Assembly (NCBI GenBank): GCA_046483985.1
Contig: JAWOCD010000003.1
Location: forward strand, 1-37,728
Origin: Promethearchaeia archaeon
GTDB taxonomy: Archaea > Asgardarchaeota > Lokiarchaeia > Sigyniarchaeales > SOKP01
Length of the DNA: 37,728 nt
Direction: 5' to 3'
Shown: positions 1 to 37,728 of the stretch, piece after piece
How the letters are laid out: each line of letters begins with the position of its first letter
How positions within the stretch are numbered: the stretch's first letter is position 1
Made by a program: the position numbers and the translations under genes
Notes under the pieces: generated by a model
What the model was told of the DNA's origin: nothing
Databases searched by the model: none
Seen by the model: only the letters and a program-made list of their open reading frames with translations

Positions 1-318
1 CCCCTAATGAATAGTGCCTTAATAATTTGTTGTGCTATTTTGGGATTCTCTTTTAACCTGCGGGTAGAGTAATTAAACCACTGCTTCCCAAACGGAACGT
101 AAACCCGCATCCGGTGTCCTTTGTCGATAATGGATTGCCGCATCCTCTTTGAAGGAGGAATCCTTTCTAAAGCAATGGAACGGATTTTCTACGACACACA
201 GCCCTAAGATATGCCCACCAGCTAACGCTTAGTGGACTCGTAGGAATCCCCGTCCTTTAGGGCGGGGAGACTTCAACCTTCTAAGAGTCTTAATTACTCA
301 AAATATTTGAAATTCATA
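1..318 (-). pseudogene. Proline dehydrogenase C-terminal remnant, interrupted by an IS-derived insert
   Basis: Minus strand 143..1 reads MRQSIIDKGHRMRVYVPFGKQWFNYSTRRLKENPKIAQQIIKALFIR, matching the ProDH C-terminal RVYVPFG..W..Y..RRL.ENP signature. Minus strand 318..298 reads YEFQIF*, resembling the YEFQMLYG motif that normally sits just upstream. Upstream frames contain stops. Confidence 0.7.
149..276 (+). mobile_element. Short non-autonomous IS200/IS605-derived element (right-end hairpin)
   Basis: GAATCCCCGTCC-TTTA-GGGCGGGGA (stem 247-268) followed by GACTTCAA, ending in TCAA at 276, typical of IS200/IS605 right ends. A second imperfect stem (CCACCAGC..GCTTAGTGG) lies at ~215-235. Left boundary uncertain. 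Confidence 0.65.
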
Positions 319-467
319 GTGGGACGGGCTTTTATTTCAAAAAATCTATTGTTGTGACAGGGAACTAGACTCTTCTTTGGTTATTACAATAATTAACTTT
401 AAATCTTAACTCGAATATAAAAATATGTAAATCTCAATTTTTCAAATAAATATTCAATTCTAAAATT

Positions 468-1802
468 ATGATAAATTCATTTCTTTCAATTTTCGTTATA
501 ATCTGCTTTCTTGGGGTAGTTATAGTTCTCTTCTATGAAGATAAGGATTACATCTACTATACCTTTTTTTTTATTATCTTAGCGGGGATAACTACTTCTA
601 TATTCCTCCCAGAAGCCCGTAATATAGAGTTTTATATCGAGCAGATTGAATGGGAAGTAGTCTTTTTTCTGATTTCGATGTTTACCATTGTGGAAGTGCT
701 TAAAGAAAATAAAATATTTGATGAGATCGCCCGCGGAATAGTTATTAAATATCAAAATAATTTAAGAAAAATGCTTTATGTTATTTGTATCGTTTCTACT
801 TTAATGGCATCCATTGTGGAAGATGTCTCAATTGCAATGATATTTGCACCGATTATTATTGTTGCATGTCGAAAATTAAATATTAGACCCGCCGCATACC
901 TATTAGGGATGACGGTATCTATAAATCTTGCGGCAGCATTAACACCATTTGGGTCTGCACAAAATGTATTGATAGCTACTGAGTTTGGATTGGATCTCTT
1001 ATGGTTTCTAACAAGATTGGGTCCATATTTTGTGATATCTTTGTTTTCAACACTTATGCTATTAGATAGATTTATACTGAAAAAGGATTTGGAGTATTGT
1101 TCTACTCACTTATGTGGTCCAGATAGAGTTAACGCTGATGATAAATTTTCTAAATCCATTATTGAAAAAAACAAGTTGTACAAAAATTTAATTGCATTGG
1201 TATTACTAATTATATTCTTTATTATTATCCCTCAACTTTACTTGGCTGGAGTATTGGGTGTTTTAATATTTGTATTTATTAATCCAGTCAAAAATAAAAA
1301 GGGTAAAGAATCCATTTCGTTATCACATTACCTTTCCAATGTTGATTATAAAATAATCTATTTCTTTATGTGTCTTTTTGTATTTGTAGGGTTGATGGAC
1401 TTAAATGGAACAATTGCTTTCTTGGAGGGAGTAATTCAGAGTTTAGCTGCAGAGAATGAATTTGTTCTTGCATTAATCATTCTCATTAGCACATCCATAT
1501 TGAGTGGCTTATTGGATAATACCCCTGTGACTATTATGTTTATTCCAATTGTTAGATTATTATTTAATTTACCTCAATACGTTCTTGGCTCTTTGGTTAT
1601 TGCGTTCATTTTAGGGATAAATCTCGGCGGAAATTTCCTCCCCCAAGGTTCTGCCGCGGATATGATGACGCTTGAAATCAGCAGTGAATATGAAGTTGAA
1701 GATATGTCGTATAAGCGATTGTTTAAGGTGGGAGGCTTTTTTGCTTTCTTCCATGTATTGTTGGGTATAGGATACCTCGCAATTATTATCTTTTTATTTT
1801 AA
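468..1802 (+). CDS. ArsB/NhaD/SLC13 (ion transporter superfamily) permease
   Basis: Highly hydrophobic 444 aa with LTPFGSAQN, LSGLLDNTP and NLGGNFLPQGSAA motifs characteristic of the IT superfamily. Confidence 0.85.
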   Translation: MINSFLSIFVIICFLGVVIVLFYEDKDYIYYTFFFIILAGITTSIFLPEARNIEFYIEQIEWEVVFFLISMFTIVEVLKENKIFDEIARGIVIKYQNNLRKMLYVICIVSTLMASIVEDVSIAMIFAPIIIVACRKLNIRPAAYLLGMTVSINLAAALTPFGSAQNVLIATEFGLDLLWFLTRLGPYFVISLFSTLMLLDRFILKKDLEYCSTHLCGPDRVNADDKFSKSIIEKNKLYKNLIALVLLIIFFIIIPQLYLAGVLGVLIFVFINPVKNKKGKESISLSHYLSNVDYKIIYFFMCLFVFVGLMDLNGTIAFLEGVIQSLAAENEFVLALIILISTSILSGLLDNTPVTIMFIPIVRLLFNLPQYVLGSLVIAFILGINLGGNFLPQGSAADMMTLEISSEYEVEDMSYKRLFKVGGFFAFFHVLLGIGYLAIIIFLF

Positions 1803-2242
1803 ATCTATGATTTAGCTATTGAGCCAGAACCTTTCCTGCACTTAATTATTTTATTTAATTTTAACTTATAGCGAATTCGGCATTTTAAAGAGTAGTTCAA
1901 TGATAGAATACAAAGTAATTCTTAAATGAGTGTATTTTAGAATTTAAATAATGAATCGAAAATTAAAAATCTATCAACTAAGGGCGACAAAATTTTCATC
2001 TATATCACCTTGAGATTTGTCGGAAAAAAAGAGGGTTCAAGAATGATCAAAACCTGCAATTTTCTCATCGAAAATGGACAAAAAAGACGATTTTCCTTCA
2101 AAAAACATCACTCTATCTCTTCCGACATTAAAAGAATTGGTATAGCCAGAAATATTGTCGGCTCTAAATCAGTGATTTTTAAATTTCAGGTAAAAAGAAA
2201 AAACCAAAAATATATTCAAATATAAAAATAAAAATAGAGATA

Positions 2243-3703
2243 TTAAGTGATTTCTCCTTTATCCCTTAACTTCTTTAAATATTCTCGCCGTTTTTTCTGG
2301 TGTGTTTCATGAATTTCCTGTTTCTTTTTTTGCCATTCCTCTCCATCTAAGGGGAAATAATACAAAGAGATTAACCCAATAATTAGACAAACTGTGGGAA
2401 TTAAAGTAAAAGCTATAATTACTCCCGTCCCTACTGTTGAAGGTTGGTTAAAAGGCTTAGAGATAGACTCTTGATAACCGAAAAGGGCAATTATAAAGAG
2501 AAATATGGATCTCCCAATTGAAACTGCTGGTTTCGTTACGAGGGCATTTACACCAGCATATGTCGTTTCTCTCCTCTTTCCAGTTAATATTTCATCATAA
2601 TCTATACAGTCGGCCATGAGAGGTTGGCTAAGTAGCATAAAACCTACAAAACCAAATATTACGGCAGCTAAAGGTCCAAAAAAAAGCAAGAAGGCCATTT
2701 TATTATGCTGATTTATTCCCAAACCTAATCCCATAACTAAAAGAGTAATAAACCCTATAATCGAAACGATAGCTCCTAAAAACATCAATCTTTTCAACCC
2801 ATATTTATCAATCTTCGAAGTTAGCCACCAAACAGAGAACCCTAATATTGCTATTAATATGATTAATAAAATAATATTTAAAAGATTAAACTCAAAGCTC
2901 ACCACATAATCAAAAAGAAAGATAAAATATCCTTGGATTACTTGCGTCATTATCACACTGGCGAAAATGGCAACCTCGATAATTAGAAAAGGTTTATTTT
3001 TAAACGTCTCTCTAATACTCTCAAAGAATCCCAAACTTTCTTCCATTACTGTATATTGGTTTTCTTGAATACGGTAACTCGCAAGAAAAATTATAAGACC
3101 TGCTGCTATGCCAGTAATTATCGCTACTATCCGAAATCCCTCGGGGTCTGGAACCTCCCCTAAGAAGATCAATGGCACTAGAATACTCCCAATAATACCA
3201 ATAGATCCTAATGCGGTGGAATAGACCATAATTTTACCCCTCTCCTTTTGACTTACAGCCATTTCTGCGGGCATAGAATAAAAGATGAGCCCCATCATAC
3301 TGAACAAGGTATCGAAAACGAATAACATTAAAAGATGGTTCCAAAAAAGCAGAGATTGTTTATCAACGATTGGAAACCACACCCAGATAAATGTTAAAAT
3401 ATATATAATGGCTCCATAACGAAGATAAGGGATACGTCTTCCTATATCCGTTTTCGTTTTATCTTGGAGGATTCCAATTAATGGGTCGTTCACCATGTTC
3501 CACACAATAAAGAGAAGCCATGAAATACCTAATAAAGTAGGATCTGCGTTTAATACTTTAAGATAAAAAACATCAATTGCTCCAAATACAACTCCAGAAA
3601 GATATGTATTAGCGGAATTGGCAGCTCCATATGCTAATTTCGCGCTAACTGGTAGTTCTTCGTCTATTATTAGTTCTTCATTTTTTGTATCCATATCTAT
3701 CAT
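2243..3703 (-). CDS. MFS glycoside-pentoside-hexuronide (MelB-like) transporter
   Basis: WNMVNDPLIG..QDKTKT.IGRRIPYL and ADCIDYDEILTGKRRE motifs; about 12 hydrophobic segments. Confidence 0.9.
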   Translation of the reverse strand: MIDMDTKNEELIIDEELPVSAKLAYGAANSANTYLSGVVFGAIDVFYLKVLNADPTLLGISWLLFIVWNMVNDPLIGILQDKTKTDIGRRIPYLRYGAIIYILTFIWVWFPIVDKQSLLFWNHLLMLFVFDTLFSMMGLIFYSMPAEMAVSQKERGKIMVYSTALGSIGIIGSILVPLIFLGEVPDPEGFRIVAIITGIAAGLIIFLASYRIQENQYTVMEESLGFFESIRETFKNKPFLIIEVAIFASVIMTQVIQGYFIFLFDYVVSFEFNLLNIILLIILIAILGFSVWWLTSKIDKYGLKRLMFLGAIVSIIGFITLLVMGLGLGINQHNKMAFLLFFGPLAAVIFGFVGFMLLSQPLMADCIDYDEILTGKRRETTYAGVNALVTKPAVSIGRSIFLFIIALFGYQESISKPFNQPSTVGTGVIIAFTLIPTVCLIIGLISLYYFPLDGEEWQKKKQEIHETHQKKRREYLKKLRDKGEIT

Positions 3704-3985
3704 GGTATATAATTGAAATTGAATAATTCTAATTAAATCTTGAGAAGGTCTAAAAAAGTATTACATATATATATGGTTCATTCTCTCATTAATGATGGAT
3801 TGCAAAAAATCTTTAAAATTTATAAAACCTTTGACTTTACTCAGAGAAGAATATTTGGTCATTTATTTATCGGTTTTTAAGAACTGGTTTTCATTCTTGG
3901 ACTCGTGATTGACTCTCTTCATTACCTCTTGAATTCCATCGCCTCAAAGTTTAAAATAATAAGATTATTGAAAGAGGTGACTAAA

Positions 3986-4153
3986 ATGAAAAATAAATAT
4001 AAATGTCCTAATTGTGGGAATGCCGAGAAACCAAAAACAATCTGTTTTTTTCACCCCAGAATAGTTCGCTGCACTAATTGTGGGGAGAAGTTTTTATATA
4101 AAGAGTTTATTGATACTGACGATTATCATTTATCTCCAATGCCAAAGATGTGA
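3986..4153 (+). CDS. Small zinc-ribbon protein (55 aa)
   Basis: CPNC...CTNC pair; ATG at 3986 preceded by GAGGTGA, a better start than the track's 3905. Confidence 0.65.
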   Translation: MKNKYKCPNCGNAEKPKTICFFHPRIVRCTNCGEKFLYKEFIDTDDYHLSPMPKM

Positions 4154-4163
4154 GCACATAATT

Positions 4164-5006
4164 TTAAACCTTTTTCTTTTTCTCTTCGAAGAGCTCCGCA
4201 TTAGTCAACAAGAGCCCTTTAATGTAATTTTCTCTTCTAATTTCGTTCTTTAAGATTTCTTTATTAATTAGCAATTCTGCGGTATAGTTCTTGGATTGAA
4301 GATATTTCTTCAATTGTACTCCAATTTTTAGTAATCTTTCCAATTTCATTTCAATTTTATCCATTTTTTTTAGGGGTAATGTGAAATAAATAATACACTT
4401 AAGTTGATTTTTTTCTACTGTCTCTGGCAACGACTCTTTGATGCTTTCATTGGTTATCTTTTCAATAGATACCGAATCTGCTCCGAGGGCGGCTCCGATT
4501 TTTTTGATCTCTTGTTCTAAAGATCCAAATGTGAAGAATTCATTTTCTTTATTTTCAATTTTTTGGGTTAATATCTCTTCCAATTGAGACCGTGCGTTTT
4601 TATTATAAAATACGGCTAACTCTTGCTGGCAGATCTGTTTATATTTTCCTTCTATCAATTCATTCTTCTCGTTAATGAACTTTATTAACTCCTCGTAATA
4701 ATTATCATCAATTTTCTGGAAATTGTCAATATTGCGGATAAGATCTGTCAGTTTATCTATAAGGTCATAATAAAATTTCAATTTTGATTTAATACGGAGT
4801 TTATCTTTTAAATCCTTTACTTCAGGGTAATATTTTTTTAGAATTTTATTGATTTCCTTATTGAATTTTGAACATAATTTTGAAATTTCCTCATCATTCT
4901 TAAGAGTTTTTTGATTCAACAACTCTTTTAACTGTTTTTCCGATTCCGGCAAAATTTCAAATGTTTCTTTAATCTTTTTAAGGTATTTTTTTTCAATATA
5001 ACTCAT
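4164..5006 (-). CDS. Hypothetical protein: helical N-terminus plus possible degenerate QueG/RdhA-like core
   Basis: 280-aa ORF, K/E-rich N-terminal half; C-terminal IKKIGAALGADSVSI...LKKYLQSKNYTA...LLLTNAEL pattern. Confidence 0.65.
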   Translation of the reverse strand: MSYIEKKYLKKIKETFEILPESEKQLKELLNQKTLKNDEEISKLCSKFNKEINKILKKYYPEVKDLKDKLRIKSKLKFYYDLIDKLTDLIRNIDNFQKIDDNYYEELIKFINEKNELIEGKYKQICQQELAVFYNKNARSQLEEILTQKIENKENEFFTFGSLEQEIKKIGAALGADSVSIEKITNESIKESLPETVEKNQLKCIIYFTLPLKKMDKIEMKLERLLKIGVQLKKYLQSKNYTAELLINKEILKNEIRRENYIKGLLLTNAELFEEKKKKV

Positions 5007-5344
5007 TCTAATCAGAATATAAGGAATATAAAAGGAAACTTGTATAAAAGCTTAACGGATTAGGATTTAAACCGAGCTTAATAAAAGAAAAGATAAACGA
5101 GTTAAAGTGCAGAAAAAATAAAAAGAGAAAAAAAAATTAATTCTAAAAATATTCATTTTTTAGAACTACTTTATTCTCGATTCGGCAAACAAGAAAGATT
5201 TAAGAATTTAAATTCACCCACTTTAACTAGGGTTTAAAAAATAGGCCATAAAAATAAAAAATTAATAAATATTAATTTTGATTAATTTTCGGTTACGATC
5301 CAGATTTGGATCCCGTTTTCGGTCAATCTTGTCCATCCTAAGCG

Positions 5345-6265
5345 TTAAAGCTTTTTCTTTATCTGCTTTGACCTAGATCGAAGTGTAACTTCCGTGACTT
5401 TTGCGACTGCACTTACTTCTGCTTGCGTTTTCCTACATTTTGTGGACTTTGCCGCCATATAAATTACAGAGGCTGCGAGTCCTTTTGGATCCTTACCTGT
5501 TCGCATGAGACCATTTCGTGAGGCATTTACTAACATTCTAATGGCTTGTTTTTGGGTCTCCATGGGAAGCCCTAAATCATTTCCAAAGCGGAAAACCAGC
5601 TGCTCTGCAGTGATTGGCTTGTACTTCAAATTGAGTTCTGGGAGGACCTCCTTTACAATCATGCCCAAGGAGCGGTGTACCGTTCGCCGTGGGGTCATGG
5701 ACGATTCGCATACTTCTTCTAATAACCGTGGAAATTCATGAACTCGGATCGCAGCGTACAGCGATGCTGCAATAAATCCATCAATTGAACGACCCATGGT
5801 TAATTTCTTTCGTGCTACCACGGAATAAATTTTCCATGCAGTTTCTTTAATATGCTCTGGGATGTTCATTTTAGAAGTGAGCATTTTAAGTTTGGGTTTG
5901 GCTTCCCAGAAATTTCGTTCAATACTAGAAATAAGAGAGTTTTGAATTTTTGATAAACGAGAAAATAAGGTTTTTCCTTTTGCACCAATTAATCGACCTT
6001 TTGAGTCAACCTTACTGTTGGGAAGCATGGTTCTGGGTCCAAATTCTCGCCATCTTGGCTCGGTCCTCCGCCTTTTATTTACTTCCTCAGCAGTATAAGC
6101 CCGTCTTTCATTACCTACCAAATTCCGTCCTACTACACAGCCACAATTTAAACATACATGGTCACCGTCTTTCTTTTCAATACAAGGGTTGTCACAGCAT
6201 TGTTTTATTTCTTCTTTCGCAGTTTTTCTCTTAGAATGTAAGCGATTTTTGTAGTTCTTATTCAT
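5345..6265 (-). CDS. tfb: Transcription initiation factor IIB (TFB) family protein
   Basis: N-terminal Cys-rich Zn ribbon (CCD...CLNCG), two cyclin repeats (GRSIDGFIAASLYAAIR; GKDPKGLAASVIY) and C-terminal KTQAEVSAVAKVTEVTLRSR HTH. Confidence 0.95.
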   Translation of the reverse strand: MNKNYKNRLHSKRKTAKEEIKQCCDNPCIEKKDGDHVCLNCGCVVGRNLVGNERRAYTAEEVNKRRRTEPRWREFGPRTMLPNSKVDSKGRLIGAKGKTLFSRLSKIQNSLISSIERNFWEAKPKLKMLTSKMNIPEHIKETAWKIYSVVARKKLTMGRSIDGFIAASLYAAIRVHEFPRLLEEVCESSMTPRRTVHRSLGMIVKEVLPELNLKYKPITAEQLVFRFGNDLGLPMETQKQAIRMLVNASRNGLMRTGKDPKGLAASVIYMAAKSTKCRKTQAEVSAVAKVTEVTLRSRSKQIKKKL

Positions 6266-6435
6266 ATTATTTCACTCTGGTTGTCATATAAATCTTTTGT
6301 GATTAGGTACCAACATACCAACTTGCTATATTGTTCCGTTTGGATAAATCACTTTTTTTGTTTTTCGAAAAATCTATGTGAAAAATATCCGAAAACTTGT
6401 GCTATTTCACTAGTAATAAAATATTAATTGATGTT

Positions 6436-6457
6436 GGTTTATATAAATTTTTTCTTC
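6436..6457 (-). promoter_or_regulatory. Candidate archaeal BRE/TATA promoter for tfb
   Basis: Minus strand GAAGAAAAAA-TTTATATAAA: purine-rich BRE directly upstream of a consensus TATA box, ~175 nt before the tfb ATG. Confidence 0.45.
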
Positions 6458-6484
6458 AGACATATTCTGTTATAATATCTGTAA

Positions 6485-6513
6485 CATATTTTTCCCATAT
6501 TTTTCCCATATTT
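6485..6513. repeat. 11-bp tandem repeat CATATTTTTCC, ~2.6 copies
   Basis: CATATTTTTCC-CATATTTTTCC-CATATTT read directly. Confidence 0.8.
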
Positions 6514-6627
6514 AGAATCAACTAACTTCTGGTTAAATAATAAAAGAATTTGAATATAAACTTATTTCTTTCTTTTTGAAAGGTTATTATCAATTCATTT
6601 TTATCACTAGAGTTCTCGATGAATTAC

Positions 6628-6659
6628 GAATCTCACGTCTTTAGGCGTGAGTAGTTCAA
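6628..6659 (+). mobile_element. Solo IS200/IS605-type right-end hairpin
   Basis: GAATCTCACGTC-TTTA-GGCGTGAG-TAGTTCAA; same architecture as 244-276 (GAAT, stem, TTTA loop, TTCAA). Confidence 0.7.
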
Positions 6660-6663
6660 GACT

Positions 6664-7962
6664 TTATATCCTCAAGGAGGGCAAGATTAAGGGACCATGA
6701 GGGAGGAATAATATTCGGGCTTCTTTTCCGTGTCGATGTAGACTTTCTTTAATTGCTTCTTCAGCTGTGGGAGCATATTTTAATCCTATATTCCCGATAT
6801 CGTCTTTAGTTAATTGGGAGACCACATAGACTTGTGATTTCATCAAAATTCGGGCCAATATTTGGATTTCCCACTGATCCGGTAAAGTAATCTCTCCATC
6901 CATTATTTTTCTATAGATCTCCTTAGGTTGTAGACCAGAAAACAAAAGGTCTTTAAAGTTGTTTTGCCCCACACCTATACCATCGGAGAGTTGATTAACG
7001 GAGATTATTGTTCCGTTCTCTTTCGCCGCCATTTCTCCGATTGCCATACTTTTTATAGCTTGATAAAGATTTAAATCTAGGGGATATCCTCCATTACCAC
7101 AGACCACGATATCATATGGCTGCATGAGTTCTTTAAAAACATGTTGAGACTGATATTCTACCAAAGATTTATGAACTTTTTCCCAATCTCCGCATTGTAC
7201 ATAGGTGATCTGATGCTTTTCATTGATACAGACATTTATCGTAAAATCAACGCCCACCTCGCGAGCAATTTCCGCTGCATTTTGATGAATAGGATTTTTT
7301 TCATAATGTCCGAATCGTGCATGAGGGGAATCAATATTTTTTGCAGAATGGTTGGCGAGAATGGTCTCTTTTCCCGCGATCCCTGGGACTATAGATTTTC
7401 TCCCTCCTGAAAATCCTGCAAAAAAATGCGGCTCTACATAGCCCGTTATTATCCTAACATCACTTTCGTAATAGAATTTGTTTATTTGGATTGGTGAATT
7501 ATCCGAGGTGGTGCCCAAATTAATTAGCGTTGAAGTATCAGTGGCAATATGATCCATAACTTTTACTTTTTTTAATAATTCCTTTCCAATGATACGGTTT
7601 AGTTCCTCCTCCCGAGTGGGGCGATGGAGTCCTGTCGCGATTAAGATGAGTATCTGTTCATAATTGATTCCATATTCTAATAATTCAGAAATGACCCCCT
7701 TAAGAATCACTTTCGATGGAACCGGACGAGTTGCATCACTTACTACAATACAGATTTTCTGAGCTTTCTTTTTTTTCCTTCCATCGTGTATAATGTTTTC
7801 TAACGTTCTTGATTCTAACGGATTTTGAATGGCATGTCTAATGGTTTTCTCTGGATTTTTCAGCCGTTCTTGCGTCTTTGGTCGTAATATCTCATAATGC
7901 CATTGGGGATCGAGTTCTATCTCTAATCCCTTTTTCCCATAATCGAAGTTTAACTTTTTCAT
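6664..7962 (-). CDS. larA: Nickel-pincer-dependent lactate racemase family protein
   Basis: VSDATRP, ATGLHR, EPHFFAGFSGGRKSIVPG, NHS, PLDLNLYQAIK and DQW motifs of LarA. Confidence 0.92.
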   Translation of the reverse strand: MKKLNFDYGKKGLEIELDPQWHYEILRPKTQERLKNPEKTIRHAIQNPLESRTLENIIHDGRKKKKAQKICIVVSDATRPVPSKVILKGVISELLEYGINYEQILILIATGLHRPTREEELNRIIGKELLKKVKVMDHIATDTSTLINLGTTSDNSPIQINKFYYESDVRIITGYVEPHFFAGFSGGRKSIVPGIAGKETILANHSAKNIDSPHARFGHYEKNPIHQNAAEIAREVGVDFTINVCINEKHQITYVQCGDWEKVHKSLVEYQSQHVFKELMQPYDIVVCGNGGYPLDLNLYQAIKSMAIGEMAAKENGTIISVNQLSDGIGVGQNNFKDLLFSGLQPKEIYRKIMDGEITLPDQWEIQILARILMKSQVYVVSQLTKDDIGNIGLKYAPTAEEAIKESLHRHGKEARILFLPHGPLILPSLRI

Positions 7963-7992
7963 TTGTACATGTCTCTTTTTCCTTTTATGTAT

Positions 7993-9518
7993 TTAATTTA
8001 AATAAAGTTTCATCAAGTGAACATAAATATCCTTGAGGTTCTTATACTTTTTGGAGATTTCATTAAAGAAGATTAAATGGGGATTTACAAACGCCTCCCC
8101 GATCTTAATTGCTTTGGAGAGACTTTCCCGAGAGAGCGGTTCCAACCATATCTCAAAGGGTCCGGGACTGTGTTCTGCTTTCTGCTTGATGTGATATTCG
8201 CTCTTTAAATGATGTATCAGTTCATAGAGTGTTTTTGCAATCAATTCCATATGCTTTTCTTTACTTTCCTTGTAAAAATACCGTACAGGAACTGGTAATC
8301 GTGCATGCAGTAAAAGACCTTCCCCTTTTCTAAAATTTATATGACCGTAGCCGTACATAATTGGTTTAAAACCGTGTTTTTGAAATATAAGATTCATTGA
8401 TCGGATGATCTGGGGTAAATCTTTCGGTTTTGCCAAGATATCTTCACAGCCAGGAACTTTAAGATAATCCTTCGTTTCTTTCCCAGAAAATGATAACAGC
8501 GCCATTTTGGCTCTTTCGTCTAAATATACTTTAAATTGTGCTTCATTTAATCTAACTGTTCCCAATTCTGTTCTCTCTTCCATAAGCCGAATGAATTCAT
8601 TAACTTTCTCGTCCTTTCCTTGTATTAAGGCAGACCATTTTACTTTTTGTACTAAATCACTTGATTTGGCAAGAGCGTTGAATTTTTCTGTTAAAATATT
8701 CGGTGACATGACAAATTCACTCACTTGTAAAGATAATTGATTATCTAATATACTTTGCAAGCCACTAAAAGCGCTATTTATATTTTCACCGAACAAAACT
8801 GCTTGGGTCAACCGTTCTGGGGGTTTATATAACTGGAAAACAGCGCTTAAGATGATACCGTAATATCCATTTCCTCCCACGATTTTATGAAATAACGGAT
8901 CGTCTTGAGAGATCTCTATAATCTTTCCTTTGGGAGTCATCACTCTCATTTGCTTGATCCATTCTTTTACCGCTCCCAATTTTCCGGAAGTCACACCACT
9001 TGCATTGGAGGCAATCATTCCCCCCACTCGTACCGGTAAAGTTAGTGCGCTGGCGGGTTGGATTGGAAAGATTAAAGTCTTTTCGCTTTGGTACAAAACC
9101 CCTTTAATAAGGTCCGAAATTAGAGCGCTCTGTTCAGCTATTAGCTCTTTCTTCTCCACATTTATGGTAAATGGTTCGGGAAACGAGTGAAGATCCTCAA
9201 GATCTACGACGATACCAAAATTTACATAGCCACCCGATAATCCAGTTTTTCCAGAACAGAAAGTTAAGGGGATTTTTAGTGCTTGAGAATGAACCACTAT
9301 CTCTTTTAATTGATCTTCTGTGAGGGGTCGAAAAAGGATATAAGGGGATATATGTAGATGCGAAGGGTCTCGTATTGCTCCACCGTGTAATTTTTCGCCT
9401 ATGAGCAATATATTTCCCTTATTTTTGGGCTGCTGGGAGGCACTTAAGGATGAAAATTCCCTGAATCCTTTGCTTTTCATAACTGAAATGAATTCTTTCC
9501 ATTTAAATCTGCTTTTCA
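7993..9518 (-). CDS. FAD-binding oxidoreductase, VAO/GlcD (2-hydroxyacid dehydrogenase-like) family
   Basis: SGKTGLSGG, VGGMIASNASG, GGNGYYGII and C-terminal AEH motifs. Start uncertain; ATG at 9530 or 9518 more plausible than 9615. Confidence 0.8.
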
Positions 9519-9667
9519 TTTGGTTAATCATATGAGGTTTCAGTTTACCAACAATAGTGAAATTTACTTCTAAGTTAAATAGAAAAAGAATGTAAATAAT
9601 TTTATTTATTTTCAAAAACCATAGAGAGAATTAGAAATAATAAAAAATACTTAGAAATGAGAAATGG

Positions 9668-10051
9668 TTATTTTAGATTATTTGCTTGCTTTATCCAATC
9701 TTTAATATCATCTAAAATAGGTAATCGTCGTATTACATCGGGGTTTTTCTTATCTAATTCTTTAATTCTTTCTAAGGTGTTTTGTGGATTTCTTTGAGCA
9801 AATTCCTTTACGGAATCTATTCCAATCTGATTAATAGCATCTGCATATTGAGGACCTATTCCTTTAATTCTCATTAAATCGGCATGTTCTTGCCATTTAT
9901 CTAAGAGTTTTAAAGAGACTCCTGATTTTTTGCTCAATTCTTCAAGCTCTTTCTTGCTTAACCCAATAATGTCCTCGAGTTCATCAATACCACTTTCTTT
10001 TAAATCTTTACCATATTTGTCTCCTATCCCTTCAATTTCAATAATGTCCAA
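9668..10051 (-). CDS. DUF4332-like helix-hairpin-helix protein
   Basis: IEGIG and ADLMRIKGIGPQYA..I..GIDSVKEFAQRNP HhH repeats. Confidence 0.85.
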   Translation of the reverse strand: MDIIEIEGIGDKYGKDLKESGIDELEDIIGLSKKELEELSKKSGVSLKLLDKWQEHADLMRIKGIGPQYADAINQIGIDSVKEFAQRNPQNTLERIKELDKKNPDVIRRLPILDDIKDWIKQANNLK

Positions 10052-10235
10052 TTTTATTTACATCTCTTTTTTTTTAATTTCGGTACTGAACATACACGAA
10101 ACAACACATTTAATAGTTTCTTTAATAAATAATAAATAATAAATAACAAATACTCAAATTCCCCGATAAGTTCAATTTAAAAATAAAATATAAATACAAA
10201 TAATTTTATTTGTTTTTCTTCATAATTTTACCATA

Positions 10236-10592
10236 ATGAGATTATCGGAAGCTTCTCACTTTTATCGAAATTCCGCTTATATTTCCATTTCGCTAGGTTT
10301 TATCTTAATTATTCGTGCTCTTTTTTCGTTTAAGTTTTCATTTCTATCCTTGATAAAAGCGTTCTTTCTCCCACTTATCTGTATATATATCGCTGTAAAA
10401 TTTTATAATCGAGATGGATACCGATACTCATTTTCTGAAGCGTTATTCTCTCTATTAACGGTATTAATCCCCCTTCTCTTTATTATCAACTTAATTCAAG
10501 CGTTAATCATCTTCGCCGTTTTAGAGATCATATTTGATATCCTGTTAATTCTCGTGGGAATAGTTGGCTTAGTATATTATGTTTTTTACTAA
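10236..10592 (+). CDS. Small four-TM membrane protein
   Basis: 118 aa with four hydrophobic stretches. Confidence 0.6.
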   Translation: MRLSEASHFYRNSAYISISLGFILIIRALFSFKFSFLSLIKAFFLPLICIYIAVKFYNRDGYRYSFSEALFSLLTVLIPLLFIINLIQALIIFAVLEIIFDILLILVGIVGLVYYVFY

Positions 10593-10641
10593 TATTGAAG
10601 AGATGAAATTATTTTAACATAAAAGATAATATTTTATCAAT

Positions 10642-11028
10642 ATGCCTCAAGGATCTCGTTACCGATATCAATATCATATTCTTTTGGGAATAATTGTCTT
10701 GACCAACAGCATTTTGTTGCTTTTCAAAATATTTTTGAATATATTTTTGTGGGGCATCTCTTTTTCTGACATTTTTATAGAGGGTTTAGCACTGCTCTGG
10801 CCAGCTTTTGGTATTAGCTGTGCAATAGAACTTTTTAGGAAAGATAAATGGGGCTGGGGCGGGATATTTTTCCACATTTTTATCTTATATTGTGGGATTT
10901 ATTATTCAATCCTCTCAATTATGAATATTCTCAGTTTTACTATAAGTTTCCATTGGGGGATTACCTTTTCAATTCATTTTAGTATTGCCTTTTTAGGATG
11001 GTTGGGTTATATTTTATATTATGATTAA
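10642..11028 (+). CDS. Small four-TM membrane protein, possible paralog of the previous gene
   Basis: 128 aa with four hydrophobic stretches and a similar layout. Confidence 0.6.
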   Translation: MPQGSRYRYQYHILLGIIVLTNSILLLFKIFLNIFLWGISFSDIFIEGLALLWPAFGISCAIELFRKDKWGWGGIFFHIFILYCGIYYSILSIMNILSFTISFHWGITFSIHFSIAFLGWLGYILYYD

Positions 11029-11058
11029 TTCATTTAAGGATAAAACGAGGTTAAAAGA

Positions 11059-13833
11059 TTGAGCAAAGAAAAGAAGGCTAAGGTGTTTATTACACCTCAT
11101 TTTCATTATGACTATTTATGGACTGATACGGCAGATGGAATGGGGTCTCGCACGGCTAAGATTATTCAAAAAGCACTTCTCATCATGAGAAAACATCCTA
11201 ATTTCAAATATGTGATAGATTCCGTTATGCCCTTGAAATATTTTAGGCTTCATTTTCCAGAAATGTGGGATGAACTTAAACAAAGAGTAGAAGAAAAAAG
11301 AATCGAACTGGTAGGTGGGATGGTAGTTGCGCCCGACACATTGATGGCACGGGGAGAAACTCTTATTCGACAATTCTTATACGGAAAAAAATACCTTAAG
11401 AAAGAGTTCGATACAGATGCTAAAATAGGATATTTATTGGACTCCTTTGGGCAAACGCCTCAGTTACCCCAAATTCTGAAAAAGGCGGGTTTTGAATTCT
11501 TTATATTTGTTCGAGGTGCCCGAAACTTGAATTTACCTCAAGAATTCCTTTGGAAAGCCTTTGATGGTTCGAAAATATTAACGCATTGGATGTATGCAAC
11601 TTATACATGGGTAACTCCCCCATTTGCGCAAACAATATTACCTCCTCTGTTTCCATTTTTCCCTGTTCCCTTTACTCTCAATTTTTTACCTCAAGCCTTT
11701 GGATTGTACGAATTTTTGAAAAAAATTTTCCCTCCCTTCAAATATCTGTTTCAAAAAATCGGTTCAATAAATGCTGGAGTTTCAATTTTGGGTGCCGATA
11801 TGGGAGGTTTAAAATTTACCATAAAAAATAGATTAAAGCGAGCCACAACCAATAATATTTTCATCTTAAACGGGACCGATAATATTCCTCCCAGTACCAA
11901 TATCCTTGATGTTACTAACTATACTGAAAAACACACAAAAAAATACGATCTCAAAATATCAACTCCCACGGAATTTAAGGATGCGTTAGTGAAAAGTAAT
12001 CATAAATTCGGTGTTTTTGGACCACATGAATTTAATGGATTTCCCGATAAATTTCCGGGAACTTTCAGCACACGAGTAAAGTTAAAACAAACATTAAGAG
12101 GCGTAGAGAATCTTCAATATAAAACCGAATGTATTGCGGCGTTTGCCTCGTTTTTCTCAAACTTTCATTATCCGCAAAAAGCTATTGAAAAGGCGTTGTG
12201 GAAGGTTCTACAATCGTGTTTTCATGACGCCTTACCAGGATGTCACATTGATGCCGCATATGAGAATATTATGGAGAGACTGAATCAAGCCTCTTCTATG
12301 CTCGGAAAGATTCATGAAAACGCTCTGAACTCACTTATTAATATCATCAAGATTAATAAAATCAAAAAGAATCTCTTACCCTTGATTATTTTTAATCCTA
12401 GTTCAGCCCATTCCGATGAGATTGTCCGATTTTCATTACCAAAATCTCTGAAGAATTTTCAACTTTTAAATACAGACGGCGAAATCATGAAGTTTCAGCT
12501 AGATACAATGAAGGATCAAGATATTTACCTATTTGATCCATCCCCAGTTCCACCTCTTTCCTTTAAAGTCTTTTATATAAAAGATCTTGAACCGGGCGAA
12601 AAATCAGAAAGAATTATGGAACAATCTCTGGAAAAAGATTCTTCCTTGGGATTTGAATACAGTTCCTCAAATCATTTACGGGAAATACATAACTCCCGAT
12701 TTACTCTAACCTTTGAGAATGACAAGTTAAGAACTATACGGGACAAAAAAACTGACAATCTTATCAAATCGGACAAATATTTTATTAATGAACTCAGAAT
12801 CTTTAATGACAGGGGAGATAGCTATTTACATGGAAAAATGCCTTCAAAAACTTATGAGACGTACGACAATAAAGCTGAACTTATTGAAAACGGACCCGTG
12901 CGAATGGTCGTAAAAGTAGCTTCAAAACTGAAGTGTAAAAATAAATGGCTTGTAAAGCCCACGAATGAGATAATTCAATATATAATCCTCCATAATACCG
13001 ATATTCCACGTATCGATTTTATTACCCGATTTCGGAATAAGATCAAGAATGTTAGAATTCAAGCTTGCTTCCCCCTAAATATGAAAAACCCCATCTTTCA
13101 TTCAGAAGTTCCGGATGGATTTATTGAAAGAGATACAATGCCAAGGAAAGGATCATCATGGGCAGAACAAAGCAAACATTTTTCTCATTATGACCGAATT
13201 TTTCCGGTTTTAAATTGGATGGATGCGACCGACAAACATATTAATAAGGGCTTCAGTATAATTAACCAAGGATTGCCAGAATATGAGATTGGTCCCAATA
13301 AAAACCATATTTTCCTTACTCTAATGCGTAGCACGGGTTATCTTGCAAACATATTCCCTTTTGCGGTTCCCATGGTCTTAGCTCCTTTTTATAGTATCCC
13401 GAAAGCATATGAATTAACTCATCATGAATTTCGATATTCAATTTTTTTCCACGAAGGTCAAGAAGCCACTAATTTAATTGCTCAAAGGGCTATGAACTTT
13501 AATATAGGTTTAATCTGCAAGTTGCAAGAGGAAAGAAAAAACGGAAAACCATCAATAAATGGGGAAATACCATTAGTTGAAGTTACTCCTGACAACTTCC
13601 TTATTAAGTCTGTGAAAATGGCCGAGAACTCTGAGGGAATTGTGATACGAATTCTGGAGACGGCAGACAAAAAATCAAAAGGAATGTTAAAACTATATAA
13701 AACCCCCGAAGCCGTTTACCTCATAAATCTTCTTGAGGATCCGATTAAATTAATATCTCCAAACAATAAAAATATGTATCCCTTTCATGCAAATCCCCAA
13801 GAGATTATTACACTTTTATTAAAATATAAGTAA
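11059..13833 (+). CDS. Glycoside hydrolase family 38 (alpha-mannosidase-like)
   Basis: PHFHYDYLW (Zn ligands), LLDSFG (nucleophile), FHDALPG, ENGPVR, TLMRS; TTG start after GAGGT. Confidence 0.92.
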   Translation: MSKEKKAKVFITPHFHYDYLWTDTADGMGSRTAKIIQKALLIMRKHPNFKYVIDSVMPLKYFRLHFPEMWDELKQRVEEKRIELVGGMVVAPDTLMARGETLIRQFLYGKKYLKKEFDTDAKIGYLLDSFGQTPQLPQILKKAGFEFFIFVRGARNLNLPQEFLWKAFDGSKILTHWMYATYTWVTPPFAQTILPPLFPFFPVPFTLNFLPQAFGLYEFLKKIFPPFKYLFQKIGSINAGVSILGADMGGLKFTIKNRLKRATTNNIFILNGTDNIPPSTNILDVTNYTEKHTKKYDLKISTPTEFKDALVKSNHKFGVFGPHEFNGFPDKFPGTFSTRVKLKQTLRGVENLQYKTECIAAFASFFSNFHYPQKAIEKALWKVLQSCFHDALPGCHIDAAYENIMERLNQASSMLGKIHENALNSLINIIKINKIKKNLLPLIIFNPSSAHSDEIVRFSLPKSLKNFQLLNTDGEIMKFQLDTMKDQDIYLFDPSPVPPLSFKVFYIKDLEPGEKSERIMEQSLEKDSSLGFEYSSSNHLREIHNSRFTLTFENDKLRTIRDKKTDNLIKSDKYFINELRIFNDRGDSYLHGKMPSKTYETYDNKAELIENGPVRMVVKVASKLKCKNKWLVKPTNEIIQYIILHNTDIPRIDFITRFRNKIKNVRIQACFPLNMKNPIFHSEVPDGFIERDTMPRKGSSWAEQSKHFSHYDRIFPVLNWMDATDKHINKGFSIINQGLPEYEIGPNKNHIFLTLMRSTGYLANIFPFAVPMVLAPFYSIPKAYELTHHEFRYSIFFHEGQEATNLIAQRAMNFNIGLICKLQEERKNGKPSINGEIPLVEVTPDNFLIKSVKMAENSEGIVIRILETADKKSKGMLKLYKTPEAVYLINLLEDPIKLISPNNKNMYPFHANPQEIITLLLKYK

Positions 13834-13944
13834 GGTCTCTTTGATTTGTTAGGCAAATTCAAATATCAATTCAATTCCTTATAAGTTTGTTTCTTGAGAT
13901 TTTTAAAAAAGAAGTGAGATAAGATAAATAGTAGAAGTTTTAAC

Positions 13945-15078
13945 TTACTCTAACTCTTTATCTCTATGGGTTTTCTTCATATCTTCCTCGGTAATATTGT
14001 TTCGTTTTGCAATTAATGCTAAAAGAGAATCAAGTGTGACATAAGTGTTAAGTTCAAATTGAGGAAAGAAAGGTGAAGCGATTTCGAAAATAGACCTATT
14101 ATAATAACTAATCATCTCAGGTCTTCCTTCGATTATAAGATTGCCAGCATGCCGCTTGTACCACTGACAAGTATTAACTAAATTACTTTGTTCAAAGCTC
14201 GTAATAGGAAAGATTTTCATTCCTACGTCTCCAGCTTGCCGCGCATCTTTTATGATCTGGTCGGTTTGTCCGCTTCCGCTTAATAATATCGCTAAGTCCT
14301 TATTTCGGCGACATCTCCAGTGACTCTCATATACAACATGTAAATCCTTTGAGTTTTCTTTATGCAAGTGACCATACCGAATTGCAATAACTCGTATAAT
14401 TATCTCATTTATACCAGTTCCTTTGAAATAAACAACACCATCGTTTTCGATATCTAAATAATCCTCAATCAAAAAAACAAAGTTCTTAACGGACTCCTCT
14501 TGGGTTCTGAGTCGTTTTAAATTCTTTTTAAATCCCTTAATAACATCTTTAGATACCTTTTTAAACTCAGCAATTGGGTCTTCTTTATCGTAGGAATATG
14601 CAAGGCATGCACACAAGGTCGCACTGGCCTGTTCAAATTCGGTTCCTAACGGAGCATACTTTTCCTCATGTCCATTTTTTTTAAGAAAAATTACATTTTC
14701 AAATTTCTCTTTAAGATTTTTATTGGCGGTAATAAATATAACCTTAAGCCCTTTTTTTTTGGCAAATGTCGCATCATCTATGATTTTGCCGGACCCCGAA
14801 CGGGAATTTGCCAAAAAAATATCACCACTTCTCAATGGACGTAAATTTGCATTATTTACGCAATTTATCCGGATTCCATAGGTACTTTCCAATTCTCTTG
14901 CCAGTAATAATGCACTTTGGAGAGAGCGCCCCGCGCCAGCAACCGTTACTCTTTTATCATCGGCGCCTTCCTTAAGTATATCTAAACAGTTTTCTACCGT
15001 TTCTAGATTGACATTCTTGAGGGCAGTTTCAATTCTTTCAATTAAATATTGATAAGTTTCTGTTAAGAATGATATCAT
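13945..15078 (-). CDS. Tandem double-SIS protein, 6-phospho-3-hexuloisomerase (HxlB/PHI)-like
   Basis: Domain 1: GAGRS, SRSGS, YAPLGTEFE. Domain 2: SGSGQT, FELNTYVTLDSL and a C-terminal EEDMKKTH tail like PHI. Confidence 0.75.
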   Translation of the reverse strand: MISFLTETYQYLIERIETALKNVNLETVENCLDILKEGADDKRVTVAGAGRSLQSALLLARELESTYGIRINCVNNANLRPLRSGDIFLANSRSGSGKIIDDATFAKKKGLKVIFITANKNLKEKFENVIFLKKNGHEEKYAPLGTEFEQASATLCACLAYSYDKEDPIAEFKKVSKDVIKGFKKNLKRLRTQEESVKNFVFLIEDYLDIENDGVVYFKGTGINEIIIRVIAIRYGHLHKENSKDLHVVYESHWRCRRNKDLAILLSGSGQTDQIIKDARQAGDVGMKIFPITSFEQSNLVNTCQWYKRHAGNLIIEGRPEMISYYNRSIFEIASPFFPQFELNTYVTLDSLLALIAKRNNITEEDMKKTHRDKELE

Positions 15079-15175
15079 TAAATAAAAATAAGTTAAAATT
15101 TCTTTAAAATCTTAATGAAGAAAATCTTTTGCTATGTTTCCGACTCTTTAAAGTAGTTTTTAGCATCGATATGAT

Positions 15176-15961
15176 TTATTTCTTCTTTATTTTATGGATA
15201 ATGGTAATTATTACCAAGGCTGCCACAATAATTACTGCCATTAGAGCCATAAACGCAACTTGAAAATTATTATTAATTTGCTTCGCAAAGATGCCATAAG
15301 AGGCCCAAATTACAACTGCTGCATAAGCGATATCTTTTCTTGTGTATAAGATTAAGGCAGTTAATATAATGGAAATAATTATCACAAGATCAGTCCAAAA
15401 CACCTCAGAGAGTCCAAATCCATCCCAATTTATATCCACCAAGAAGGCAGTTACATTTGCGATGGTTGCGATAGTAATCCAACCTAAATATACGCTAAAG
15501 GGGACATGAACGAATAGTTTCTCTCTGCGCGGTACATATTCTTGTCCGATCCGTAACCGAAGATATATTGCTAATAAAGCGATTAGTAAAATTAACATGA
15601 TTATCAAAGAGAGTCCTACTAGTTGATAATGCCATGCAAAGATCCAGAGTATATTGGCTACACTGGCCAATATAAAGAATATTCCTATTTCATCGAGATA
15701 TGGTGTGTCGAATTCTTCACTTTTTAATAATCCTCGTGCTTGAAAAATCACGAAAATAGCCAGAAGAAGATAAATTACACCCCATATCGAAAAGATAAAT
15801 CCAGCAGGTACAAATAGATTGGGATACGCATCAGATAATTCTCCAGTTGTCTTATTATTAATAGGAAGTGCATTGGCGAGTATATTTACAATAATTGTAC
15901 CAATCAGACCCAAAATATTTCCAATTTGATATATTCGCTTTTTTCTATTACTTTCCATCAA
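15176..15961 (-). CDS. TspO/MBR-related tryptophan-rich membrane protein
   Basis: PAGFIFSIWGVIY, NILWIFAWH and FSVYLGWITIAT motifs. Confidence 0.8.
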   Translation of the reverse strand: MMESNRKKRIYQIGNILGLIGTIIVNILANALPINNKTTGELSDAYPNLFVPAGFIFSIWGVIYLLLAIFVIFQARGLLKSEEFDTPYLDEIGIFFILASVANILWIFAWHYQLVGLSLIIMLILLIALLAIYLRLRIGQEYVPRREKLFVHVPFSVYLGWITIATIANVTAFLVDINWDGFGLSEVFWTDLVIIISIILTALILYTRKDIAYAAVVIWASYGIFAKQINNNFQVAFMALMAVIIVAALVIITIIHKIKKK

Positions 15962-16183
15962 AAATCATCTTTCGAATATTCATTTTGAATTTTTTTAATT
16001 ATTATTTGAAATGAGATAACTATTGTTAAAATTAATGTCTTTATTTTATTAATTTATAAATTCTCTATGTTTTTATATAAATTTTAATCGAAATCCTTTT
16101 TAGTCAATTTCAATATTAATTAATTAATTAACTAATATAAAAGATTTCAGAAAATAATCACCATCAAAGGCTCGAGGCAAACA

Positions 16184-16537
16184 ATGACCGATAAGGATTT
16201 TAAGGAGACCCAAAAAGACGAAGAGGAACTCGCTAAAGATAGTGAAAAAAGGGGTTCCAATTTTTATATGTTTAATACAGTTTCCCGCGAGAATCTTGAT
16301 AACTTCATCGATAATCTCTATAATCCTAACTTTTTGGGGTCCATCCATATGAAAAAAGGAACCAAGCAACCATCGGCGACTCCCAAGACGGAAATCACAG
16401 ACGAAGTTCTTAAAAATGAACTAAATCTCAAAATGGACGATAATATGAAAAATACTATCTTTAATCCGATTACGAAATTATTACTCGTTGCTATGATTAT
16501 TTTTAATATAGGATTACTAATTTTTAGCCTTCTTTAA
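16184..16537 (+). CDS. Hypothetical tail-anchored protein
   Basis: Polar N-terminus and a single C-terminal hydrophobic helix (LLLVAMIIFNIGLLIFSLL); GAGG upstream of ATG. Confidence 0.65.
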   Translation: MTDKDFKETQKDEEELAKDSEKRGSNFYMFNTVSRENLDNFIDNLYNPNFLGSIHMKKGTKQPSATPKTEITDEVLKNELNLKMDDNMKNTIFNPITKLLLVAMIIFNIGLLIFSLL

Positions 16538-16594
16538 TCTAATCTCTTTACTTTAAATTTTTTGGGTTATTAAGAAAGAGCAATAATCTTACCA

Positions 16595-16640
16595 TAAATA
16601 TTAATAATTATAAAATAACTCTAAATATTAATAATTATAA
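16595..16640. repeat. 19-bp perfect direct repeat TAAATATTAATAATTATAA x2
   Basis: Copies at 16595-16613 and 16622-16640 (period 27), ~50 nt upstream of the ATT-start ORF. Confidence 0.7.
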
Positions 16641-16691
16641 TATAAAATATTATTTTATAACAAAGATTATTTTTTTGGAGGTATTTTAACC

Positions 16692-17039
16692 ATTTCAGAG
16701 AAAGAAAAAGATGAGTTCTTCTTAAAAAAAGAAGAACTGAAAGAAAAAGGTGAGCAGTTTCTTTCAAAAATAGAGAAAAATTATGAATTCTTCTCTCAAA
16801 CCTTAAAAAAAGACGATGAGATTATTCCAGAGAGAAAAGGCCAAGTACCTAAGCTTGCAGTTTTACTTGGGCTTCTTGACCCCTTCTTTTATGATCTCTA
16901 TAATTTATGTGACGGAAAACGGGATTTGGAAACATTATCAGAAATCCTCGGACTGGATGTAAAAGATCTCAAAATCTTAATTGATAAATTGGTAAAAAAT
17001 GGATTGATAGAAGAGAAGCCCTCAGATTTAAAAAAATGA
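16692..17039 (+). CDS. Winged-helix protein (115 aa) with non-canonical ATT start; absent from the ORF track
   Basis: Open frame ISEKEKDEFF...LYNLCDGKRDLETLSEILGLDVKDLKILIDKLVKNGLIEE...*. GGAGGT at 16677-16682; no in-frame ATG/GTG/TTG between the upstream TAA (16638-16640) and this ATT. Confidence 0.8.
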   Translation: MSEKEKDEFFLKKEELKEKGEQFLSKIEKNYEFFSQTLKKDDEIIPERKGQVPKLAVLLGLLDPFFYDLYNLCDGKRDLETLSEILGLDVKDLKILIDKLVKNGLIEEKPSDLKK

Positions 17040-17209
17040 ACGAGTTAACTCTAGGATTTGAGATCTTCCAAAGTTCTAAAAAACTTTTCTTTCATATTTT
17101 CTTTAGGATATTTTAATACAATTTTCACTATATTTTTTTAAAACAATTCACTATTCTACTTACTACTATTTATGATAATTCTTATTTAATAATAGAAAGG
17201 TAATGAAGG

Positions 17210-18688
17210 TTGAAGTATGACGTTTTAATTATTGGAGGCGGTGTAACGGGGTGTACTATTGCAAGAACGCTTTCTAAATATGATTTAAAAATTGCATTAT
17301 TGGAAAAAGAGGCAGATGTGGCATCTGGGACGACTAAGGCAAACTCTGGCGTAATACATGCGGGTTATGCGTCTCCCCGAAAATATATAAAACGGAATTT
17401 ATGTATCCGCGGTAATGAGTTGTATACGCAAGCCCAACAAGAGTTAAATTTCCCATTTGAAAGGATTGGATCGTTTGTCTGTGCGGTTCGAGATGATCAA
17501 ATTGAAATGTTAGCAGAGGAAAGAGAAAAAGGTATCGAAGATGGCATAACTGACTTGGAACTGATTTTAGATAAAGAGAAGATTCTTGAAATGGAACCCA
17601 ATCTGACTGAGGATGTGGTGGGGGTGCTTCATGCTCCATCTGCAGGGATTGTAAGCCCCTATGAAATGACTATCGCTCTTGCAGAAAATGCAGCAATGAA
17701 TGGTGTTAAATTCTTCCGAAATCAAGAAGTCATAAATATACGCCATCATGATTATACTTTTATTGTGGAAACAAATAAAAGAGAATTTAAATCAGCCAAT
17801 TTAATCAATGCTGCTGGTTTGTACGCAGCGAAAATATCCAAAATGTTGGGATTAGATTACTTTTCAATAATCCCAAGGAAAGGAGAATATATTTTATTTG
17901 ACAAAAATGAAATCACAATAAGTAAAATTCTCTTCCCTATCCCTACTAAAGTATCAAAAGGTATTTTAGTATGTCCCACCGTCCATAATAATGTATTTGC
18001 GGGTCCAAATGCACAAAATATTGTTGATAAAGAAGATACTGCCACCACCACCGCTGGCTTAAAAGAAGTATTGGAGGGGTCAAAGGAACTGATACCAAAT
18101 TTACCGGTGAGAAGTTCTATTCGAAATTTTGCGGGTCTTCGGGCTGTCCCTCGTGATCATCGGTATGACTTCATTATTGATAATACCGATATCTACGGAT
18201 TCATTAATGTAGCTGGAATTCACTCGCCGGGATTAACCTCATGCTATGCGATAGCAGAAAAAGTGGAAGAGTATCTCAAATTATTGGGCGTCAATATGGA
18301 AGAAAAGGAGGATTATAACCCATATCGCCCGAAGCCCGAGCGATTGGAAGATTTTACTAAACAAGAATTGGACCAGAAAATTAAAGAAGATGCCCGATGG
18401 GGGAGAATCATCTGCAGATGCGAAACCGTCCCCGAAAAAGAAATTGTAGATGCTATTAATCGACCTGTAGGTGCTCGTACCGTAGACGGTGTGAAGTTTC
18501 GATGCCGTGCTGGAATGGGAAGATGTCAAGGAGGATTCTGTAGACCCCGTGTAATTGAAATTCTTTCAAGAGAATTGGAGATCCCTCCAGAAGAAGTAAC
18601 AAAAAAGGGCGATAAAACGAACTATTTGGTATGCCATACCAAAGATTTCTTATTGGAAAAATGTCAAGGAGGCGAGGAGAAAGAATGA
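17210..18688 (+). CDS. FAD-dependent oxidoreductase, GlpA/LhgO-like, with C-terminal BFD-type [2Fe-2S] domain
   Basis: GGGVTG, TKANSGVIHAG, GIHSPGLT, CRCE...RAGMGRCQGGFC. Confidence 0.88.
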   Translation: MKYDVLIIGGGVTGCTIARTLSKYDLKIALLEKEADVASGTTKANSGVIHAGYASPRKYIKRNLCIRGNELYTQAQQELNFPFERIGSFVCAVRDDQIEMLAEEREKGIEDGITDLELILDKEKILEMEPNLTEDVVGVLHAPSAGIVSPYEMTIALAENAAMNGVKFFRNQEVINIRHHDYTFIVETNKREFKSANLINAAGLYAAKISKMLGLDYFSIIPRKGEYILFDKNEITISKILFPIPTKVSKGILVCPTVHNNVFAGPNAQNIVDKEDTATTTAGLKEVLEGSKELIPNLPVRSSIRNFAGLRAVPRDHRYDFIIDNTDIYGFINVAGIHSPGLTSCYAIAEKVEEYLKLLGVNMEEKEDYNPYRPKPERLEDFTKQELDQKIKEDARWGRIICRCETVPEKEIVDAINRPVGARTVDGVKFRCRAGMGRCQGGFCRPRVIEILSRELEIPPEEVTKKGDKTNYLVCHTKDFLLEKCQGGEEKE

Positions 18689-19983
18689 AGAAATACGAAA
18701 CCGAAGTCGTGGTAATCGGCGGCGGTGCAGCTGGATTAGCTTCGGCAATTGAAGCTAAAAAAGGGGGCTTAGATGTTCTCATAGTTGAACGGGGAATAGA
18801 ATTAGGGGGGATTTTAATGCAATGTATTCATAACGGATTCGGCTTAAAGGAATTTAATGAGGAATTAACTGGTCCCGAATATGCGCAGCGTTTTATTGAT
18901 GAGGTAAATGACTTAGAAATCCCTTATTTATTAGACACGATGGTAATTGAATTAAGGAAAGATAAGAAAATATACGCTGTGAATAAAAATGAAGGATTGA
19001 TTGAAATTCAATCCAAAGCTATTATTTTAGCCATGGGATGTCGAGAACGAACGAGAGGTGCTATAAATCTTCCTGGTTTTCGACCTGCCGGTGTATATAC
19101 TGCTGGACAAGCCCAGAGATTTGTTAATATTGAGGGATATCTCCCAGGGAAAACATTTGTTATTTTAGGTAGTGGAGATATTGGAATGATTATGGCACGG
19201 AGATTGACGTGGGAAGGTTGTAAAGTACAAGCAGTTGTTGAAATCTTACCCTACGTGAGTGGATTAATTCGGAACCAAGTTCAGTGTTTGGATGATTATG
19301 ATATTCCGCTAATTACAAGCCATACCGTGACCAAGATCCATGGAAAGTATAATCTAAAAGGCGTCACTATCTCAAAAGTAGACCGTAATTTTGATAGGAT
19401 TGTTGGTTCTGATCGATTTATTGAATGTGATGCCTTGCTTTTATCAGTTGGATTAATCCCCGAAAATGAACTTACCTTGCAAGCAGGGGCTGAACTATCT
19501 GACAACAATGGCCCAATTGTGGATAATAATTTGGAAACTCAAATTGAAGGGGTTTTTGCATGCGGAAATGTCCTCCAAGTTCACGATCTTGTGGATCTTG
19601 TCACAGAAGAGGCAAAGCGGGCAGGAAATAATGCCGTTGACTATATAAATGAGCGATTAGGAAAAAGAATCGAAAGAGAGCGACAGATTCAAGTAGAGCC
19701 AGGCGAGAATGTCAATTATGTGAAGCCTGACTTAGTAAATCGTTCGGACCTTTCCCAAGATATAATCTTTACTTTACGCGTAAAGGAACCAGACCGACGT
19801 ATGATTGTTCAATTTAAGGACGACGCTAATCACGTATTTTACGAACGCAAAAAACGATATGTCATTCCAAGTGAAATGATTAAGATAAAGTTAAATTTAG
19901 AAAGCAAAGATTTTGATTCGACGTGTAAAAATATAAAAATTGAAGTGGTTCCACGGCCAGAACCACTGATTGAAGAGGATTAA
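18685..19983 (+). CDS. NAD(P)/FAD-dependent oxidoreductase, partner of the GlpA-like subunit
   Basis: GGGAAG, QCIHNGFG, GSGDIG, CGNVLQVHDLVD; ATGA overlap with the upstream stop gives a start at 18685. Confidence 0.88.
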   Translation: MKKYETEVVVIGGGAAGLASAIEAKKGGLDVLIVERGIELGGILMQCIHNGFGLKEFNEELTGPEYAQRFIDEVNDLEIPYLLDTMVIELRKDKKIYAVNKNEGLIEIQSKAIILAMGCRERTRGAINLPGFRPAGVYTAGQAQRFVNIEGYLPGKTFVILGSGDIGMIMARRLTWEGCKVQAVVEILPYVSGLIRNQVQCLDDYDIPLITSHTVTKIHGKYNLKGVTISKVDRNFDRIVGSDRFIECDALLLSVGLIPENELTLQAGAELSDNNGPIVDNNLETQIEGVFACGNVLQVHDLVDLVTEEAKRAGNNAVDYINERLGKRIERERQIQVEPGENVNYVKPDLVNRSDLSQDIIFTLRVKEPDRRMIVQFKDDANHVFYERKKRYVIPSEMIKIKLNLESKDFDSTCKNIKIEVVPRPEPLIEED

Positions 19984-20002
19984 AGGAGGTTATGGATTGA
20001 AA

Positions 20003-20395
20003 ATGGAGGAAAGTTGTGAGAAAGGAGAAGTATTAAGAACTATACGCTGTATTGTTTGTCCTACTGGCTGTGAAATTCAAGTAAAAGAAACACCCGATGG
20101 AGAAATTGAATTTGAAGACTACACATGTAAGCGAGGGTTGGAATATGCAAAACAAGAATTTTACGATCCCAAACGAGTTCTCACCACCACCATCAGAGTT
20201 AAAAATGGATTTCTCCCTTTAGTTCCCGTGCGAACTGATAAAGCTATCTCGAAGGACAAACTTAACGATGCACTAAAGGTTATTGCGAAAACTGAAATTG
20301 AAGCACCAGTACACTGTGGACAGGTACTCATTAAAAATATAGTTAATGAAGATGCGGATCTTATAGCAAGCCGAGATTTACCCATTAATAAATAA
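20003..20395 (+). CDS. DUF1667-like CxxC protein
   Basis: CIVCPTGC...CKRG..YAKQE..DPKRVLTTT; the usual third gene of this cassette. Start 19997 (TTG) or 20003 (ATG). Confidence 0.85.
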   Translation: MEESCEKGEVLRTIRCIVCPTGCEIQVKETPDGEIEFEDYTCKRGLEYAKQEFYDPKRVLTTTIRVKNGFLPLVPVRTDKAISKDKLNDALKVIAKTEIEAPVHCGQVLIKNIVNEDADLIASRDLPINK

Positions 20396-20444
20396 ATATA
20401 TATTTTTCCTTTTTCTAATTTCTTATTTTTGAGAGAATTCAAGA

Positions 20445-20879
20445 ATGGATAATATTTATAAAATTCAAGAGAATTTATATATTGGAGCTTATTGGCCTCG
20501 CCTCAATTTTAAAAAGATTAAAAAAGCTGGAATCACCGCAATAGTTAACCTTATGGAGGAAAATCTTTATACGCCTCCAGATTGTTATTTATATTTATAC
20601 AAAGGATTTCCAGATAAGACATATGTGCCCCATCACTATCTCAAGAAAATTTTCACTTTTATGGATAAACATATAATAGAAAAAAAGGGGAAAGTTCTTG
20701 TTCATTGTGCAATGGGAATTTCTCGGAGCGGAGGAATAGTTGTGGGCTGGCTTCTAAAAGAGAATTTAGAATGGAAATGGGAGGATGCAATGGAATTTGT
20801 TTCTCAATCACGCAAGATTTATCCCGTAGTGGAGATAAAAAACTCGATTTTGGATTATTTGAATAATAAGAATCGATAA
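20445..20879 (+). CDS. Dual-specificity (Cx5R) phosphatase
   Basis: VLVHCAMGISRSG P-loop, NLYIG start, FPD acid loop. Confidence 0.9.
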   Translation: MDNIYKIQENLYIGAYWPRLNFKKIKKAGITAIVNLMEENLYTPPDCYLYLYKGFPDKTYVPHHYLKKIFTFMDKHIIEKKGKVLVHCAMGISRSGGIVVGWLLKENLEWKWEDAMEFVSQSRKIYPVVEIKNSILDYLNNKNR

Positions 20880-20983
20880 AATTTTTGACCAAACCTTATT
20901 ATTCTCTTTTTCCAATATTCTAGATGTGTCTAAAAATAATAGATTTATTTATTTAATTCCTTACAAATGAGAGTCGTAAGATA

Positions 20984-22132
20984 ATGAGCGATTATTGGGA
21001 TTTTAAAGCGGATAAGGTGAAGCGAGGTGATAATCTTCGGGATGTGTCGCCAGAGGCTGGCAGAACGTGGACCGATGAAGATGGATTTACCCATTACATC
21101 TTCAAGAAAAAGATGTTCCATAATCCTTATTATGATATTCCCGATACGGATCAAGAATTATTTGATAAGTTTTTGAAGGGAGGCTCTCGAAGTTATCCAT
21201 CAGATGGAAATATCCCGACTGATATAGCTGCACGGGAAGCGCGCAAAATTATAAGTTACATCGAGAAGATAGCCAAAGATAGAGATCATCAATATTACAG
21301 CGAAGCCCGGGCGGTGCTTAAAGGGGGAAGATTCAGTATGGTACGAGGGACTGTAAAGCTATATCTGGGAAAATATACGACCAGTGATTGGCGTCGAAAA
21401 AGATTTACGGATGATATTGACTTTTGGGTAAATAAAGTTCACCTCTTTAGACATGTCATGAAAAAATTGGGCTGGAGTAGGAATAAAGACACAAAAGAAT
21501 GGGAAAAATCCATTCGTTGGAAAAATCCTTTTACGCATAAAGAAAGAACTGAGACTTTAATTGCTGCCAATAACCTCAATCTTTCAATGGATTTTGGGGG
21601 AGGGAGTTATCTTGAGAGCTCATCCGTACAAAGCATTATCGCAAAGAAGATTAAAAGAGGCCATAACGTTGACCTCAGCGATATTGTAAACGTTGCAATG
21701 GTCCATAATAAAGCCGCAAAATACTGCACAGAAACGTGGGAACGGTGCTGGCAATCCATCGATGAAGCTGCAAATTCTAGAAGCACGCGGGTGATCTCGA
21801 ATTTGATTAGTTTATCCCTCTATTCCTACGCAATTGCGAGCTATATTCAAAGAGTGGGAAGAGTCTTGGTTGAAAGGCATAATCTGATATTCAATACTTC
21901 TCATTATCCAGATTCGGAACTTGAAGTGTTCTGCAGAGTTTCAATGGAATGGCAAGATTATCTAAAAACGCATGGTCCTGATCTAACTCGTGAACTTATC
22001 CATGAATATATCTTTGAGCAAGGATACCTTAAAAAATATTATGCCAAAAATTTAAAGGATTTCGCAGAGAAAATAATTACGTTAGTTAATGAAAAACTGA
22101 AAATGTTTAATGTGATTATTGAAATTGATTAA
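20984..22132 (+). CDS. Putative Pol-beta-superfamily nucleotidyltransferase (AbiEii-like motifs)
   Basis: FSMVRGT...RFTDDIDF (D144, D146), KKLGW, IIAKKIKRGHNVDLSDI resemble the hGGt / RxTxDhD / K..R..Dh.D motifs of AbiEii-type NTases. Confidence 0.6.
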   Translation: MSDYWDFKADKVKRGDNLRDVSPEAGRTWTDEDGFTHYIFKKKMFHNPYYDIPDTDQELFDKFLKGGSRSYPSDGNIPTDIAAREARKIISYIEKIAKDRDHQYYSEARAVLKGGRFSMVRGTVKLYLGKYTTSDWRRKRFTDDIDFWVNKVHLFRHVMKKLGWSRNKDTKEWEKSIRWKNPFTHKERTETLIAANNLNLSMDFGGGSYLESSSVQSIIAKKIKRGHNVDLSDIVNVAMVHNKAAKYCTETWERCWQSIDEAANSRSTRVISNLISLSLYSYAIASYIQRVGRVLVERHNLIFNTSHYPDSELEVFCRVSMEWQDYLKTHGPDLTRELIHEYIFEQGYLKKYYAKNLKDFAEKIITLVNEKLKMFNVIIEID

Positions 22133-22207
22133 TTCACTTCCACTTCTTCTCTAATTTTTCCAGAAAACGCAATTTTTAGATAATGTCTTTCATTTATTTC
22201 CTTAGAT

Positions 22208-24541
22208 ATGAAAAAGGAACCGAGAATATTGAACATTATTGTTGCTGGACACGCCCAACACGGTAAGTCTTCTCTTATAGAGAAGATCGTGGGCACATTT
22301 CCCGACAACTTGGATTATGAACTCATGCACGGCACCACAGTAAGTCTTAAAGTTATCCAATTTCATTTTGATGATAAAAATTTACTCATCAACTTCCTGG
22401 ATAGTCCGGGACATGCGGACTTCAAAGGCGGGATCGCGTTGGGTTTAGAGTTTGCCGATCTTCTTTTACTGGTTATTTCCGGAAAGGAGGGGTTTCAAGC
22501 CCGTACCTATTGGTTATATGATATTGCCCATGAAAAAGACATACCTATTGTAATTGCAGCAACTAAGATGGACCTCAATAATGCTGATACAAAAAAAATT
22601 CAAGATGTGCTTACTCAACTTGGAGAGAAGAAATATTCCATTATTGAAACATCTGCAAAGGAAGAATTCGGTATCAAAGAATTATTAGATAAACTTGCCA
22701 TATATGTGCCTGAACGTAAGAATGTGAATGCTGAATTAGAGTTTATCGTACTGGGATTTTCCCAAAGAAAGGGAATCGGGGACTTGGTCAATATTGGCAT
22801 CCTTTCGGGAACAATCCAATCCAATAAATATATCACCGAAAAAATTCGCATTCGACAGATCTTTTCATTAGAGGGAAAAGCCTTACAAACAGCGAGTGAG
22901 GGCTCAATTGTACAAATTTCTATGAATATCTCTCCCGACTTTTCCTTAGGGTCTAAATTTTATAAAGGCAAGATATTATCCCCGAAAATTGAAAGTTTAC
23001 TGACCGAGATTAACCCCCGAAAAGAATTTCATTTAAAAATTGAGGATCCCGTCAAGTTTCGAATTGCGGAAGAGACCTTGGAAAACCTAAAAAAAACAGT
23101 TCCCTCTTTTGATTATTTTGTCGAAAAAGATACAATTAATGTATTGGTTCTCGGCGATGTACAATTTGATTTCATAAAAGAAAATCTCGAGCAATTAATT
23201 GAATTTAAAATCCTAGACTCAAAGGTTAAGGGAATTATTACGATCGATAAGATGAGCAAAGGACGATATAAGTCAGCACGGGTCAAGGTAATTCCCCGAT
23301 TTCGCAAGAAGATGTCCGTCACTCGAAACGGTAAAAAAGCAACGGAACTTTATGATATCATCGGTGCCTCAGCCGCCTATGACGCCTTTCACCTTGATGC
23401 CATCCATATTGACATTCTCTCTGGAAAAAATGAAGATGATATCGCCCAAGCAATTGCAAAAGCAATTGAAAAGACTAAATTGGTCAAGATTTTTCCTCAT
23501 CAAGATATCATCATTAAAGTTGAAAATTACCACGAGATTTATGGCTTAATTGAAAAATATAATGCAGATATTCTTTATCAATCTCAATCGAATACATTCT
23601 TTTTACAAGTTAAAAACCACCATTTTGAGAATTTCTTTAATTCGTTGATGAAGATAAGTGACGGACAAGCCGAGATTAATCTGTTTAAATTTGATCAATC
23701 GGAAAAGATACTTTCAGTAGATCCTGGGACCCGACATATTGGATTTTGTATCTTGGAAAAAGGGGAATTACCCTCCTTGTGGTATGTAAATTTAAAAAGA
23801 AGCCTCAACGAGGATCGCGCTCATAGTGCAGCAAAGGCAAAATTGACCAAAGAACTAGATATGTTCTTAGAAAATGACCAAGAATTGATTACCCAGATTT
23901 TTATTGGCCATGGTCCCGGCTCTGAGTTTATGATTGAGTTTCTCATAGAATACTTTGGTATCTCTTGTGAAGATAATATCTGTATCAGTTCGGATCCTAA
24001 GGACATTTCAACCGAAAACGATTTTGAAGAATTGTCTGGTAAGACAGATTTTGGTGCACCCGACATTTATTTGGTGGATGAATTTAAAACCACTAAGGAG
24101 GCGCTCTATCACCTGCAGCAAGGCAAATTGGTGAACGAAGTGAAGTCAAAAGGATTTGTGGACCACGCGATCGCTTCACTACTTATCGCAAAGCGGGGGA
24201 TTAAGGGAGAGACTATTGAGATCAAGAAAAAACCATTACGCCAACTACAAGATTATGTAATTGAGAATTATTCGGGCACGCATTCTTTCAAGACCATTCA
24301 TAATATTGACGATTTAATTGATATAGAACCGGGCATGTACTTGCGCGTGAATGATTCCTCAAAATTGGATTCAAACTTGAATAACGGGGATATTATCCAG
24401 TTTAAAGGATTTGGCAAGGCTTTTCAATCATTTCAAGCGATTAATTTCGTGGGAAATAAAATCATTGTAAAATTTCAAGGGGATGTTAAAGTGAAGAGAG
24501 AATTCTTTGATGTTTTTTCGCCCGTAAGAGAGCGATTTTGA
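22208..24541 (+). CDS. Translation-factor-like GTPase fused to a YqgF/RNase H-fold nuclease domain
   Basis: G1 GHAQHGKS, G2 HGTTV, G3 DSPGH, G4 TKMD, G5 SAK; EF-G-like LGDVQFDFI and SLMKISDGQA; YqgF-like ILSVDPG, IGHG, VDEFKTTKEA and VDHAIA. Confidence 0.8.
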   Translation: MKKEPRILNIIVAGHAQHGKSSLIEKIVGTFPDNLDYELMHGTTVSLKVIQFHFDDKNLLINFLDSPGHADFKGGIALGLEFADLLLLVISGKEGFQARTYWLYDIAHEKDIPIVIAATKMDLNNADTKKIQDVLTQLGEKKYSIIETSAKEEFGIKELLDKLAIYVPERKNVNAELEFIVLGFSQRKGIGDLVNIGILSGTIQSNKYITEKIRIRQIFSLEGKALQTASEGSIVQISMNISPDFSLGSKFYKGKILSPKIESLLTEINPRKEFHLKIEDPVKFRIAEETLENLKKTVPSFDYFVEKDTINVLVLGDVQFDFIKENLEQLIEFKILDSKVKGIITIDKMSKGRYKSARVKVIPRFRKKMSVTRNGKKATELYDIIGASAAYDAFHLDAIHIDILSGKNEDDIAQAIAKAIEKTKLVKIFPHQDIIIKVENYHEIYGLIEKYNADILYQSQSNTFFLQVKNHHFENFFNSLMKISDGQAEINLFKFDQSEKILSVDPGTRHIGFCILEKGELPSLWYVNLKRSLNEDRAHSAAKAKLTKELDMFLENDQELITQIFIGHGPGSEFMIEFLIEYFGISCEDNICISSDPKDISTENDFEELSGKTDFGAPDIYLVDEFKTTKEALYHLQQGKLVNEVKSKGFVDHAIASLLIAKRGIKGETIEIKKKPLRQLQDYVIENYSGTHSFKTIHNIDDLIDIEPGMYLRVNDSSKLDSNLNNGDIIQFKGFGKAFQSFQAINFVGNKIIVKFQGDVKVKREFFDVFSPVRERF

Positions 24542-24647
24542 ATAATTATCTGAAACCTTTTAAAGACAAATCATAAAGAATTTAATTTCTCTTCAATTTT
24601 TCAAATCAAAATTATAAATAAAGTTAAAATTATAAAAGGTTTGAAAA

Positions 24648-25904
24648 ATGGGATTATCAAAAAAGGTGGCGCTTGTCGGTGCTGGGATGTCGAAATTTGG
24701 GAGACATTTTCCTGAAAAACGTAATCCTGATCTATGGGTTGATGCTTGGCTTAACGCTGTTGACCACGTTGATAACGGAATAGAACCGGAAGAGGTTGAT
24801 GCGTGTTACGTGGGGAATTTCACCGCCGACTTATTTAACCATCAAGGTCATTTAGGACCTCAGATGGCTAATTTAGTGGGATTGACTCCCAAACCCGCAC
24901 CACGGTTTGAAGGAGCATGTGCAAGTAGTGGTATTGCACTAAGGCAAGCGATCTTAGCTATTGCTTCAGGAGTGCACGATGTTATCGCGGTTTCTGGTAT
25001 TGAAACAATGACTGAAGTCCCGACTACTATAGTCACCGATGCACTTGCAGCTGCTGCGGATACGACCTTTGAATATCCAGCGGGTGCAACATTTCCGGGG
25101 TTATACGGCGCAATTGCAACCGCACATATGGATAAATATGGCACAACTGCAGGAGATTTGATGAAAGTAGCGATAAAGAATCATAAGAACGGAAAACAAA
25201 ATCCGTTTGCTCAGATGCAACAAACGATTTCAGATATCATGAAGAGCAAGCAAAGAAAGTACGAAAGCCAAGGGAAGAATGTACCAGACTGGGAGGATGA
25301 ATTAGATTTCTTAAAAAGTTCAGCAAACCCGTATATTGCTTATCCACTTCGGTTGTTTGACTGTTCACTTATCACTGATGGAGGCGCGTGTCTCTTTTTA
25401 ACATCTGAGGAGGTCGCGGAAAACTATACGGACGACCCCATCTGGATTGCAGGAACGGGGCAAGGAAGTGCTTCATTATCATTACATGATCGAAAACACT
25501 TAACCAGTTTTCTCGCTACGAGAGAAGCTTCCAGACAAGCATATGAAATGGCAGGAGCTGCCCCACAAGATATACAAATTGCCGAAGTACATGATTGTTT
25601 TACGATTGCAGAAATCTTGGCTATGGAAGACCTGGGATTTTATAAGAAGGGTGAGGCAGTTCAAGCTGTCCGAGCGGGTGAAACCGCACGCGATGGTGCT
25701 CTACCAATAAACACTTCTGGAGGTCTAAAAAGCAAAGGACACCCAGTAGGTGCTACAGGAGCTGGCCAAGCCGTTGAGATATTTAAACAAATGCGCGGAA
25801 TAGCAGAAAGAGATCGACAAGTTGATTTCAATGTCGAGCGTGCGATGACGCATAACCTTGGAGGCTCTGGAGGTACATGTGTGGTAACCATATATGAAAA
25901 ATGA
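24648..25904 (+). CDS. Archaeal/SCP2-type thiolase (acetyl-CoA C-acyltransferase)
   Basis: EGACASS, CSLITDGGA, EVHDCF, GGLKSKGHPVGATG, HNLGG. Confidence 0.93.
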   Translation: MGLSKKVALVGAGMSKFGRHFPEKRNPDLWVDAWLNAVDHVDNGIEPEEVDACYVGNFTADLFNHQGHLGPQMANLVGLTPKPAPRFEGACASSGIALRQAILAIASGVHDVIAVSGIETMTEVPTTIVTDALAAAADTTFEYPAGATFPGLYGAIATAHMDKYGTTAGDLMKVAIKNHKNGKQNPFAQMQQTISDIMKSKQRKYESQGKNVPDWEDELDFLKSSANPYIAYPLRLFDCSLITDGGACLFLTSEEVAENYTDDPIWIAGTGQGSASLSLHDRKHLTSFLATREASRQAYEMAGAAPQDIQIAEVHDCFTIAEILAMEDLGFYKKGEAVQAVRAGETARDGALPINTSGGLKSKGHPVGATGAGQAVEIFKQMRGIAERDRQVDFNVERAMTHNLGGSGGTCVVTIYEK

Positions 25905-25917
25905 GGTGAAAGAAAAA

Positions 25918-26337
25918 ATGTCAGAAAAAGAAATAACCGTTTACAATTACTTACAAGGCATAAATAATAAGAAGATTTTGGGTTCAAAGTGTAAGGAATG
26001 CGGAGCTCAATTTGTTCCCCCTCGAAAACTCTGTACCGAGTGTAATTCAACTGATTTGGAATGGATGGAGATGTCGGGGAGAGGAAAAGTTGTGGCATTT
26101 TCCGCAATTGGGGTTGGAACAAAATTCTTTGTCGATAAAGGCTATTCCATGAAAAATCCGTATTGTTTTTCGGTAATTGAATTAGAAGAAGGTCCAATGA
26201 TTTCGGGGCAGTTAGTAGGAGTAGATGAGAAGCATGCTGATACTATAAATGTTGGTATGCCGGTAAAAGCCAAATTTTTAGAAACCGAAGTAGAAGGGGA
26301 AGAGCCGCGGATTGATTTAGGATTTGAACCAGAGTAA
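25918..26337 (+). CDS. DUF35 family Zn-ribbon/OB-fold thiolase partner
   Basis: CKECG..FVPPR..CTEC plus OB fold; adjacent to the thiolase; GAGGTGA precedes ATG 25918. Confidence 0.9.
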   Translation: MSEKEITVYNYLQGINNKKILGSKCKECGAQFVPPRKLCTECNSTDLEWMEMSGRGKVVAFSAIGVGTKFFVDKGYSMKNPYCFSVIELEEGPMISGQLVGVDEKHADTINVGMPVKAKFLETEVEGEEPRIDLGFEPE

Positions 26338-26464
26338 GCAGAACTAATCACTAATCTTTCTTTCTTTTCTATCCATTTTTATTTATTCCCCAAAGTTTTT
26401 ATTACCGTAATATATGTTTTATCAAAGAATATTATAATTATCTAAAACTGGGTTTTATAAGTAT

Positions 26465-26812
26465 ATGTCTGATTTTGAAGAAAAAGTATTGGAAAGACTC
26501 GACAGTATCGTGGAGAAACTTGACCAATTGCTCAATGGCGAAACATCAAGTGAATTTAAAGAGTCTGCTGAGAGTTCAAGCGGTGACGAAGCAGAAACAG
26601 TAAAACCGTCTGAGGTAGTAAACAAGATGGAACAAGAAGAGCGAGAAAAAGAAGCCCCTCCAGTAAAAGGAAGAAGAATATGTCCAGAATGTGGGGAAAC
26701 TGATTTTAAAACGATTGAGAACAAGGATCGTGTACTACATCAACAAGGAGGCATGAAAATTTACGCTAAGAAGTATATTTGCAAAAAATGCGGACATACA
26801 ATGAAAAAATAA
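26465..26812 (+). CDS. Hypothetical protein with C-terminal zinc ribbon
   Basis: N-terminal short coiled segment, acidic linker, CPECG...CKKCG. Confidence 0.75.
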   Translation: MSDFEEKVLERLDSIVEKLDQLLNGETSSEFKESAESSSGDEAETVKPSEVVNKMEQEEREKEAPPVKGRRICPECGETDFKTIENKDRVLHQQGGMKIYAKKYICKKCGHTMKK

Positions 26813-26867
26813 GCGTTTTTTCTCCTCTTTTCTACATTTTTTATTTATTTTTTCTTTTATCATGGAC

Positions 26868-26911
26868 GGCAAAAGAAAACATCGTCCTTTAGGACGGTGA
26901 TGAATCTTGCC
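26868..26911. mobile_element. Solo IS200/IS605-type left-end-like hairpin
   Basis: GGCAAAAGAAAACATCGTCC-TTTA-GGACGGTG-ATGAATCTTGCC; same layout as the hairpin upstream of tnpA (outer stem, AGAA, inner stem, TTTA, ATGAAT). Confidence 0.7.
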
Positions 26912-26974
26912 TTAATATTACGCCAACAACTACATTACCTGAAAGATTTAAATAACCGAAACGTAATTAGATAA

Positions 26975-28813
26975 TTAAGCAATATCTTCTTCGAATGGGT
27001 CCTTGAATTGCATTTCATAAAGGTGTTTATAGAATTCTCCTTTTTTGATTAGTTCTTTATGGTTCCCTTCCTCAACTATTTGCCCGTTATCCATGACAAC
27101 AATTCTGTCCGAATTAATAATGGTTGATAACCGGTGAGCAATGGAAATACTTGTCCTTCCCTCCAATAAGCTTTCTAATGCTTCCTGTATCAATAGTTCG
27201 CTATAGGGATCTATAGAACTTGTTGCTTCATCTAAAATAAGGATGGGAGGATCTGCGATAAGGGTTCTGGCAAATGAAACTAATTGCCGTTGCCCTTCTG
27301 AAAGATTTCTTCCTCTTTCTCCCACTTCGGTATCATATCCTTTTTCTAAGTTCATGATCATCCCATGAGCGCTTACTTTTTTTGCCGCATTGATAATCTC
27401 ATCATCGGTTGCAGTTAATTTTCCGTATCTAATATTCTCTTTTACCGTACCGGAAAAAAGAAAGTTTTCTTGGAGAACGATGCCAAGTTTTTTCCGTAAA
27501 TTTTGCAATTGAATCTCCCGAAGATCGATATTGTCTAATGTGATTCTCCCTTCCGTTGGATCATAGAATCTGCATAATAATTTGATGAACGTACTTTTTC
27601 CCGCCCCAGTATAACCAACTAATGCCAATCGCTCCTTTCCTTTAATGGTTAAATTAATATCTTTGAGCACTGGTACTCCTTCTTCATATTCAAAGGAAAC
27701 ACCATCATATTCAATTTTTCCCTTTATTTTATCAGGAGGCGTAATTGCATTCTCTTTGTTTTGAATTGATGGTTCTTCATCCAATAATTTTACCATTCGA
27801 TTCCCCGCAGCAATTGAATTCTGGAGTAATGTAAAAAATCCGACTAAATTTATAAGTGGTTGAAAGAACATAAAGATATAGAAAATGAAGGCTACCAGTG
27901 TACCTTGAGTTATTGTACCCTCTCGGATGAGGATTCCCGCCGTGAAAAATAATGCTGCAAGTCCAAAAGTTATTATATATATGACTATAGGCGGAACCAA
28001 TGCCATAAGCTTTCCAGCTTTCATCGTGGTTTTTCTTTCATTCTCGGTTGCTTCAATAAATTCTTCTGCGTTTTCTCGCTCAACCGCAAAAGACTGGATA
28101 ATGCGCATTCCCAAAATCGATTCATTTAATTCACTTGTCACCGTGGAAACTCTTTCTCGCAATTCTTTGAAATAAGTTCGTGCTTTTCTAAAGATAAACC
28201 CACCAATCAGCAAAATCAAGGGAATTATCATGAAACTTACCAAGGTCAAAAGAGGAGAGAGAAAAAGCATAAAGATTACAGCACCAAAAATCAAAAAGAA
28301 ATTTCCCACGACCATGAGCAAACCTGATTGGATTAATTCTTGGATAGTATTCACGTCATTTGTTAAATAAGATATCTTTTTTCCCGCGGTTTTGTCGGGA
28401 GAATCGTGATAATCCAATCCCAACCTCTGAAATTTTTCGAATAACTCTCTTCTGAGATGATACATGGTAAGTGTTGCGAGCTTGGAAATAATATAGTTCT
28501 GGACAATTCTTGCCAAGACCCCACCGATGGTAAAGAAAAAGAAGAGGGTCCCTAAAAACATAACAACGTTAATATCACCTGTGGTGGCACCAATCCCTCC
28601 GCCTAAACCTTCATCTACTAAATCCCGAAAAATAAGAGGGGTGAGCCAACTGAAAATTACATTCATTGCCACGAATATTATGAGTGGATAGAGTAATCTT
28701 TTGTCTCGCTTAGCTGTATAATTTAAAAGACGTTTCACGATGTACCAGGATCGTTTGAAGTCAATGTCACGTTTTTCCTTCTCATCATCTGAATGGTACG
28801 GTTGGGAACTCAT
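26975..28813 (-). CDS. Heterodimeric ABC exporter subunit (TMD-NBD), TM288-like
   Basis: GYTGAGKS, degenerate signature LSEGQ, canonical Walker B LDEATS, AHRLS. Confidence 0.92.
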   Translation of the reverse strand: MSSQPYHSDDEKEKRDIDFKRSWYIVKRLLNYTAKRDKRLLYPLIIFVAMNVIFSWLTPLIFRDLVDEGLGGGIGATTGDINVVMFLGTLFFFFTIGGVLARIVQNYIISKLATLTMYHLRRELFEKFQRLGLDYHDSPDKTAGKKISYLTNDVNTIQELIQSGLLMVVGNFFLIFGAVIFMLFLSPLLTLVSFMIIPLILLIGGFIFRKARTYFKELRERVSTVTSELNESILGMRIIQSFAVERENAEEFIEATENERKTTMKAGKLMALVPPIVIYIITFGLAALFFTAGILIREGTITQGTLVAFIFYIFMFFQPLINLVGFFTLLQNSIAAGNRMVKLLDEEPSIQNKENAITPPDKIKGKIEYDGVSFEYEEGVPVLKDINLTIKGKERLALVGYTGAGKSTFIKLLCRFYDPTEGRITLDNIDLREIQLQNLRKKLGIVLQENFLFSGTVKENIRYGKLTATDDEIINAAKKVSAHGMIMNLEKGYDTEVGERGRNLSEGQRQLVSFARTLIADPPILILDEATSSIDPYSELLIQEALESLLEGRTSISIAHRLSTIINSDRIVVMDNGQIVEEGNHKELIKKGEFYKHLYEMQFKDPFEEDIA

Positions 28814-30618
28814 TATGCTCGTTCCTCCACCTTTAAGGTTTTATATAATTTTCTATACATTCCTTCTTGGTTAAGCAATTCTTCATGCGTCCCAAGCTGA
28901 GCAATCTCCCCATTGTCGAGAATCAGAATCCTGTCTGCGTGTCGCACTGAACTTAATCGATGCGTAATTAAAAATGTGGTAGTATTTTCAAACATCTCCT
29001 CGAAGTTTTTTTGTATCTCGTACTCCGTATCTACATCTACACTTGCAGTTGCGTCATCAAGGATAAGGATTTTCGGCTTAATAGCAAAAGCCCGGGCAAT
29101 TGCTATCCGTTGTTTTTGCCCGCCAGATAACGTTGTTCCACGTTCACCTACCTTTGTCTGATATTCTTTTGGAAGTTCTTGTTCGATAAATTCATCAATA
29201 TTAGACACCCATGCTGCATGCCTTACATCTTCAAATGCAATACAGCGGTTACCGAATGCAATATTATCTCGAATGGAACGTGAAAAAAGATGTCGTTCTT
29301 GGGAGACAAACCCGATTTGTTTTCGAAGGGAATTAAAGGTAACATTCTTAATATCGATTCCGTCAATTAAGATTTCTCCCTCGTCCACATCATAAAATCG
29401 CGGTATTAATTGGACTAAGGCAGATTTACCAGACCCTGTTGCTCCCAAGATAGCAATCGTTTCTCCAGGTTTTACTGTAAGATTAATATCTTTAAGGACA
29501 TGGTATTCACTATCTGAAGTAAAAGAAAAGTATACATGCTTAAATTCAATTTTTCCCTTAATAGGGGGCATTTCCATAGCGTCCTCCTTTTCTTTCACAA
29601 TAATTTCAGAGTTTAAAATATTTGTTAATCTCTTGGCGGTTTCTGTAATTTGAGGCATATTTCCTAAAAATCGACTTATAAAATAAAGAGGCTCAATGCT
29701 AAAGTTCATAACCAAGACGAATGCGAACAATTGTCCGAAGGTCATGTTTCCATCAATAACAAATAAACCTCCCACTAAAAGAACGACCAAAAATGCAATA
29801 TTATCAAGTAAATATATAATTGGATCGAATGTGGCTTGTAATTTGATTATATCCATACTATCTTCATAATATTCGTCGTTCACGTACTTAAACAAGTCGA
29901 TTTCGTGGTCTTCTCTGGCAAATGATTTGACCACTTTTATCCCTTGAACATTTTCTTGGATTCGGTTGGTAACGTCAGCATAGGTTTCCCTTGATTTCTT
30001 ATATATTGGCCTCATTTTTTTCCGAAATGTTAATAGTGTATAGAAAAGAAAGGGAGAAATTAAAACAACATAAAATGCCAATTGCGCATTAATAATAAAT
30101 AAAATAATATAACTAAATACAAAAGTGGCAGATTGGCGTATAAAAAATTGCAGATCATTTGCAAGAAATTGTTTTAAATTATTTAGATCTGAGGTGGTTC
30201 GACTAATCAGTTCTCCAGATTTATTTTCATCAAGCCATTTAAAACTCATTAACTGTATTGTAAGAAATAAATCATTTCGCAGATTATAAATAACTTTACT
30301 GCCAACCCATCGATTAAGATAAATCCGTAAGGTAAATAAGGCGGCAACAACACTTTGAATGGTTATAATTAATAGAAAAATAGGAAATACTTCGTTAATG
30401 TTTCGATTTGGATTGACCAATATATCTAACGCGGGACTAAGAAATAAGGGTAAGGTTAAGAATAAAATTGATTGTACAATCCCGAACACTATTATAAAAG
30501 TGAAGAGTTTCCGGTAATCCCAGATATAAGAAAGGATTTGTTTTAAACTAGATCTATATTCTTTATGCAAGAACTTTTCTCTTCTTTTGAGAAATTTTTC
30601 TCGATACTCTAAACTCAT
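28813..30618 (-). CDS. Heterodimeric ABC exporter subunit (TMD-NBD), TM287-like
   Basis: GATGSGKS, LSGGQ, degenerate Walker B LDDATA; stop/start overlap with the partner; ATG at 30618 preferred over TTG 30663. Confidence 0.92.
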   Translation of the reverse strand: MSLEYREKFLKRREKFLHKEYRSSLKQILSYIWDYRKLFTFIIVFGIVQSILFLTLPLFLSPALDILVNPNRNINEVFPIFLLIITIQSVVAALFTLRIYLNRWVGSKVIYNLRNDLFLTIQLMSFKWLDENKSGELISRTTSDLNNLKQFLANDLQFFIRQSATFVFSYIILFIINAQLAFYVVLISPFLFYTLLTFRKKMRPIYKKSRETYADVTNRIQENVQGIKVVKSFAREDHEIDLFKYVNDEYYEDSMDIIKLQATFDPIIYLLDNIAFLVVLLVGGLFVIDGNMTFGQLFAFVLVMNFSIEPLYFISRFLGNMPQITETAKRLTNILNSEIIVKEKEDAMEMPPIKGKIEFKHVYFSFTSDSEYHVLKDINLTVKPGETIAILGATGSGKSALVQLIPRFYDVDEGEILIDGIDIKNVTFNSLRKQIGFVSQERHLFSRSIRDNIAFGNRCIAFEDVRHAAWVSNIDEFIEQELPKEYQTKVGERGTTLSGGQKQRIAIARAFAIKPKILILDDATASVDVDTEYEIQKNFEEMFENTTTFLITHRLSSVRHADRILILDNGEIAQLGTHEELLNQEGMYRKLYKTLKVEERA

Positions 30619-30686
30619 TGAGAAATAAAATTTTTGACTGAAAAAATATTTTTTTATCTTCAAAAATAAGTAATTAGGCTCTGAGC

Positions 30687-31772
30687 TTAGAAAAAGTTTC
30701 CTTTGAAAAAATTTAGAACAAATTTTGTTGCTAACAACTTTAAGTTGGACGTTAAGCTCGCAGCCACGCTGCAGCCCAATCTACAGTGATTGCAAAAACT
30801 ATACTGATCTTGATTGTGTATAATTTCTCTGACTTCTCGGGTGTTATAAATCATATTTAAGGGATATTTAAAAGCATCAATTTCTAATAAGGGATGTAAT
30901 TTACATGGCAATTTAATTTGTCCATCATGACTTATAAACAATAATGTCTTCGCAGAGTTACACCGTAGGATATCTTGATAAAAGTCCGGGTATCCTCCTA
31001 ATCCGCCTTGTTCCACTAACTTTACACTATAAGGATCGGTGATAATATTATCAAACTTTTTCCTTAATTCTGTTATTTTTAAAGCCCATAAATGTAAATC
31101 TGGTACCCTCTCTTTCAAACTTGTAATTTGACATATCGTGTCGTTGATTTCACGGATGACATTCTCGCAAGGAAATAGTTCTATTGAACAATCTAACCGT
31201 TCTGCTAACTCACAGATCTCATCCAATTGATCAATGTTATCCTTCATAACTACTGTGGAAATGATTACTTTAATATCCCGCTGGTTAGCAATTTGGATCA
31301 TTTCAATTACTTTCTCAAATACATCTATCCCCCTGATCTTATTATGTTGTTCTGCTGTGGGATAATCTAACGATGTTAAAATATAATCTAATCCGTCAAA
31401 ACTATATTTTTTAAAGAGTTCCGGCATTAAGTATCCGTTTGTCGCAATTCCATTGATAAAATTATGGGTAATCCCCGTATGATAGATGATTTCAGGGAGA
31501 TCTTCCCGTAATGTGGGTTCGCCCCCAGTAAACGTTAATGTATTTACCCCGAGTTCTGCTAGTTGGTCGATTATAAATTTTACTTGTTTTGTACTCATAT
31601 CTTCCCCTAGTAAATTATTCGGGATTGATTGAATGGAACAGAAGGGACATTTTGCATTACATTGAAGGGTTAATTCAATTTGGGAGGTATAGGGAATATT
31701 TCTAGGGGTAAAAGTATTTAATGCGAAATTCTTAAAGTAACGTAAATAATTTTTTATTCTGAATTGAGGAAT
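30687..31772 (-). CDS. Radical SAM protein with C-terminal Cys (SPASM/twitch-like) domain; ATT start
   Basis: The frame is open 58 codons upstream of the track start and includes ELTLQCNAKCPFC (CxxxCxxC); TGGEP; C-terminal C..C..CNHCRLGC. ATT at 31772 follows an in-frame TAA and lies 7 nt after GAGGT. Confidence 0.88.
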   Translation of the reverse strand: MPQFRIKNYLRYFKNFALNTFTPRNIPYTSQIELTLQCNAKCPFCSIQSIPNNLLGEDMSTKQVKFIIDQLAELGVNTLTFTGGEPTLREDLPEIIYHTGITHNFINGIATNGYLMPELFKKYSFDGLDYILTSLDYPTAEQHNKIRGIDVFEKVIEMIQIANQRDIKVIISTVVMKDNIDQLDEICELAERLDCSIELFPCENVIREINDTICQITSLKERVPDLHLWALKITELRKKFDNIITDPYSVKLVEQGGLGGYPDFYQDILRCNSAKTLLFISHDGQIKLPCKLHPLLEIDAFKYPLNMIYNTREVREIIHNQDQYSFCNHCRLGCSVAASLTSNLKLLATKFVLNFFKGNFF

Positions 31773-31932
31773 TTACTTGACCTCATAATGATTTATTCTG
31801 AGTCTAAAATAATGAAATCTAAATAGTTAAATCTAAAAATAAATAAAAGCTTTAACTCCTAACCCAAATTTCCTCTATTTATATGTTCAATAAATCTCAA
31901 AACTTTTTACGGTGGAAATAGATAAATGTTCC

Positions 31933-32736
31933 TTATTCGGGAATAGATGCCACTGCCCTAATCCATCCTGCACTTGCTTTCTTAATTTTAATCGGAAAAC
32001 AATACATGGTTGCTCCCGTTGCTGGAACTTTGTCAAGGTTTGTTAGTTTTTCTATTTGAAAATAGCCGAGTTCTCTTCCCGCAAAATGCCCTTCCCAAAT
32101 TATAGACGGGTCGGGATTACCACTTTTTATTCCTTTTTTCCACTTTTCCGCAGTTATAGAGAAAGGAGCATCCCAAGACCACGCATCAGTTCCTACAATA
32201 TGAACCCCCTTTTTTAAGATATGAAGGGTGGCATCTCTTCCGACTCCGACACCGTGATTTATGTATTCCTTAGTGCCGAAGAACTTTTCCTTGATAGTAT
32301 GGATGCAAACAATATCTCCCTTCGTTAGGTTATAGTCAATTTCTTCTAATTTTGAATCAATATCTTCGGCTCTTAAAACATATCCATCATCCAAGTTGGT
32401 ATAATCTAACACGACAAGGGGTCCAACACACCATTCCAAGGGAATCTCATCGATTGTTAGAGCCTCTCTCTCACCAATCTCTTTATCTTGGACGGGACCA
32501 AAATGATATGGTGCGTCCATATGCGTACCGCTATGCGTACTTAACGTGATCTTTTCGGTAGCCCATCCTTTACCATCGGGCAAATGCTCTTCTGGCTCTA
32601 GTTTCCAGAAAATAAATTGCATTTGCTCGGCTCCCTCTTCGTGGGAGGTATACTCAATTTTGGGCTGCGTTAAGGGCGGATCAAAGACCAATTCATTGGG
32701 ATCAATTATCGGGATACTTAAATCTATAAATTTCAT
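31933..32736 (-). CDS. Cyclase family metal-dependent hydrolase (kynurenine formamidase-like)
   Basis: HSGTHMDAP.H, VGTDAWSWD, QIEKLTNL. Confidence 0.9.
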   Translation of the reverse strand: MKFIDLSIPIIDPNELVFDPPLTQPKIEYTSHEEGAEQMQFIFWKLEPEEHLPDGKGWATEKITLSTHSGTHMDAPYHFGPVQDKEIGEREALTIDEIPLEWCVGPLVVLDYTNLDDGYVLRAEDIDSKLEEIDYNLTKGDIVCIHTIKEKFFGTKEYINHGVGVGRDATLHILKKGVHIVGTDAWSWDAPFSITAEKWKKGIKSGNPDPSIIWEGHFAGRELGYFQIEKLTNLDKVPATGATMYCFPIKIKKASAGWIRAVASIPE

Positions 32737-32812
32737 AATATAAAATATCCCATCAGAATATTTAAGCTTAACAAAAGAAAATCCTAAAAAATAAAATAGA
32801 TATGAAAAAAAT

Positions 32813-33658
32813 TTAGACAGGTATATCTCTTTTATTGAATATAATAATTGAGATAACTAAAATTATAAGAGAATAACCTGCCAATACCAACATATTCCAC
32901 CATACATCCTCCCAAATATGATCCACTAACAAATCACTGGTTTGAAAATAATAAAACGGACTGAAATATTTTAAAAAATCCACCTCATCTCCGAATGATT
33001 CGTAATAGGTTCCTATTGCATAGAAAAAAACGAATACCCCCATACTCAAAGCTAACGCTCTTTTTGTTTCAGAGAAGGAAGCGAATAACATACTTGTGCT
33101 GATTAAAGACACTAAGAATAAAAACAACCAGAAGAAAGCCAGTATTAATTCATCGTAATATACATCTGCAGGATCAATATTGGGTAACCAGAAGGTATTT
33201 AAAATGACAGTAACCGCTACTATTACAGTAATATACCCAGCAGCAAAGACTTGATATAAATATTTTCCAATAAAAAATTCCCAACGTTTAATGGGTTTTG
33301 ATAAGGTTACATCTATAGTCTTCTGTTCGATTTCTCGAGGTATATCTTGGGAAGAACGAATAATAATATATATTCCAAAATATAACCACGATAGAGTAAA
33401 AACGTAGATATTCATAAATCCTCCAAATTCCGTAAGGATAAGTTGTCCACCGACCATTTGCTGTAAGCCTTCTGGGTAATTCTCAAGGATGTCTGAAAAT
33501 TCACCGAACAAGTCGGGATCGAAAATAGTTTCATACCAAAACATAAGTAAGGCAATCAATACCGCGGTAAGCGTTAATCGTTTGAATGAATATTTAAGTT
33601 CTTTCCAAGCGATTTTCAAAAATTTTAATTTTTCTCCGAGAAAACTTACAATTCCCAT
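32813..33658 (-). CDS. ABC-2 type transporter permease
   Basis: REIEQKTIDVTLSKPIKRWEFFIGK, LKYFSPFYY, FNKRDI. Confidence 0.88.
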   Translation of the reverse strand: MGIVSFLGEKLKFLKIAWKELKYSFKRLTLTAVLIALLMFWYETIFDPDLFGEFSDILENYPEGLQQMVGGQLILTEFGGFMNIYVFTLSWLYFGIYIIIRSSQDIPREIEQKTIDVTLSKPIKRWEFFIGKYLYQVFAAGYITVIVAVTVILNTFWLPNIDPADVYYDELILAFFWLFLFLVSLISTSMLFASFSETKRALALSMGVFVFFYAIGTYYESFGDEVDFLKYFSPFYYFQTSDLLVDHIWEDVWWNMLVLAGYSLIILVISIIIFNKRDIPV

Positions 33659-33660
33659 TC

Positions 33661-34605
33661 TCATTTCCCTCCTTGAGAGTTTTTATAAAATTCCATAAAA
33701 ACATTTTCTAAACTGGAATGCTTTATGCTAAAGTCCCGGATGGGCTTTCCAGCCCATTTTTCTTCACTGAGGTCCTTCATAAGTTCCCTCGTCTTCTCAG
33801 ATTCTAAAAGAAATATCATCTGGGTACCGAATCTTTGTTTAATTTGAGCATTTGGATAGGCGTTTTTCAAAAACGTATCAAATTCATGGGCGCCGCTTTT
33901 ATTATGAAATATCAATTCAATATGTTTCAAACTCTTTGCTTTTAGATTATGTACGCTTGAGATTTCAGCAATTTTTCCCTTGCGGATAATGGCAACTTGG
34001 TCACAGAACTTTTCCACTTCTGGTAACACATGGCTGGAGACAAATACAGTGCAGTTTGATGTTCTCTGACGCTCTGCAACGATTTTATAGAATTCCGATT
34101 GCATCAACGGGTCCAAGCCCGAAGTGGGCTCATCCATAATTAATATTTTAAATTTTCCCATTAATGCGGTTAATACACCGACCTTTTGCTTGTTGCCTTT
34201 ACTCAGATTTCCAATTTTTCTTTCCATTGCAATTTCTAATCGTTCTGCTACCTCATAGACAAAATCCCAGTCAATATCAATGTCATAGAGTTTAGCAAAA
34301 TATCTGACTAATTTATTCGGGCTCATATATTTATAGAGCCCCAGTTCGCCGGGCAAATATCCAATTTGATTTCTAATTGAAACATCTTTCGTCGGTATTA
34401 TTTTATTTCCAAAAAATTTTATTTCTCCCGCATCTGGATGGAGAAGGCCTAGAAGGCAACGAATTGTTGTGGTCTTCCCTGCTCCATTTGGTCCAAGGAA
34501 TCCGAATCGAGCGCCTTCTGGGACCTTAAATGAAATCCCATTAACCGCCTTCACTTTTCCTCTATCATAATACTTTTTGAGATTATTAACTTCAATAGCA
34601 ATCAT
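33661..34605 (-). CDS. ABC transporter ATP-binding protein
   Basis: GPNGAGKTT, LSKGNKQK, MDEPTSGLDP, SSH. Confidence 0.93.
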   Translation of the reverse strand: MIAIEVNNLKKYYDRGKVKAVNGISFKVPEGARFGFLGPNGAGKTTTIRCLLGLLHPDAGEIKFFGNKIIPTKDVSIRNQIGYLPGELGLYKYMSPNKLVRYFAKLYDIDIDWDFVYEVAERLEIAMERKIGNLSKGNKQKVGVLTALMGKFKILIMDEPTSGLDPLMQSEFYKIVAERQRTSNCTVFVSSHVLPEVEKFCDQVAIIRKGKIAEISSVHNLKAKSLKHIELIFHNKSGAHEFDTFLKNAYPNAQIKQRFGTQMIFLLESEKTRELMKDLSEEKWAGKPIRDFSIKHSSLENVFMEFYKNSQGGK

Positions 34606-34792
34606 CTTAAACTTCTCCTTTTATTTCAAATAAAAATGAAAAATCCCTACATGATACATAAGCATTCTAAATTTAAATTTGAACTGAAATTGCAGAATTA
34701 TGACTCAAAGATTTGCAAAAATTTCAAACCGCAAATATATTTTTTCTTTTCGATTAAAATTAAAATTCTTAGAAATCTATATAATTATTATA

Positions 34793-35719
34793 ATGAAAAA
34801 ATATGGAGCTTATTGGCATAACTATGTCTTTGATATGGATCCTGAAAGCATAGAAGAAACAATAACAGAACGGGACATCTATTCAAACAACACAAGAATT
34901 CACCTAAACATATTTGATAATGAACATAAAAATTATTTAGATACTGTCCTTTTCATTCACGGAACAGCGGTCTATAGTCGCTTTTATGCAGAATTCCTTT
35001 ATCATCTTTACGAGAAAGGCTATCGAATTGTGGCTCCCGATATGGTGGGTCATGGCTTAAGTGCGGGTGAACGTGGTCATTTTACGATGAAAGAATATCT
35101 TCGTGTTGTTACTGATGTAATAGATTTCATTCAAGAGCATTATGAGGGAAAAATCGTAATTATGGGCTCATCCTTAGGGGGAATAACTAGTCTCTATGCT
35201 ATAGCTAAGGAGGATGCTCGATTAAGTGGCGCCATTTGTCACAATGCAGCTCTATTAAATGAAAAGGCTTATAAAAAAATAGTGAAGGTAAAGGGTGTAT
35301 TGAAGCTTTTCAAACCCTTGGTCCCATTTTTTGCAAAAATTGCGCCCAAACTCAAAATTAGCGTGTGGACTTATTTAGATCCTTACGAGTTGGCCAGCTC
35401 GGATAAATTTTTAAACACTATTGATAAATTTCTAGAAGATCCTTTATTGGCTGATAAGTATACCCTTACGGCAATTAGAACTCAGATGAGATCCCCACTT
35501 CCAAAACCTCTCGAAGATATTACCAGTCCCGTCATGATTATTGATGGAGAAGAAGACGTTTTATTCTCAGTAAACTATATGTCGGAGATCTATGAACGTT
35601 TGACATGCTCAAAAAAAAGGTTGGAAATTATCCCAAAAGCTTCTCATCTCATCCTTCAAGAGCACATTAATGAAACCTTAGGACGAGTTACTCCGTTTTT
35701 GGAAGGCATCTTTTCGTGA
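34793..35719 (+). CDS. Alpha/beta hydrolase, lysophospholipase/monoacylglycerol lipase-like
   Basis: FIHG, DMVGHGLSAGERG, GSSLGG nucleophile elbow, GEED, H near the C-terminus; start at MKKYG. Confidence 0.88.
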   Translation: MKKYGAYWHNYVFDMDPESIEETITERDIYSNNTRIHLNIFDNEHKNYLDTVLFIHGTAVYSRFYAEFLYHLYEKGYRIVAPDMVGHGLSAGERGHFTMKEYLRVVTDVIDFIQEHYEGKIVIMGSSLGGITSLYAIAKEDARLSGAICHNAALLNEKAYKKIVKVKGVLKLFKPLVPFFAKIAPKLKISVWTYLDPYELASSDKFLNTIDKFLEDPLLADKYTLTAIRTQMRSPLPKPLEDITSPVMIIDGEEDVLFSVNYMSEIYERLTCSKKRLEIIPKASHLILQEHINETLGRVTPFLEGIFS

Positions 35720-35803
35720 AGACATTTTATTGATAATCTCTGGTGTCGTATGTTAGGAATTTTATTGACAAAATATTTTATTAACAAAATACTAAAAATT
35801 ATT

Positions 35804-36442
35804 ATGGAATTAGAGATAATTATTCAATTAATTTTTATCGCCTTAGGAATGGTAGTCCTAAGCAGAATTTTTAACAGAATATTCGGTTTAAGCCCGGACA
35901 AAATGAAAGGTATGCGAGAAAAGGCTCAAAATTTGCAGGAGCGGATCCGTAATGCTCAAACAATGGGAGATCCCCAGATGATGCACGATTTACAAGTTGA
36001 ATCTCAAGAATTGATGAAAGACATGGCAAAAAGGCAGTTTCTCCCAATGTGTATTCGCTGTATTATCTTTTTGGGAATTTTCTCAGTTATTGGTTTGATT
36101 TATGGACAATATGATGGATGGTTCTGGGTTTATTTTATCTCTTCATTAGTATTTTCGTTTTCAGCAATGGGCTTACGGTATGCATATAGGAAAATTACTG
36201 GAAAAGAGAAAAAATCGAGAGGAATCGGCGAATTAATGAATATGATGTCACCCACCCAACAAGATTTCTCACAAGGAATTCAAATTCCTACACAGAATAC
36301 GCGCCAAAAAGATGGAACTGCTCAACCCTCTTGGAAGGAGCGCCTTAATTCAAACAGAGTAATTGATATAACGGATCATTTGCCCGAAGAAGAACAAGTT
36401 TCTCAAGACGAAGCGGATGAAGACCAGGAGCAAAAGGAATAA
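35804..36442 (+). CDS. DUF106/EMC3/TMCO1 (Oxa1 superfamily) membrane protein
   Basis: TM1, then a Met/Gln-rich coiled-coil hairpin (MKGMREKAQNLQ...GDPQMM..LQ.E..ELM), QFLPM-TM2 and WFWVYFISSLVFS TM3. Confidence 0.75.
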   Translation: MELEIIIQLIFIALGMVVLSRIFNRIFGLSPDKMKGMREKAQNLQERIRNAQTMGDPQMMHDLQVESQELMKDMAKRQFLPMCIRCIIFLGIFSVIGLIYGQYDGWFWVYFISSLVFSFSAMGLRYAYRKITGKEKKSRGIGELMNMMSPTQQDFSQGIQIPTQNTRQKDGTAQPSWKERLNSNRVIDITDHLPEEEQVSQDEADEDQEQKE

Positions 36443-36492
36443 GTACCAACAAATAAATAACATTTATTAATTTTAACCACATCTCAGAAATT

Positions 36493-36789
36493 ATGAAAAG
36501 AAAAAAATATCTTCTTTTAAACATACTCTTTATTGCGATCTCAATTGCTTTTCTTATCCTTTCTTTTATGTTCAAAACCTTCTTTTTTCTTCCCATTTTA
36601 TGTTGTCTTCCGTTTACGTGTTCATCTGGATATTTCGCTGATACAGAACAAAAGAAACCCGGTTTTATCCGAACGGAATATCCAAAACAACAAGTTTGTC
36701 CGTATTGTAAGGAAATTATTGAACAACCCGATGCGAAATACTGTTATCACTGTGGAGCCAAATTGAAGGCAAAGGGGGAAGAAAAGTAA
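36493..36789 (+). CDS. Membrane-anchored zinc-ribbon protein
   Basis: N-terminal hydrophobic segment; CPYC...KYCYHCGAKL. Confidence 0.75.
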   Translation: MKRKKYLLLNILFIAISIAFLILSFMFKTFFFLPILCCLPFTCSSGYFADTEQKKPGFIRTEYPKQQVCPYCKEIIEQPDAKYCYHCGAKLKAKGEEK

Positions 36790-37313
36790 TGAAAAAAGAG
36801 GAGAAAACAAGAGACATTAAGAAAGAGCCTAGACCAATAGAGCGAGAACAAGGTAAAAGCCTCGAAAAGCAAGTAATTTTATACTTTACTTTTGCGGCAT
36901 GTATGATCTTGTTGAATTATGCAATTCAAAAAACAAATGAAATCTTTATATCTATTTGGGTATGTCAAAACCTAGGGGATATAACCGTAATCCAAGAGTT
37001 TTATTGCGCAACTCAGCCGTATGATATGACAGAGTTAGTCGGCTCGATTGGTGCAGTTGCAATTACCTATATTGTTAAATTTACGTTGGATAAATTTATC
37101 GTTTTTGAGAAAAAAACAATAGAATTGAAGGAAACATCCCAAGAATTTTTCAAATACTTTGGATTCGCGATTCTCACCACTATTGAAAATATAGGGATTC
37201 AGTTCATTTTAACTAACTTTTTGAACACTCCCATAGAAATAAGTATTTTTGTGGCGCTTTCCATCGGATATTCCACCAAATTTTTATTAGATCGAAAATA
37301 TGTTTTTTCTTAA
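36789..37313 (+). CDS. GtrA-like membrane protein
   Basis: Four TM with internal repeat KFTLDKFIVF / KFLLDRKYVF and FFKY, typical of GtrA. Confidence 0.8.
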   Translation: MKKEEKTRDIKKEPRPIEREQGKSLEKQVILYFTFAACMILLNYAIQKTNEIFISIWVCQNLGDITVIQEFYCATQPYDMTELVGSIGAVAITYIVKFTLDKFIVFEKKTIELKETSQEFFKYFGFAILTTIENIGIQFILTNFLNTPIEISIFVALSIGYSTKFLLDRKYVFS

Positions 37314-37509
37314 TCGCTTTTCTCTGACCGTCTCTGAATAGTTCTTGCTTTCACCTTTACGATTTTCTAATAACTTTTTACTTAATTAAAACTGAATTAA
37401 AAACGAAGTTTTTAATAACTATTTTTTCATCATATCATCATAGTTCGGCAAGGAAACCACCGCTTTGTTAGAGCAAAAAAACGTGAAAGAAAAAACTTTT
37501 TAACGATCT

Positions 37510-37552
37510 GCGAAAGAAGTCCCCATCCCTTTAGGGAGGGGATGAATTTCGT
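37510..37552 (+). mobile_element. IS200/IS605 left-end hairpin
   Basis: GCGAAAGAAG-TCCCCATCCC-TTTA-GGGAGGGGA-TGAATTTCGT, ~60 nt upstream of the tnpA ATG. Confidence 0.8.
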
Positions 37553-37613
37553 ATATTATACAAACATTTTTATATTTGGTTTTTGGTATTATCTTAGTAA
37601 CCAAGTGAATAGA

Positions 37614-37728
37614 ATGGGATACGAACTTGATAAAGGTGCTCATTCGGTGTATTCATTAAACTACCATTACATCTGTTGTGTAAAATATCGAAGAAAGATA
37701 TTCGATACCAATGAAATAATCAATAGAT
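37614..37728 (+). CDS. tnpA: IS200/IS605 Y1 (HUH) transposase, 5' part cut by the window edge
   Basis: MGYELDKGAHSVYSLNYHYICCVKYRRKIFDTNEIINR matches the TnpA N-terminal H.VY.L.YH....KYRRK motif. Confidence 0.9.
   Translation, partial: MGYELDKGAHSVYSLNYHYICCVKYRRKIFDTNEIINR

Follow-up and report, generated by a model that had tools for sequence, protein, structure and literature searches.

The window, that is, the whole 37,728-nucleotide stretch of Asgard-archaeal DNA analysed here, encodes a 777-aa protein in which a compact, G'-less relative of EF-G and EF-2 (aa 1-496) is joined to a YqgF/RuvX-type nuclease and an SH3-like barrel, which occupy its last 280 residues. The domains follow one another in the order G, II, III, short basic IV, V, nuclease and barrel (Table 1), and each domain named in an earlier note on this DNA was confirmed by a Pfam, profile or fold match. 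The open reading frame begins with ATG and contains no internal stops. In the family alignment, column identity averages 0.60-0.71 in every domain, indicating that the protein has been selected over its entire length. The analysis shows this architecture, the intact motifs, their conservation and the distribution of the gene; we infer ribosome docking, an RNA substrate and gating by GTP. The protein may serve for GTP-controlled delivery of a nuclease to ribosome-bound RNA, a reading to which we give an even chance. We know of no translational GTPase that carries a nuclease, and literature searches agree: a published description of the GTPase-nuclease fusion was not found in them. The earlier note had made the same point about this architecture, and we found no characterised family that has it.

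Table 1. Position of the gene, its domains and its key codons in the window
Feature	Position	Strand	Evidence or remark
Whole gene, EF-G-like GTPase and YqgF nuclease fusion	22208..24541	+	Intact ORF, 777 aa plus stop
G domain, no G' insert (aa 1-172)	22208..22723	+	Pfam GTP_EFTU, E 2.4e-27
His69 codon, catalytic histidine of translational GTPases (DxxGH)	22412..22414	+	Invariant in 34 homologues
Domain II beta-barrel (aa ~173-262)	22724..22993	+	LepA, IF2 and SelB alignments
EF-G-type domain III (aa ~263-338)	22994..23221	+	TetM/TetO profile match, fold match
Shortened basic domain IV (aa ~339-432)	23222..23503	+	Between III and V in the EF-G 404-690 superposition
EF-G-type domain V (aa ~433-496)	23504..23695	+	Fold match, weak Pfam matches
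YqgF/RuvX-type RNase H-fold nuclease domain (aa ~497-672)	23696..24223	+	RuvX Pfam in family, fold matches
D505 codon (motif DPGTRHxGF)	23720..23722	+	Invariant in 34; aligns to E. coli YqgF D9
Variable acidic loop in nuclease domain (aa ~585-618)	23960..24061	+	Gapped, poorly conserved columns; missing from many homologues
D624-E625 codons (motif VDEFKTTKEA)	24077..24082	+	E625 invariant, D624 at least 90%; align to E. coli YqgF D95-E96
D652-H653 codons (motif VDHAIA)	24161..24166	+	Both invariant; D652 aligns to E. coli YqgF D122
C-terminal small beta-barrel (aa ~701-777)	24308..24538	+	pLDDT 80-90 in nuclease model

Few proteins have been studied as thoroughly as translational GTPases; these act at the ribosomal GTPase centre, where the sarcin-ricin loop activates hydrolysis by their catalytic histidine. 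The GTP_EFTU match covers aa 6-168 at 96.2 bits, far above the cut-off of 26.5, and includes the P-loop AGHAQHGKSS (aa 13-22), switch-I T44, DSPGH69, TKMD (aa 119-122) and SAK (aa 149-151). In 34 homologues, down to 29% identity, G14, H15, G19, K20, S21, T44, D65, G68, H69, K120, D122 and S149 are invariant, in agreement with the earlier reading of a G domain with all five G motifs and His69. Domain II, also predicted earlier, was recovered by alignment of the G+II profile with LepA over positions 4-255 and with IF2 and SelB up to ~237-240. Motifs G1-G5, the DxxGH histidine, a GTP_EFTU score above cut-off and domain II together place the protein in the translational GTPase superfamily.

Where G+II belongs within this superfamily was addressed by profile scores and by a tree of the kind that had been proposed earlier. 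The best profile match was LepA (8e-32), followed by IF2 and, at 3e-22, SelB, and LepA-type proteins were the three top non-family matches in an exhaustive search. The NCBIfam equivalogs for EF-G, aEF-2, LepA, BipA, RF3, Tet and IF-2 gave best scores of 44-79 bits against cut-offs of 242-1400; EF-G itself reached 63.6 bits against 583, and SelB (TIGR00475), with a match limited to G+II, 78.6 bits against 242.25. In the tree, the GTPase-nuclease family was left out of the EF1/SelB (EF1S) clade (100/99), of the SelB clade (97/93) and of the LepA clade (99/94), and stood as sister to crown EF2 (94/90 split), the crown clade itself (100/97) excluding it. G+II therefore forms a deep lineage of its own beside the EF2 family, a placement that is not decisive, as an AU test did not reject the grouping of the family with EF1S as a whole (p 0.41). 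The earlier note had described G+II as SelB/EF-Tu-like, but LepA outscores SelB and a 100/99 branch separates the family from the EF1/SelB clade. As a specific claim, a SelB-like or chimeric origin of G+II is rejected by the profile scores and the tree.

The domains that follow are of the EF-G type. A profile of aa 250-500 matched domain III of TetM/TetO at E 8e-4 and, less strongly, EF-2 and RF3, and an AF2 model of domains III-V (pLDDT 79.7) matched only EF-G, EF-2 and Snu114 chains in Foldseek, at E down to 7e-11. By VIA, residues 14-247 of the model (aa 263-496) superposed on EF-G ~404-690 with Z 12.4 and an rmsd of 3.5 A over 167 aligned residues, and Snu114 chains scored equally well, whereas LepA, which lacks domain IV, could be fitted only at an rmsd of 12-13 A. 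Pfam found EFG_C in one member (E 0.0013), RF3_C weakly in 11 of 34 and EFG_III in single members only. Within the EF-G superposition, aa ~339-432 are modelled as a beta-rich alpha/beta domain that lies between III and V, is shorter than domain IV of EF-G and has a mean net charge of +5.8 across the family. The earlier assignments of domain III, a shortened domain IV and domain V are thus borne out, and the protein shows the arrangement of the EF2 family, with the folds of III and V after II and domain IV between them. Because domain IV is shortened, contacts in the A site may differ from those of EF-G.

A linker of about six residues leads from domain V to the nuclease domain. Of the 34 family members, 32 were matched by Pfam RuvX (PF03652) at E <= 0.1, the best of them at 2.5e-8, this protein scoring 16.5-19.6 bits, below the gathering cut-off of 29.2 bits; Tex_YqgF matched 1 of 34 (E 0.085). 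In Foldseek, the AF2 model of the nuclease (pLDDT 70.8) matched RuvC at 7.6e-5. VIA aligned model residues 1-177 with Tex (Z 12.8), Spt6 (11.7), RuvC (11.1), D. radiodurans YqgF (10.9), RuvX (10.1) and E. coli YqgF (9.9), which upholds the RNase H fold suggested earlier for aa 500-665. In a MAFFT alignment the domain and E. coli YqgF are collinear over the full 138 residues of the latter. Compared with E. coli YqgF as a single sequence, the profile of the nuclease segment reached E 0.026 (Z=1), which by itself falls short of significance, and a sequence-profile search of PDB sequences with the C-terminal 284 aa returned nothing meaningful, so the relation to YqgF comes from fold comparison and Pfam. 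The D/E/D triad of the earlier note (D505, E625 and D652) proved invariant in the 34 homologues and falls on D9, E96 and D122 of E. coli YqgF. The acidic loop has a pLDDT below 50 and a column conservation of 0.41. The nuclease domain is complete and, judged by its motifs, apparently active.

This set of acidic residues bears on whether the domain cuts at all. D505, D624-E625 and D652, together with the YqgF motifs around them, show little or no variation down to 29% identity and lie on the catalytic residues of E. coli YqgF; in a pure binding module they would be expected to drift. Their retention argues against a non-cutting ribosome factor, in which the YqgF domain and barrel would be RNA-binding modules and the protein would work in GTP-dependent assembly, rescue or hibernation in the manner of LepA or BipA. 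Such a factor would agree with the top fold matches, since nuclease activity is not known in Tex or Spt6, with LepA and IF2 as the closest G+II relatives by score, and with the annotation of E. coli LepA and BipA as subunit biogenesis or assembly factors. We consider it unlikely.

The tail is basic in most family members, and the earlier description of it as beta-rich holds in that it is modelled confidently as a beta-rich barrel. In the atlas model it resembles SF1-helicase 2B/TraI_2B and CUL7 CPH barrels, with TM ~0.6 over ~77 residues, and in Foldseek the nuclease-tail model was aligned to integrase CCD+CTD chains; a language-model feature search with the tail reached scores of 0.75 only and was uninformative. 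The atlas model and the integrase alignments point to an SH3-like barrel.

Since the 2B barrels belong to SF1 DNA helicases and TraI, and the other resemblance is to an integrase C-terminal domain, the tail could be a DNA-binding barrel, in which case an EF-G-like switch might control a structure-specific nuclease for Holliday junctions or flaps off the ribosome. With Z 10-11.6, close to the value for Tex, the nuclease model matches RuvC, chloroplast MOC1, poxvirus resolvases and M. tuberculosis RuvX, and Snu114 is an EF-2-like GTPase that works off the ribosome. This possibility is nevertheless quite improbable in our judgement. The catalytic histidine and the five G motifs of translational GTPases are strictly kept, which is understandable only if hydrolysis is triggered by the sarcin-ricin loop or something equivalent to it, and domains III-V retain the EF-G arrangement. 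A DNA ligase gene adjoins the GTPase-nuclease gene in one divergent locus, but conserved recombination or repair neighbours are absent from the 36 loci.

Full-length homologues were surveyed among Asgard genomes and beyond. About 95, with 55-85% identity, occur in Loki-type Asgard MAGs, and a divergent clade that is 30-35% identical is found in Asgardarchaeum/Odin-type MAGs and Methanopyrus. The label "chimeric", used in the earlier note, is not upheld, as the ~95 full-length relatives speak against a chimeric assembly. That note's assignment depended otherwise on an RNase H-like fold, an invariant triad and numerous full-length homologues, and all three were found. Of 400 genomes of the phylum, 36 have the gene. 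Its presence is polymorphic even between close relatives: it occurs in 33 of the 134 genomes belonging to the family, in 2 of 54 genomes of one genus and in 11 of 42 of another. In complete close relatives, including 100%-complete genomes, the same syntenic block is found with the gene precisely missing. The gene is accessory and dispensable, and its absence from most relatives indicates that its role is not needed for ordinary ribosome function. Canonical translation factors are encoded separately in the same genome, which suggests that this protein is an added function.

The gene holds one fixed chromosomal position in 30+ genomes, inside a housekeeping block (GlpA-like operon, DSP phosphatase, ABC transporters), which fits vertical descent with losses rather than mobility; variable gene insertions flank it on either side. 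No conserved partner gene was found among the 36 loci. In most Loki-clade loci the gene lies between those for a DSP phosphatase and a 115-aa Zn-ribbon protein, neither of which is a dedicated partner, because both persist in relatives that lack the gene and both are absent from divergent-clade loci. A 382-aa ORF at 20984-22132 had no Pfam or PADLOC matches. A module of phosphatase, nucleotidyltransferase and GTPase-nuclease was rejected, since this ORF occurs in 1 of 36 loci and the flanking genes persist without the GTPase-nuclease gene. In the divergent clade, the gene has neighbours with RNA and translation functions (RsmB/F methyltransferases, CysRS, ThrRS, TtuA). The polymorphism, the precise absences and the insertions on either side might suggest a ribosome-directed nuclease toxin, silent until triggered, that halts translation on infection or stress (abortive infection), but we regard this as very unlikely, as PADLOC-DB 2.0 (E <= 0.01) gave no defence-model match for the protein or three of its neighbours, the single position in a housekeeping block is fixed, a conserved sensor, antitoxin or immunity gene is absent, both flanking genes persist without the gene, and the divergent-clade neighbours are housekeeping genes.

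If the protein delivers a nuclease to ribosome-bound RNA, its GTP form would dock at the ribosomal factor-binding site, like all translational GTPases, and His69 would there be activated by the sarcin-ricin loop. Docking would hold the tethered nuclease against ribosome-bound RNA, for which precursor or mature rRNA, and mRNA or tRNA near the A-site side, are candidates. GTP hydrolysis might license or end the cut, after which the factor would be released. E. coli YqgF acts in 16S rRNA 5' maturation, and in LepA and BipA an extra domain at the C terminus, likewise placed after domain V, reaches the A-site/peptidyl-transferase side of the ribosome. The patchy distribution and dispensability of the gene argue against a core rRNA-maturation role and for a conditional role rather than a core translation step, which might concern stalled or surplus ribosomes or an optional step in rRNA processing.

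For delivery we count the invariant G motifs and histidine, the restriction of III-V matches to EF-G, EF-2 and Snu114, the basic domain IV, the complete nuclease, selection along the whole length, the separate canonical factors and the RNA and translation neighbours of the divergent clade. Against it we count the capacity of EF-2-like GTPases to function off the ribosome, with Snu114 scoring as well as EF-G, the top fold matches Tex and Spt6, for which cutting is not known, the cleavage of DNA junctions by RuvX and RuvC relatives, the shortening of domain IV, the absence of the gene from most relatives and a RuvX score under the Pfam cut-off.

In its fullest form, the proposal is that this is the first translational GTPase with its own catalytic effector, an EF-G-like body that docks a GTP-switched nuclease to cut rRNA, mRNA or tRNA on selected ribosomes, and for this we see somewhat less than an even chance. 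If true, it would represent a new class of ribosome-associated endonuclease and a candidate for the enzyme, not yet known, by which archaea cleave RNA on stalled or surplus ribosomes. If anatomy guides function, the ribosomal GTPase centre would be coupled to RNA cleavage in a new way, and the quality control or turnover of ribosomes in archaea would have a concrete, testable enzyme. To the history of the EF2 family it would add a deep-branching, G'-less, five-domain lineage; to our knowledge, archaea had been thought to lack the G'-less members of that family (LepA, BipA). For biochemistry and cryo-EM, the orthologues from Methanopyrus and Asgardarchaeum should be convenient and thermostable.

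Among known systems, EF-G, aEF-2, Tet(M)/Tet(O) and Snu114 share with this protein the domain order G, II, III, IV, V, the catalytic histidine and G motifs, and the fold of III-V. In contrast to them, it has no G' or archaeal-type insert in its G domain, its domain IV is about a quarter shorter, 280 residues of nuclease and barrel follow domain V, its G+II lies outside crown EF2, its gene is dispensable, and its scores are far below all of the NCBIfam cut-offs. Among EF2-family members, the G' insert is missing in LepA and BipA alone (Atkinson 2015, PMC4342817). LepA (EF4) and BipA/TypA resemble this protein in being G'-less and in having an extra functional domain after domain V, and LepA is the best G+II match. 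However, both are bacterial or organellar, both lack domain IV, present here between III and V, and neither has a nuclease as its C-terminal domain; nor does the GTPase-nuclease family fall inside the LepA clade. With YqgF/RuvX (PF03652) the nuclease shares the RNase H-like fold (Z 9.9-10.9) as well as motifs and acidic residues in collinear order, but YqgF is a stand-alone bacterial protein of ~140 aa, whereas the domain described here is archaeal, is fused to a GTPase and a barrel, contains a 34-residue variable acidic loop and, in this member, scores under the Pfam cut-off. The YqgF-like domains of Tex and Spt6 are its best fold matches and are likewise modules within larger RNA-associated proteins; their flanking helix-turn-helix, HhH, S1 and SH2 modules are missing here, and the acidic set in this protein is intact.

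The GTPase-nuclease gene is an intact open reading frame encoding 777 aa, with an uninterrupted P-loop and a Pfam GTP_EFTU match at aa 6-168 (E 2.4e-27). A word-indexed search returned approximately 95 full-length proteins at 55-85% identity, which were annotated just as 'GTP-binding protein' and whose named sources were Lokiarchaeota, Promethearchaeota and Hermodarchaeota MAGs, along with a single 33%-identical protein. When 1.84 billion representatives were searched exhaustively with HMMER, only about 10 clusters matched past the G domain and domain II (G+II). Besides fragments, these were the main clade and five full-length clusters (735-744 aa) that are divergent; the divergent clusters came from 'Asgardarchaeia'/Odinarchaeota MAGs, Candidatus Asgardarchaeum and a RefSeq Methanopyrus sp. 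genome. A 34-sequence alignment showed no variation in the G-motif residues, H69, D505-P-G, G567/G569/G571, E625, E631 and D652-H653, and mean column identity was 0.60-0.71 per domain, except in a variable acidic loop (aa 585-618). Because homologues are full-length, these residues are invariant and all domains are conserved, the fusion is not an assembly chimera, and the protein is selected over its entire length. Full-text literature on combinations of trGTPase, YqgF/RuvX, EF-G fusion, Asgard and nuclease yielded no description of this architecture, nor is it described in a trGTPase census (PMC4342817) or a study of Asgard EF-2 paralogues (PMC6143161).

Features in the window and at other loci
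Feature	Location	Strand	Remarks
DSPc-fold gene	window 20445-20879	+	E 8e-18; upstream of the GTPase-nuclease gene, median 89 nt
382-aa ORF	window 20984-22132	+	between the DSP phosphatase and GTPase-nuclease genes
TTTTTAGATAAT	window 22184-22195		A/T-rich; 13-24 nt 5' of the ATG, inside a 75-nt intergenic spacer
GTPase-nuclease gene	window 22208-24541	+
Thiolase and ChsH2/DUF35-type OB-fold plus zinc-ribbon genes	window 24648-26337	+	between the GTPase-nuclease and zinc-ribbon genes
115-aa zinc-ribbon protein gene	window 26465-26812	+	downstream of the GTPase-nuclease gene, median 174 nt
Methanopyrus sp. orthologue (GCA_054039215.1)	L001 8001-10232		full-length, 743 aa; 29-30% identity; outside the Asgard phylum
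Insert in aEF-2 paralogue gene, window's genome	G000:C115:48042-48071	+	30 nt, within P-loop codons (AHID/HGKTT)
Insert in aIF2-gamma gene, window's genome	G000:C40:3388-3419	-	32 nt, within P-loop codons (GHVDHGK/TTLVKALTG)

NCBIfam models for selB, IF-2, lepA, Tet, EF-G and others matched only within G+II, with scores far below their cut-offs, and alignments to PDB sequences of IF2, LepA and SelB extended to approximately aa 240. The G+II profile matched LepA best (8e-32, positions 4-255), followed by IF2 (3e-30), TetO/M (1e-28) and SelB (3e-22). Labelling against references from E. coli and the window's own genome assigned the 139 best representatives outside the family as 100 IF2-type, 28 LepA-type, 8 EF-G-type, 6 SelB-type and 1 BipA-type, the top three being LepA-type. 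In a maximum-likelihood tree of G+II (55 rows, 259 columns), clades were recovered for IF2 (100/99), EF1S (100/99) and crown EF2, comprising LepA, BipA, EF-G, aEF-2 and RF3 (100/97). The earlier note had called G+II SelB-like; SelB instead fell within EF1S, and the family separated as a clade of its own (100/98), which a 94/90 split places with crown EF2. The alternative grouping with EF1S was not rejected (AU test, lnL difference 1.94, p 0.41). By G+II the family is a separate deep lineage rather than a relative of SelB, and assignment to the EF2 family comes mainly from domains III-V, which are EF2-family innovations; G' is lacking in LepA and TypA only (Atkinson 2015, PMC4342817).

A profile of aa 250-500 matched domain III of TetM/TetO (E 8e-4), with EF-2 and RF3 matching more weakly at the same place, and some members gave weak Pfam matches to RF3_C, EFG_C and EFG_III. 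The AF2 model of the middle region (pLDDT 79.7) matched only EF-G, EF-2 and Snu114 chains (Foldseek E down to 7e-11). In VIA-align, its residues 14-247 (aa 263-496) superposed on EF-G ~404-690 with Z 12.4 and rmsd 3.5 A over 167 residues, whereas LepA, which has domains III and V without IV, fitted no better than rmsd 12-13 A. Domain III, a shortened domain IV and domain V, as first proposed, are therefore present. This domain IV is basic.

RuvX was the sole recurrent Pfam family of the C-terminal region (32/34 members, best E 2.5e-8); in the window's protein the match, at aa 607-660, was sub-threshold. The C-terminal AF2 model (pLDDT 70.8), well modelled outside the acidic loop and a linker, showed an RNase H-like fold, with RuvC at 7.6e-5 in Foldseek. 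The VIA-align matches, all covering model residues 1-177, gave Z scores of 12.8 for Tex, 11.7 for Spt6, 11.3-11.6 for MOC1 and poxvirus resolvases, 11.1 for RuvC, 10.9 for D. radiodurans YqgF, 10.1 for M. tuberculosis RuvX and 9.9 for E. coli YqgF. Together with the invariant acidic residues, these results bear out the YqgF-type RNase H fold suggested previously. The authentic E. coli YqgF sequence is collinear, from first to last residue, with aa 497-668: its D9, G60 and G67 correspond to D505, G567 and G571, and its D95-E96, E102 and D122 to D624-E625, E631 and D652. With these residues retained, a non-cutting RNA-binding factor seems unlikely; a DNA-junction nuclease working off the ribosome, which the resolvase matches would favour, seems slightly less likely again. 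The last ~77 residues are confidently predicted to form a small beta-barrel, which in the atlas's model of the protein resembles helicase 2B/TraI_2B and CUL7 CPH barrels (TM ~0.6), and integrase core-plus-SH3 chains aligned to the whole C-terminal model in Foldseek.

The C-terminal profile detected the gene in 36/400 genomes of the phylum and 33/134 of the window's family. Its occurrence within genera was patchy (2/54, 11/42, 0/5), and several genomes of 98-100% completeness lacked it. The window's genome (97% complete) carries the canonical factors in separate genes, and no second RuvX-like sequence was found there. At the 36 loci compared, the Loki-clade gene always lay in one block, ordered GlpA-like, FAD oxidoreductase, DUF1667, DSP phosphatase, GTPase-nuclease gene and zinc-ribbon protein, with variable insertions on both sides of it. 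Close relatives without the gene retained the block and the two flanking genes, the gene being precisely missing; these DSPc and zinc-ribbon genes, on the same strand in ~26/36 loci, thus persist without it. The 382-aa ORF, which had no Pfam or PADLOC match, occurred in 1/36 homologous loci, other genomes carrying other inserts there; it is a locus-specific insertion, and a three-gene module including it was rejected because the ORF is unique to the window's locus. The thiolase insertion was shared with four other loci, and genomes without the GTPase gene carried this pair elsewhere in the same region. The A/T-rich TTTTTAGATAAT, read by eye only, is compatible with a putative archaeal TATA box for an own leaderless or short-leader transcript.

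Divergent-clade loci (proteins 30-35% identical) had none of the Loki-block neighbours, and had instead housekeeping and RNA genes, including CysRS, ThrRS, TtuA and DNA ligase. A gene for an RsmB/F-type m5C RNA methyltransferase that carries a PUA or NusB module lay within ~6 kb in 3/4 of them (L048, L051, L001), which may be plain synteny, two of the three genomes being related. The Methanopyrus orthologue groups with those of MAGs labelled Asgardarchaeia/Odinarchaeota, and may reflect inter-phylum gene transfer; a 227-aa gene, of unknown family, has its start overlapping the orthologue's stop. Given the patchy distribution, fixed block, precise absences and unshared neighbours, the gene is accessory, has mostly been inherited vertically, with repeated losses, and has no dedicated partner. 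PADLOC defence models gave no match, and a defence effector is the least probable reading.

Elsewhere in the window's genome, the P-loop codons of two other GTPase genes were interrupted. Both inserts contain stop codons, and each forms a hairpin with 3-5-nt bulges that pairing between the exons holds closed (RNAfold -23.0 and -26.9 kcal/mol for the aEF-2 paralogue and aIF2-gamma, respectively); as modelled, they resemble bulge-helix-bulge mini-introns.

In sequence and models, the trGTPase catalytic apparatus and the EF-G domain arrangement are strictly kept, which argues for continued use of the ribosomal factor site by the protein. Only ~6 residues separate domain V from the nuclease. In LepA and BipA, an extra domain after V extends to the A-site/peptidyl-transferase side, and an analogous placement here would turn the YqgF site towards RNA bound to the ribosome. 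We favour, with roughly even confidence, an RNA nuclease that is GTP-gated, docks on the ribosome and acts conditionally, because the nuclease occupies a position after domain V like the extra domains of LepA and BipA, and E. coli YqgF acts on pre-16S rRNA.
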